In this document: positions 1 through 64,000 of the stretch, piece by piece
Position numbering within the stretch: the first letter of the stretch is position 1
How the letters are laid out: every line of letters begins with the position of its first letter
Origin: Mobula hypostoma
Lineage: Eukaryota
Reading direction: 5' to 3'
Assembly (NCBI RefSeq): GCF_963921235.1
Contig: NC_086097.1
Location: forward strand, 150,352,001 to 150,416,000
Length of the DNA: 64,000 nucleotides
The notes under the pieces: model-generated
The model's input: the letters and a program-made list of their open reading frames with translations, nothing else
Databases searched by the model: none
Told to the model about the DNA's origin: nothing
Program-made: the position numbers and the translations under genes

Positions 1-828
1 CAGGGCCACGGACAGATACCAATTCGCGGAGAATGCAGCGGTAGCCAGGAGGCACACAGCACATCTTTAAGAAAAAAGCCGAAATAAACGTTCTAATTAA
101 TTAGGTGTCAGAGGCGATGCAATCGGCAATCGGCACTGATCTGGGCCGACAATTACGCATCGGGTGGCACCTAATTATTTAGCATGTTTATTTCGGCTTT
201 TTTCTTAAAGATATGCTGTGTGCCTTCTGGCTATCGCTGCACCCCTGCATGCTTCACGGCAATGTATCGGTTGGCGGCCTGGAGGGTGGGGGCCACTGCA
301 CCACCCCAGCCTGCGACGGCTCAGCCTAACACACCATCATCCGTGTGCTCGGCGCTGTCTTCCCGATTCCAGTAAGTGATACTACACAGTACATACATTA
401 TTTCTACTTTATATAGGCTATGTATTTTTACGTGTTATTTGGTATGATTTGGCAGCTTCATAGCTTAAAGGTTACTGGAGAGCGCTTGCGCCGTGTTTTT
501 GCCAACAGCGCTTGCATGAGATTTTCTGCTGAGAGCACTTGCACGAAATTTTCGCTTCGGTGAACAGTGCCAGCAATGATTGTAGAAAAGTACTTCTACT
601 TTATATAGGCTGTGTATTTATCATATTATTCCTGCTTTTACTATACGTTACTGTTATTTTAGGTTTTATGTGTTATCTGGCATGATTTGGTAGGTTATTT
701 TTGGGTCTGTGAACGCTCACAAAATTTTCCCATATAAATAAATAGTAATTGCTTCTTTGCTTTACGACGTTCCGGCTTATGAACCGTTTCATAGGAACGC
801 TCTACCTTCGGATGGTGGGGGAAACCTG
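1..828 (+). mobile_element. Tigger/pogo-derived non-autonomous DNA transposon, 3' part, containing a palindromic hAT-type MITE (1-298)
   Basis: Ends ...GGGGAAACCTG followed by TA (829-830). 350-828 is the reverse complement of 25736-26160, the end of the Tigger element. Arms 36-106 and 168-240 are inverted repeats. The MITE end GGTGGGGGCCACTG at 298 resembles hAT/Charlie TIRs. Confidence 0.75.
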
Positions 829-1316
829 TATTGATAGGGACTCCCTTATTGTAAAAAGACTAGATGGCATAGAGTTTACAAATGTGTTCTGGAAAGATTC
901 CATCATCAGTATTTGGAAGTCGGAACAACAGAATGTGTGATACTTTCAACACACGGACCAGATAACATGTTTAGAGAACCTTGGTTTTCAAGAGATATCG
1001 AAGACCTTCTTAAGAGAAAATGGAAGTGCATTAGCACACAGGGAGGGATAAATGAGGCACTTAGGGAGTAAGAGAAATGCAAGAGAACACAAGAAAGAAA
1101 TTATGATGGCTAAAAGAAGGCATTAGTTTGCCTTAATAGACAAGATGAAGGAGAATCTTAAGGGATTCTACAGATGAAGTGCCTATAATAAGTATTCACA
1201 CTCCTTGGAAGTTTTCATGTTTTATTGTTTACAATATTAAATGACAGTGGATTTAATTTACACATCAAAGTTGCTGGTGAACGCAGCAGGCCAGGCAGCA
1301 TCTCTAGGAAGAGGTA

Positions 1317-1354
1317 CAGTCGACGTTTCAGGCCGAGACCCTTCGTCAGGACTA
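1317..1354 (-). ncRNA. Minimal type I hammerhead ribozyme motif
   Basis: Minus strand reads UAGUC-CUGACGA-A-GGGU(CUCG)GCCU-GAAA-C-GUC-GACUG: conserved core, helix I AGUC/GACU, helix II, and palindromic ACGU helix III. Confidence 0.7.
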
Positions 1355-1846
1355 ACTGAAAGAAGAAATAGTAAGAGATTTGAAAGTGGGAGGGGGAGGG
1401 GGAGGTCCAAAATGATAGGAGAAGACAGAAGGTGGAGGGATGGAGCCAAGAGTTAGACAGGTGATAGGCAAAAGGGATATGAGAGGATCATGGGACAGGT
1501 GGCCTAGGGAGGAAGAAAAGGGGGAGGGGGGGAAAACCCCAGACGATGGGCAAGGGGTATAGTGAGAGGGACAGAGGGAGAAAAAGGAGAGAGAGAAAAA
1601 GAATGTGTGTGTATATAAATAAATAAATAACAGATGGAGTACGAGGGGGAGGTGGGGTATTAGCGGAAGTTTGAGAAGTCAATGTTCATGCCACCAAGTT
1701 GGAGGCTACCCAGTCCTCTCATATCCCTTTTGCCAATCACCTGTCCAGCTCTTGGCTCCATCCCTCCCCCTCCTGTCTTCTCCTATCATTTTGGATCTCC
1801 CCCTCCCCCTCCCACTTTCATATCTCTTACTAGCTCTTCTTTCTGT

Positions 1847-1884
1847 TAGTCCTGACGAAGGGCCTCAGCCCGAAACGTCAACTG
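1847..1884 (+). ncRNA. Minimal hammerhead ribozyme motif, second copy, helix I has a mismatch
   Basis: TAGTC-CTGACGA-A-GGGCCTCAGCCC-GAAA-CGTC-AACTG. Confidence 0.55.
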
Positions 1885-3230
1885 TACCTCTTCCTATAGA
1901 TGCTGCCTGACCTGCTGCGTTCACCAGCAACTTTTATGTGTGTTGCTTGAAATTCCAGCATCTGCAGATTTCCTCATGTTTGTGGATTTAATTTGGCTTT
2001 TTGACACTGATCAACAGAAAATATTATTTTGTGTCAAAGTGAAAACAAATTTATACTAATTGGTCTAAATTTATTACAATTCTTAAACACAAAAAAATTT
2101 GATTCAGTATTCACCCATTTCGAGCCAGTATTTAGTAGATGCACCTTTGACACCAAGTACATCCTTGAGTCTGTGTGGAGAGGTTTCTGTCAGTTTTGCA
2201 CATCTGAACACTGCAATTTTTCCCCATTCTTCTGTACAAAACTGCTCAAGCTCTATCAGATGGCACAGGGATCACGAGTAAACAGCCCTTTTCAAGTCCA
2301 GCCACAAATTCTCAATTGGTTGAGGTCTGGACTCCAACCGGGCCAGTCCAGGACATTAACTTTGTTGTTTTGAAGCCATTCCTGTGTAGCTTTGACTTAA
2401 TGCTTGGGGTCATTGTCTTGCTGGAAAGCAAATCTCCCAAGTCCCAGTTCTCTTGCAGACTGCATCAGGTTTTCCTCCAGGATTTCCCTGTATTTTGCTG
2501 CATTCATTTTACCCTCTACCTTCACAAGCCTTCCATGGCCTGCCGCAGTGAAGCATCTCCACAGCGTGATGCAGCCGCCACTATGCTTCACAGTAGGGAT
2601 GGTGTGTTTTTGGTGATGTGTGGTGTTTGGCTTCAGAGCTGACTTCAGAGTCTCCTGCATGCCTTCTGTCAAACTCTAGCTGAGATGTCAGGTGAGGTTT
2701 TTTTTTCCAACAGTGGCCTTCTCTTTGCCACTCCCCCATAAAGCTGCAACTGGTGAAGCACTTGGGCAACAGTTGTATGCGCATTCTCTCCCATCTCAGC
2801 CACTGAAGCTTATATCCCCTCCAGAGTTGTCATAGGTCTCTTGGTGGCTTCCGTCATCAGTCCCCTTCTTGTACGGTCACCCATTTTTTGAGTGCTCTAG
2901 GCAGATTTACAGCTGATTCTATTTCTTGATGATTGACCTAACTGTACTCCAAAGGATATTCAGTGAGTTGGAAATTTTCCTGTATCCATCTCCTGCTTTT
3001 CACTTTTCAATAACCTTTTCGTGGAGTTGCTTGGAGTGTTCTTTTATCTTTGTGGTGTGGTATTTGCCTGGATACTGACTCATCGGCAGTTGGACCTTCC
3101 AGATACAGGTGTATTTTAAGTACGAACAAATGGAACATCTTGATTACACACAGTGATTTCCATTTAACTAATTATGAGACTTCTAAAACCAATTGGCTAC
3201 ACCAGTGATGATTTGGTGTGTCATATTAAA

Positions 3231-4021
3231 TATATATAGAAGTGGTCCACGAGTTCACATACTTGGGGTCAACCATTAGCGACACTCTCTCTCTCAATGC
3301 TGAAATCTATAGGCATATCGGCAAAGCAACATCGATCCTTGCTTGACTCTCCTTGTGGGTCTGGGAGAATCTGAAACTCGCTACAAAAACCAAGACTGCT
3401 GTAACAATGCATGTGTTATCAGCACCCTCCTGTATGGTAGCGAGACTTGGACCATCTACTCCAAACAGGAGAGGAAAGTCAATAGTTTTCACCTGCGCTG
3501 CCTTCACTGCATCCTCGGCATCACCTGGAGAGACAAAGTCCCAAACTCTGAGGTCCTCTCTCGCGCTGGACTTCCCATAATGTTCATGCTTTTAAGACAA
3601 CGCAGACTGCGCTGGCTGGGCCACGTCCGTCATATGAAAGATGGTAGACTGCCAAAGGACATCCTTTATGGAGAACTAGCAACAGGCAAGAGAAACATTG
3701 GCAGACCCCAGCTTCGCTTCAAGGACCTCTGCAAGTGCGACATGAAAGCCTTAAAAATCAACACAGTGAGCTGGGAGGATACAGCAGATGACGGCAACAA
3801 ATGGCGAGGTACTCTTCTGCAACACCTAGAGCAAGGTGAAAGAGTGATCCTGAGTTTGAGGAGTGGAGAGCACAGCAGACAGCGGACAACAATTTCAACT
3901 GTGGCAGAGCCTGACGTTCCAGGATCGACCTCAATAGCCACAGTCAACGCTGCTCGACAAACCAGTGCCTACCGGAGGTGCAGTACCCATGGTCCACCAC
4001 GACTGACGGAGGCCACAGGGG
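3231..4021 (+). mobile_element. RTE-clade LINE, 5'-truncated, inserted in Tc1
   Basis: ORF 3343-4026 has 'STLLYGSETWT' and 'LRQRRLRWLGHVRHMKDGRLPKDILYGEL'. Flanking ATTAAA (3225-3230 and 4022-4027) is a possible TSD. Confidence 0.85.
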
Positions 4022-4311
4022 ATTAAAAGGGGGTGAATACTTATGCAATCAATTATTTTGTGTTTTATATTTGTAATTAATTTAGATCATTTTATAGAGA
4101 TTTCCTTTCACTTTGACACAAAGGAGTTTTTTTCTGTTGATCAGTGTCAAAAAAACCCAAATTAAATCCCATTGTGATTCAATGTTGTAAAACAATAAAA
4201 CAAAAAAACTTCTGGGAGGCGGGGTGAATATTTTTTATAGGCACTGTATGTTAAGGGGAAAAGGATTGCAAGGAACAAAATTGGTCCTTGGGAAGATCAA
4301 TATGATAACCC

Positions 4312-6710
4312 TGCCACGGTCCGGTCCGTTGACTCTTAGTTTCAGTTAATTTCCTTTTCCCCGTGTTCCACCGGGCTCCTTGATTGGGGCACCTGATCCT
4401 CATTCGAACCGGCAGCATAAAAACTTCGGATTACATCTACTCGCTGCTGGTTTGTCACCTCAGCAGTGAGGCTATGCTCGTTCCAGACCACCAAGAATGA
4501 GTCGAGTTGAGAGCCTGCCGTTCACAGTTCCTAGGTCGAGTGAAGATCCTGTCATCCGCTGCTCCTGGGTCGAGTCGAGAGCCTGCCGTGCAGCTGAGTT
4601 TTGGCGGCCGTTTCCCGCTTCACGTGCTACTCGGAGTAGAGATATAAATGGACTGTTGTTTGTTTTTGCCATCTTGTGTCCAACTGAGTATTGTTGGCCA
4701 TTTGCGGCTGCTCCAAGCCGCGATATGAACTGTCTGTTGTTGTATGGTGTTGTCGTCTCCATGTCCTAGTACAGTCCAAGCCCAGGCTCCTTGTTCCAGT
4801 CCAGTCCAAGTCCAGGCTCCGTGTTCCAGTCCAGTCCACGTCCAGGCTCCGTGTTCCACTCAGGTCCAAGTCCAGGCTCCGTGTTCCACTCAGGTCCAAG
4901 TCCAGACTCCCTGTTCAACTCAGGTTCAAGTCCAGGCTCCCTGTTCCACTCAGGTCCAAGTCCAGACTCCCTGTTCAACTCAGGTCCAAGTCCAGACTCC
5001 CTGTTCAACTCAGGTCCAAGTCCAGGCTCCGTGTTCCAGTCCAGACCAAGTCCAGGCTCCATGCTCCACTCAGGTCCAAGTCCAGGCTCTGTGTTCCAGT
5101 CCAGTCCAAGTCCAGGCTCCGTGTTCCAGTCCAGTCCAAGTCCAGGCTCCGTGTTCCACTCCAGTCCAAGTCCAGGCTCCGTGTTCCACTCCAGTCCAAG
5201 TCCAGGCTCCGTGTTCCACTCCAGTCCAAGTCCAGGCTCCGTGTTCCAGTCCAGTCCACGTCCAGGCTCCGTGTTCCACTCAGGTCCAAGTCCAGGCTCC
5301 GTGTTCCACTCAGGTCCAAGTCCAGACTCCCTGTTCAACTCAGGTCCAAGTCCAGGCTCCCTGTTCAACTCAGGTCCAAGTCCAGGCTCCGTGTTCCAGT
5401 CCAGTCCAAGTCCAGGCTCCATGCTCCACTCAGGTCCAAGTCCAGGCTCCGTGTTCCAGTCCAGTCCACGTCCAGGCTCCGTGTTACACTCAGGTCCAAG
5501 TCCAGGCTCCGTGTTACACTCAGGTCCAAGTCCAGGCTCCGTGTTCCACACAGGTCCAAGTCCAGGCTCCGTGTTCCACTCAGGTCCAAGTCCAGGCTCC
5601 GTGTCCCAGTCCAGTCCAAGTCCAGGCTCCGTGTCCCAGTCCAGTCCAAGTCCAGGCTCCGTGTTCCAGGCCAGTCCACTTCCAGGCTCCGTGTTCCACT
5701 CAGGTCCACGTCCAGGCTCCTTGTTCCACTCAGGTCCAAGTCCAGGCTCCTTGTTCCACTCAGGTCCAAGTCCAGGCTCCGTGTTCCACTCAGGTCCAAG
5801 TCCAGGCTCCGTGTTCCACACAGGTCCACGTCCAGGCTCCTTGTTCCACTCAGGTCCAAGTCCAGGCTCCGTGTTCCACTCAGGTCCAAGTCCAGGCTCC
5901 GTGTTCCACACAGGTCCACGTCCAGGCTCCATGTTCCACACAGGTCCACGTCCAGGCTCCGTGTTCCACACAGGTCCACGTCCAGGCTCCGTGTTCCACT
6001 CCAGTCCAAGTCCAGGCTCCGTGTTCCAGTCCAGCCCAAGTCCAGGCTCCTTGTTCCACTCAGGTCCATGTCCAGGCTCCATGTTCCACACAGGTCCACG
6101 TCCAGGCTCCGTGTTCCACACAGGTCCACGTCCAGGCTCCGTGTTCCACTCAGGTCCAAGTCCAGACTCCATGTTCAACTCAGGTCCAATTCCAGGCTCC
6201 GTGTTCCACTCAGGTCCAAGTCCAGGCTCCGTGTTCAACTCAGGTCCAATTCCAGGCTCCGTGTTCCACTCAGGTCCAAGTCCAGGCTCCGTGTTCCAGT
6301 CCAGTCCAAGTCCAGGCTCCGTGTTCCACTCAGGTCCAAGTCCAGACTCCGTGTTCAAATCAGGTCCAAGTCCAGGCTCCCTGTTCGACTCAGGTCCAAG
6401 TCCAGGCTCCTTGTTCAACTCAGGTCCAAGTCCAGGCTCCGTGTTCCACTCAGGTCCAAGTCCAGGCTCCGTGTTCCAGTCCAGTCCAAGTCCAGGCTCC
6501 GTGTTCCAGTCCAGTCCACGTCCAGGCTCCGTGTTCCAGTCCAGTCCACGTCCAGGCTCCGTGTTCCAGTCCAGTCCAAGTCCAGGCTCCTTATTCCACT
6601 CAAGTTCAAGTCCAGGCTCTGTGTTCCAGTCCAGTCCAAGTCTGTCTCCGTGTCAAGTCTCCGTGCCTGTGTCCTGCAATTGGGTCCACTCCCTACGCTC
6701 CACTGCAACA
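4312..6710 (+). mobile_element. Solo LTR (Gypsy, Sushi-like) inflated by an internal minisatellite
   Basis: TGCCACGGTCC...TGCAACA termini resemble the LTR at 37273-37674. 5-bp TSD AACCC/AATCC. It interrupts a CR1 reading frame. Confidence 0.8.
4771..6640. repeat. 30-bp minisatellite, about 62 copies (consensus TCCAAGTCCAGGCTCCGTGTTCCACTCAGG)
   Basis: Exact 30-bp periodicity is visible in the sequence and as 10-aa repeats in the ORF track. Confidence 0.98.
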
Positions 6711-8433
6711 AATCCACGCGTGGAGCGAAAAGAGATGGGGGTGATATTAATTTTTTTTGGCATCTGTATTTACAGAGGTGATGGGTACAGTGTCTCTAGA
6801 AGTAAGGCAAAGCAGCACTGGCTTTATGGACTTTATATCGATTACAGGGGAGGAGGTGTTTGGTGTATTGAGGCAAATTAGGATGGATAATTCCCTCGTA
6901 CCCTATAAGAGGCATGTGGAGAAATTTCAAGGGCCCTAGCAGATATATTTAGATTATCCTTGGCAACAGGTGAGGTATGGAGGTTTGCAAGATACCTAAT
7001 GTTCTTCCACTGTTTAAAAAAAGGCTCTAAAATTAAACCAGGAAACTATACGCCAGTGAGCCTGACATCAGTAGTGGGAAATTTAATGGAAGTTATTCTA
7101 AGGGACCGAATATATTAGTATTTGGATAGACATGGAGTGATTAGGGATAGTCAGAAATGCTTCACGCATTGTAAGTCATGTCTTATAGAGTTTTTTGAGG
7201 AAGTTACCAGGAAAATTGATGAAAGCAAGGCAATGGATGTTGTCTACATGGACTTTAGCAAGGTTTTAGAACTGCATGGGAGGTTGGTCAGGAAGGTTAA
7301 GTTGCTCAGCATTCAAGATGAGGTGGTAAATTGGATTGGAAACTGGCTTTATGGGAGAAGCCAGAGACTGGTAGTAAAGGTTGCATCTCTGACTGGAGAC
7401 CTGTGCCTAGTTGAGTGCTACAGAGATCAGTGCTGTGTCTGTTGTTGTTTGTCATCGACCGTATATTAAGATCTGGAAGATAATGTGGTTAACTAGATCA
7501 GCAAATTTGCAGATCACTCCAAGATTGGGGGTGTAGTGGACAGCGAGGAAGACTATCAAAGCATGCAGTGGGATCTGGACCAGCTGGAAAAATTGGCTGA
7601 AAAAAGGCAGATGGAATTTATTGCAAACTAGTGTGAGGTGTTGCACTTTGGTAAAGACCAACCAGGGCAGGTCTTACATAACAAGTTGTAGGACACTGAG
7701 GAGGGTGGTAGAACACAGGGATCTGGGAATACAGGTCCATAATTTACTGAAAGTGGCATCACAGGTAGATAGGGTTGTAAAGAAAGCTTTTGGTATATTG
7801 GCCTTCATAAATCAAAGTATTGAGTACAGGAGATGAGATGTTATGTTGAAGTTGTATGAGCCGTTGCTGAGGCTTAATTTAGAGTATTGTATACAGTTTT
7901 GGTCACCTCCCTACAGGAAAGGTGAAATTAAGGTTGAAAGAGTGCAGAGAAAATTTAGGATCGTACTAGGAGGACCTGAGTTATACGGAACGTTTGAATA
8001 GGTTAGGACTTTATTCAAATGGAACATATAAGATTAACAGGAGATTTAATAGAGGTATACAAATTATGAGGGGTTTAGATAGGGTAAATGCAAGCAGGCT
8101 TTTTCTACGGCACTAGGGTGGGGCTAGAACTATCGGTCGTGGTTTAAGGGTGAAAGTTGAAAAATTTAAGGGGAATATGAGGGAAACTTCTTCACTCAGA
8201 GGGTTGTGACCGTGTGGAACAAGCTTTCACTGCAAGTGTTGCATGTGAGCTTGAGAATTTTGGATAGGTGCATGGACGGCAGCAACATGGAGGGGTATGG
8301 TCCCAGTGCAGGTCAACGGGAGTAGGCAGCTTAAATGGTTCAGCACCGACTAGATGGGATGGAGGACCTGTTTCTTGCTCTGTACTTTTCTATGGCTCGG
8401 AATCAGTGTGCTGGCATGTTCTCATTGGCCTTC

Positions 8434-8891
8434 TGTCACAACCATAGGCTGCTGCAGAGTCTGGGTGCCCTCACAGGTGGGCAGCTGAGCGGGATCAGTA
8501 AGCACACTCACAAGAATGCACATTGGTGTTTCATTCTGGTTGTGTTTAACTCCCTTCCTTTCGTTTCGGTCTCGTCTAGTCTTGACCAAAGGCACACTGA
8601 TGGCAATGCTCCCTGCTTACCTTTGTCCTCATTGAGGAAAAGAAGACCACAGTTCAGATGGATGCTGCAAAGGAGCGGTATTTATTTAGTATTAAGTTGC
8701 TGCTTCCGAGCTGCAGTGCTGGTGTTAACTTTTAGTCTGAGAACTTCAGTTAACGCCCCTGTAGGCCTAGTGTTTATAATCGTTGTTTTGTTCTGCACAT
8801 TTCTTAATAAAATTTGGTGAACTGTTAATTGTTAATCCACTTCCTTGTCTCTCCCTCTGCAGTTCAGCCATCACTGCACACATCTTTGTCA
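8434..8891 (+). mobile_element. Putative solo LTR
   Basis: TG...CA termini, AATAAA near 8806, imperfect 5-bp TSD CCTTC/CCCTC. It interrupts a Rex-like sequence. Confidence 0.55.
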
Positions 8892-9260
8892 CCCTCACTA
8901 ATTTTTATCGATGCACCATAGAAGTCATACTGTCTGGACTCATCATGGGTTGGTATGGAAATTGCTCTGCCCAGGACTGCAGGAAACTGCAGATAGCTAT
9001 CCACACAGCTCAGCACGTCACAGAAACCAGCCTCCCCACCATGTACGCTCTTGTTATCTCAACATAATGAGCAGCCCACTCTACCCTGATATTTTTTCTT
9101 TACACCCCTCCTTTCAGACAGAAGAAACAAATGCCTGAAAACAGGTATTACCGGACTCAATGACAGCTTCTCTCCCACCAGAATGGAAAGAATAAACAAT
9201 CCGTTGTTTGAAAAGATGAACTTGTGACATCACAACCCACCTCAGCAGCCTCTTGCACCT
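8892..9260 (+). mobile_element. Rex1/Babar LINE 3' fragment
   Basis: 'LTNFYRCTIEVILSGLIMGWYGNCSAQDCRKLQ' matches the Rex/Babar RT C-terminal region. Confidence 0.75.
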
Positions 9261-9606
9261 TTTTGGTAGATGGTTAAATTAGTTTATTATTGTCATTTGT
9301 GTCAAGCTACAGTGAAAAACCAGTATTCCATAATGTTCAAACTGATCAGTTCAGTGCAAAGGTGTACTGAGGTGATAGAAAGTAAAACATTAACAGTGCA
9401 GAAAGTGTTACAGTTATAGCGAAGACGCTAAAACAGGTAAACAGTAAGTTGCAATGTAATCACAAGGTAGATTGTGAAGTCGAGTCCATCTTATCATACT
9501 AGTAATCCATTTAATAAAAGAATAACTGCAATATAGTTTAATTTTAAAGTCGATGGTCTTACTGTCCACCTGTGCTGTACTTTTTCAGTAACTGTAACAC
9601 AATATT

Positions 9607-12335
9607 ACTAGAAGACTAGACACTAGAATACTACAGCACAGTACAGGCCCTTCGGCCCTCGATGTTGTTGCAACCCATATATTCCTTAAAAAAAAGTACC
9701 AAACCCACACTACTCCGTAACCCTCGATTTTTCTTTTATCCATGTGCCTGTCCAAGAGGCTCTTAAATACCCCACCACCATCCCTGGCAAGTCATTCCAG
9801 GCACCCACAACCCTCTGTGTAAAAAACTTACCCCTGATGTCTCCCCTAAACTTCCTTCCCTTAACTTTCTACATATGCCCTCTGGTGTTTGCTATTTGTG
9901 CTCTGGGAAACAGGTACTGGCTATCCACCCTATCTATGCTTCTCATGGTCTTGTAGACCTCTATCAAGTCCCCTTTCATCCTTCCACGCTCCAAAGGGAA
10001 AAGTCCCAGCTCTGCTAACCTTGCCTCATAAGACTTGTTTTCCAATCCAGGCAACATCCTGGTAAATCTCCTCTGGACCTTCTCCATAGCTTCCACATCC
10101 TTCCTCTAATGAGGTGACCAGAATTAAACACAATACTCTAAGTGTGGTCTCACCAGAGATTTGTAGAGTTGCAACATGACCTCTCTACTCTTGAAATCAA
10201 TCCCCCAATTAATGAAGCCTAGCATCCCATAGGCCTTCTTAACTATCCTATCAACCTGTGCAGCGACCTTGAGGGATGTATGGATTTGAACCCCAAGGTC
10301 CCTCTATTCATCCACACTCTTAAGTAAAAGATCATTAACCCTGTACTCAGCCTTCTGGTTTGTCCTTCCAAAATGCATCACCTCACACTTATCCAGATTG
10401 AACTCCGTCTGCCACTTTTCTGCCCAACTCTGCATCCTGTCTATATCCTCTTGTAACCTTCGACAACCTACAGCTCCATCCACAACTCCTCCAATCTTCG
10501 TGTCATCCGCAAACTTACTCACCCATCCTTCCGCCTCTTCATCCAGGTCATTTATAAAAATCACAAAGAGTGGGGCTCCCAGGACAGATCCTTGCAGCGC
10601 TCCACTAGTCACCAACCTCCAGGCAGAATACTTCCCTTCCACTACTACCCTCTGCTTTCTTCTTGTAAGCCAATTTTTTATCCAAACAGCCAAAGTTCCA
10701 CTGATCTCATGCCTCATGACGTTTTGGATGAGTCTCTCGTGGGGGACCTTGTCAAATGCCTTGCTAAAATCCATGTAGACCACATCTACCACCCTACCCT
10801 CATCAATTTCTCTTGTTACTTCTTCAAAAAACTCAATTAGGCTCATGAGGCACGACCTTCCCTTCACAAAGCCATGTTAACTATCCTTGAGTAGACTGTA
10901 CTTCTCCAAGTGCTCGTAGATCCTATTCTTAAGAATTCTTTCCAATAGTTTGCAGACCACCGACGTAAGACTCACCGGTCTATAGTTCCCAGGATTCTCC
11001 TTATTACCTTTTTCAAACAAGGGAACTATATTTGCCATTCTCCAATCCTCCAGCACCTCCCTGCAGCCAAAGAGGATTCAAATATCATAGCTACTGCTCC
11101 AGTGATCTCTTCTCTCACTTTCCACAGCAACCTGGGGTATATCATGTCCGGCCCTGGGGACTTATCAATCTTGATTTTTTTAAGCAGATCCAACACTTCT
11201 TCCTTAATCTCCTCATTGTCCAGCACACAGGCCTGTTCTGTTTCTACCTCACCCTGATCAAGGTCCTTTTCACTTGTGAATACTGAAGCAAAGTATTCAT
11301 TTAGGACCTCCCCAACCTCCTCCACTTCCAGGCATATGTTGCTTCTTTATCCTTTAGCAGCCCCACCTTCATTCTTGTCATCCTTCTGTTCTTCACATAT
11401 GCATAGAACGCCTTGGGGTTCTCCTTGATCCTACATGCCAAGGCCTTCTCCTGCTCCCTTCAAGCTCTCCTGTCCTTTCTTAAGCTCCTTCCTGGCTACC
11501 CTATATTTCTAATTAGCCCTTCCTGCTTCTTATATCTAACATATGCTTCCTTCTTCCTCTTGACGAGTTGCCTCACGTGTTTCATCAGCCACGGTTCCTT
11601 TTTCCTACCATTTTTTCCTTGTCTCAGTGGGACAAACCTATCCTGAACCCAGCACGTGGTCCTTAAACTTCCTTCACATTACTTCTGTGCTTTCACCCTT
11701 AAACATCTGTTTCCAATTTACTCTTGTTAGTTCCAGCCTCATCCCTTCATTGTTAGCCCTTCCCCAGTTAAGCACCTTCCCATTTTGTCTGTTTTTATCC
11801 TTTTCCATAGCTATGCTGAAGCTAAGGGAGTTGTGGTCACTCTCACCAAAATGCTCCCCCACCAAGAGGTCTTCCACCTGACCAGGTTCATTACCCCGAA
11901 CTAGATCCAGTATGGTCTCTCCTCTCATTGACCAGCCTACATACTGTGTCAGGAATCCTTCTTGAACACACCTAACAAATTCAGCCCCATCTATCCCCCT
12001 TACAGTCAGCAGGTGCCAGTCAATATGAGGGAAGTTGAAATCACCCATAACTACAACCCTGTATTTCCTGCACCATTCTAAAATCTGCCTGCTTATCTGC
12101 TCCTCAGGGTCCCGAGGGCTATTTGGGGGCCTATAGACTACTCCCAGCACAGTGATTGAGCCCTTCCTATTTCTGACTTCCACCCACACTGACTCAGTGG
12201 ACACTCCCTCTGCAGCATCCTCCCTTTCTATAGCCGTGATACTATCCCTGACCAGTGATGCTACTACCCCCCATTTTCTACCTCCCATCCTATTCCTTTT
12301 AAAACACCTAAACCCCAGCACCTGCATCATTCTGT
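9607..12335 (-). mobile_element. CR1 LINE, 5'-truncated ORF2 (endonuclease plus RT), degenerate
   Basis: Motifs 'VVMGDFNFP', 'GESDHNSL', '[11 protein letters not shown]', 'QGSVLG' and 'SKFADDTK'. Tandem 3' tail at 9607-9630. Flanking ACAATATT (9599-9606 and 12336-12343) is a possible TSD. Confidence 0.92.
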
Positions 12336-12644
12336 ACAATATTCTAGTATCACTTTACCCTTGTACTACGCTGACGTACTGATGAAATGAAATGGTCTGT
12401 ATGCAAACCAATGTTTTTACTATGCCTCAGTACATGTGGCAATAATAAACACATTTACTAAATTACTTTTATTTTTAAACAGTGGGCCATTCTTCTATAT
12501 TCTTCCACAAAGCATTCTGAACATGATCCATTGTGATACTTTGGACTTTTTTTTGTTGTCTACCTCATTCTTCCAGACTCCACTGCATACAAGTTTAGCT
12601 CATCCAACCTTCCTTCTCGAGACAAGTTATGTTACTGGAAGAAA

Positions 12645-13570
12645 CCTTTCTTCCCGAAGAAGATGGCACAGAGAACAATGCAACGTCTTCCAGACGGTTC
12701 AAGAAACTACTTCTTTCACTTCATTTATGTCTTTTTTTTTCTCAGTTGTGATTCTGCTGCCGTTGGAGCCGGTGACCTATATCTTGTGGCATGTTTTTGG
12801 GCCGATTGAACAATTGGGCCTGGCACTTTGCTGTCTCCAACCGTGTTTCACGAGGTTTCAAGCAAAGCGTGAGGCCTCAAGGCCCAAAAGTCTGGAGGTG
12901 GGACATGGGCCAATGAATGACTCCATTTCTCGCTGATCTCGCCAAAGAAAGCATCGAGGAGGATTGAAATCATCAAGCCAACAGCAGAAAGCAAGCAGCT
13001 CTTAAGCACTATTTACCAGCTTCTTGTTCGCTGCTGCCAGAAGAACGTGCCTGTGTAAGATGGCCTCTCTTTCCTGCTCATCTGCTGCTCCCAGAGGACG
13101 CTCCCTGAGTTTGAATGGTCCATCTCTCTCAGTCGATGCTGCAGGGGAATTGTGCCAGAGTCCTGGGCTTTGGTCAAAGTTTAACCGATGTGCTTTGCAG
13201 ATTGGACTCTGTAAACACATCTCTGTAGTTCAAGATGTGTTTCTGGTTTTTGGTCTCTCCTTTTTTTGTTGCTTTTTAGGGCAATTTTGATCAGGACCAC
13301 TTGCAGATAATAAACGACACAGTGCTAGATTGAACTGAAATGAGCTGAACTGAATATTACAGGACTCTACTGATTTTGTGTTTTATATTCTGTGTTTTTT
13401 AATTTTTTTTTGCTATTTGGGCAATTAGTATTTTTTTTGTGAGTTGGGGGAGTTTGCTATTTTCCATGATAATCTTTGTTTTGAGGCTACCCTGTGCAAA
13501 AATGAATCTCAGGGCTGTGTTCTGCATACCTACTTTGATAATAAATGTACTTTGACTCTTTGAATCTTTT
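12645..13570 (+). mobile_element. Non-autonomous retroposon with a Rex-type 3' end
   Basis: Begins near AAGATGGC. Ends 'GAATCTCAGGG...ACTTTGATAATAAA..ACTTTGA', the same 3' end as the Rex fragment at 21610-21685. No coding similarity recognised. Confidence 0.5.
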
Positions 13571-13769
13571 ACAATGTTCTAAAACAATATATAAATCATA
13601 TCAAATTCTGGTTAGATGCTATTATATTCAGTCCGAGCCAAAGCATTTAAGAGAAATACAAATACTGATTCACCAGAAAAAAATCAGCAATAAAGCTTAA
13701 TTTTGAGATCACGTTAATTTATTTGAGTTATTATTTTTTTTCCTTAAGAAAAATAAAGTGTTAAGAATT

Positions 13770-14645
13770 TTTTTTGAAAGCAAAAAAGAGAGAAAAAAAG
13801 AATCCCTACTAACTAAGAGAAAAAAAACCTTACTAACTAAAAAAAAGAAAAAAAAAACTATATTGGGAGCACAACCCCGGAGCTATACGTCATACAAACT
13901 TCCATGAAAGAAAAACATCAATCCGCCAACTCAAATCCATTTAAACAAAAATCGGAAGGAAACCATATTAATTAACTCAAATCAGATGATAGTAGCGGGC
14001 AAAAGAACCCCACCTTTTCTCGAAATCAAATCGAGGATCAAAAGTTTGACTTCTGATTTTCTCCAAGCTAAGACATAACATCACCTGAGAGAACCATTGT
14101 ATCAAAGTAGGAGCAGAAGCATCTTTCCATTTCAACAAAATAGCCCTTCTGGCCGATAACGTAACAAATGCAATTACATGTTGATCTGATATAGAAATAC
14201 CATGAATATATTGAGGGATTATACCAAACAAAACTGTCAATTTATTAGGTTGTAAATTAATTCTTAAAACTTTAGAAATCGTAGAAAAAAATAGATTTCC
14301 AAAAATGTTTCAATACAGAACACGACCAAAACATGTGTGTCAATGTAGCTGTCTGGGCTTTACATCTATCACACTGACTATCAACATTAGGAAACATTTT
14401 AGACAGTCTTTCCTTTGTCAAATAATAACGATGTACTATTTTGAATTGAATTAAAGAGTGACTGGCACAGATCGAAGAGGAGTTAACCAACTTCAAAATC
14501 CACAACCAATCCTCTGTTATCAAGGACATGTTAATCTCTCTCTCCCAATCTTGCTTGATCTTACATGAAGGGTAATTTTGCTGCTGTAACAATAAATTAT
14601 AAATTTTCCCAATAAAACCTTTCACTAAAGGGTTCATTTTTAAAA
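13770..14645 (-). mobile_element. L1 LINE 3' fragment (ORF2 zinc-knuckle region plus 3' UTR)
   Basis: 'LIQFKIVHRYY...CDRCKAQTATLTHMFWSC' and 'ARRAILLKWK'. Confidence 0.9.
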
Positions 14646-15184
14646 TAGAGTTATTGATTTGAAGGCATAAAGTTAATATGTGCATAGCAAGAAAAATATT
14701 AATTGATAAATCACTCAAGGCCAAAGCAAGTTAACCATAAAATTATAACAAGACTATTAAAAAAGATGGAATCAAATATATTTATCACAATAAAGGAAGT
14801 CAGAACTCCAAGTTCCTGTCCTTACTAAAAAATACTTCTACTGGGTGTTGGAATGAACAGAACAAAAGGCTGTCATGCTGTTTAAACTGGAATTTTAAAC
14901 TGGATTAGCTATTTCTCATCTCATTTGCATTAGGAGTTTCTTCTCAAGACGCCGAAGAAAATCATAAGAATTTTCACCGGCAAAGGTTAAACTGGAGAAA
15001 ATAAAAAAAACCTGCAGATCTGAAATAATAACTAAGTGTTGGGCAGGAAGGTCAGCATGGATCTTGTGGGCTGAAGGGCCAGTTCTCTGTTACACTGCTC
15101 CTTGACTATGACTCAGCAGGACAACTAGCAATTACGGAAACAGAGTTACCGTTTCAGGTCAAAGACCCTTCATCAGAGAATGCA

Positions 15185-15745
15185 TATCACAGACCTTCAC
15201 TCTGAGTGGAGAGGTTTCCCCTCATGTTCCCTTTAAACATTTCACTTTCACCCTTAACCCATGACCTCTAGTTGTAGTCTCACCAGACCTCAGTGAAAAA
15301 AGCCTGCTTGCATTTACCTATCTACACCCCTCATAATTTTGTATACCTCTATCAATCTTCTACGTTTAGATTCCTTCAATCTTCTGCATTTTAGGGAATT
15401 AAATATTAACCTATTGAACCTTTCCATGTAACTCAGGTCTTCAAGTCACGTTAGCATTCTTGTAAATTTTGTCTGCTTCTTTCAAGTTACTTACATCTTT
15501 CTTGGAGGTAGGTGACCAAAATTGCACACAATACTCCAAATTAGGCCTCACCAGTGTCTTATACAATTTCAACATTGAATCCCAACTTTTGTACTCAATA
15601 CATTAATTTACGAAGTCCAACATGCCAAAAGCTTTCTTTATGACTCTATCTACCTGTGATGCCACTTTCAAGGCATTATAGATCAATATACCCAGATCCC
15701 TCTGTCCTACTACACTCCTCAGTGCCCTACCACTCACTACGGTTA
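15185..15745 (-). mobile_element. CR1 3' ORF2 relic
   Basis: Reverse complement matches the CR1 'LYKTLVRPNLEYCVQFWSP' region. Confidence 0.75.
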
Positions 15746-15749
15746 CACT

Positions 15750-17352
15750 TACAATGTCTCAAGAAAAAAAACATTATGTAAAGATTGAAAAAATTGTGAT
15801 GAAAAAAAACCCTACTAAGCAAGACAAGTGGGGAAAAAAGAAAGATCCCATTAGGTGTTCAACTCCAGAGCCATGTGTCATACATAAAGCTTCTAAAGAT
15901 AAACATCAAACCGCCAGCAAAAAAAAGTACCAAAAAATTTACAATTGTGGAGAATCCATCAATTAACTCAAATGATAATAATGAGCAAATGAACACCATC
16001 TTTTCTCAAAATCAAACATAGGTTCAAAGGTTTGACTTCTAATTTTCTCCAAACTAAGACATAGCATCACTTGAGAGAACCATTGTGACAAAGTGGGAGC
16101 TGATGTATCCTTCCACTTCAACAAAATGGCCCTCCTAGCTATCAATGTAACAAATGCAATAACATGTTGGTCAGACACAGAGATACCATGAATATTTTGA
16201 GGAATTATTCCAAAAAGCACAGTTAATTTGTTAGGTTGTAAATTAATTTTAAGTGCTTTAGAAATTGTCGAAAAAACTGACTTCCAGAACTGTTCCAGTA
16301 TAGAGCAAGGCCAAAACATGTGTGTCAGTGTAGCTGTCTCAGTTTTACATCTATCACAATAACTATCAACATTAGGGAGTATTTTAGACAATCTCTCCTT
16401 CGTCAAATGGTAACGGTGTACAATTTTAAATTGAATCAGTGAATGACTAGCACAGATCGAAGAAGAGTTAATCAGCTTCAGAATCCACGTTCAATCCTCC
16501 GTCATAAAAGTCAAATTGAGTTCCTTTTCCCAATCTTGTTTAATCTTAAATAAAGGACGCTTATCCCATTGTAATAGTAAATTATAAATTCTTCCAATGG
16601 AACCCTTCATCGAAGGGTTCATACTCATTATACTATCTAACAGGTCAGCATCCAATATGTAAGGAAAATTACTTAAATATTTTTGTAAGAAATGTCTAAG
16701 TTGGAGATATTGGACAATACTCCTTTCAAAGTCACAGATTCTCTTAGTTATTTAGGTGTCACAATCACTAAAAAATACAAGGATCTTTATATAGCCAATT
16801 TTGTTCCTTTGCTAGACTCTATGAAATATTTATTTAGTAGATGGAGTCCACTTACATTTTCACTTGTTGGTCGCATCCATATAGTCAAAAAGATGATTTT
16901 ACCAAAATTTTTATATCTATTTCAGAATATCCCTGTTTTTTTGATGAAGAAGTTTTTTGACCAGATTGATTCTATTATTTTATCTTTTATCTGGAATAAT
17001 AAAAGACCAAGAATTAGTAAATGTCATTTACAAAAGTTGAAAAAGGACAGAGGTCTCGCTTTGCCTAATTTAAGAATGTATTACTGGGCTGTTAATGTGC
17101 GATACATGTCCTTTTGGTTATATTGGGTTGATAAGAAGGATTGGCCTATCTGGGTAGATTTGGAATTGAAAGCTGTGAAACAGATTTATTTAACCTCATT
17201 ATTGGGAGCTGCTTTGCCTACACGATTAGCTAAAGTTGCTAATTTAAACTTATACCCTGTGATTAAGCATTCTTTGCAAACTTGGCTTCAGTTCCGCAAT
17301 TGTTTTAATCTTAAAAAATTTAAGCTTTGAAGTTTAATTTATTGAAACTACA
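15750..17352 (-). mobile_element. L1 insertion with 5' inversion (minus segment 15750-16705, inverted plus segment 16700-17352)
   Basis: Minus ORF 15963-16406 encodes the zinc knuckle. Plus ORF 16692-17330 encodes the upstream ORF2 region ('SYLGVTI', 'LPKFLYLFQNIP', 'GLALPNL'). Confidence 0.85.
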
Positions 17353-19110
17353 TTTCACTTTTGAAGGCCTCCCACTTACCAAGCACACCTTTGCCACAAA
17401 ACAATCTTTCCCAATCCACGCTTGTCATATCTTTTCTGATATCATCAAAATTGGCCTTTCTCTAAATAAGAATCTTAACCCGAGGGGCAGACCTACTCAT
17501 TCACCCTGAAACTAATGGCATTACCATAACTAAATGCAAAGTGTTCCCCTACACCATGTTCTGTCACCTGCCCTGTTACATTTCCTAATAGATTTAGTAT
17601 CACACTCTCTCTCCAGTTGGGGCTTCTATGTACTGATTAAGGAAACCTTCATGAACACATTTGACAAATTCTTCCCCATCTGGTCCTTTCACATTATGGG
17701 AAACCTAGTCAATATATGGAAAGTTAAAATCACCTAGTACAACAACCTTATGTTTCTTGCAGTAGTCTGCAGCCTCTCTACAAATGTTCCCCTCTAAATC
17801 CCAGAAACTGTTGGGTGGCTATAACATAATCTCATTAACATGGTTTCTTATTCTTATTCACCATTTCTTATTCATCATTTCTACCTATAAAGTCTCACTG
17901 TATGAGCTCTCCAGTCTGTCCTGTCTGACCACTGCTGTGACGTTTTCCCTGACTAGTAATTCCACTCCCCCTTTAATTCCTCCAGCTCTGTCGTATTTAA
18001 AACAACAGAACCCTGAAACATTGAGCTGTTGGTCCTGCCCCTCCTGCAACCAGGTCTCACTAATGACTATGATGTCACAATTCCACATGTTGATCCATGC
18101 CCTAAAATCAACAACCTTTCCGACAATATTCCTTGCATTGAAATGTTAACGGCTCAGAATATCACTCCCACCATTCTCAACCTTTTGATTCCTGACTTTG
18201 TACGTAGGCTTAACGACATCTTTCTCCACAACACTCCACTATCTGTTCTGTCGTTCTGGTTCGGATCTCTCTACAGCTCTAGTTTAAACGCCCACCCCCC
18301 TGTGCAGCACTAGAAAATCTTCTTGCTAGGATATTAGTCCCCCTCTGGTTTAGGTGCAAACTGTACCTCTTATTCAGGTCCCACATTCCAAAAAGAGCCC
18401 AATAATCCAAAAATCTGAAGCCCTCCCTCCTGCACCATCTCCTTAGTCATGTGTTAACCTATTTCTGGTCTTAATAAAGACAAACTTGGTGTGGGTTTAT
18501 GTAGGAACGCTTTATTACTTAACTGCTGCTCAACCACCAGCTCACCATCGTACCTTTCGGTCCAGGTGAACCTCTAGGAACTGAAATTCTTTATTATGCA
18601 TGTATGAAAACACACCACTTTCCCAGGAGGAGAGCCCTCCCACCTGCACCATCTCCTTAGCCACATGTTAAACTATGTGATCGTCCTGTTCCTGGCCTCA
18701 CTAGCACTTGGCCCGGGTAGCCATCACAACTCTGGAGGTCCTGTCCGTCATGTTAGCATTGAACAACCTGAACTCACTTTGCAGAACCTCGTCACCCTTC
18801 CTACCCCATGTCATTGGTACAGATGTGAACCACGACCTCTGGCTGCTCACCCTCTCACTTAAGAATGATGTATACTTGATCAGAGATATCCATGATCCTG
18901 GCACCCGGGAGGCAACAGTCCATCTGGGAATCATGTTCTCATCCACAAAAGCTCCTAACCAACAAATCCCCTATCACTACTGCTTAGCTCTTCTCCCACT
19001 TTCCCTTCAGTGTCAGAGACCTGACTGCTGCAACTTTACTTTGCTAGGCATTCTCCCACCGGTATCCAAACCTGTTTTTCAGGGGAATGGCCGCAGGGGT
19101 ATTGTGCTGC
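17353..19110 (-). mobile_element. CR1 relic with ORF1 esterase-like region and ORF2 endonuclease start
   Basis: 'IIVISETWLQEGQD' (17885-18088). Reverse complement of 18780-18910 gives a PGARV...VVVHIxTND motif. Confidence 0.75.
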
Positions 19111-19349
19111 CACAGTAAGAATGCTGATATGATAACTTAACCACTAATCTCTCCCAGAGCCCAAAAACATACTTTCTCATGATGATACTTATGTACTTTT
19201 GCACATTTTATTCCATATTCAGATTTCTTACTTTACTTCTATATAATGCTTTATTCTTTATAATTGTTGAATTGTTGCTTTCACTGACACACCACAGCAA
19301 ATTTCTAATACGTGTAAATGTGTTTGGTGACTAAGGTTGATCCTTAATG

Positions 19350-19965
19350 CTTGAAAGCTCGCCAGTGCCTCTACCTCCTCGAGAAGCTAAAGAAATTTGG
19401 CATGTTCCCTTTGACCTTCACCCAGTTTCATTGATGCATCATCAATCCAGATGCCTCACGGCTTGGTACTGCAACTGCTCTGCCCACGACCTCAAGAAAC
19501 AGCAGGGAGTTGTGAATATAGCTCAACACATCATAGAAACCACACTCCCCTCCATGGACTCTGAGTACGCTTCTCAGTGCATCAGTGAAGCAGCCAACAC
19601 TGTCAAAGATCCAATCCATCCCAGTCATCCTCTCTTCTCCCACACCCTGTCTAACCCATCATGTAGAAAATACAAAAAGCCTGAAAGCATACACCACCAG
19701 GTTCAAGGACAGCTTCTATCCTATTGTTGTAAGACTGCTGAACGTTTCCTTAGCTATGATAAAATAGACTCTTGACATCACAGTCTACCCCATTGTGTCC
19801 TTGCACCTTACTGGGTATCTGCACTGCACTTTCTCTATAACACTTTAGTCTAGACTATTACTGTTTAGCCTTGTACAATCTCAATGTGCCATTGCATACA
19901 TTGATCAGTGTGGACGGAATGCAATTCCAGAATCTCGGCACATGTGACAACACTAATAAACAAAA
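19350..19965 (+). mobile_element. Rex1/Babar 3' fragment
   Basis: 'CLTAWYCNCSAHDLKKQQGVVNIAQHI' and 'TTRFKDSFYP'. Confidence 0.75.
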
Positions 19966-20219
19966 TTGTACATGTAAAACTTAATATTTATTCAGCTATT
20001 ATGTTGAATTTGCTGTGATGCAAATCGGCTGCTTTGTACTGTACATTTTACAACCACTGGATTGATTGCTGAAACACTTGGGAAAAGCCTGAGGCTACAG
20101 GAACTGAAGGTGATCTGAAATAAGGCCTCAAGTGCCAGCTTTAAGTTTTAAGTCTAACTGCACCAACTGCTTAACACCAATGTCTGGACATAGATTAGCC
20201 ATAGATTTGAGGATCTATT

Positions 20220-20550
20220 CTTATAGAACACTGCAACATTGTACAGGCCTTTTAGCTCATGATGTTATGCCAACATTATAAACTACTCTAAGATCAATTA
20301 AACTATTCACTCCTACATAACCCTCTATTTTTCTATGGTCTAAGTGTTTTTTAAACATCCCTAATGTATCTGCCTCTACCACCACCCTGGCGGCGTGTTC
20401 CACACATCCAACGTGCTCTGTGCAAAAAATTTCATCTGCCATCCACCCTTTCACTTTGCTCCTCTCACTTTAAAATTATCCCCTCAGCTATTAGCCACTT
20501 GCGTCCTTGGGAAAAAGTGTCTGACTGTCCATTCCATCTAGGCTGCCCTT
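20220..20550 (-). mobile_element. CR1 3' end fragment
   Basis: 'VVVEADTLGMFKKHLD...EGY' followed by a CR1-type 3' UTR. Confidence 0.65.
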
Positions 20551-20689
20551 TCAGCATTTTCCATTTTGCATTTAGATTTTCAGCACCTGAGGTTTTTTGA
20601 TTTTCACTTTTGCATTTACACATCCTGTTGCCATCATTGCAGAACTGTGCCATAAAGGAAAATTATATGTTATGTATTCATTTAGACCA

Positions 20690-21685
20690 AAGCCAGTATT
20701 GGTGTGCTTAGCCCTCTGCTCTACTCTCTTCATGCATATGACTGAGAGGATAGGTACAATGCCATATTTAACTTTGCTAATGATACCACTATTATTGATC
20801 AAATCAAGGGTGGTGACGTTTAGGTATGTTGGCCGGAGATTGAAAAACTGATTGAACAGTTCCACAGCAACAACCTCCCACTCAAAGTCAACAAAACCAA
20901 AGATCTGATTATTGACTACAGGCGGAGGAAACCAGGTGCTCACAATCTAGTCTTCAACCTGGGATCAGAGGTGGAGGATGTCAGTAACTTTAAATTCCTT
21001 GGGGTTAACATATCATCAGATTTTTCTGGGAACATTGCAAACACCATTACAAAGAAGGAACACCAGCACTGCTACTTTCTTAGATGTTTGCACAGATCTA
21101 AAACTTTGACAAACTTCTATAAATGCACAGCAGAGAGTATCCTGACAAGCTGTATCACAGCTTGTTATGGAAACACCAAGAGCAGAAAGGCTCAGTACAT
21201 CACAGTCAAAGTCCTTCCTATTACTGAGCACACCTACAAGGAGCACCACCACAAGAAAGCAGCATCCATCATCAAGGACCCCCACCATCCAGGCAATGCT
21301 CTCTTCCCACTGCTGCCATCACGAAGGAGGTATGGGAATCATAGGTTCCACACTACCAAGTTCAGGAACAGTTATTACCCTTCAACCATCAGGCTCCTGA
21401 ACCAGCGTGGACAGCTTCATTCACCACAACTCTGAACTGATTCAACGACCTATGGAATCACTTTCAGGTACTCCACAACTCATGTCCTTGGCATTATTTA
21501 TTTACTTATTTGCACAATTTGTCTTCTTTTGCCTGTTGGTTGCTTGTCAGTCTTTGTGTGAAGTTTTTCTATTATATTTCTTAGTTCTACTGTGAATGCT
21601 AGCAAGAAGCTGAATCTCAGGGTAGTATATGGTGACATATACATACTGTACTGTACTTTGATAATAAATTTACCCTGAACTTGAA
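20690..21685 (+). mobile_element. Rex1/Babar LINE 3' fragment including the end of the RT
   Basis: FADDT-like 'FANDTTII', 'FKFLGVNIS', 'KDPHHPG', 'TTKFRNSYYPSTIRLLN', and a 3' tail. Confidence 0.85.
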
Positions 21686-23489
21686 TGTCATCAACAACTG
21701 CCTACAAAGGGCCCTATGGAAATTTTGCTTTTGCAAACTTGCTCTTTTATTTTTTGACTGATTCAACATTCAGCAAATCTTCCCAGTTAAAGATTTCACT
21801 CTGAACACATAATTGAGTTCGATTTCCTTGTGATTTACTGAGGAAATTGGAGGTGGCAGTTTTCAGAATGAATGTTAATCTAACCTCACCACAGATAGCT
21901 TGAATTTATGTACACAATTCCATGGCACGTCTATACAAATAGGGAAGTTCTTTGAATCCACATGTAAAACGCAGCGTGCATTCAGTCATTATTCTGACAA
22001 TTTCCTGAATTTGTAGCGATTAAAATTTGCTGTTTTATTCTGTGCGTTTTACAAGACTGGATTAGTTCTCAAAACATTTTGAGAAGTCCCAGTGTTACAA
22101 GAAAACACTTTATAAATGCAATCCACCTTTTTACATCTATTTTACCATTGGGTCTGCTACAGGAATCGAGGCAGATTCAAAATGTGACCCGAAGTGCCGT
22201 TCTTTTCATATATGTTAAGGTTTGTTCAAATGATTACATTATCACAGCAATACACTATTATCCGATATTCAGCACTTTATAAAATACACCATTTACAGGT
22301 TTGAATTAAAATATGGTTATCACTGTCCTGAACACATTCGAGTATCGTTGCGGGAAATCGCACCCTGAAGTTTAACAAATTTCACCGCATATGTCGGTGA
22401 TGTTAAACTTGATTCTGATTCTGGTAAGTTCTAAATCGAACCGCAACAATCGTCAACATTAATGTTCTGACATGGATTAGCAATAGAGTTGGGGATCCAT
22501 TCTTACGACGTTTGTAAAATTCCATCGATGATGCTTGTGGAAACTGTACAAAATACTAGCATGACACGACAAGGAGTGTGAAAAACCTGAATCATGATAC
22601 TTGTTCATTCGCTACTTCTTCACAAGCCTTTAAGTTAGGGGAGGGAGTTTTCATGGTGGTGGAGTGCGGGGGTTGGGGTTGCTGAAGAATTTGCAACGAT
22701 TTAATACCAAGAATAGTCGCTTTTTTGTTTTAAGCTGAGTCTTACTGATTATATTGAATAGATAAAGGACCTCGATTCTTGCTTGATACTCTGAATCGTG
22801 ATCACGGACCCTTCCTCCAAAAGTTTACGATTTCAATGTCCATTTAAAGGGTCAGGCGCCTTGTTTACTTCGTTTCAACTAAATCGTTTCGTATGCAATA
22901 CGATTCAATGTTATCAAAGCGAATGGTTTGGAGAAAATTAACAGTTAATTCTTGCAATACAAAGTGCTGGACTTACCCGACAAGGTTGTGAATTTTCGGC
23001 CCTTAACAACTATTCCACTTTGAGATAAAAGACAGCGAGTTAACACAAGTCAAACTTGGCAGCAAAAACTTGTGAACGGGTTTGTTTAAACTACTCAGAG
23101 AGATCGTTTCTCCCCATCGAAATGAGTTCTTCCAGCATTTTGTGTGTATTGCTCGAGATTCCCAGCATCCCTAGAATTTAGTATCCCCCGTCACTGTGTA
23201 AGAAATTGAATCGCTTGAAACCAAAGGCGGAATGGAAGACAGGCTCCACCTAGCTGCAAGCAATGCCGTACGATCTATAAGATCAAATCTTTCAAAACGC
23301 GAGGGAGTTGGGCGACGCGGCATTAATCTTTCCTTGACCACACATGGGACGACAGAGTCATGGAAAGTTTAACAAGCAGGAGACAATCTGCAGAGGCTGG
23401 AAATCCAACGTAACACACACAAAATGCTGGAAGAACTCATCTGGCTGGACAGCGTCGACAGTGTACTCTTTCCCAAGAATAAACTAGTT

Positions 23490-24215
23490 GAAGTCAAAAT
23501 TGTGCAAGGAAGAGCGCAGGAGTTCGTCGCTGTCAATTAACGGCACCTGGAAGAATCGGAATGTGAGCCAGTCCGGATCAACTTCACCGTTGTCTCTTCA
23601 GTTGTCCACTGCCTTCTACAGGAGAACCAGAAGGCACGCAGGGGGATTTGGAAGTTGAATGTCAAGCTGCTGACCCCCAGAGAACATGGGGAACTAAAGC
23701 GGGATTACGGTGATTGAAGAACCGTGAAATCCCTCTTTGATTCCCCTATGCAATGGTGGAAAGTGGCCAAGGGGTTTTTTTGTCCACAAAAGGGTTCAGA
23801 AGCAAGACAGAATCAAAGGGAATTGTGTCAACTCCAAACAGATTCGCAGCAGCTTTTCCTTCTGCAATCGAAGTGGGCGGAGGTGAGGAAGGAACTCTGT
23901 GAGGTGAAGAGCCGACAAGCCCAGCTCTTTGCTATAGATTCCTCTAAGATCATCTTCAAATCTAAGATCCACACAGTGGAGAAGTTTGAGATGTGCTCAA
24001 ACTTCATCTTCCAGAAGGCTCACAGGGGGAGCTCTGTGATGCACAGCTTTTCAAAAGAGGATGGCTCAGTAGTATCCTTGCACGTAAAAACTTCAAGAAT
24101 CTGCAGATCCTTCTATGCCAGTCTGCATGACAGAAGAGCTCTGATGACAGAACCTCCTGTCAGGGAGAGAGTCTGGACCAACCCCTCAACGGTGAAAGAG
24201 CTGACTAGCCCAATA
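23490..24215 (+). mobile_element. Tx1/L1-like ORF2 fragment (end of endonuclease plus linker)
   Basis: 'RGIWKLNVKLL', 'QWWKVAK' and 'ICRSFYASL'. Confidence 0.6.
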
Positions 24216-25735
24216 AAGAAGTACAGCACAGAAACAGGCCTTTCAGCCCAACTAGTCCATTTACAAAACCATTTAAACTGCCTATTCCCATTGACCTACG
24301 CTGCAACCGTAGCCCTCTATAACCATACCATCTATGTACCTATCGAAACTTCACTTAAGGGAACTCTTCTGGGGCGCTAGATGGAGTAGGTCACACCTTG
24401 CCTTTGCTCCGTTCACTTTTCAATCTTTTTACCATCCTTTTACTATCTATATCTAAATGTTTATAACACTTTTATATGCTTGAATTTTGATTTTTAATCA
24501 ATGGAAATGAGTACCGGGAGAAAAAAATGCATTAGCTGAAGGCAAGGAAGCTGGTAATGGAAATGGAAAGAAAGAAGGTGTTTTGAACAGCCTAAACAGT
24601 CTCAACTTACTTTGGAGGCTATCTCGAAGTTCCTGGATGATAAATTCAATAAAAGATTTGCTACTTTGAAAGTATTGTTAAAGGAGATAGAAGGTAGATT
24701 GGCAGTACTTAAGTGGGAGAGCGAAAAACAGCAACGACATATTTCTAATCTCGTTGAAGCTGGGAGTCAGAGAGATCATAGACTAGATCTATTGGAAAAG
24801 AAATTAACTTAGACCACTCAAGCACTGGAACAGTATAAAGTCAAGACTATTGACTTGGAGAGTCGTAGTCGGAGACAGAATTTGCGAATGATAGGACTCA
24901 GTGAAGACAATGGAGGTGTTCGGCTCTGATGTTTTTTCTTCTCCCCCTATACTCAATCGTGGCCACTGGTCTTTAAGAGCTAAACCCCCTAAGGAGTTGA
25001 AACCCTGACCTGTGATACTCAGATTTCACTATGTGCATACTAAGGAGCATTTAATTTGAATTTCTCATCGGAAAGGGGTTGTTGAACATGGAGATCTCAA
25101 GTTTCATCTTGTTGAAGACTACAGTCCTGAGGTAATGCAAGAAAGATCGCTTTTTAAACCAGTGGTGTCCAAGTTATATCAAAGAAATATCTGACCGGCT
25201 CTGCTATTTCCAGCTCGCCAAAGGGTTGTTCTGCCTGATAAATTGCGTAAATGGTTTAAATCCGTGGACGAAGCATATAAATTTCATTTGGCTAATAAAC
25301 TGATGATGTCGGAGCTCTATCAAAGAAAGTTCCTACCATCTCTGCTACTTCCAGGTTGCGTAAGGGTTGTTCTGCCTGATAAATCTTGTAAATAGTTTAA
25401 ATCCATGGACAAAGCTCATCAATTCCTTGAGGATCAATGTTCAATCTCAGCTGTCTAATAAATTTACTGTTTTTCATGTCTGTATTCATTTGTTTATAAA
25501 TTAATAACTAGTTCATAGATTTGGACTTTCAAAGTTTGAAGAATTTAGCCCTTGGTTTGATAATGTTTTTAGTTTGTTTTGGAGTATGGATATTTACCAT
25601 GCTTTTATGTTAAAGTTCCTTCTCTTTCTCTCCATTTATTATTTTATTTTATTTTTTCATTTGTTTGTTTTTGAAAATAATTAAGAATCTGATTTGGTGA
25701 TTGATTTTTTTTCTTGAAATATTAATAAGATTGTA

Positions 25736-28700
25736 CAGCTTCCCCTGCTATTCGAAGGTGGAGCATTCCTATGAAACGGTTTGTAAGCCGAAATGTTGCA
25801 AAGTGAATAAGCAATTACCATTTATTAATATGGGAAAAATTTTTGAGCATTCCCAGACCCAAAAAATAACCCACAAAATCATGCCAAATAACACATAAAA
25901 CCTGAAATAACAGTAACATATAGTAAAAGCAGGAATGATATGATAAATACACAGCCTATATAAAGTAGAAATACTTTTCTGCAGCACTGTCTAGCGCAGC
26001 AAAAATCTCGCGGAAGTGCTCTCGGCAGGAACACTCTCTCTAGTAACCTTTAAGCTATGAAGCTGCCAAATCATACCAAATAACACATAAAAATACACAG
26101 CCTATATAAAGTAGAAATAATGTATGTACAGTGTAGTTTCACTTACCGGAATTGGGAAGACTCCAATAAATTGCAGTTTCATCACAGTTAAACACCTGCT
26201 TATATGAATCACCATCTGATGCAATCGGCAATTCTGATCTGGGCTGACATTTATGTGCCAGGCGGCACCTAATTAATTAGCTTATTTATTTTGGCTTTTT
26301 TCTTAAAGATGTGCTGGGTGCGTTCCGATTACCACTGCACCACTACATTGTTCGCAGCAATGTATTGGTCCGCGGCCCGGAGGTTGGGGACCAGTGCTTA
26401 AACTGCGAAGACTCAGAAACCGATCAAACCACCCATGACTATCTTTAAATTCCGCTTTCGCAACACTTTCATCACCATCGTCCAGTGCCTTCTGTGTCAG
26501 CTCATTAAAAAGACTGACAGATTTCTCCTTAAGTATAAGAAAACTTAAGGGAACACCACGCTTTGTACACCCATCAAACCACTCAAGCAATCGACTTTCC
26601 ATTTTATCCATTATTGGATGCCAACTAAGAGAGACCACTTTGCTATGAGCAGAACCAACAGTAACATTGGCAGCATTCAAAATTCTTTCTCTCTGCATAT
26701 AAATAGTGTGAATGGTGAACGCAGGCGTGTTCAATGCGTGGACAATGACCTTCCTTCGTCCATCACGATCAAAATGACAATAGACAATAGGTGCAGAAGT
26801 AGACCATTCAGCCCTTCGAGCCTGCACCGCCATTCTGAGATCATGGCTGATCATCTACTATCAATACCCGGTTCCTGCCTTGTCCCCATAACCCTTGATT
26901 CCCCTATCCATAAGATACCTAACTAGCTCCTTCTTGAAAGCATCTAGAGAATTGGCCTCCATTGCCTTCTGAGGCAGCGTGTTCCACACCTCCACAACTC
27001 TCTGGGAGAAGTTCCTCCTCAACTCTGTCCTAAATGACCTACCCCTTATTCTTAAACCATGCCCTCTGGTACCGGACTCTCCCAGCATCTGGAACATATT
27101 TCCTGCCTCTATCTTGTCCAATCCCTTAATAATCTTATACGTCTCAATCAGATCCCCCCTCAATCTCCTTAATTCCAGCGTATACAAGCCCAGTTTCTCT
27201 AACCTCTCTGCGTAAGACAGTCCGGACATCCCAGGAATTAACCTAGTGAACCTACGCTGCACCTCCTCCACAGCCAGGATGTTCTTCCTTAACCCTGGAG
27301 ACCAAAACTGCACACAATACTCCAGGTGTGGTCTCACCAGGGCCCTGTACAAATGCAAAAGGATTTCCTTGCTCTTGTACTCAATTCCCTTTGTAATAAA
27401 GGCCAACATTCCATTAGCCTTCTTCACTGCCTGCTGCACTTGCTCATTCACCTTCATAGACTGATGAACAAGTACTCCTAGATCTCTTTGTATTTCTCCC
27501 TTACCTAACTCCACACCATTCAGATAATAATCTGCCTTCCTGTTCTTGCTTCCAAAGTGAATAACCTCACACTTATTCACATTAAACGCCATCTGCCAAG
27601 TTTCTGCCCACTCACCCAGCCTATCCAAGTCACCTTTAATTCTCCTAACATCCTCATCATGTCACACAGCCGCCCAGCTTAGTATCATCAGCAAACTTGC
27701 TGATGTTATTCACAATGCCTTCCTCTAAATCATTGACGTAAATCGTAAACAGCTGTGGTCCCAATACCGAGCCTTGTGGCACCCCACTAGTCACCACCTG
27801 CCATTCCGAGAAACACCCATTCACTGCTACCCTTTGCTTTCTATCTGCCAACCAGTTTTCTATCCATGTCAATATCTTCCCCGCAATGCCATGAGCACTG
27901 ATTTTACCCACCAATCTCCTATGTGGTACCTTATCAAATGCCTTCTGAAAGTCAAGGTACACCACATCCACTGGATCTCCCGCATCCATTTTCCTGGTTA
28001 CATCCTCGAAAAACTCCAATAGATTAGTCAAGCATGATTTGCCCTTGGTAAATCCATGCTGGCTCGGCCCAATCCTATCACTGCTATCAAGATATGCCGC
28101 TATTTCATCTTTAATAATGGACTCTAGCATCTTCCCCACTACTGATGTTAGGCTAACAGGGTGATAGTTCTCTGTTTTCTCCCTCCCTCCTTTCTTAAAG
28201 AGTGAGATAACATTAGCCATTCGCCAATCCTCAGGAACTGATCCTGAATCTAAGGAACATTGGAAAATGATCACCAATGCATCTGCAATTTCCAGAATCA
28301 CCTCCTTTAGTACCCTAGGATGCAGACCATCTGGACCTGGGGACTTGTTAGCCTTCAGTCCCGTCAGTCTACTCATCACCGTTTCCTTCCTAATGTCAGT
28401 TCCTCTGTTACTCTATGTCCTTGGCCCATCCATACATCTGGGAGATTGCTTGTGTCTTCCCTAGTGAAGACAGATCCAAAGTACTTATTAAATTCGTCTG
28501 CCATTTCTCTGTTTCCCATAACAATTTCTTCTAATTCATTCTTCAAGGGCCCAACATTGTTCTTAACTATCTTCCTTCTCTTCACATACCTAAAAAAAAC
28601 TTTTGCTATCCCCCTTTATATTCCTAGCTAGCTTGCGTTCATACCTCATTTTTTGTCCCTGTATTGCCTTTTTAGTTAAGTTCTGTTGCTCCTTAAAAAT

Positions 28701-29298
28701 TTCCCAATCATCCATCTTCCCACTCACCTTAGCTCTGTTATACTTCTTTTTTAATGCTATGCTATCTCTGACTTCCTTCGTCAACCACTGTGGCCACTTT
28801 CCCCCCTTTGAATCCTTCCTTCTCCAGGGTATGAACTGATTTTGCACCTTGTACATTATTCCCAAGAATACCTGCCATTGCTGTTCCACTGTCTTTTCTG
28901 CTAGGATATCCGACCAGTCAACTTTGGCCAGCTCCTCCCTCATGGCTCCATAGTCTCCTTTGTTCAACTGTAATACTGACACTTCTGATCTGCCCTTATC
29001 CCTCTGCTTAATTATGTCTTACACTAAGTGTAACACTCTTAAGAGCTCTTTTATGCTTTTCCGATACCTTTGAACTCATCTTGCGAACGGATGCACAAAA
29101 TAAATCGAAGTAAAGCACGTGTTTAAGTAATGCCGGCTAGAATGCTGTTCCAGGGGAGAAGCTTGGCTGTTCGGGCGCACGCTGCCTTTTTTCCTAACAG
29201 TGAAAACACCTTCTGTTAGCGAAAACAGATAACTAATGGAGGTCTTTCGTAACAGCGAGGTGTCATAAAGCGAATGTTCGGAAAACGGGGGCCACCTG
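25736..29298 (-). mobile_element. Tigger/pogo DNA transposon (internally deleted; CENP-B-like HTH domains only)
   Basis: TA on both sides (25734-25735 and 29299-29300) and imperfect CAG..CCCC..CGAA TIRs. Transposase N-terminus 'MSSKVSEKHKRALKSVTLSV' (from ~29079) and 'MESRLLEWFD...LKEKS...FKDSHGWFDRF' (26410-26776). Confidence 0.88.
26777..29006 (-). mobile_element. CR1 LINE, 5'-truncated, inserted in the Tigger transposase
   Basis: RT motifs '[13 protein letters not shown]', '[10 protein letters not shown]' and 'SKFADDTK'. (TATTGTC)n tail at 26777. Confidence 0.95.
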
Positions 29299-30739
29299 TA
29301 TTCTGTTTCACTTTCCAAGATCTTGCCTTTCAAAATGTTTTGCAGATGGCTTTTTTTTAACATTTGTTTGGTGCTTTTTATGGCATTCTCTTCTCAATGT
29401 TTTGACTGAGGGAGGTGTTTTGCATTCCTTTTTCATTGGAGACATGCCTTCAAGAGAGGTGGGGGTAGGGAAGTGCCTAGATAGTCTTCTGGCTGTCTAT
29501 TGGCCAGTTTTCAGGCTTTGTGGGTGGGGAGTGGGGCTATTTTTAGTTTAGTTTTTTCCATCTTGGCTGATCTGAAACTACAAATATGTCTGAATGTTGT
29601 AACTTCTGGTTCCTCTTTAAACCTATTTCCCTCTTCCTGATTCATGAGTTTCCTATGCAGTAAGGTTAACCCTTTACACACCATATGGTTTATTCAAGTA
29701 CAATGTATAATATTATTAACTCTGTTTCATGGAATACGAATGGTTTGAATCATCCGATTAAATGAAAGAAAATTTTTTGAAGTTTTTCTTACATTGAATG
29801 CTCAGATCATCTTTGCCCAGGAAACTCATGTAAGGAAGGAAGATAATCAGCATCTTTTTTAGGTTTTGGAAAAAATTACCTTTCACTCTAATTCACACGA
29901 AAAGGTGAAAGGAGTCTCTATTTTTATAGATTCCTCGATTTCATTTGTTCACTTTGAAACAATTTCAGACCCGAATGGTAGATTTCTGTTAATTACTGGT
30001 TAACTTTATAACCAAAAAGTTGTTATGGTTAATATCTATGCACCAAATTCCGATTATCCTGAATTCTTTAAGCATTTATTTGCATCTCTTCCTAATTTAA
30101 ATGAATATAAGTTGATAATGGGCAGAGATTTTAACTGTTGCCTGAATCCCTCAATGGACATTTCTGCATCCAGTCAGGTACTTCCAAACAAGTCCGCTAT
30201 TCTTATTAATTCCTTTTTAGTTGACTCTGGAATTTTAGAAGTTTGGAGGTTTTTATATCCTAACGATAAAGAGTTCTCATTCTTTTCTCATGTATATCAT
30301 AATTACTCCAGAACTGATTACTTTTTCATTGGCTCTCAATTAGTTTCATCTGTTACAGCCTGTGAGTATGATGCAATTGCCGTCTCTGATCATGCGCCCC
30401 TGAAACTATCAATCAAATTAACTGATGTAACTTTCAATGCTAGACAATGGCGATTCAATTCTATTGTGCTTCAGGACTTAAATTTTGTTAACTTTATTAA
30501 AGAACAGATTGCCTTTTTCATCTCAACTAATTTTACGGAAGAAATTTCCAGTGGGATATTATGGGACACTTTTAAAGTATATATCCGTGGGCAAATTATT
30601 TCATATTCTGCTGGACTGAAAATACGAATTAATAATGAAATATATTCATTGGTTGATAAGATTAAAGAAATTGTTAAAAAATATTCTACTCCTCCTAATT
30701 TGGAGCTTTACAAAAAGAGAATGGAACTTCAGATGCAAC

Positions 30740-32183
30740 TGTCATGGTCCGGATCAGGGTCCCTTTAAATTTAGCTTGTTTATGTTACGATCCGGACCGT
30801 TGATTCCCTGTTTTCCCATGTCCCTCGACTTTGGTGATTAGAGGCAATTAACACTCGGCTGAACCGGTAGTTTATAGTCTCTGGCTTTCAGCCATTCAGT
30901 GCAGGAGCCTCTGCAAGGTCTGCAAAGTCACGGTGTGCCAATGTCATCTGACTGGAGCAAGCATTGTCTACGCCAGAAGCGAGTGCCGGTAATTCGCCTT
31001 TCCTCACCGGAGCAACCCTGTCCAGTTACCTCACTGAAGCGAGCCTGAGAAGTTTCCTCTTCAAGGTGGGTCCGTCAGTTAACCCGCCGAAGAGAATCAA
31101 GAGCCACTGTCTACTGTTCCCGGGCTGAGTTGAGAATTCTGCACTACCTGGAGGTCCCAAGCACCACATCCTGGCTCCGGCGGCATCCAAGTACCACGTC
31201 CACGTCCTGGCTCCAGTGGCGTTCAAGTACCACGTCCACGTCCTGGCCCTGGCGGCATTCAAGTACCATGTCAAATCCTGGGCCTGGCGGCTTCCCAGTT
31301 CTGAGTCTAGTCCTGGCCCTGGCGGTCTGTGATTTCTGTCCTACCCCCTTGTCTGAATCCCTTCTCTGCCCCTCTCACCTTTAGCCCTCGTCTGCAGCCC
31401 CCACCTGCACTTCAGTCTAGTTCCATCACCGGAGCTAGATAGGTACTGTCTGGTGTTCATTCGTGTTGGTCTGGTCTTGTCCTCGCCTCCGTGGGGTAAG
31501 AAGTCAGGCCGTCTTGCCGTTGCTCTGCGGGGAGTTATGTCTTGTCTTGTCCTGTCCTCACCTCTGTGGGGTAAGTCAGGCCGTCTTGCCATTGCCCCGC
31601 AGGGAGTCATGTCTTGTCTTGTCCTGTCCTCGCTTCCGTGGGGTAAGTCAGGCCGTCTTGCCATTGCCCTGCGGAGGGTCTTGAGTCCCGGCCCTATGCC
31701 CTGTACCCAAGGAGGGGTCCTGACTCTCTGTTCTGTGTGTGAGTCCCGGCCCTATGTCCTGTACCCAAGGAAGGGTCCCGACTCTGTGTTCTGTGTATGT
31801 GTCCATGGTTCCATGTACCAGCTCCCCGAAACCAAGGCTCTGTTTTCCATATTCCTCCTCTCCCTAGCCCATGTCATGTCCATGCCTGGTTCTGGGGTCC
31901 GAGCCCGAGGCAAGACCTAGGTACTGGGTCCTTGCCCAGTCTCGGGCTCCAAGTCCATACCCTAGCCTCTTCATGTCTCCTCTAATTCTGGGAGCCGATT
32001 CCGAGTCCAAGCCCAGACCCTTGGTCCCAGCCTAGTCGTAGTCCTGAGTCCTTGTCCAGTTTGCTATTTCCTGCTCCTGCCTTGCTCTCCTGGTATCGAA
32101 CAATAAACTAAATCTAAGTAACCTCACAAGGTGTGTCTTGCATTTGGGTCCACCCTTGCTCCCAATGTCCCGCCATTGTGACA
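30740..32183 (+). mobile_element. Solo LTR (Sushi-like) with internal 36-bp and 72-bp tandem repeats
   Basis: TGTCA...TGACA termini, perfect 5-bp TSD GCAAC (30735-30739 and 32184-32188), AATAAA at ~32102. Confidence 0.9.
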
Positions 32184-32463
32184 GCAACACAGTTTGTTAT
32201 TAACATCCCCAATTGAAAATCAATTACTTAAATCTAAGTGTAAATTTTATAAACATGGTGATAAATTGGGTAAATTACTGGCCAACCAATTGAAAGCTGC
32301 TTTGGCTAAATGGCAGATTATTAAAGTTCGTAAATGGGATTGTAGCGGTGTGCTACATACAGCGCTAGAATAACCACACGGAGTCGGTGAGTTAGAGTTG
32401 CGATGAAAGAGATTTATTCAAACTTCGTGGCCTGCTTTAAAGCCTTCCCATTCCCGCCCTCCC

Positions 32464-35033
32464 AGGGAAGCTCGTCCACCCAGTTAGGCCCCTCCAGGCG
32501 GGCCATGAGAGCCGATTTCAGGTGACGGTGGAAGCGCTCCACTAGTCCGTTCAACTGTGGGTGGTAGGCGGTTGTGTGGTGTAGCTGAGATCCTAAAAGG
32601 TTGGCCATACCTGACCACAGACTGGAGGTGAACTGGGCGCCCCTGTTGGAGGTAATGTGGGCCGGTACTCCGAAGCGGGCTACCCAGGTTGCGATCAGTG
32701 CTCGGGCGCAGGATTCAGAGGTGGTGTCGGTGAGCGGGACTGCCTCTGGCCATCTGGTGAACCGGTCTATCATAGTTAGGAGGTACTGCGCTCCTCGTGA
32801 CACTGGCAGGGGCCCCACGATATCCACATGGATATGGTCGAACCTCCGGCGGGTGGGTTCGAACTGCTGCGGTGGAGCCTTGGTGTGCCGCTGCACCTTG
32901 GCCGTTTGGCACTGCATACACGTTTTGGCCCATTCACTGACCTGTTTACGCAGTCCATGCCACACGAACCTGCTGGCGACCAGCCGGATGGTTGTCCTGA
33001 TGGAGGGGTGTGCTAAGTTGTGAATGGACTCGAAAACCCGCCGGCGCCAGGCTGCTGGGACGACGGGGCGGGGTTGGCCGGTAGCTACGTCACATAGTAG
33101 GGCCCTCTCACCTGGGCCTACGGGGAGGTCTTGGAGCTGCAAACCAGAGACTGCAGTCCTGTAACTGGGGATCTCAGCGTCTGCCTGCTGTGCCTCTGCC
33201 AGCGCTGCATAGTCCACCCCCTGGGACAGGGCCTGTATGGTAGGTCTGGATAATGCATCCGCAACAACGTTGTCCTTTCCAGAGACATGCCGGATGTCCG
33301 TCGTGTACTCGGAGATCTAGGACAGATGTCGCTGCTGGCGGGACGACCAGGGGTCGGACGCCTTCATGAACGCAAAGGTAAGCGGTTTGTGGTCTGTGAA
33401 CGCAGTGAAGGGCCTACCTTCTAAGAAGTACCTGAAATGCCGGATTGCCAGGTATAGTGCCAATAGCTCCCGGTCGAAAGCACTGTATTTGAGTTCAGGT
33501 GGTTGTAGGTGTTTGCTGAAGAATGCCAGGGATTGCCAGCGACCCTCGATGAGTTGTTCCAGCACTCCACCGACCGCTGTGTTGGATGCATCCACCGTGA
33601 GGGCAGTAGGAACGTCCTTTCTGGGGTGCAGTAGCATCGCGGCGTTTGCCAAGGCTTCTTTGGTTTTAACGAAAGCAGTTGCGGCCTCTTCGTCCCAGGT
33701 AATGTCCTTGCCCTTACCCAACATCAGGGTGAACAGGGGTCGCATGGTTCGGGCTGCTGAGGGGAGGAAATGGTGGTAGAAATTCACCATACCCACGAAT
33801 TCCTGCAGGCCTTTGATTGTGTTGGGTCGGGGGAAGTTGCGGACCGCGTCTACCTTGGCAGGCAGCGGGGTTGCCCCGTCTTTAGTAATCCTGTGGCCCA
33901 GGAAGTCGATGGTGTTGCGTCCGAATTGGCATTTGGCTGGGTTGATTGTAAGGCCGAATTTGCTCAGGCGGGAGTAGAGCTGGCGGAGGTGGAACAGATG
34001 CTCCTGCCGAATACTGCTTGCTATGAGGATGTCGTCCAAATAGATGAATGCAAAGTCAAGGTCATGTCCCACCGCATCCATTAGCCGCTGGAAAGTTTGA
34101 GCGGCATTCTTTAGACCAAACGGCATTCGGAGGAATTCAAAAAGTCCGAACAGGGTGATGTGCTGTTTTGGAGATGTCGTCTGGATGTACAGGGATTTGA
34201 TGGTATCCCCGGATGAGGTCTACCTTGGAAAAGATCCTTGCGCCGTGTAGGTTTGCTGCGAAGTCTTGAATGTGCGGCACAGGGTAGCGGTCTGGCGTTG
34301 TAGCCTCGTTCAGTCTGCGGTAGTCACCGCATGGTCTCCAGCCCCCCATTGCCTTGGGCACCATGTGAAGGGGGGAGGCCCATGTGCTGTCGGACCGTCG
34401 TATGATCCCCAATTCCTCTATCTTCTTGAAATCCTCCTTCGCCAGTCGGAGATTGTTGGGGGGAAGCCTTCGAGCACGGGTGTGGAGGGGTGGTCCCTGG
34501 GTCGGGATGTGGTGCTGTACTCCGTGTCTGGGCATGGCTGCCGTGAACTGCGGTGTCAGTACTGATGGGAAATCCGCCAGGACCCTGGTGAATTCATCGT
34601 CGGACAGCGTGATGGAGTCCAGGTGTGGGGCTGGCAACTGTGCTTCACCCAGGGAGAATGTTTGAAAAGTCTTAGCGTGGACTAATCGCTTCCCTTGCAG
34701 GTCGACCAGCAGGCTGTGGGCTCGCAGAAAATCCGCCCCCAGGAGTGGTTGGGCCACGGCGACCAGTGTGAAGTTCCACGTGAACCGGCTGGAGCTGAAC
34801 TGTAGCCGCACCATGCGGGTGCCGTAGGTTCGTATTGTGCTGCCATTAGCGGTCCTCAGGGTGGGTCCCGGTTCTCTGTTGCGGGTGTCGTAACTCGTTG
34901 GAGGTAAGACGCTGATCTCCGCTCCGGTGTCGACCAAAAATCAGCGACCCGACTGCTTGTCCCAGACGTACAGGAGGCTGTCCTGATGGCCAGCCGCCGT
35001 AGCCATCAGCGGCGGCTGGCCCTGGCGTTTCCT
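32464..35033 (-). pseudogene. pol: pol (protease, RT, RNase H, integrase) with stops, a frameshift and a 3' deletion
   Basis: Motifs 'VDTGAEISV', 'YLDD', 'TVDAS', 'TDHKPL', 'HPSIR..CMQCQ', 'IHVDIVGPLP' and 'NGLVERFH'. Confidence 0.9.
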
Positions 35034-35710
35034 GGGAATTTGCAGGGTGGTCTGCAGCGGCGGGCCTCCGTGCCCCACCGCTGGTGGTAGAAACACTGTT
35101 GTTCGTTGGGCTCCTCACTCCCGTCGCCGGGTTTTGTAGGCTCTGCAACCGGGCCTGGTCTGGTCTGTCGTTGGGTACGCGGCTTGGTGATCTGTGCGAC
35201 GGATGCCCCTCTCTCTTTCCTGGCATTCCACAACACATCTGCTCGGGCCGCCACCTCCCGGGGTTCGCTGAAATCTGCATTGGACAGCAGCAGGCATATG
35301 TTCTCGGGCAGTTGCTCTAGGAACGCCTGCTCAAACATAAGGCAGGGTTTGTGTCCTTCAGCCAGGGCCAGCATCTCGTTCATTAATGCTGACGGCGGCC
35401 TGTCTCCCAAACCATCCAGGTGCATTAAGCGGCGTGCTCGTTCACACCGTGAGAGTCCGGAAGTCCTTATGAGCAGGGCTTTGAATGCTGTGTATTTGCC
35501 GTTCTCCAGGGGCAACTGTATAAACTCCTCAACTTGTGCAGCAGTCTCCTGGTCGAGTGAGCTCAGCACGTAGTAGTAGCGAGTGGACTCCGAGGTTATC
35601 TGCCGAATGTGGAATTGAGCTTCTGCTTGTTCGAACCATAAATGGGGTCGCAGCGTCCAGAAACTTGGCAGTCTTAATGAAACTGCGTGAACAGATGCAG
35701 CGTCGGTCAT
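35006..35710 (-). CDS. gag: Retrotransposon Gag (234 aa, open)
   Basis: 'LRLPSFWTLRPHLWFEQAEAQF' and the C-x2-H-x9-C-x3-C motif 'CFYHQRWGTEARRCRPPC'. Confidence 0.85.
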   Translation of the reverse strand: MTDAASVHAVSLRLPSFWTLRPHLWFEQAEAQFHIRQITSESTRYYYVLSSLDQETAAQVEEFIQLPLENGKYTAFKALLIRTSGLSRCERARRLMHLDGLGDRPPSALMNEMLALAEGHKPCLMFEQAFLEQLPENICLLLSNADFSEPREVAARADVLWNARKERGASVAQITKPRTQRQTRPGPVAEPTKPGDGSEEPNEQQCFYHQRWGTEARRCRPPCKFPGNARASRR

Positions 35711-35734
35711 CTCTGGTCCAAATATCGTTTGGGC

Positions 35735-35748
35735 CGTCGGGGTCACCA
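35735..35748 (-). promoter_or_regulatory. Primer-binding site complementary to the tRNA-Trp 3' end
   Basis: TGGTGACCCCGACG lies 2 nt downstream of the 5' LTR. Confidence 0.85.
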
Positions 35749-36959
35749 ATTGTAGCGGTGTGCTACACACAGCGCTAGAATAACCACATGGAGTCGGTGA
35801 GTTAGAGTTGCGATGAAAGAGATTTATTCAAACTTCGCAGCCTGCTTTAAAGCCTTCCCGTTCCCGCCCTCCCTGGGGCAGGATTGCTGTGGGGAATGCA
35901 TATTCCCAGACCCTTTCCGCGCGCGGGATTTTCCCCCTGCTGGTGAAGATGGCCTGGCGCCCTTTTTGGGGCCAGCCCTCTGCCTGCGCGCGCTGTTGTG
36001 AGCCGGTTCGTGTGTGCCAGAAAGTGGGTCGCCACAGGATGTTACTTTGATGGCTGATCACGATGAAATTAATAAATCTTTTCAAGAATTCTATACCTCT
36101 TTATACCAATCAGAATTTCCTGATAATTCTACCATAATGCATGAATTTTTAAGAAAATTGAATATTCTGAAATTACCACTTAATGAATGTTTAACATTAG
36201 ATGCACCCATTACAGAAGAAGAAATAAAGAAAGCAATTTCCTTGATGAATTCTAGTAAAGGACCCGGCCTGGATGGGTATACAGTAGCATTTAAAATATC
36301 TTTATCAAGTCTACTTTCTCCATGGTTATGTAGAATTTTTAAGAATGCCTTATTTGTAGGTAAATTACCACAATCTTTTTATGAAGCATCAATTCCTTTA
36401 ATTCCTAAAAAAGATAAAGATCCCACTGAATGTGCATCATGTAGACCCATAATCTTGTTAAATGTGGACTCCAAAATTTTTTCCAATCTATTAGCAATTA
36501 GATTTGAATATGTATTGCTACAAATTGTTTCTGATGACCAGACAGGGTTTATTAAAAATTGATATTCGTATTTTAATGTTAGGAGGTTGATGAACTTTGT
36601 ATATACTTCTTCATCTAAAACTCCAGAATGTGTTATTTCGCTTGATGCTTTGAAGGCGTTTGATAGAGTTGAATGGGAATATTTATTTAACATCTTTGAG
36701 AAATTCAATTTTAGCCCAAAACTCATTATCTTGGATTAAATTAATATATCATATACCTTTGGCTTCTGTACTTACTAATAACCAGAGATCCCCCTTTTTT
36801 AGGATTTTTTTGAGGTACTAAACAGGGCTGTTCTTTAAGCCCTTTACTAATTGATATTGTCTTGGAGCCCTTGGGAATTGCTCTTCGCAATATTTGGTGT
36901 TATTTGTGGGAATGAGACGCATAAGGTATCATTATATGTAGATAACCTGTTACTAAATT

Positions 36960-37272
36960 AAACTTTCACCTTTCACACTTAACCCATGACCTCCGGGTTA
37001 ACCAACCACAGTGGAAAAAGCCCACTTGCATAAACCCTATCTGTACACCTCATAATTTTGTATATCTTTTTCAAACCTCCTTGCAATCTTCTATGTTCTT
37101 AGGAATAAATTCCTAACCTTATAACTCAGGTCCCTCAGACCCGGTAATATCCTTGTAAGTTTTCGTTGTACTCTTTCAACATTGTTTACATCTCTCCTGA
37201 TCAAAACTGCACTCAATACTCCAAATTAGGCCTCACCAACATCTTATAAACTTCAACATAACATCCTATCTC
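36960..37272 (-). mobile_element. CR1 3' ORF2 relic
   Basis: Reverse complement matches the 'LVRPNLEY' region; similar to 15240-15570. Confidence 0.7.
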
Positions 37273-40200
37273 TGTCACGGTCCCGATTGTTAATTCCCTA
37301 TCTTTCTCCTAATTTCCTTTGATTGTGCCATGGTTCCAACCATTAATTTCCCATTTCTTCTAATTCTCTTTGATGACGGCACACCTGGCTTCCGTCAAGA
37401 CCTGCAGCATAAGAACCCCGGCTTTAAACCACTAGTCGCTGGATCGTTGGTTTTGCCTGTGAGGTAATTAACGTTTCCCGGCCGCTTAGGACCATGTGTT
37501 CTAAGTTTTGCTCCAGTTTCAGGGTTTACCTATGTAACTCTGTCTCTCTGTGTCAAGGCTCCGTATCCAGATCCCTACTGTTTGCTGTTCAACGTTCACG
37601 TCCACGTAAGCATCCTAACTCAATCTCGTGCCTGTGCCTTGCACTTGGGTGCACTTCATTCGCTCATTGCAACAGAATGATCTGGCCACAAAGGACCCAG
37701 CAAACGCGAATACCCTGCAACAAACCCTGTCTGCTAACATAATGAAGATTGGTGACCAGGTGGACCGTGTATCCACTCATTTTACCCCATCCACTCCTGG
37801 AACTCTGTCTAACCAGTCCAGGCAGCCTGGTTCTGGCAATCCCCTACGTGCCAGCAACATCTCCGCCAAGAGAGCCGCACGTACCTGAACCAGAACACTA
37901 TGCTGGGGATTTGGGGAAGTGCCGGGCCTTCCTTCTGCAATGCTGCTTGGTGTTTGAACAGCAGTCATCCACGTACTCCACAGATAAGTCAAAGATAGCT
38001 TATATCATGGGGTTGTTGCGGGGAAGTGCCTTAGTGTGGGCTACAGCTGTATGGGATAATCAACCTGATATCTGCTCTTCTCTCCCCACCTTTATCGCGG
38101 AAATGAGAAAGATCTTTGACGACCCCATCCATGGTAAGGATACCGCTAAGCATCTACTCACTCTCCGTTAGGGCTCACACAGTGTTCCCAAATATTCTGT
38201 GGAGTTCCGGACGTTAGCGGCCAACTCAGGGTGGAACGATGAGGCACTCCAAGGGTTATTTCGGAATGGTCTCAACGACATGGTAAAGGACGAGTTGCCG
38301 GCAAGAGATGACACGGACAGCCTGGATTCCTTGATCTCCCTAGCCACCAGGTTGGACAATCATCTTCCATAGGGAAAGAACTGGCGCTCCACCACCTTTG
38401 GCCACTCCACGGCACTCATTACCATCTCCCACCAGACCAAGCCTCTCTTCTCCTCCTGCTCCTAGAATAGCTCCGAGCCCGGCCATTTCCACTGCCCCAG
38501 GAGAGGAACCCATGCAGCTGGGACGGAACCGCCTTTCCCCCACAGAACGACTCTGGAGATTGAGAGCGGAGGAGTGTCTCTATTGCGGCCAGTCCGGCCA
38601 CCTCCATGCTACCTGTTCCCTTCGGCCCAAAGGGAAGGCTCACCAGTAGAAAGGGGGACCCTGGTGAACCAGACAACATTCCCCTCCGTCCCCTGTGTTG
38701 TAGCATGGATGAAATCACTGGAGAGACAGAGTTCACTGGTAGATACAAAGCAGCTTCTTTATTCGACACAACAAGGTACAGCAGGCATCATACGGACGGA
38801 GACGCTTTCCGCAGAAAAGTCTGCTAGCTCAACGTGGGCTCGATATTTATATACTAAACACAAAGGCAATCGCCACTTAAAAAGTTATAGACAATGCATA
38901 GACAATGTTTTCTATTGAAGCTGCATACAAAATATCACACCATCCTTTCCTTCCGGTGCCAACATGTCTGGGTTGGTATCCACAGCCTTTAGGAATGCAA
39001 GTTAAGTCCACGATACATTTATCTGGCAATTGACATGCTAACATAGAAGACAATTAATATATATAATGTATAGATAATGCTGTCTTCGAAACTACAGCAT
39101 CAGGTCAAACTACTGCGCAGAAGCATCTGGTATTCACACCTTTTTAGGAAGCGCATTATTGTGGACTCAATCCACAGTACTTTGTCAAATAGAAGTCTGG
39201 TGGCCAAAGTCATTTAAGTGTAAACAAATGATCTACCCAAAAAAACTCACTCTATCAGTCCCTCCTCTTGGCCCTCCTGGACAAAAATTAAATTTGTATC
39301 AGGAAGGCCAACCTAGGAGGATCTGCTCAAGTAGGGCAGCAAAAGTGCCCTGTCTCGAAATCCCACTCCCCCAATTTTATGTACTGCTATCTATCCTAGC
39401 ATTACCTAATCGCTACCTACCAAATGGTAAGCAGAGAGGCTGTTCCAAGTCTTTAGGAAATGTGGCTCCTTTGGTGTGCCTGCTCTTTCCCTGCAGCTTA
39501 ATTACATTCTTTTGCTTTCAGCCCTTTATTCTCTGGTCTCTGAAACTCTCCTTCCAGGAGCACCCACAAGCACTCTCATCAATGTACAGGAAGGGGTTGT
39601 TATGGCCTCTACATAAATGTCTGCAAGGACCTCTCCCCAGTGGCACCCCCTTCCAAACTGTCCGGTCGATCACTGGCCCAGCTGCTGAAAAGGGCCCAGC
39701 TCCTCAGACTGGGGGTGATTGCTTTCAGATGTCGTGTGCAGTCTGAAATGCCATCAAACTGGTAGAACCTGCCTTCTCTGCTTTAACTCAAAATCCCTCC
39801 CCGTCTATTTCCCAATTTCTATACCATGTTATAAAATTAATCATCCACCTTCAGCAACCAGCCTTCTTTACAGAGTACCATCATCATCACACCTTAGCAG
39901 GCTATTCATGGTTTTCCAACATGTTCTCAGTGTCTTCTGCATTTGCGTTTTCTCCGGGTATGTTTTCATCAGCTGTGGTCAGGTCTGGCATGGCCAGCTG
40001 GTGTTCCTCTCTTTGGTTCTCTGTAATTACATGGTTACTGGGTACACTTGGTTCCCCACTCTGTCTGTGGGAGCAACAAGAGGGTGAGTTGTATGCTTTA
40101 ACCCGAGTCCAGTGTTTCCACTGGCTGCCTCGCCGAGTCTGTACACAGATACATGTATCATTGGTTAAGAGTACCATCTGTGGTCCTATCCACCTGGCCT

Positions 40201-43200
40201 TTCTGGCAGCACCCTCAACATAACTTGGTCGCCAGGCTGTGGAAAAACTATCCCCTTTCCCTCAGGCTCTTTCTGATCAGCGATTCACTGTTGTTGTTTC
40301 GCTCGGTCCTTTAATACTTTAAGTTGGTTACAAAGGTCTTCCACATATTGGGTCATTCTATCCCTGTAAGCCCCAGGTTCCCCGCAACCCGTAATTACCC
40401 CATGATATAACTTCAGTAGTATCTGTCTAATACAGGATGGGGCCACCGCGACTCTTTCCTCCCCATGTGCCCAACACCCATCCGATCCCTCCTTTGCTTC
40501 TTTCCTCCTCCATTTTTCCTTCTCTTCTGCCTCTACCTCTTCATATAATTTTACTGAGCTGGCTTCTGTCGTTTTCTCCTGCATACTTGCAATTTCAATT
40601 GCCTCTTGTTCCTCTGCTGCCTTATTCACTGTAATGTCTGCCTTCGGAGGAACCGGGAAAACTTTATGTTCTGGAGTGGCCGCAGTCTCTCTGGGTATCC
40701 CCTGGTGTTTTTGTTCCTTCACTATACCCTGAACACTGGTCAGTGTGTCAGTTTGTATAGGGTCCTGCTTAGGGGGTTTATACAGATCCTCCTCTATTTT
40801 AACTGGGTTTATCTTTACTCGACCACAATCTTGCTTGTGTGTAGCCCACACTGCTGGGAACTGCTGACAAGGTAACCCATGGACCCCATCCGGGCTCCAG
40901 TCTCTGGTAATCGGGGCAGCTGTGCCTATGCTAGGCAGGTTGTGTATTCTGTTGGTTGTATGCGTTCGCTGCCCCTGACTCGTCCATGTTATTTCTCCCT
41001 TTCCCGAATCTATAACAGCTCTTGCTTCCCTTAGGATGTCTATTCCAAGAAGCGTAACCTCATTATTTGGACATACCCAGAAATACACTGGAAGCTGCAC
41101 TCCCCCAATTTCTAGTATTTGCTTCTTGGTTCTTTCTGCTTTTACCGCCACAGCTGTAACATATCAACTCCTTCCCTGTCTTATACCTGGTCCGGTAGTC
41201 CTTTACTGGGTGCCCTGGCTGCTGGCAAGCAAAACAAACAGCAGCTGCTTCCACTATACCCACTTTATGATTCCTCTTGCCTTTTCTTTGGTCTATCTCA
41301 CTGGCCCATGAAACTATCGCAGAGTAGGTGGACCCTACCATTATGCCTAAATCTAAAACTTCCTGGTGGGCTGAGCTCAGGCCTTCCTTCAGCATTTTTA
41401 GGAAGACTTGGTCATCCCTCCCTGGATTATCCAACCCAGAATACTCCTTGTATGCTCGATACTTACGTTCTGCATAATCCATGGCTGTCTCATCAGCTTT
41501 TTGAATCACTGCCATTATCGTTCCCCAGCTACTCTCGCCCTCCCCCAGCCGCTGCCTCACTTCCCCTTTAAAAGAACGATATCTTTCTTCATTACTGGCA
41601 CTCCCGGTAGTTGCCCATGTACCATCCCGCACCCCCTGGGCCATCCTGTCCCACATATTCCTCAGGCACTTCGCTTTCACTAACACATGTATATCTTTAG
41701 GGTGCATCTGGTGAATTTCAACCATTTCCTTGAATTGCACCACAGGCGACTTTAAGTGAGGGCAACTTGGACAAAATGCTCTTTTTCTCCCCGGGGCTGA
41801 AGGGCTTATGAGTAGGTCAAGGGCTGGCTCGGATCATCAGGGTTCTCAGCCTGACATTGCCTGATCACAATAGGTGCCATTCTGGTAGATCTCTCTGGGT
41901 AAAACCTCTCCCTGAGATATCCCCACACTAATCCCCACACTACGCAAAATATAAAAGATGGTTACCAGTTAAACAGCACATAGTTAAAACCGCAGAGTAT
42001 GTATTCCACAATCTGCCACTTTTGAGTACTCGAACTCATGATGCCTGCAGTATTCCCTTGCATCACACTCGCAAACACATACACTAAAATGCAGCTTCCC
42101 GAACGAGTATACCCGCACCTACTCTGGCATCTCAAACCGTACTGTTGGTTACCACCTTTCGCAACTAGTGGTCTAAGTCTCACCAAGTTAACATGCAAAG
42201 ATTCCTCACGTACATAAACACACGTGCACATGCACACACTACTTTAATATCTACCAGCTCAGCTCTCCACGTTCACTGGAGAGACAGTCACTGGTAGATA
42301 CAAAGCGGCTTCCTTATTCGACACAACAAGGTACAGCAGGCGTCATATGGACGGAGACGCTTTCGGTAGAAAGGTCTGCTAGCCCAATGTGGCCTCGATG
42401 TTTATATGCTAAACACAAAGGCAATCGCTACTTAAAAAGTTATAGACAATGCATAGACAATGTTTCCTATTGAAGCCACATACAAAATATCACACCATCC
42501 TTTCCTTCTGACGCCAACATGTCTGGGTTGGTATCCACAGCCTTTAGGAATGCAAGTTAAGTCCACGATACACTTATTTGGCATTTCACATGCTAACATA
42601 GAAGACAATTAATATTTATAATGTATAGATAATACTGTCTTCGAAACTACAGCATCTGGTCAAACTACTGCGCCAGAAGCATCTGCTATTCACACCTTTT
42701 AAGGAAGCACATTGTTGTGGACTCAATCCACAGTACTTTGTCAAATAGAGATCTGGAGGCCAAAGTCATTTAAGTGTAAACGAATCAACTACCCAAAAAA
42801 AAACTCACTCTAACACCCCGAACCCGGATGCAGATCCAAGCTACTTTACGTTACCACCAACAATCCCTTCCTCTGTCAGATCTAATGGACTCTGGCGCTG
42901 AGGGAAACCTTCTGGATGAAAACATAGCTTCCCGGGCTGGAATTCCTTGGGAGCCGTTGAGTTCCCCTCTGGAAGCCCAGGCACTAGACGGTAGACTTCT
43001 GGCCCGAGTCACACACTGCACACCACCCCCGTCTCTTATTCTCTCCGGGAACCACTGGGAACAGGTATAAGTTAACCTAATTTCCTCTCTTCAAGCTCTT
43101 GCAGTTCTTGGGTACCCCTAGTTAAGCCGCCATAATCCCCACATTGACTGGTCCACCGGGAAGATAGTCAGCTGGAATCCGTTCTGTCACTCCACTTGTC

Positions 43201-44722
43201 TACAATTGGCCCTTTGCCGCGACCACGACCTTGTCTGCCGCTGAAACCCCCGACTTATCCAAGCTTCCAGCAGAGTATCACGATCTGGGAGAAGTGTTTA
43301 GCAAGCAATGGACCCTTTCCCTGCCTCCACACCGCCCTTACGATTGCACAATTGACCTTCTCCCCTGAGCCCCTCTACCCACCAGTCAGCTGTATAACCT
43401 GTCCCGGCCAGAAAGGGAAGCAATGGAGGCTTATCTAAATGACATTCTTGCGGCGGGCATTATTCAACCCTCATCTTCCCCTAGAGGTGCACGTTTCTTC
43501 TTTGTGGGGAAGAAAGACGGCTCACTGCACCCCTGCATTGACTACCAGGGCCTGAACAGCATCACCATAAAGAATACGTATCCCTTGCCCCTTATCAACT
43601 CTGCTTTCCAACCCCTTCGTGGAGCCACCATCTTCTCTAAGTTGGACCTACTAAGTGCCTACCACCTGATCAGGATAAGGGAGGGAGATGAGTGGAAAAC
43701 AGCTTTTACACCCATCTTGGTCACTTCAAATACCCGGTCACGCCATTCGGTCTCACGAATGTCCCCGTCGTCTTCCAAGCCCTGGTAAACGATGTCCTTA
43801 GGGACTTTATTAACTGTTTCATTTTTGTTCATTTGGATGATATCTTAATCTTCTCCTGCAGTCTTCAGGATCACATCCACCATGTCCATCAGGTTCTGCA
43901 AAGGCTTTGGGAGAACAAACTATTTGTTAAAAGTGAGAAGTGCGAGATTCATGTCCCTTCTGTCAGTTTCTTTGGATACATCATCGAGAGCGGGCAAGTG
44001 AGGGTGGATCCCGAAAAGATCCGCGTGGTGGTGGAGCAACCAAAACCGACGACACTCAAACAACTCCAGCGATTTCTGGGGTTTGCAAACTTCTACTGTC
44101 GCTTCATCATGGATTACAGCCCCTTACTCGACACTTGTCCTGTGACCCCTTTTCACTGGGACCCCGAAGCGGACTCAGCCTTCTCAGAGCTGAAGAGGCG
44201 TTTCACCTCCGCTCCCATCCTGGTCCAACCTGACCCCTCTCGCCAGTTCATAGTGGAAGTTGATGCCTCCGACTGTGGAGTGGGAGCGGTCCTCTCCCAA
44301 CACTCTGGCCCAGACCAAAAACGCCATCTTTGCGCCTTCTTTTCTCGCCAGCTAACCCTGCCGAACGGAACTATGACATAGGGAACTGGGAGTTACTGGC
44401 CATCAAACTCGCTTTGGAAAAGTGGAGGCACTGGCTGGAGGGAGCAGAACATCCATTCATTGTCTGGACAGATCACAAGAATCTCGCATACATCCAAACC
44501 GCCAAATGCCTGAATTCCCGCCAAGCCCGTTGGGCATTATTTTTCGGCTGTGTTAGATTCACACTCACCTATCGTCCGGGGTCGAAGAACGGGAAGCCCG
44601 ATGCTCTCTTCCGTCAATATGTCTCCGAGGAGGGCCTTCTCAACCCCAATACCATCCTTCCACCATCCTGTGTAGTGGCTGCCCTCACCTGGGAGATCGA
44701 ATTCATAGTCAAAGAGGCCCAC
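37273..44722 (+). mobile_element. Sushi/Tf1-group (PEG10/RTL1-like) Gypsy retrotransposon, degenerate and 3'-truncated
   Basis: 5' LTR 37273-37674. Gag has 'PEHYAGDLGKCRAFLLQC', 'EEPMQLG' and '[14 protein letters not shown]'. Pol has 'LMDSGAEGN', '[16 protein letters not shown]', 'HLDDILIFS', 'EVDASD' and 'WTDHKNL'. Confidence 0.92.
38694..42815 (-). mobile_element. Retrovirus-like LTR element, internally deleted (gag plus patchwork pol, no RT core, no recognisable env)
   Basis: LTRs at 38694-39257 and ~42274-42815, TSD CCCC, PPT AAGAGGAGGG (39260-39269). Gag 41063-41743 has an MHR-like motif and zinc-knuckle remnants. Confidence 0.8.
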
Positions 44723-45625
44723 CACTTTACAATACATAAAGCTCTAACTTCTTTATCCGAGTAGGTCTTTAACATCACTAAGTTCTTCTCTAATGGAATC
44801 TTAGCAGTCTGTTATTGTCAGCCTCTGGAATTATGGACAAAGCTGACATTTTCAGTTTTACATCTGACACATCTATTGTGATCCCGATGATTTTGTGATC
44901 TGCTAAAATTATACTATGCAGTTCTAGGCGTGACAGTTCACCTTTGTCAGACTCTAGCTTGTCTGATGCTGTTTTACATTTGGTAGCTTTATGCATTTGC
45001 TTAGTTTTGTGTTTGAGACTTTTCACTCGGTTGTGCTTTTCATCTGCCTTGCACAATCTCTCTATGTGACCTTGTTTGTGACACTTTCTGCAGACCTTTG
45101 AACCACCAGTTATTTGCATCATGGAGGATTTGCCACATCAATAACATCTTCTGGCTTTTTGCACCATTCAGGGACTTTTTCTGCATTTCACATTCTAACC
45201 TCCTTTTCTGTAGTTCTGCTACATCTTTTGCTGCAGTCTAATGATACTGCAATGGTCTATGCATGTTCTAAGGTTAGGTCTCTTTCTGCCAGTAGCCTCT
45301 TTTAAGTGCTTTGAGTATGCATACCACATACAAGCCTGCCTCTTAATGCATCAGAAAGCCCATCTCGAAAGTTACAGTGCTGGGAAATTCCAAGCAATTC
45401 TGCAATGTATTCAGAATGGCTTTCACTTTAACAGATTCCTTTTGTAAAATCTGAATATCTCAGCTAATATCAGCACTTTAGAGCGCAAGTAATTTTGTAA
45501 AATTGTAACAATTTCATTGAACATCTTGCTTACCGGCTTTTCAGGGGTTACTAAGTTACTAGGACACATTAAACAAAGAAGTGTAGGGGGTTTCTTTTGC
45601 TCCTCCACATTGTTTGTGTTATATA
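44723..45625 (-). mobile_element. Gypsy (Mag-like) gag-protease relic
   Basis: 'LVTPEKP...ILAEIFRFYKRN' and the CCHC motif 'CRKCHKQGHIERLC'. Confidence 0.65.
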
Positions 45626-46568
45626 TTGGGGTGGTAAATTGGATTAGTAAGTATGCAGATGATACTAAAATAGGTGGCATTGTGGATAATGAGGTAGGTT
45701 TTCAAAGCTTGCAGAGAGATTTAGGCCAGTTAGAAATGTGGGCTGAAAGATGGCAGATGGAGTTTAATGCTGAAAAATGTACATTTTGGTAGGACTAATC
45801 AAAATAGGACATACATGGTAAATGGTAGAGCATTGAAGAATGCTGTAGAATAGAGGGATCTAGAAATAATGGTGCATAGTTCCCTGAAGGTGGAATCTCA
45901 TGTGGATAGGGTGGTGAAGAAAACTTTTGGTATGCTGGCCTTTAAAAATCAGAGCATTGCGTATAGGAGTTGGGATGTAATGTTGAAATTGTATAAGGCA
46001 TTGGTAAGGCCAAATTTGGAGTATTGTGTACAGTTCTGGTCACCGAATTATAGGAAAGATGTTGATGAAATTGAGAGAGTACAGAGGAGGTTTACTAAAA
46101 TGTTGCCTGGGTTTCATCTCCTAAGTTACAGAGAAAGGTTGAACAAGTTGGGTCTTTATTCTTTGGAGCGTAGAAGGTTGAGAGGGGACTTGATAGAGGT
46201 GTTTAAAATTATGAGGGGGATTGATAGAGTTGACGTGGGTAGGCTTTTTCCATTGAGAGTGGGGGAACTTCAGACAAGAGGACATGAGTTGAGAGTTAAA
46301 TGGCAAAAGTTTAGGGGTAACATGAGGGGGAACTTCTTTACTCAGAGAGTGGTAGCTGTGTGGAACGAGCTCCCAGCAGAAGTGGTTGAGGCAGGTTTGA
46401 TGTTGCCGTTTAAAGTTAAATTGGATAGATATATGGACAGGAAGGGAATGGAGGGTTATGGACCGAGTGCAGGTCGGTGGGACTAGGTGAGAGTAGGAGT
46501 TCAGCATGGACTAGAAGGGCCGAGATGGCCTGTTTCTCTGCTGTAATTGTTATATGGTTATATGGTTG
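45626..46568 (+). mobile_element. CR1 LINE 3' end
   Basis: 'SKYADDTKIGG', ORF 45869-46486 with 'RRRLRGDLIEVFKI', and a TTATATGG tandem tail. Confidence 0.93.
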
Positions 46569-46803
46569 AAGTGTGAAATTATGCTCCTAGTAAGTCAAAT
46601 GCAGAGTATGCCTATCAACTTGGCAGTAATTATTGAAGCGATGGGATTCATTTAAAGCAAAACCTCCCTATGACTTTAATGCGGGATCACAAATGGTATG
46701 AGTGAAGGACGAAAAATTGCAGAAACATCCAGATGAAAGGACACAAATTCTACTCCTTTCTCTTCGAGAACTCATGAAGGGTCTCAGCCCAGAACATCAA
46801 CTA

Positions 46804-48054
46804 CACTGGACAACAAAAATGTTGATTCCTAAATATCTTTGGGTGCATCTTATAGATTTTGGGCTGTTGATCATGAAAATCACTGAGATTTCCCTATCAG
46901 GCACCGGTTTTTGAAATTGTCTATATGTTACTTCAATTCATAATTCGAGCCAAGATTGCATTTTGCTGGTCCACAAATCAAACAGGTCATCAATGACAGA
47001 CAAATCAAAGAACTTCTAGTGGGACCAGAGAAGAACACATGAAAGCCATTCAAGGATGTCACTGAAAATTTTTTTGACAGCTACTGAGCATCAAACTATG
47101 TGCAGCTGGCTGACATGCTTCAAACATACAAAACCATGAAGTGCAACATGTCACTATAGATTTATTTTCTGCTTTCCCATTTAGACTTCTTTCCTGCAAA
47201 CCTAGGCATTGTCAGTGATGAGCATGGTGAGAGGTTTCACCAGGACATTGCAGTCATGGAGAAACGGTATCAGGGCAACTGGAATCCATCAATGCTGGCC
47301 GATTATTGTTGGACACTTAAGTGAGAAGCTTCAAACACTCAGTACAAATGAAAATCATTAACAAAACATTTTTAGCTTATTTGAACTATTGAAAACTGTC
47401 GGCACCGTTATGCAATTAAACATGTTATGATCAATAAAAGTTAATTTTCTTGTTTCATCAAATTCCTACGATATACAGGAGTCTGAAATTATAGCCACAT
47501 CAAAGTTGCTGGTGAACGCAGCAGGCCAGGCAGCATCTCTAGGAAGAGGTACAGTCGACGTTTCAGGCCGAGACCTTTCGTCAGGACTAACTGAAGGAAG
47601 CCCACATGAAAGTTGCTGGTGTACGCAGCAGGCCAGGCAGCATCTCTAGGAAGAGGTACAGTCGACGTTTCAGGCCGTGACCCTTCGTCAGGACTAACTG
47701 AAGGAAGACACATCAAACTTGCTGGTGTACGCAGCAGGCCAGGCAGCATCTCTAGGAAGAGGTACAGTCAACGTTTCAGGCCAAGACCCTTCGTCAGGAC
47801 TAACTGAAGGAAGACACATCAAAGTTGCTGGTGAATGCAGCAAGCCAGGCAGCATCTCTAGGAAGAGGTACAGTCAACGTTTCAGGCCAAGACCCTTCGT
47901 CAGGACTAACTGAAGGAAGACATGAATTTCCAGCATCTGTAGAATTCCTGTTGTTTGCGTCTGAAATTATATTTGTGTTCAGTTTCAAGCTGTCTATCAT
48001 AAACAAAACAAAATACGGAGGAAGCAAAGGTTCCAAAAAAATTGTTGTCCGGTG
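46804..48054 (+). mobile_element. Chapaev3 (CMC) DNA transposon, internally deleted
   Basis: TIRs CACTGGACAACAA and TTGTTGTCCGGTG, 3-bp TSD CTA. Transposase C-terminus 'SHLDFFPANLGIVSDEHGERFHQDIAVMEKRYQGNWNPSMLADYCWTL' at ~47174-47320. Confidence 0.88.
47494..47958 (-). repeat. Four tandem 106-107-bp PLE pLTR units, each with a hammerhead motif, plus a short inverted end
   Basis: Units start at 47497, 47604, 47710 and 47816. Hammerheads lie at 47552-47589, 47659-47696, 47765-47802 and 47871-47908. 13-bp TSD GTCTGAAATTATA (47481-47493 and 47959-47971). Confidence 0.9.
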
Positions 48055-49399
48055 CTATTTATTCCTCTCCATAAATGCTGCCTGACTTGATGAATTCCTT
48101 CAGTGTTTTGTGTGTGTTGCTCAAGATTTCTAGCATCTACAGAATTTATTGTGTTTATGAAAGGATGCAAATGTTATTTACAGCATTTCTTTGTCAGGGC
48201 TCTTGCTCAATTGTTAGAGTGAGGAATGAGAGAACTTCCATGAAAATGTTGTGGTTTAGGCCTCCTCTACAAATCACACAGGTAGTGTCAGTTAGCAAGC
48301 TCTCAATAAGCAAACACAAGGCTTGATGGTAACTGGAGGAGTGCCAGGGGCACTAAACTCCAGCATCATGTATGAAGCAGAGGATTATCTTCAGCAGTTA
48401 AAAATTCTCCTTTTCCAAACAAGTTCATAGAAAGCTTACTCCCACATTTACCATTCAATGGACAACATCAAGTGTGAAAAATCTGCGTGCACTATCTCAG
48501 CTCTAGTTTATGAAGCAATACTTCAAAATTATAATTAGAAGAGTTTGAGTAAAATGAGTGAAGCAAACAATAGTAGAAATGAAGATGACCTAGTTGCAGG
48601 TTTCTGGGAGAAAGTAGCAGAAGCATCATATCTTATCAGGAACAGCAGGCTTTGTAGCAAATTCAATAATATTTTTCTGTTTGCTTCACTTTTGACATTG
48701 TCTTCTCATGACTAACTCCAAGACATTGTGTCTCTCAATCAAAGTCCAATTTACTGAAATCTCACCAAATACACATACCACTCCTCGTGGGATTTGGCAT
48801 GCATCAGACTAATTGTCAAATTAAATTTCTATTAGAGTTGGTTACTTCACACACTGACATATTTGCTCGGCTTTTCCTCCAGACCAAAACCTTCCAGCCA
48901 TATAACTTCCTTTCACATAATTGCATTGTTTCAAGAAAATGACATCCCATATGACAAAATGGGTAGAACCTGATCAGTTAATTCATCAAATCTTCCCAAA
49001 TGGCTGGCAAACTACTCAAAGGAGTCAATTCATTCATTTCAGTTGTTCTTTACTGAAGTCACTCTGTTGATTAATTAAACAGCTGTTTCAAGAGAAAGAC
49101 ATTCCGTTGTGTTAACTAGGAATTAGGTAATGAATACCAGACTAAAAATGTTCTCATCTCTTAAATTAATAATAATAAAAAAAACAGTTTGGCAAATTTT
49201 TGAAGTCTTGCCATAGATTTCTTACCCAGGCTGAGAAAAACTTCTTGGAATGTGGTACATGAAGACATTGGCTTGTGTGCTATTAGACAACTGAGTAGCC
49301 ATCTTTATCACAGGGCAGATGATGAAAGAGTCCCTGAGAAGAAACAACATAAAGATTAGATCCCAAGCCTTAGAACTGTATAGGAATATAAACACATTT

Positions 49400-50410
49400 T
49401 GTCATGGCAATAAAAAAAACTAATTACACAGAGAATACAGAGAAACAAAAGGGAAAGAGATTAAGAGAAAAGTTAAAATTAAATCATGAACAAACATAAA
49501 AAAATTTTGTTTTACAGGCACGTAAATAAAATGAATGAAATAAAAGAGGGGAAATTAGGGCACTTAGAGTAGAGGGTTTTAAACAATAGGAAAGGTTACA
49601 AATATGGAATAATTACTTTGATCAGTGAGAGTCTGTAGGCTAACATGACATCAGATGAGATCAGAAATAATAAAAACACATTTTAAAAAGTGACTTTGTA
49701 TAGAATAATAGAAGGCAGTGGTAATTAATCTATGTCCAGACAGATTATATCTATACTTTTAAAGAATGTATCTGACAGAGGTACATAATTAGTAATTCTA
49801 AGATGAAAGTGTATGATCAGTGAATGCCTGATAACTAATAGTACATCCATACTTAAGAAAAAAGAGAAATGTCTATGAAAAACAACTGAAAGCTAAAACA
49901 TAACAAAAAGAATAATCAACAAGAATTTCTCAAGGAAAAGTCTTGCTTGACCAATTGCAAGAAATTCTGAAAAATGTAGAGATGAAAATGTGGCCATAGG
50001 GTTCAACAGTATGGAGATAGGCCCTTGAGCACAACTCATCAAGGCATCGACCCGAGCTAGTTCCATTTGCCTGTATTTGGCCCATATCCTTCCAAACTTT
50101 TCCTATCCATGTACCTTGCCCAGTTGTCCTTTTAACATTATATCTGTTCCTACCTCTACCAATTCCTTTGGCAGATTGCTCCAAAAACTCACCTCCCCTG
50201 TGAGATCAACTTGTCCCTCAGGTTTCCTTTAAATCTTTCCCCTCTCATCTGAAATCAATACCCTCTAGCTTTGGACTCTGTACCCTGGGAAAAAGACAGC
50301 ATCTATCAATCCAATCAAGGTTTGTCACAATTCTAGAAACCTTAAGCCTTCTTCACTCCAAAGAAAAAAACTCTCAGTCTATCTTGACTCTCCTTTTAAT
50401 TCAAGCCCTC
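49400..50410. mobile_element. Old CR1 relics (plus strand ~49400-49985, minus strand ~49990-50410)
   Basis: Residual 'GKVLLDQ/KSCLTN'-like sequence and CR1 3'-end-like sequence; heavily decayed. Confidence 0.55.
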
Positions 50411-51137
50411 CTGATGCATGAAGTTCATCTGGATTCTCTATATGGGCTTTGACAAGATTTAATATACAATAAGACTTTAAGTCATCCATTTGTAAACACT
50501 GACGTCATTGTGGAAGATTCCTGTTTACAAAATAACTATGACCTTTCATTCACTGTGGAGCTAAGACCACCAACATAGCATCATCTGGCTCCACATTAAA
50601 TCCATGGGTTACTTGCTCCCCTTCTGTGCTGTCCCAAAGCTTGGTCAGTGTCTAAACCTCCTAATCTTTCTGCCCTTATATGACTGCAAACTGTGTCAGG
50701 AGCTGCAAAAGTACTACATGTATTGAATTGTGAACTTTATCGGAGGCAAGTTTGGCTGGGAAAGTTATTTTTAACAGTATCAGCAAGTAAGCAAAACATT
50801 ATTTATAATCCTGGAAAACAGTTCCTTCATTGACTTTAAACATAAATTGTCTTTTACATAAAATACACAGGACTGATTACAGTCAAGGAGAGAGGGGTAA
50901 ATGGCTCCTAGGTCACAGTATAATTGCCACTAATCTCTACAATTAAACCTATTTTGCTTTTCAGTGACAAAAATGAGAGAAATATTTGTATTCATTCCAA
51001 TATATTTGCTTTCTGTAATCTTTCAAATCTGGCACAAACAGCAGTACAATAATGAACTAGTTCTTTGATATTTTTCTTTGCGAGAGGAATGCTGGTCCAG
51101 CCATTTGTAAAATTAATTGGTTTCCTCTGTTCTACAG

Positions 51138-51244
51138 ACTTCTTACGTTCACCTGGACGCTGAATTAATTGTAAACGAAAAAAGAATCGTTGCTTCACCA
51201 ATAATCAACAATGCTGTCAGTCTGGAGCGTCAACCTAGATTGAG
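51138..51244 (+). other. Candidate host exon (107 nt), unidentified
   Basis: Acceptor TTTCCTCTGTTCTACAG, donor GAG|GTAAAT, and an open phase-0 frame. It lies in sequence not recognised as a repeat. Confidence 0.3.
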
Positions 51245-53224
51245 GTAAATACCAAAACCCAGCAAGGTAATCTCTACAAACTGACCTAACATGACAGAAT
51301 GTTGAGTCATGGATGAGAAGTTTATTTCAGCAATTTATCCTGGATGATCTATGATGGGAAGCCTTCAATGGTTATTAGATTTCTACTTTGAAACTCAATG
51401 ACATGGGATGAAATTACATTTGTATTCCTTGATAGCATATACAACAGGTACTGAACCAGACAAACTTCTATTATCTGCAATGACTTTATAGACTAGGTTA
51501 CTCTCATCCGAATTTCAATATTTATGAAGTGCCCTTTTGTTTAACATGAAAGATCTTTTATTCCTCCGAGCACCCTTTAAACTTGCAATTCAAATAGGCA
51601 TAGTCAGTATAAATGAAGCACAAGGATGGAAATATCATGGTAATGAGGATGCCTGCTGCTTCTGATTACAGCAGCACTGGGTTTGGCACAACTACAGAGG
51701 ATAACTGGGGCGAGGCATAAATAGTTCCAACTGAATGGTTCTAGTGATCACTGGTCTTCCATGGCAGTGATTCGACACTAAATGCAAACACTGGCAAAGC
51801 ACGAATTTCTACGTTTTAAAAAAAGCACAGGTAATGGACACACAATATTAATGAATAATATGCACAAATGTTCCAACAATAACCTGAAAATTGATCAACA
51901 GGTTAAGGTTGCTTGAGCAACTTCAGGGTGGATGGTTACTTTTACTGACTGATTGATCTGCTATATGCAGGGATCAACATCAAACCCAACACCATTGTCC
52001 CCTCCACCACTACCGTCCTACCCCGTATCTACTACACAGGACTACTCTGTGCCCAGCTCCAACTCTGGACCTAAACTGTGAAATTAGTAAGCGAGCTATT
52101 AGTAAATAAATGCCACTTGATAACATTGTTAATGACACCTTCCAGCACTTCGGTGATCAAGAGCAGGACTGACTTGGTGGTGTTAGATCTGGAGATGATA
52201 TTGTCCAGAAGGTTCTGTGGAAGCCAAGAAACAGACACATATCTTGTGGTTACAGCCATTCTGTCAGATGTTCATAACAAAATAACAGTAATGCACTGCA
52301 ACTCTAATTGTAATCAATTCACACTTTTGTAAGTAAGGAGGAAAGTGAGAACAAGGAACTGAACAAAGAACTTTGCTTTATACTGAAAACAAGCTCAAAC
52401 TGGATAGATAAGAGAATTCTTTTGATAAGGACAGCCTACGAAACAACAAGAACAGTCTGATTTACAAACACTGTCATGACACAATCTTATAGATAAAAAC
52501 TACAAAAAGTACAGAGCCAGCAAAGTTACAAATGGCTGAAAATCCACTGACCATTTACAGACAAACAGGTGATTATACAAACATACATTATATCAAGAGT
52601 AAAGAAAGCTAAACCACAAGAAAAATGACAATTTAGACCCTAATCAATAATTGGATAGGCTGAATTTGTCCTTTTTTGTGGCATTCAGAAATGGTTTAGG
52701 TACGATCAGAAAATTATGAACTCAGCTGTATGTTTTTCAAAAGCATTAAAACAGAACCCATATGTGCACATGTACATAGATTTTGCTGCAACTGAATCTA
52801 ACAGGTGATCCATAAAGCCTCATGACTACCCAGGCCTACTCAGCATCATGATAGTGTCAGAGAAAATAAGAATGAATGGATACAGGTCTTTGTCTCCACT
52901 GACCCTATCATGGGTAGAATATCCTGCAATGGGTAGATTGACAAGGATTAGATCAAGGAGGTTATGGTTTAGGTTTCATGTCAGTTTGCTTTTTACCATC
53001 TACTCACATGATGTGATAGCTTTGCCCTTAAGATTTCACAGCTTAGTCGCTTGTGCTCCCAACAAACTACTCTTGGTTTTGTGTATCTAAGTTCCCCACC
53101 TTGAGACTATTTTGTACTTTTGCTGCTGTCAACTCATTTTTCAAGCAGAAGAGGTATACTATTTACTGTACAGTTCAAGGTGTCGTGAAATGTTCATAAC
53201 TTATTTATCTCTTTATCTTCAGCT

Positions 53225-53862
53225 CTTTCTTCTGGGAGGAGAAGATGGCGGCGCGACGCAGCACGCACAGCTCTCCGGTGAAATGATATTGTATCTGTTA
53301 AATAGGGGCAGTGGACAATTCTGATTTGATGAAGACAGACGTGAGAAGCAGAGGAACATCTGGAAAAATTTCTGAAATGCCTGGTTCGCTGCTGTTGTCA
53401 CTGTGCGATCAAGAATCTCCGGAGGGAAGGCCCCAAAATCCCTGGCTTTGCCTGCTGCTGGCGACTGAGGCTGAGGTCGAAATGTTCGGATAGAGATGGT
53501 GCTCGGTACTCAGTGTCGGAGGGCTGATCAGGGCTCGAAGTTTTTGGATGACTCAGAGTTGGACTGTGGTCGGGCATGGCAGGAGGAGTTTTCTTCCTTC
53601 TCCCGTCTGCGTGAGATGTGGGACTTTCGAGAAACTTTGAACTTTTTTACTGTGCCATGGACTGTTCTTCATCAAGTTATGGTATTGTTGCACTGTTGTA
53701 ACTATATGTTATAATTATGTGTTTTTGCTAGTTTTTCAGTCTTGGTCTGTCCTGTGTTTCTGTGATATCACACCGGAGGAATATTGTATCATTTCTTAAT
53801 GCATGCATTACTAAATGACAATAAGAGGACTGTGTGTCCTCATAATCTAATCCAATCTAATC
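53225..53862 (+). mobile_element. Non-autonomous retroposon (SINE-like or deleted LINE)
   Basis: GC-rich start AAGATGGCGGCG and a 3' tandem tail (CTAAT)n. It stands out from the AT-rich flanks. Confidence 0.55.
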
Positions 53863-55044
53863 TTTCCTTATTTTTTACTTCTCTCTCTTCTTGTGAGACC
53901 TAATATTTATCTACACCCCGTGCATATGTGTGTGTAAGTATATGTATGTTTGTAGCCTTGAACAGAATGTTCAAATCACTAAGCTTCATTTCTAGGTTAT
54001 CCTCAGATTCCTGATTTCCCTTGCAGACAACAAGGTACACTCTTTAGCAACAGCTTTCAGAACGTTGGGCCTCATTATATTCACAACACTATCCCCCTGA
54101 AGTAAGCTGTAAGCAAACTGAAATTTCTTTAATCTATTCTGAAGTTACCTTTCTACCATGATATTTCCAGTTTTACTTGCCTATAATTCTGCAAAATTTA
54201 GTAAGATTGAATAGGATGAACTTTAAACATTCATGAGCTTCCACAGCCCCTGGTGACCCTGTAATTATTTTTTATTATTAATTTTTTATTGCAACACCAA
54301 CAAATTACATTCAATACAACCAGTTGCCAATTACATTTTGACTGTTTAACCCAGCCACCCCCCAACCTTCATCACCATCCCCCTTCCACCCCTCTCTCCC
54401 CCCATCCGTCTCCCCTCCACCAATCAACTAAATAGTAGTACATACACAGACAAAGCATTCCTATTTTAACAAAAGATCTTTTAAGTTAGATATCAAATTT
54501 GTCCACATTATGATTGTGTTTGGTCATGCATCATTTACTCTTGCTGATGAAAGTTCCAGGTATGAAATGTCCACAAAGCTCCGAAGCCAGTGAGTATTTG
54601 AAATATCATTGGGAGGTTTCCAAGGCTGGACTACAATCTTCTTAGCTGCAGTCAGGCCTGCCAGCCAGATTTTGCGTGTTTTTCCATAAGGGAAAGGTGG
54701 GAGTCATCATTTAGAAGATGTACAGCGGGGTCCATTGGTAATTGTACCCCTGTTAGTTCTGTAAGAGTACCGATAACCTTCTCCCACAAATTAAAAACCC
54801 CTGGACATTCCCACACAACATGTATAAAAGAGCCAATGACTCCATGGGGGCAAAATGAGCAATATGGGTCAGGAACCAGTCCCATTTGATGTCTAATTCT
54901 CAGTGTTAAATATGCTCTATGACAAAATTTCAAGTGTATATACCAATGATTTGGGTTTTTCGAAGCACCAGCAGCATTATCCCAAATCGCATCCCAGTCT
55001 AAGTCTTGACCCAATTCAGATACGTCCCTATCCCAAGCTTTCAT

Positions 55045-55133
55045 AGAACATAGAATAGTACAGCACAGTACAGGCCCTTCGGCCCACAATGTTGTGCCGA
55101 CCCTCAAACCCTGCCTCCCATATAAGCCCCCAC
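55045..55133 (-). mobile_element. Extremely 5'-truncated CR1 3' end inside L1 ORF2
   Basis: TTCTATG-type tail; 7-bp duplication CTTTCAT (55038-55044 and 55134-55140). Confidence 0.8.
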
Positions 55134-58100
55134 CTTTCATTCCCGATGTGGGCATATAATTCTGGGAGTTCAATTTATCATAGATATATGACACTATCCG
55201 TCCTGGAGCACTCTATCCAACTTAAAATGGGATGGTCCTTTAAATCTGACCCCCCCAGGGAATGCCGTAGGCTTTACAAGCTGATCTTACTTGAAAATAG
55301 AAGAAAAGAGAATGTTTATCAATATTATATCGAGATATCAGTTCTTGAAAGCTAAGGATGGTACATGCCCCATTAATATCTAGAAGAGTAGTAATACCTT
55401 TATCCTCCCAAGTTCTGTTAGTGAATGGTTTCCCTCCAGATAGAAAGCGATTATTGTTCCATAATGGAGATGATTTACACCATATGCTTTTAAATTTTAG
55501 GAATTTTTCTGCTGCGGTAAACACTTGTAGTATATGGGTTAAAATTGGACCGTAATACAAATCACATTTTTTGGTAGACATACCTATAAGGAGAAAGTCC
55601 TTCAGCCTTATTGGTGCTATTAGCTCTTGTTCTATATTTTTCCATGAAACTTTATCCTTCTCCATCCAATAGCTAAGCCTTTTTAATGCAAATACCCAGT
55701 GATACAATTTAAAATTTGGACATGTCAATCCCCCATCTGACTTTTTGAATTGTAGAGCTGACCATTTTATATTGGGTCTTTTACCATTCCAAACATAGCA
55801 TCGTAGTAAGGAGTCCAGTTTTTGTTAATATCCTGCTGGAGGTGCAAGTGGGATCATTGAGCTGATAAAATTAATGCGGGGTAAGATGTTCATTTTAATG
55901 ACCGATATACGGGCCAGGACTGATGCTGGCAGGTGTCTCCACCTATTAATATCTTCCTCTATTTTTTTTTCAGAATTAAAGAATAATTTGATTTAGCCAC
56001 AGATGATAGGGAAGTATTAACTTTAATACCCAAGTAGAGGACTTCATTTGTAACCTTAATCTGGGGAGGAAAAGACATCTTACTTTTATCTGTATTAATC
56101 AGCATCAATGCTGATTTTAACAAATTAACTTTGTATCCTGAAAGAAATCCAAATTACTCCAGTGTTTTTAAAACATAGGGGAGAGTTTGTTGAACATTTG
56201 CCATATAAACTAGCGTGTCGTCCACGTAAAGTGATATTGAATGCGATGTTGTACTTATTGTAATAGGGGAGATCTGAGGAGAGTTTCTAATTAAATGTGC
56301 AAGCGGTTCAATAGATATATTAAAAATTAAAGGAGGCAAAGGGTCCCCTTGTCGTGTGCCCTGTCCTATGTCAAATAACTCTGAGAAACCTCCTCCCACA
56401 CATACCCGGGCTGAAGGATTAGCATACAGTGTTTGAATCATATTGATAAATTTATCACCTAACTGAAATTCTTTTAGAACTCTTCAAAGATATGGCCATT
56501 CAAGGTGATCGAACGCTGTTTCAGCATCTAGAAGTAGCAGGCCACAGGCAGGTGGGATTTTATGTGTTGCACTCAGTACGTGTAAGAGCCGGCGAATATT
56601 ATCAGATGCGAGACGCCCCTTGATAAAGCCCGTTTGATCTGGGCTAATTATTTTCCCAACTACTGTCTCAAGTCTACTGGCTAAGACTTTGGAAAATATC
56701 TTGAGGTCGGCATTTATCAAGGAGATTGGATGGTAACTGGCACACTCCAAGGGGTCCTTACCGGGCTTAGGTATAACTGTGATCAGGGCTGTGTTTAGAT
56801 CTCTATGGAAAGCGCCATTTCCAAAAGCATAATTTAATGTTTCTAACCATACTGGTCCAAGAATATCCCAAAGTACTAGGTAAAGTTCCACAGATATGCC
56901 ATCTATACCTGGCGTACGGCCCTTATTTGTAGCTTTAACTGCTTTGAGTAGCTCATCCAGTGAAATAGGAGAGTCTGGAGTTTTGGTGTCCTCTAACGAC
57001 AATGTAGGGAGGTCTAATCCACTGAAAAAATCCATGAAGTCATTCTCAGAAGGAATTGAGCCACTTGTATACAATTCTTTAAAGTAATTCTTGAATGTCT
57101 CGTTTATTTCCTCTGTTGAAGATACTACTCCACGTTTAGCACATCTAATCACTGGTATAGACCTTTTAGTTTCCTATTGTTTGAGCATTAGAGCTAAAAG
57201 ATAGCTCGGTCTGCTGCCTTCTGCATAATACTTATGTTTGGTTATATGGATCATATTTTCTGCCCTGCTTCTTAATAAATCATTTAATTCTGCTTGTTTT
57301 GTTTTGAGTTCGTTTTCTTTTGTTATGGTGTATATCCTTTTGAGATCATTTTCCAAAACCTTACATTCGTCTTCTAAGGTGGAAATCTTTTGAAGCCGGC
57401 TTTTATGTAGGTGGGAACTGAACCATATAGTGTTATTTTGTAAGAAACCCTTGATGGATGCCCAAATCGCTGTCACATCTGAGACACTATTTTTATTTAC
57501 ATTTATAAATTCTGTCAGTTTTGTTCTCAGTTGTGATAGAAATTCGTTGTTTTTCAGAAGGGTGGAGTTAAACCTCCACCTAGTAGCCTTATTTTTAATT
57601 TTGCTATAATTAAAAGTAGATATGACTGGGTTGTGATCAGGTAGATGTCTGGGCAAAAATTCTATTGAGTGTACTAAAGGCAGCAGACCGGAGGATATAA
57701 GAATGTAATCTATCCGAGAGAAAGTTTTATGTCTTGTGGAGAGAAGGTATAGTCTTTAGCAGATGGATCATGCACCCTCCACACATCTGTTAAATTTAAA
57801 TCCGCTAGAAAAAGGTTAAGTGCTTTGGAAGCAGATTCTTGAGAGCTTGATATAGTTGAGGAAGATTTATCGAGGTTAATGTTTACCAAAGCATTCATGT
57901 CCGAACCAACATATAGTTGGTAGTCACTTAACTTCAGTAATTGAGGGAAAAAAATTCAACCTCGAATATAGTTGGGGCATATAAGCTAATGAATGCAACT
58001 TTTTTACCCTGAATGGATGTACAGCAAACAGCTGTATAAAAAGACGTCCTTTATTGTCAGTGCCCATCCTTTCAATTGATACATTAATATTACGTCTCAT

Positions 58101-58528
58101 TACTATCATAACTCCTTTCGTAAGAGTACCATCAGCTGATGCCACAACAGGTTTATAAAAATGGTTTTGAACCCTGGGAATGTCATTAAGTTTAAGATGT
58201 GTTTCCTGTAACAGCGCAATATCTATTTTCTTTCTGCGTAAGAAATGTAAAACCTTTGAAGGCTTGTAGGGAGACTTTAATCCTCTAACATTAAATGATA
58301 CAATCGTAAAATTTTCTAATTTATCTGTGTTGCTCATCTTCCCCGGATCTGTTGTTGTAAGTTGGTGGTGGAGCCTTGAGTTACCCCCTTCCCACCCCCC
58401 TCCCATCACCCCTCCCATTCAACCCTTTACTTTGTAACATCTGTGTGTCACTTAGCAATGTCAGACACCGAACACTGACATCAACCGCCCCCCTTCCAGC
58501 ACCAACAAATTAGAAAGGCAAAGCAGTT

Positions 58529-59170
58529 AGACAATAGACAATAGGTGCAGGAGTAGGCTATTAGGCCCTTCAAGCCAGCTCTGCCATTCACTGTGATCAT
58601 GGCTGATCATCCACAATCAGTATCCAGTTCCTGCCTTATCCCCATAACCTTTGATTCCGCTATCTTTAAGAGCTCTATCCATCTCTTTTTTGAAAGCATC
58701 CAGAGACTTGGCCTCCACAGTCTTCTGGGGAAGAGCATTCCGTATATCCACTCTCTGGGTGAAAAAGTTTTTCCTCAACTCCATTCTAAATGGCCTACCC
58801 CTTATTCTTAAACTGTGGCCTCTGGTTCTGGACTCACCCATCAGCGGGAACATGCTTCCTGCCTCCAGCGTGTCCAATCTCTTAATAATCTTATATGTTT
58901 CAATAAGATCCCCTCTCAGCCTTCTAAATTCCAGAGTATGCAACCCCAGTCGCTCCAATCTTTCGACATATGACAGTCCCACCATCCCAGGAATTAACCT
59001 TGTGAACCTACACTGCACTCCCTCAATAGCAAGAATGTCCTTCCTCAAATTTGAAGACCAAAACTGCACACAGTACTCCAGGTGTGGTCACACCAGGGCC
59101 CTGTACAGCTGCAGAAGGACCTCTTTGCTCTTATACTCAATTCCTCTTGTTATGAAGGCCAGCATGCCAT
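58529..59170 (-). mobile_element. CR1 3' end inserted in the L1 inter-ORF region
   Basis: ORF 58617-59069 is nearly the same as the C-terminus of 26861-27628; (TATTGTC)n tail. Confidence 0.92.
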
Positions 59171-59654
59171 TAACAGTTCTCATAGACAATCATATGAAAG
59201 AGACAAGAAAAAAGAAACCTGGGCAAAGCCGTTAACCTATATAAGTCAAACAGTTTCCGTCTCACATATATTGTAACACATGATCAAGATCCCAACAGCT
59301 ATCTTGCAAGAAACTGTCGCTTCAATAGACCGTCGCTTAGCGATGGCGCTACTGATGTCTTATCTGGTGCCCAGAAATGTAAGCGAGTCCTACTGGAGAC
59401 ATTACATTCTAAAGTTAGTCAGAACAAACTGCTGTCTTTCAGCTTCATTCTTGATGAAGTATTACATTTGGGTATATTGAATATTACCTTAAAACTCTGA
59501 CCTGCAATAATCAGAAACAAATTGGCCCCTTAATTAACTAAATACGAAGGTGCAACAAATGACTTTCCGATAAAAGAATAACCAGAAAACTTCACACCTA
59601 GAATGTTAACTTGCCTGTGCCTGATAGATTGCGCATACAGGCTAGTCCGAGCTC

Positions 59655-60575
59655 TTAATGCCGTCTCATCTCCTCCCAAGGGGTGTGTGGACTTTGCCCA
59701 GGGTCTTCTTCCATATCTCCCAGCACAGATGATTTCAGAACTTCTTTCGCTACCTCTGCTGAGTTACACGACATCTTCATGCCCTTGATATTCACTTTCA
59801 AAATTGCTGGGTATATGAGGTACGAGTCGATCCACTTCTGTCGAAGTTTAGCGCGGATCTCCTTGTATCTCTGCCGTTCCTGCATCATGCCGGGGCGGTG
59901 GTCGGCGAAGAACTGCAGCTGGGTGCCATCAGGGAGAGTAGGTTTGGCTTTCCTCACATCCTCCAGCATAACCTGCTGGTCGGAGTGCCGTAGAAGCTTA
60001 AAAATCATGGTCTGCGGTCTTGAGGTGTTGTTGGAAAAGATCCTATGTGCTCTATCGATGTCCAAAGGAGTGCTGTGGGAATTCTTGAGCGCTGGAATCC
60101 AATTAGGCAGCATCTCCTGGAGGTAACCTCTTGGATCATCGCCCTCAGCACCTGTCGGTAAGTTGACCAGCCGCACATTGTTTCTCCTGGATCTGTCCTC
60201 CAAGTCGTTTAACTTCTTCCATATCTTAGACACTTCCGTGAGACAGGAGTTAGTAACTTTCTCATTCTTGCTTAAGCAAACCTGAATGTTGTCTATTTTA
60301 TTGAAGACCGTGTTAAATTTTTTAGCGTGAATGTCCGCTTGCTCCTTTAACGACCGGAGAATGTTGCCATTCTCTGCCATATGCTTCTGTATGGGGTCAA
60401 GAGCCTTTTCCAGCAACTCCTTTAGCATGTGGGCTACCGTTTCTTGCAGCAATTCCAACTCCGTTGCCATTCTTTGTTTAATTAGCATAGCTATTTCTTC
60501 CAATGAATCGCTAGCTTGTTGTCGTCTGCTGGTATCTTGTTTCCTGGTTGAATTTGTATCTTTTTTTGAAGCCAT
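59655..60575 (-). CDS. L1 ORF1p (coiled coil, RRM, CTD), 306 aa
   Basis: Uninterrupted ORF from MASKK with 'LEDRSRRNNVRLVNLP', 'IDRAHR' and 'YPAIL'. Confidence 0.88.
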   Translation of the reverse strand: MASKKDTNSTRKQDTSRRQQASDSLEEIAMLIKQRMATELELLQETVAHMLKELLEKALDPIQKHMAENGNILRSLKEQADIHAKKFNTVFNKIDNIQVCLSKNEKVTNSCLTEVSKIWKKLNDLEDRSRRNNVRLVNLPTGAEGDDPRGYLQEMLPNWIPALKNSHSTPLDIDRAHRIFSNNTSRPQTMIFKLLRHSDQQVMLEDVRKAKPTLPDGTQLQFFADHRPGMMQERQRYKEIRAKLRQKWIDSYLIYPAILKVNIKGMKMSCNSAEVAKEVLKSSVLGDMEEDPGQSPHTPWEEMRRH

Positions 60576-60660
60576 GTCTTTAGTTAGATCTTTCTCCAAC
60601 TCAACCTTGTTTTAAGACCATCTATGAGCCCTGAAGAACTTGAAAAAGGAGGGTTGTATG

Positions 60661-63600
60661 TGTGGTAAACCATATATATGTTGTAACTGGGTTACCTGTC
60701 TGGACACACCCCTCTGCTGACTGCCCCTGTGGCTCCTCCCACAGAACCCTGAACAAAGATGATTTCGCCTTGCCCTCCCCGTCAGTCCCGGGGGCAGACA
60801 CTCACCATGGAGGCCGTATTGTACAGTGAATAAAAGCCTTTCAGTATTTTACCCAACTTCAGTCTTTTGGAGTTATTGAAGGTGCTTCAATTTTATTCGC
60901 TGTAAATTTTAAAGCATGGAACATCCTCTGAGACCCAACAATTTAGACCTCGATCCGCAAACGCCTGAAGCTGGAAATGCTTTCGACCTCTGGCTGGCCT
61001 GCTTCGAAGCGTACCTAGAGGAGGTTAAAGCAACTGACACCATAGTGAAGCGCAGAGTTCTACTCTCCAGGGTCAGTCCACAGTTCTATTCACTGATCAG
61101 AGACCAGCCGAGCTATGACGGCGCGATGAGCGCCCTCAAAGGACAATATCTGCGGCCCGTAAACAGCGTCTATGCGCAGCATTGCTTAGCGACACAGCAA
61201 CAGCGGCCCGGGGAATCAAGTGCTGAGTTCGTCCAGGCCCTACGGACGCTCGTGCGAGCCTGCAATTGCCAGGAGCTGACAGCGGCGCAGCATGCAGAAC
61301 TCCTAGTGAGGGACGCCTTCGTCACGGGGACCAGGTCAGTGTATGTGCGCCAGTGGCTGCTGGAAAAAGCCGATCTTACCTTAAGTTCGGTGATTGAGCT
61401 GGCCAACATGCTGGAGGCCGCTCTACATAACTCCGAGGCTCTCCAGGCACGCGATCCCCCGATGGCCTCGTGGGAGCTGCAGACCCCGCAACCTGCCGGT
61501 GAATCGACCTCGGCTGCCGCCAGTCGCGAGTCTGCGAAGTGCTACTTCTGCGGACTCGAGAAGCACCCCCGTAAACGCTGCCCGGCCCGACAAGCTACCT
61601 GCTCCAGCTGCGAAAAGAAGGGCCACTTTGCCAAGGTCTGTAAGTCCAAACCGCGAGCGAGATCGAGCAGCACCGCATGCGAAACATGGGGGTCGCCATC
61701 TTGCCTGCCGCCATTTTCCCTGCACACCGCCACCACGTGCGAGACATGGGGGCCGCCATTTTCCCTGCACGCCGCCACCACGTGCAAGACATGGGGCAGC
61801 CATCTTGGTTGGCGCCACCTCGCACCGCCTACGACCAACGGGTGCTCACGGGGCACCCCACCGTGCCGGACCAAGACGGCGACTCAACCCTGGCCTCCGT
61901 GACCCTCGACCAAAGCGCTCCCCACCAGCTCGCAAGGTCAGTGATGGACATCCTGGTGGGGGGGGCGCAGGACAAGCTGCCTGTTTGATACAGGCAGCAC
62001 AGAGAGTTTTAACCACCCAGACTCGGTGCAGCATTGCGGACTCATGATACGGCCGGTAAGTCAGAGGGTCACCATGGCTTCCGGGTCGCATACAACAGAC
62101 ATCTGGGGGGGTTGTGTAGCGACACTAGTGGTGCAGGGCACAGAATATCGAGACTTTACGTTACTGGTCATGCCTCAACTGTGTGCCCCTGTGCTATTGG
62201 GGCTCAACTTCCAGAGCCACCTGAAAAGCGTGACAATGAGGTATGATGGGCCCCTCTCACCAATCACTGTCGTAAATCCCCAGTTTTGTAGGGATACGTC
62301 ACATACCCTGTGTGACGAAAGAGGGTTACAAAAAGTACACATAGATTAAGATGTTAACCGTCCTGTGCTGGCACCAGTGGGATCAACAGTTGATCTGCCA
62401 CCTGTCTTCAGGAGAAAGAGAGATAAGGAAGACAATGGAGCAGCATTTGGAAATGTTAATGAAGAGACGAGAGTTTAACGGAAGGAGACACCGGTCTGAG
62501 AACTGTCAAGATCGGCTCCTGTTTGAACCCTGAACTGTTTGAAGTGTGATGGACAGGTGATACCCCAGCAGGGGGATAAAAAGGGACAGGTTCGCTAAGG
62601 CAGGACACACACGACACCACGAGGTAACGAGACCCTGGAAGCTGTGCGTCTCCCACAAGTCGGTGGGAGTTTTTGAAGGGCTGGTCGCGGGACTGAGCCA
62701 TAGACGCACAGGGTGGAAAGGTACGATCGGAGGGAACCTGGTGTGTGTCGGCCCTTGCCTGGGTGCCAGGTTCACTGCAGGGAAACAATCGTATCTGGAA
62801 ACGGAGGGGTCACAGTTGGTGACCTCAGATGACATCACAAAGGGCTCGCCCGAAAGCTGACTGCGAGGAATATCGAAGGTCTGTGTGGAAGCCGTTTTGA
62901 ATATTCATTTGCTTTCGCCCTCTCTCTCCTTCCCCCCTCTCTCCCACGGCACGGCAGTGATAACTGTGAACTGAACTGAACTCAATTGAACTGAACTTTG
63001 CGTCACTTTGAAACTGGTCATTTACCCCTAGACGACGATAGAGCTTGATTGATCCTATTATCCTAGTTCTGTGGACATGTGTGCTTATCATTGCTGAACC
63101 GTTGCATTTATTATTCTTTCGATTAGAGTACTGTGTTGCTTATTTCTTTAATAAAACTTCCTTAGTTCCAGTAATCCAGACTCCAACTGAGTGATCCACT
63201 TCTGCTGGTTTGGCAACCCAGTTACGGGGTACATTACACCCGCTACTGACCACACACACACACCGATCCGCACATCCCACCCAACACCATGCCAACAGCC
63301 ACACTACGGACCCCACTTGTGGCCTCTCCACCCTCAAGATCCCTCCCTCACTGCTGTTCGCCAACCTGACCTCCGACTGTAAACCTGTTGCAGCTAAAAG
63401 CAGGAGGTACAGCGCGGGGGACAGAGCTTTCATTAAGTCGGAGGTGCAGCGGCTGCTCAGGGAGGGGGTCATTGAGACAAGCACAAGTCCTTGGAGGGTG
63501 CAGGTGGTCGTTGTTCGGAACAGGGAGAAGAATAGGATGGTCGTGGACTATAGCCAGACCATCAATAGGTTCACGCAGCTCGACGCGTACCCTCTACCCC

Positions 63601-64000
63601 GCATCGCGGATATGGTCAATCAGATAGCACAGTACAAGGTGTACTCAACCATAGACCTAAAATCCGCTTACCATCAGCTCCCCATCTGCCGGGAGGACTG
63701 CCCTTACACTGCCTTCGAGGCGGACGGCAGGCTTTATCAATTCCTGCGCGTCCTCTTTGGTGTCACGAATGGTGTTTCTGTCTTCCAGAGGGCAATGGAC
63801 CGGATGGTGGACCAGTGCTAACTGAAAGCCACGTTCCCATACCTGGATAACATCACCATCTGCGGTCATGACCAGCAGGATCACGACAACAACCTCCAAA
63901 GATTTCTTCAAGCGGCCAAAGCTTTCAATCTTACCTATAACGAGGACAAATGTGTGTTCGGGACCACCCGACTTGCTATACTTGGGTGTGTCGTGGAGAA
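60661..64000 (+). mobile_element. Ty3/Gypsy retrotransposon (5' LTR ~60661-60889, gag, protease, RT; runs off the window)
   Basis: Gag from 60916 has two knuckles, 'CYFCGLEKHPRKRCPA' and 'CSSCEKKGHFAKVC'. Protease 'LFDTGS'; RT 'SPWRVQVVVV..RMVVDY..DAYPLP..IDLKSAYHQ'. Frameshifts are present and there is a stop at 63819-63821. Confidence 0.9.
62311..63238 (+). mobile_element. Solo LTR inserted between the protease and RT regions
   Basis: TGTGAC...TTACA termini, TSD CCTG/CCCG, GATAAAA TATA-like site at ~62575, AATAAA at ~63150. Confidence 0.8.

Follow-up and report, generated by a model that had tools for sequence, protein, structure and literature searches.

A four-unit hammerhead array in Mobula hypostoma is likely an ordinary Penelope-like element end insertion that was expanded locally

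Four tandem units of about 106 bp, each carrying a hammerhead ribozyme motif on the minus strand, lie in a 64,000-nt stretch of Mobula hypostoma DNA (the window), and they raise the question of whether a very small retrozyme has been mobilised by a Penelope-like element (PLE) or whether the repeat arose from the insertion of the element itself. In this study, we find that the array is real and likely an ordinary PLE end insertion that was expanded locally. The repeat structure is as had been claimed from the sequence: TRF places it at 47496-47922 with a period of 106, 4.0 copies, 95% matches and a score of 754, and the motif is present in all four units. The units differ from one another at 4-7 of 106 positions, and their first spacing is 107. 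Two features were overlooked in the original prediction, namely a first unit junction that is unlike junctions 2 and 3, and a 38-bp piece of the same element that follows the array in the opposite orientation. In coordinates counted from the predicted cleavage site, the unit spans -44..+61 and the opposite piece +69..+106. The features of the locus are as follows.

46860..48060, plus strand (limits approximate): host, a decayed dispersed repeat with a broken transposase-like frame, split by the insertion
47481..47493, plus strand: left copy of the target-site duplication (TSD), an exact repeat, single copy in five paralogous empty sites
47496..47602, minus strand: unit 1, PLE terminal repeat, 107 bp, with the variant junction
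47553..47588, minus strand: minimal type I hammerhead of unit 1, GUC
47603..47708, minus strand: unit 2, with a rare change at unit position 20 in common with unit 3
47660..47695, minus strand: minimal type I hammerhead of unit 2, GUC
47709..47814, minus strand: unit 3, position 20 as in unit 2 and CpG decays (positions 62, 75) as in unit 4
47766..47801, minus strand: minimal type I hammerhead of unit 3, GUU
47815..47920, minus strand: unit 4, which terminates at the inversion junction
47872..47907, minus strand: minimal type I hammerhead of unit 4, GUU
47923..47960, plus strand: PLE 'tail' (+69..+106), the second insertion arm, whose last 2 bases overlap the TSD
47959..47971, plus strand: right copy of the TSD, an exact repeat

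The perfect 13-bp repeat GTCTGAAATTATA that flanks the insert was correctly recognised before, and in five paralogous copies of the host repeat the same 13 bp are present once, with the left and right flanks contiguous. Since these paralogues represent empty sites, the flanking repeat is a genuine TSD. The earlier statement that the array was inserted as one event is borne out for the insertion itself, which has one TSD, and not for the number of units. The five paralogues match the host flanks (47200-47493 and 47972-48065) at 77-86% identity. The transposase-like frame of the host is seen in the translation of 46850-47400, and from its motif the repeat may be a Chapaev-like DNA transposon. 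Inspection by eye of frames of at least 110 aa revealed no host gene near the array, a scan that short exons would escape. Beside the host repeat, positions 48055-48160 and 46775-46800 hold plus-strand fragments of an older, decayed and related Penelope-end subfamily. Elsewhere in the window we observed a 30-bp minisatellite of 62.7 copies that is open in several frames (4774-6653) and, by eye, LTR-retrotransposon-like gag, RT and integrase frames (32414-35827, 43369-44764 and 60913-63821), while most other long frames resemble LINE fragments, likewise by eye.

The origin of the unit can be read from its relatives. It also matches positions 1261-1365 and 1836-1940 of the window, and in the 3.48-Gb genome one 31-mer of the unit has 39,168 exact matches and another 24-mer has 89,095. 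In three longer copies (L095, L108 and L027), the sequence upstream of the same terminal repeat extends into frames with RT motifs, a CKRNKCYTC cysteine linker upstream of the GIY-YIG motif, and a GIY-YIG domain; Pfam RVT_1 was matched at E=9e-5 and GIY-YIG at E=0.002, both below the Pfam curated cut-offs. Judged from this arrangement, an abundant EN+ Penelope-like element (RT plus GIY-YIG) has this unit as its terminal repeat, in agreement with the PLE origin first proposed. A Zn-finger-like cysteine linker between RT and endonuclease is described for the Neptune clade and also for Nematis in the available text of PMC8557442, and the parent element likewise has RT, cysteine linker and GIY-YIG, a clade likeness by domain layout. 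The window also contains, at 1261-1984, another two-armed member of this family, with one arm running from about +61 into the body and the opposite arm carrying the tail, bordered by a short direct repeat.

The 38-bp inverted tail gives the insert at the array the standard head-to-head layout of its family. Two-armed head-to-head insertions were found at 48 of 95 distinct places, in a sample that is enriched for arrays and includes the window insert; one end fell at +58..+76 in 39/48 and the other at +101..+106 in 42/48, with a TSD of 11-17 bp in 39/48 and of 13-14 bp in 27/48. With its ends at +61 and +106 and its TSD of 13 bp, the window insert is thus built as most of the two-armed insertions sampled, and it shows the features by which a PLE insertion is recognised, that is, inverted and partial-tandem repeats with a tail, and a TSD with an empty site. 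Inverted arms and a tail of 30-40 bp on one side are described for PLEs in the accessible parts of PMC3846280 and PMC8557442. With an anole PLE protein in vitro, both strands of the target were cut and extended, reverse transcription began at two sites bounding the tail, and ribozyme mutants were without effect on insertion (PMC11167929). The array shares with the EN+ PLEs of these sources (the first two as far as their text is available) the head-to-head arms, the tail on one arm only and the TSD, and its family shares with them two RT start zones about 35-40 nt apart and heavy 5' truncation. Unlike them, the insert is without a coding body, one of its arms is repeated four times and the other consists of the tail only. 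The 5' ends of the arrays cluster at -41..-65, and the idea that position -44 marks the start of transcription or a fixed end of the element was considered; this was rejected since the clustering was forced by the search pattern.

We consider it probable that the locus is one truncated two-armed PLE insertion whose hammerhead-bearing 106-bp arm was multiplied at the site by DNA-level duplication until there were four copies, the motifs being passengers. The element endonuclease would have cut both target strands, the RT would have begun one cDNA at the internal start and another at the tail end, and both cDNAs would have stopped early. The first tandem may then have formed during or soon after the joining of the arms, aided by the imperfect microhomology GAAGGAAGA/CAAGCAACA, and later unequal-exchange duplications, after mutations had accumulated, would have led to four units.

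All four units read AGUC-CUGACGA-A-RGGU(CNNG)GCCU-GAAA-C-GUH-GACU on the minus strand, with the CUGANGA and GAAA boxes, helices I and II, the ACGU palindrome and the NUH triplet of the minimal PLE hammerhead, so that the motif was rightly identified as the minimal type I hammerhead of Penelope-like elements. The predicted cleavage-to-cleavage lengths are 106, 106 and 107. Our alignment also agrees with the earlier description of the differences within the motif, which fall in loop II (units 2, 3 and 4), at H17 (C>U in units 3 and 4) and at one pair that changes from G.U to A-U (unit 1). A search of the window against Rfam at the gathering threshold gave 0 matches, which is no argument against a minimal hammerhead. 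For the minimal hammerhead of a PLE terminal repeat, no cleavage of the monomer and low cleavage of dimers and trimers are reported in the available text of PMC4209133. The array motif resembles it in having no helix III, a palindromic 15.2-16.2, an extra base between 9 and 10.1 and a short helix I, whereas helix II has 4 bp instead of 7-8 and position 11.1 is U in the array's subfamily instead of C.

These motifs speak for the idea that the array is a true small retrozyme, in which a self-cleaved circular RNA of 106 nt underwent four rounds of reverse transcription by PLE proteins and was inserted. The four motifs are complete and hold tolerated changes only, and neighbouring ACGU palindromes could pair as helix III, as was suggested, so that in principle a nested double hammerhead could form for each neighbouring pair; PMC4209133, as far as its text is available, also contains a proposal of circular templates beside its low dimeric cleavage. 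In the folding model, which is of the nearest-neighbour type and ignores tertiary contacts and proteins, the double-hammerhead fold of each neighbouring pair is predicted to lie 15.4-18.5 kcal/mol above the minimum-energy fold, and the pairing probability of helices I and II in the whole array is at most 0.06, which argues against it. GUU is a poorer cleavage triplet, and its occurrence in two units also speaks against the retrozyme. The tail lies outside the unit and would not be contained in a circle of 106 nt, and both ends of the array fall on the unit junction. Overall, we give a retrozyme of this kind a very slight chance.

The tolerated changes themselves deserve some caution. All 4/4 independent changes within the motifs of the array are tolerated, compared with 30/68 substitutions in 43 dispersed colinear copies (out of 60 chosen by a word outside the motif), 22 of which are intact, and from the dispersed-copy rate the chance of 4/4 is about 0.03-0.04. 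This hints at selection on the motif and counts against the passenger reading. The figure is weak since there were at least 27 multi-copy arrays to choose from and intact motifs were what the original prediction had sought, and the comparison is further weakened by truncation edges, which were counted as changes. The motifs were probably carried along as passengers, not as the engine of a spreading RNA circle.

A mobile unit is expected to leave its junction at independent loci, and a junction unique to this locus had been named beforehand as one of three results that would refute the retrozyme. This result was obtained: the exact unit junction has 2 matches in the genome, both inside the array; a junction 31-mer searched with up to 2 mismatches finds these 2 again and no others, and the junction with a gap of 0-12 nt gives one extra match, an unrelated junction. 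Thus neither a source nor a sister copy of the junction was found in the genome, and the same tandem unit was not seen at independent loci. The same type of search did recover a re-mobilised tandem elsewhere, which serves as a positive control: one tandem end occurs at two loci whose flanks differ. The same 62-bp element-end tandem is present at L125:1486-1701 (C12, 66.74 Mb) and L126:1486-1701 (C12, 73.09 Mb), with a common junction and one private change, and has 2 copies genome-wide. L125 runs at least 750 nt into the element body, and L126 has its own 15-bp TSD and an inverted arm. This double-hammerhead end seems to have passed uncut through a linear transcript, and since the flanks differ, tandems can pass through RNA in this PLE family, a point against local duplication. 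Further repeated junctions at C52 (2 places) and C90 (8 places, 3 of them examined) were considered as re-mobilised tandems and rejected: they share 1.7-3.1 kb with the flanks included and are segmental duplications instead.

L125/L126 set a precedent, with the same tandem and a private change between different flanks, for another origin of the array: the source PLE may already have been tandem-ended, and a linear, uncut transcript would have brought the tandem along, with the source since lost or missing from the assembly. Against this, no second copy of the junction was found for the array studied here, which stops at the unit junction on both sides and is not joined to any element body. We see only a slight chance for a tandem-ended source.

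Comparable arrays arise whether the ribozyme is whole or not. A census by four gapped-pattern searches, plus one locus from the gapped-junction search, covered 116 loci at 72 places, with a TRF array at 65/72; the patterns required exact matches with gaps of 46-137 and 60-90 only, and 25/25, 30/65, 30/92 and 30/79 matches were taken, so that the array totals are lower bounds. Their periods range from 37 to 147 bp and fall into 64 distinct period/span classes, and nearly every array has a junction of its own. A unit that includes the whole motif is found in 45/65 arrays, in 13/27 of those with about three or more copies and in 5/12 of those with about four or more, the 7/72 places without a TRF array being excluded from these counts and at least one counted array (L146) belonging to a related subfamily. 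In other words, 14/27 arrays with three or more copies are without a whole ribozyme, and about half of the multi-copy arrays thus weigh against the small retrozyme. With a private junction, a tail outside the unit and arrays of this kind, the proposal that the array was mobilised as a 106-nt unit is not sustained. The longest array examined in this subfamily is a 45-bp minisatellite of at least 37 copies with a higher-order period of 314 bp (L077:1477-3149; C67:45319300-45321470), joined to a truncated PLE arm; its unit is the 5' part of the hammerhead, without the cleavage site or the 3' strand of helix I. In the related subfamily, L146:1118-3048 (C2, 15.84 Mb) has a 42-bp unit in about 46 copies, which from its sequence would cover roughly the whole minimal hammerhead (-31..+9), making it the best candidate in the sample for a dense hammerhead array.

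The history of the four units can be followed in their shared changes. Compared with a family majority built from 40 family pieces, all four units have one change in common, and units 1-4 carry a further 1, 3, 4 and 4 changes. Position 20 A>T is common to units 2 and 3 and occurs in 125 of 89,220 family words (0.14%), and the two CpG decays at positions 62 and 75 are common to units 3 and 4. When independent decay was simulated, three shared changes including one non-CpG change had P=0.0007-0.012, and for three shared changes of any kind P rose to as much as 0.30 with the heaviest weighting of CpG sites. When sharing of the CpG type alone is counted, three shared changes are not rare, and this counts against local duplication. 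Rare variants common to neighbouring units favour DNA-level duplication after insertion over joint arrival, and thereby the local duplication that the original prediction had placed last among its alternatives. A dimer followed by two unequal-exchange duplications fits all three shared changes without repeated mutation. In addition, the array begins and ends at a unit junction (4.0 copies); since a circular template would not require this, the array ends also favour local duplication. Junction 1 is separated from junctions 2 and 3 by about three changes, and a model of pure descent therefore needs a later cluster of mutations, which counts against it. At 47595-47612, junction 1 resembles the left end of the insert (GCCACAT) and the inversion junction (CATGAA), as if it had been locally templated during repair, a likeness that may also be due to chance.

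The same data bear on the possibility that all four units were made during insertion, with the RT running off the 5' end of the RNA (-44) and repeatedly re-priming at +61, and with later gene conversion spreading a few mutations between neighbours. Possible gene conversion among jointly inserted units would yield the same shared variants, which counts against local duplication. The re-entry point lies within the internal start zone of the family (+58..+76), and at the junction GAAGGAAGA matches CAAGCAACA, the sequence normally beyond +61, at 6/9 positions; this microhomology could seed RT re-priming or a repair duplication, and the first copy is compatible with either. The changes of units 1-4 from the family majority are near the 3% mean of dispersed copies, junction 1 is unlike the others, as a separately formed junction might be, and the repeat abuts the inversion junction in many other arrays. 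However, at least two extra conversion events are needed for the three shared changes, and three jumps must have landed on the same base, though starts in the family vary over about 18 positions. Other arrays also have higher-order periods (61/122 bp; 45/314 bp with at least 37 copies), which are typical of DNA-level expansion. Thus, we regard creation at insertion as unlikely and prefer duplication in place after a two-armed insertion.

It is important to set the array against retrozymes already described. According to the accessible text of the preprint by Li, Clavereau and Pollet 2026 (bioRxiv 10.64898/2026.07.22.740005), vertebrate non-LTR retrozymes are tandems with at least two consecutive complete hammerheads, have units of 51-972 bp, occur in a cartilaginous fish among others, and are proposed to derive from PLE terminal repeats (pLTR) by local amplification of an inserted end; cleavage of the dimer was observed in 1/9 tested. 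By motif and TRF, and leaving aside their rnabob/energy filter, the array falls under this operational definition as far as it can be read there, and its size is unexceptional. It resembles these retrozymes, as described in the same text, in being a tandem of pLTR-derived units with a complete hammerhead each and a length within the range, and it is unlike them in having a single-locus junction, its own TSD and tail, and no family of tandem copies. The metazoan non-LTR retrozymes of Cervera and de la Pena 2020 (PMC7229834) are, in the part of that paper available, families present at multiple loci, about 170-400 nt in length and with canonical hammerheads, for which circular RNAs were demonstrated and dimeric cleavage was proposed. 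The array likewise has tandem type I hammerhead repeats, but, compared with that account, its motif is minimal, its unit is 106 nt and it is known at one locus and from DNA sequence alone. The 24 sequencing runs on record are all contigs and none is listed as RNA; four of them aligned to one junction gave, among the pieces listed, none bridging it, four aligned to the right border gave no cover of the locus-specific flank 48166-48300, and the runs were left out of the evidence on expression or presence of the locus. The array is an ordinary case, a further example of an already described kind.

There is a slender chance that the locus is a retrozyme caught at birth, in which local duplication of a Penelope end made a tandem of four intact minimal hammerheads, and predicted minus-strand read-through would give 106-nt monomers by double-hammerhead cleavage, and circles that the still-abundant parent PLE could re-insert.

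By itself, the array is of little consequence, since the genome holds dozens of such private repeats of an end that belongs to a common retrotransposon. Taken together, the arrays lend support to the published view that local amplification of a Penelope end can give rise to a vertebrate 'non-LTR retrozyme', and a filter for tandem plus hammerhead counts by-products as retrozymes unless the sharing of junctions between loci is checked. If the dimer of the array does cleave and make circles, the locus would offer a small model, open to dating, of how retrozymes originate. If the birth of a retrozyme was indeed caught here, the dozens of private arrays would be a natural series for the unit lengths that allow self-propagation.

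Follow-up and report, generated by a model that had tools for sequence, protein, structure and literature searches.

A Gypsy element of the ray Mobula hypostoma with a primer-binding site complementary to its own LTR: probable self-priming outside the Tf1/sushi group

The stretch of DNA analysed here, hereafter the window, comprises 64,000 nucleotides of the Mobula hypostoma genome, and at its end it holds the 5' portion of a Gypsy element, which is decayed and has inserted into the 5' UTR of a LINE. The element lies on the plus strand and begins with a 5' LTR of 229 bp with TG...CA ends (60661..60889), whose ends are set by the 5-bp target duplications of paired-LTR and solo copies. One base past the LTR comes the primer-binding site (60891..60904), followed by gag (60916..61902, seen from open reading frames and homologues), which has two zinc-knuckle-like Cys/His arrays, is frame shifted near its end and gave no match in a Pfam search. 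Next are a decayed aspartic protease region (61945..62310; PF13975, PF13650) and a broken reverse transcriptase region (63239..64000; PF00078), between which a solo LTR of another family is nested in pol (62311..63238, plus strand). This solo LTR is 928 bp long and belongs to an abundant family; other copies have 4-bp duplications, and its ends fit the rGmr1 end motifs given in Table 3 of PMC3601003. Past the window end follow RNase H, integrase, a polypurine tract and a truncated 3' LTR. The TG...CA LTRs, the target duplication, the polypurine tract and the domain order of protease, reverse transcriptase, RNase H and integrase are all as in Ty3/Gypsy, and the best PDB match is Ty3 Gag-Pol (E = 1e-56). 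The host LINE occupies 56154-60660 on the minus strand, with the start of its ORF1 at 60576 and with endonuclease and reverse transcriptase fragments, and between its two frames lies a fragment of the reverse transcriptase tail of another LINE (58617-59087, minus strand). A deletion took the remaining 5' UTR of the host LINE together with the end of the element's 3' LTR. The purine-rich flank before the LTR was considered as a tandem remnant and rejected, for it is LINE 5' UTR and is found in 7/7 other copies.

The initial annotation had drawn the LTR end at 60889 by inference, and the family copies bear this out: an exact 5-bp target duplication is present in 13 of the 20 copies fetched (counted by eye), while the remaining seven comprise three with a one-base mismatch, one tandem, two without a 3' LTR in the stretch and one with a damaged end. 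Solo LTRs have exact duplications at the same ends in 13/17 cases, and assembled contigs of four sequencing runs agree with these borders. The 3' LTR lies beyond the window, as had been stated, and breaks off at LTR position 142. Likewise confirmed at the window copy are the lack of a TGG after the LTR end, the position of an initiator-like TCAGT at 60782 and, after recomputation, the complementarity over 14 nt with one G-U between the primer-binding site and an LTR segment that contains AATAAA and ends in AATAAAA (60822..60835), which we call the arm. The G-U is a decayed CpG, and 20/29 copies carry a C there, which makes the pairing perfect. An anchored 11-nt match arose by chance in 7 of 48,000 shuffled LTRs. 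The site has its complement in the arm rather than in the CCA end of a tRNA. In a narrow screen for internal tRNA fragments, covering 30 tRNA loci of which almost all are tRNA-Lys, the best match was 4 nt, and two other calls were spurious. The predicted leader RNA (60784-60915) folds with z = -3.0, and a second stem (60836..60886) is predicted to stack on the helix of arm and primer site.

Homologues of Pol with 55-89% identity are found in rays and sharks, in a nematode and a sea anemone, and in many marine assemblies; no relatives of the element appeared in the viral contigs searched. Eight bacterial genome bins (L162-L169) also have contigs of the animal retrotransposon, probably from host contamination. 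Among 88 loci fetched with a Pol alignment, 41 Gag starts had sufficient upstream DNA, and in 34 of these 41 distant leaders a perfect inverted match of at least 11 nt ends at the same place, the other seven having only 6-10 nt; the complementarity is therefore conserved in relatives, the lack of which had been named as a refutation. From these loci 24 family representatives were picked after the pairing had been seen, and they form a selected set of 21 distinct 11-mers in which some families are related; L152 and L154, with mis-set anchors, and duplicates of the same family were left out. Over these representatives the pairing of arms with their own sites amounts to 10.96 of 11, against 7.21 across families, a value reached in none of 100,000 permutations. 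In an alignment of 11 rows, 121/121 cells are paired and both sides have changed in 7/11 pairs, while slid controls give 23-48%. Moreover, compensatory changes in arm and primer site are seen between subfamilies within the ray genome, so that the covariation between the arms proposed earlier as a check is present at both levels. In all 24 families CA and one base precede the primer site, none of the 24 sites starts with TGG, and the loops are 24-87 nt long. A helix starting at most 3 nt from the arm end is found in 19/24 families (shuffles: mean 8, maximum 14). The pairing also extends 3.7 nt beyond position 11 on average, against 0.7 by chance; since it continues past this position, the pairing RNA would carry upstream bases.

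The arm ends in AATAAA in 7 of the 24 families, in ATTAAA in 6 and in another hexamer in 11, and this bears on the idea that the hairpin only hides the poly(A) signal of the 5' LTR while a host RNA of some other kind primes. From retroviruses it is known that pairing in the leader can occlude a 5' poly(A) site, and here the local hairpin can form at the 5' LTR only, so that with a canonical hexamer in 13/24 families such masking has some appeal. However, in the 11 families without a canonical hexamer the pairing is kept, which makes priming rather than masking the likely core role. Moreover, a single base separates the site from the LTR end in 24/24 families, and the site differs among families and tracks each family's own LTR, as a self-primer site would; masking calls for neither the constant distance nor non-canonical hexamers. 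Considering also that the aberrant insertions described below join the LTR end to the arm, we regard masking alone as very improbable, and masking would have at most a side role.

The ray genome further contains insertions in which the LTR end runs into an inverted copy of the arm and of the sequence upstream of it. For example, in L008 an LTR and one base are followed by the reverse complement of LTR positions 175 to 1, and a target duplication flanks the whole. A pattern search within the window's subfamily gave 37 extended or inverted junctions against 390 normal ones, and other subfamilies added 19 more inverted among 28 matches (the other 9 of the 28 are normal junctions and were set aside) against 164+9 normal. 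All 56 aberrant insertions were examined. In 41 of them the inverted copy reads back through U3 and ends exactly at or near the U3 start, 22 having a duplication detected by script; in 6, all belonging to the 37 of the window's subfamily, it passes through U3 into the polypurine tract and the internal region; and in 9 it is partial and stops early. In L224 the whole internal region is inverted, down to the primer site, within one target duplication. Two tandem copies with a common LTR between them (L033 and L252, reading polypurine tract, LTR, primer site) were also seen, and read-through from such tandems is another possible origin of the long inverted copies. The two arms of the palindromic copies were compared, and one template could not be separated from two in this way; about 13/20 of the palindromic insertions compared (within L194-L240) are of one LTR subfamily type.

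These insertions might suggest that the complementarity is itself a functionless by-product of fold-back errors of DNA, and in fact the two arms of a palindromic insertion are usually of the same subfamily type, as fold-back would give. We find this hardly credible: the pairing is the normal state (390 junctions, and 34 of the 41 distant leaders), no alternative primer site is present, and L237 at least has arms of two types. A control within the same genome is given by sushi-like elements (L185-L190), which have a Tf1-type layout: a TATA-like box, an 11-nt arm about 30 nt downstream of it, and a one-base spacer. They show 232 normal junctions and no inverted one (Fisher p = 1e-7), the 5 pattern matches of the sushi-like search being chance. 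Complementarity alone therefore does not make inverted products, and from the lack of inverted junctions in the sushi-like elements we infer that a longer template was attached upstream of the arm in the ray family. The sushi arm is only 11 nt, compared with 14-16 nt here, and its shortness itself could lower the error rate.

As to how long this template was, the initial annotation had placed the start of the transcript about 40 nt upstream of the arm, and this is supported indirectly by the spacing of a TATA-like box and by the ends of the partial inverted copies. In a comparison of 62 LTRs the box lies 31-33 nt ahead of TCAGT (60782..60786 in the window) in 58, and it reads TGTATAAAGG in 22/62 and TGAATAAAGG in 30/62, its position in the window copy being decayed (60750..60759). 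Box and TCAGT are kept together across all subfamilies seen, while the spacing to the arm varies. The 9 partial inverted copies end at LTR 119-148, six of them within 119-131 and none at 15-118, and L212 contains exactly LTR 124-175. A search for LTR pieces starting at 124 returned 4 matches, the one new piece (L310) running from this start to the LTR end. These breakpoints suggest an RNA start near TCAGT, at 60784 (LTR 124). Against this reading, the partial ends adjoin a run of C, two of them show short microhomology and L210 is interrupted by an insertion; the TATA-like box reads AATAAA in 30/62 LTRs; and a cap-derived extra base was seen in none of the 9 partial copies. Among the invertebrate families, 7/24 carry an initiator-like word 11 nt ahead of the arm end and there is no common TATA position, so the long leader is supported for the vertebrate family only. 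An 8-nt tandem duplication between TCAGT and the arm defines a subfamily of about 50 LTRs (seen in L339-L368), and hence the leader length can vary. Poly(A)-tailed retrocopies that would locate the 3' end were looked for within 30 nt of the arm, and none was found.

At the other end of the arm, truncated copies suggest a cut. Of 83 loci for which the primer site or gag served as anchor, 15 show a truncated LTR, and 12 further loci were unplaceable. Four of the 15 are joined to other element sequence at LTR 164-175, and six are snap-backs, in which the strand copies the LTR end, halts at about 172-176, turns back on itself and continues into the arm; five of the six have target duplications. 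A search anchored at LTR 176 gave 43 matches, of which 30 were fetched; further junctions at 169-176 came from L293, L294 and the L304-306 locus among them. In an upstream control none of 61 matches had a foreign junction at 140-152 in the printed strings, so that the peak is compared on its upstream side only. The breakpoints suggest, together with LTR pieces starting at LTR 171-176, that the RNA is cut at the arm end (60835), and the predicted cut lies at 60835/60836 within about 1 nt. The snap-back position could instead reflect short self-complementarity. In two independent copies, L304-L306 and L329, LTR 175 is joined at one common site within the RNase H region, likely a hot spot of mis-jumping.

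Taken from the sequence data, self-priming in some form seems to us very likely, and the initial annotation's proposal of a tRNA-independent primer from the element's own R region is supported both by the covariation and by the aberrant insertions joined exactly at the arm end. The form that we favour, and consider probable, is a Tf1-like self-priming in a non-chromovirus lineage by a primer of about 52 nt (60784..60835) whose first 38 nt stay unpaired. Arm and primer site pair, covary across families and stand always one base past the LTR, as described above. Transcription would begin at TCAGT, 38 nt ahead of the arm, and the leader would then form the arm/primer-site helix with the second stem stacked on it. 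By analogy with Tf1, the element's RNase H may cut at the junction of these helices, and after a cut at the 3' end of the arm the capped first ~52 nt would likely prime minus-strand DNA. The reverse transcriptase would copy only the 54-nt loop as strong-stop DNA and then jump to the RNA 3' end, where the poly(A) signal of the arm would put the tail just downstream and thus leave a short overlap for the jump. The primer of Tf1 is poorly removed. If the primer here sometimes stays on as well, the enzyme may read into it, copy the unpaired leader and reach the cap; by then jumping to the 3' repeat it would give the inverted insertions, which account for roughly every tenth junction. Concealment of the 5' poly(A) signal would be a hypothetical side benefit only. 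Against the 52-nt primer it must be said that 47/56 aberrant copies span all of U3 and 6 of these go further, so that the model needs the jump from the cap.

The long inverted copies are explained directly, without such a jump, if the 3' end of the genomic RNA primes: the arm copy in the 3' LTR, after trimming or cleavage behind AATAAAA, would pair with the primer site, and the 38 nt that precede this arm would be used for the strand jump. This reading accounts for the overlap of the arm with the poly(A) signal and for the upstream start; the six copies that run from the arm through U3 and the polypurine tract into the internal region (6/37), with L224 reaching the primer site inside a target duplication, are what it expects, and so are the 41/56 ending at or near the U3 start. 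It predicts, however, strong-stop DNA reaching the cap (LTR 124), for which there is one piece (L310) against 10/15 truncations at 164-176; the stacked stem in the ray family needs the last bases of the LTR, which are likely missing from an RNA 3' end; and a 5' piece is the better fit for those copies that end at TCAGT. Priming from the 3' end is therefore unlikely in our view. Similarly doubtful is its broader version, namely that in a widespread animal Gypsy lineage tRNA-free priming evolved independently of Tf1/sushi from the element's own genomic RNA 3' end, the 3'-LTR arm looping back and the inverted copies of primer RNA being integrated fossils.

A plain Tf1 mechanism is also to be weighed, in which the productive transcript starts at the arm and a 5' piece of 11-16 nt primes, while transcripts from TCAGT lead to aberrant products only. 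In Tf1 the pairing involves the first 11 bases, and RNase H cleaves after base 11 (PMC7175516); the shortest perfect pairing here, 11 nt, equals this length. Of 26 rows, 19 keep an A at 11 nt and 22 a G at 10 nt before the arm end, and the initiator-like word of 7/24 families falls at the same distance. On the other hand, subfamilies B-D lack the AG and yet keep TATA and TCAGT, no TATA-like box stands 30 nt before the arm in the ray family, the pairing continues beyond nt 11, and sushi elements with just this geometry leave no inverted copies. We hold this mechanism to be rather unlikely. For the ray family, an 11-nt primer starting at the conserved AG was demoted by the conservation of TATA and TCAGT and by the ends of the partial copies. 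The same AG as a splice acceptor was rejected, for the pairing with the primer site runs across it on the unspliced sequence.

The favoured self-priming by a longer leader would work as in Tf1, but on the present comparison the element is not within the Tf1/sushi group. As in Tf1 and Tf2 of Schizosaccharomyces pombe, Tj1 and the Tf1/sushi chromoviruses, the primer site stands just past the 5' LTR and is complementary to an LTR segment, and as in that group a helix adjoins the primer duplex (19/24 families here), Tf1 having a three-duplex structure (PMC10085805). The differences are several: the arm starts about 39 nt into the putative transcript, where Tf1 pairs from the first bases of its transcript; 24-87 nt separate it from the primer site, its pairing spans 11-19 nt and its last letters are TAAA; none of 5 proteins here matches a chromodomain or SH3_Tf2-1 (E <= 0.01); and this element leaves inverted insertions while the sushi-like copies of the same genome leave none. 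In a tree of reverse transcriptase and RNase H, 25 rows form a clade of their own apart from sushi (SH-aLRT 100, in a quick tree only), with identities of 26-32% to sushi-like and 27-30% to Mag-like copies. With its compact form, short LTRs and lack of a chromodomain the element resembles the non-chromovirus animal clades of Gypsy (Mag A-C, CsRn1, Cigr-1, MolGy). Two Cys/His arrays in Gag are a Mag-like trait, and the present element has two; it is separate in the tree, however, from the two Mag-like groups of the ray genome, which we take to be Mag from their reverse transcriptase motif. A search for a named clade in the supplements of PMC6238403 and PMC8556966, within those files that fell in scope, gave no sequence match, and a term search of the text of these papers at hand found primer sites not mentioned.

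Outside Tf1/sushi, self-priming has been predicted for the TAR lineage (Houba, Osr-1) of plant Ty1/copia (PMC6317226), which differs from the present element in superfamily, domain order and its plant hosts. The Skipper elements of Dictyostelium have no TGG primer site, and unconventional priming was proposed for them (PMC5006619); they differ in having a chromodomain, and a complementary LTR segment as seen here was not found there. In the openly available literature searched, including passages of PMC3601003, PMC4600332, PMC5341516, PMC2774666 and PMC2864245, Gypsy self-priming is linked with the Tf1/sushi chromoviruses, and no description was found of self-priming in the present lineage or of inverted aberrant insertions. 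New here are the inverted aberrant insertions, and the pairing is confirmed and extended to relatives. Whether hairpin priming is ancestral or has several origins is a question to which a second, animal-wide lineage of different geometry is relevant. The inverted insertions may be taken as a genomic record of reverse-transcription intermediates, from which coordinates for a probable RNA start (60784) and a probable cut (60835/60836) can be read with no active element needed, and the same junction screen is applicable to any LTR family. It would also explain palindromic repeats of ~405 bp which annotation would take as unrelated.
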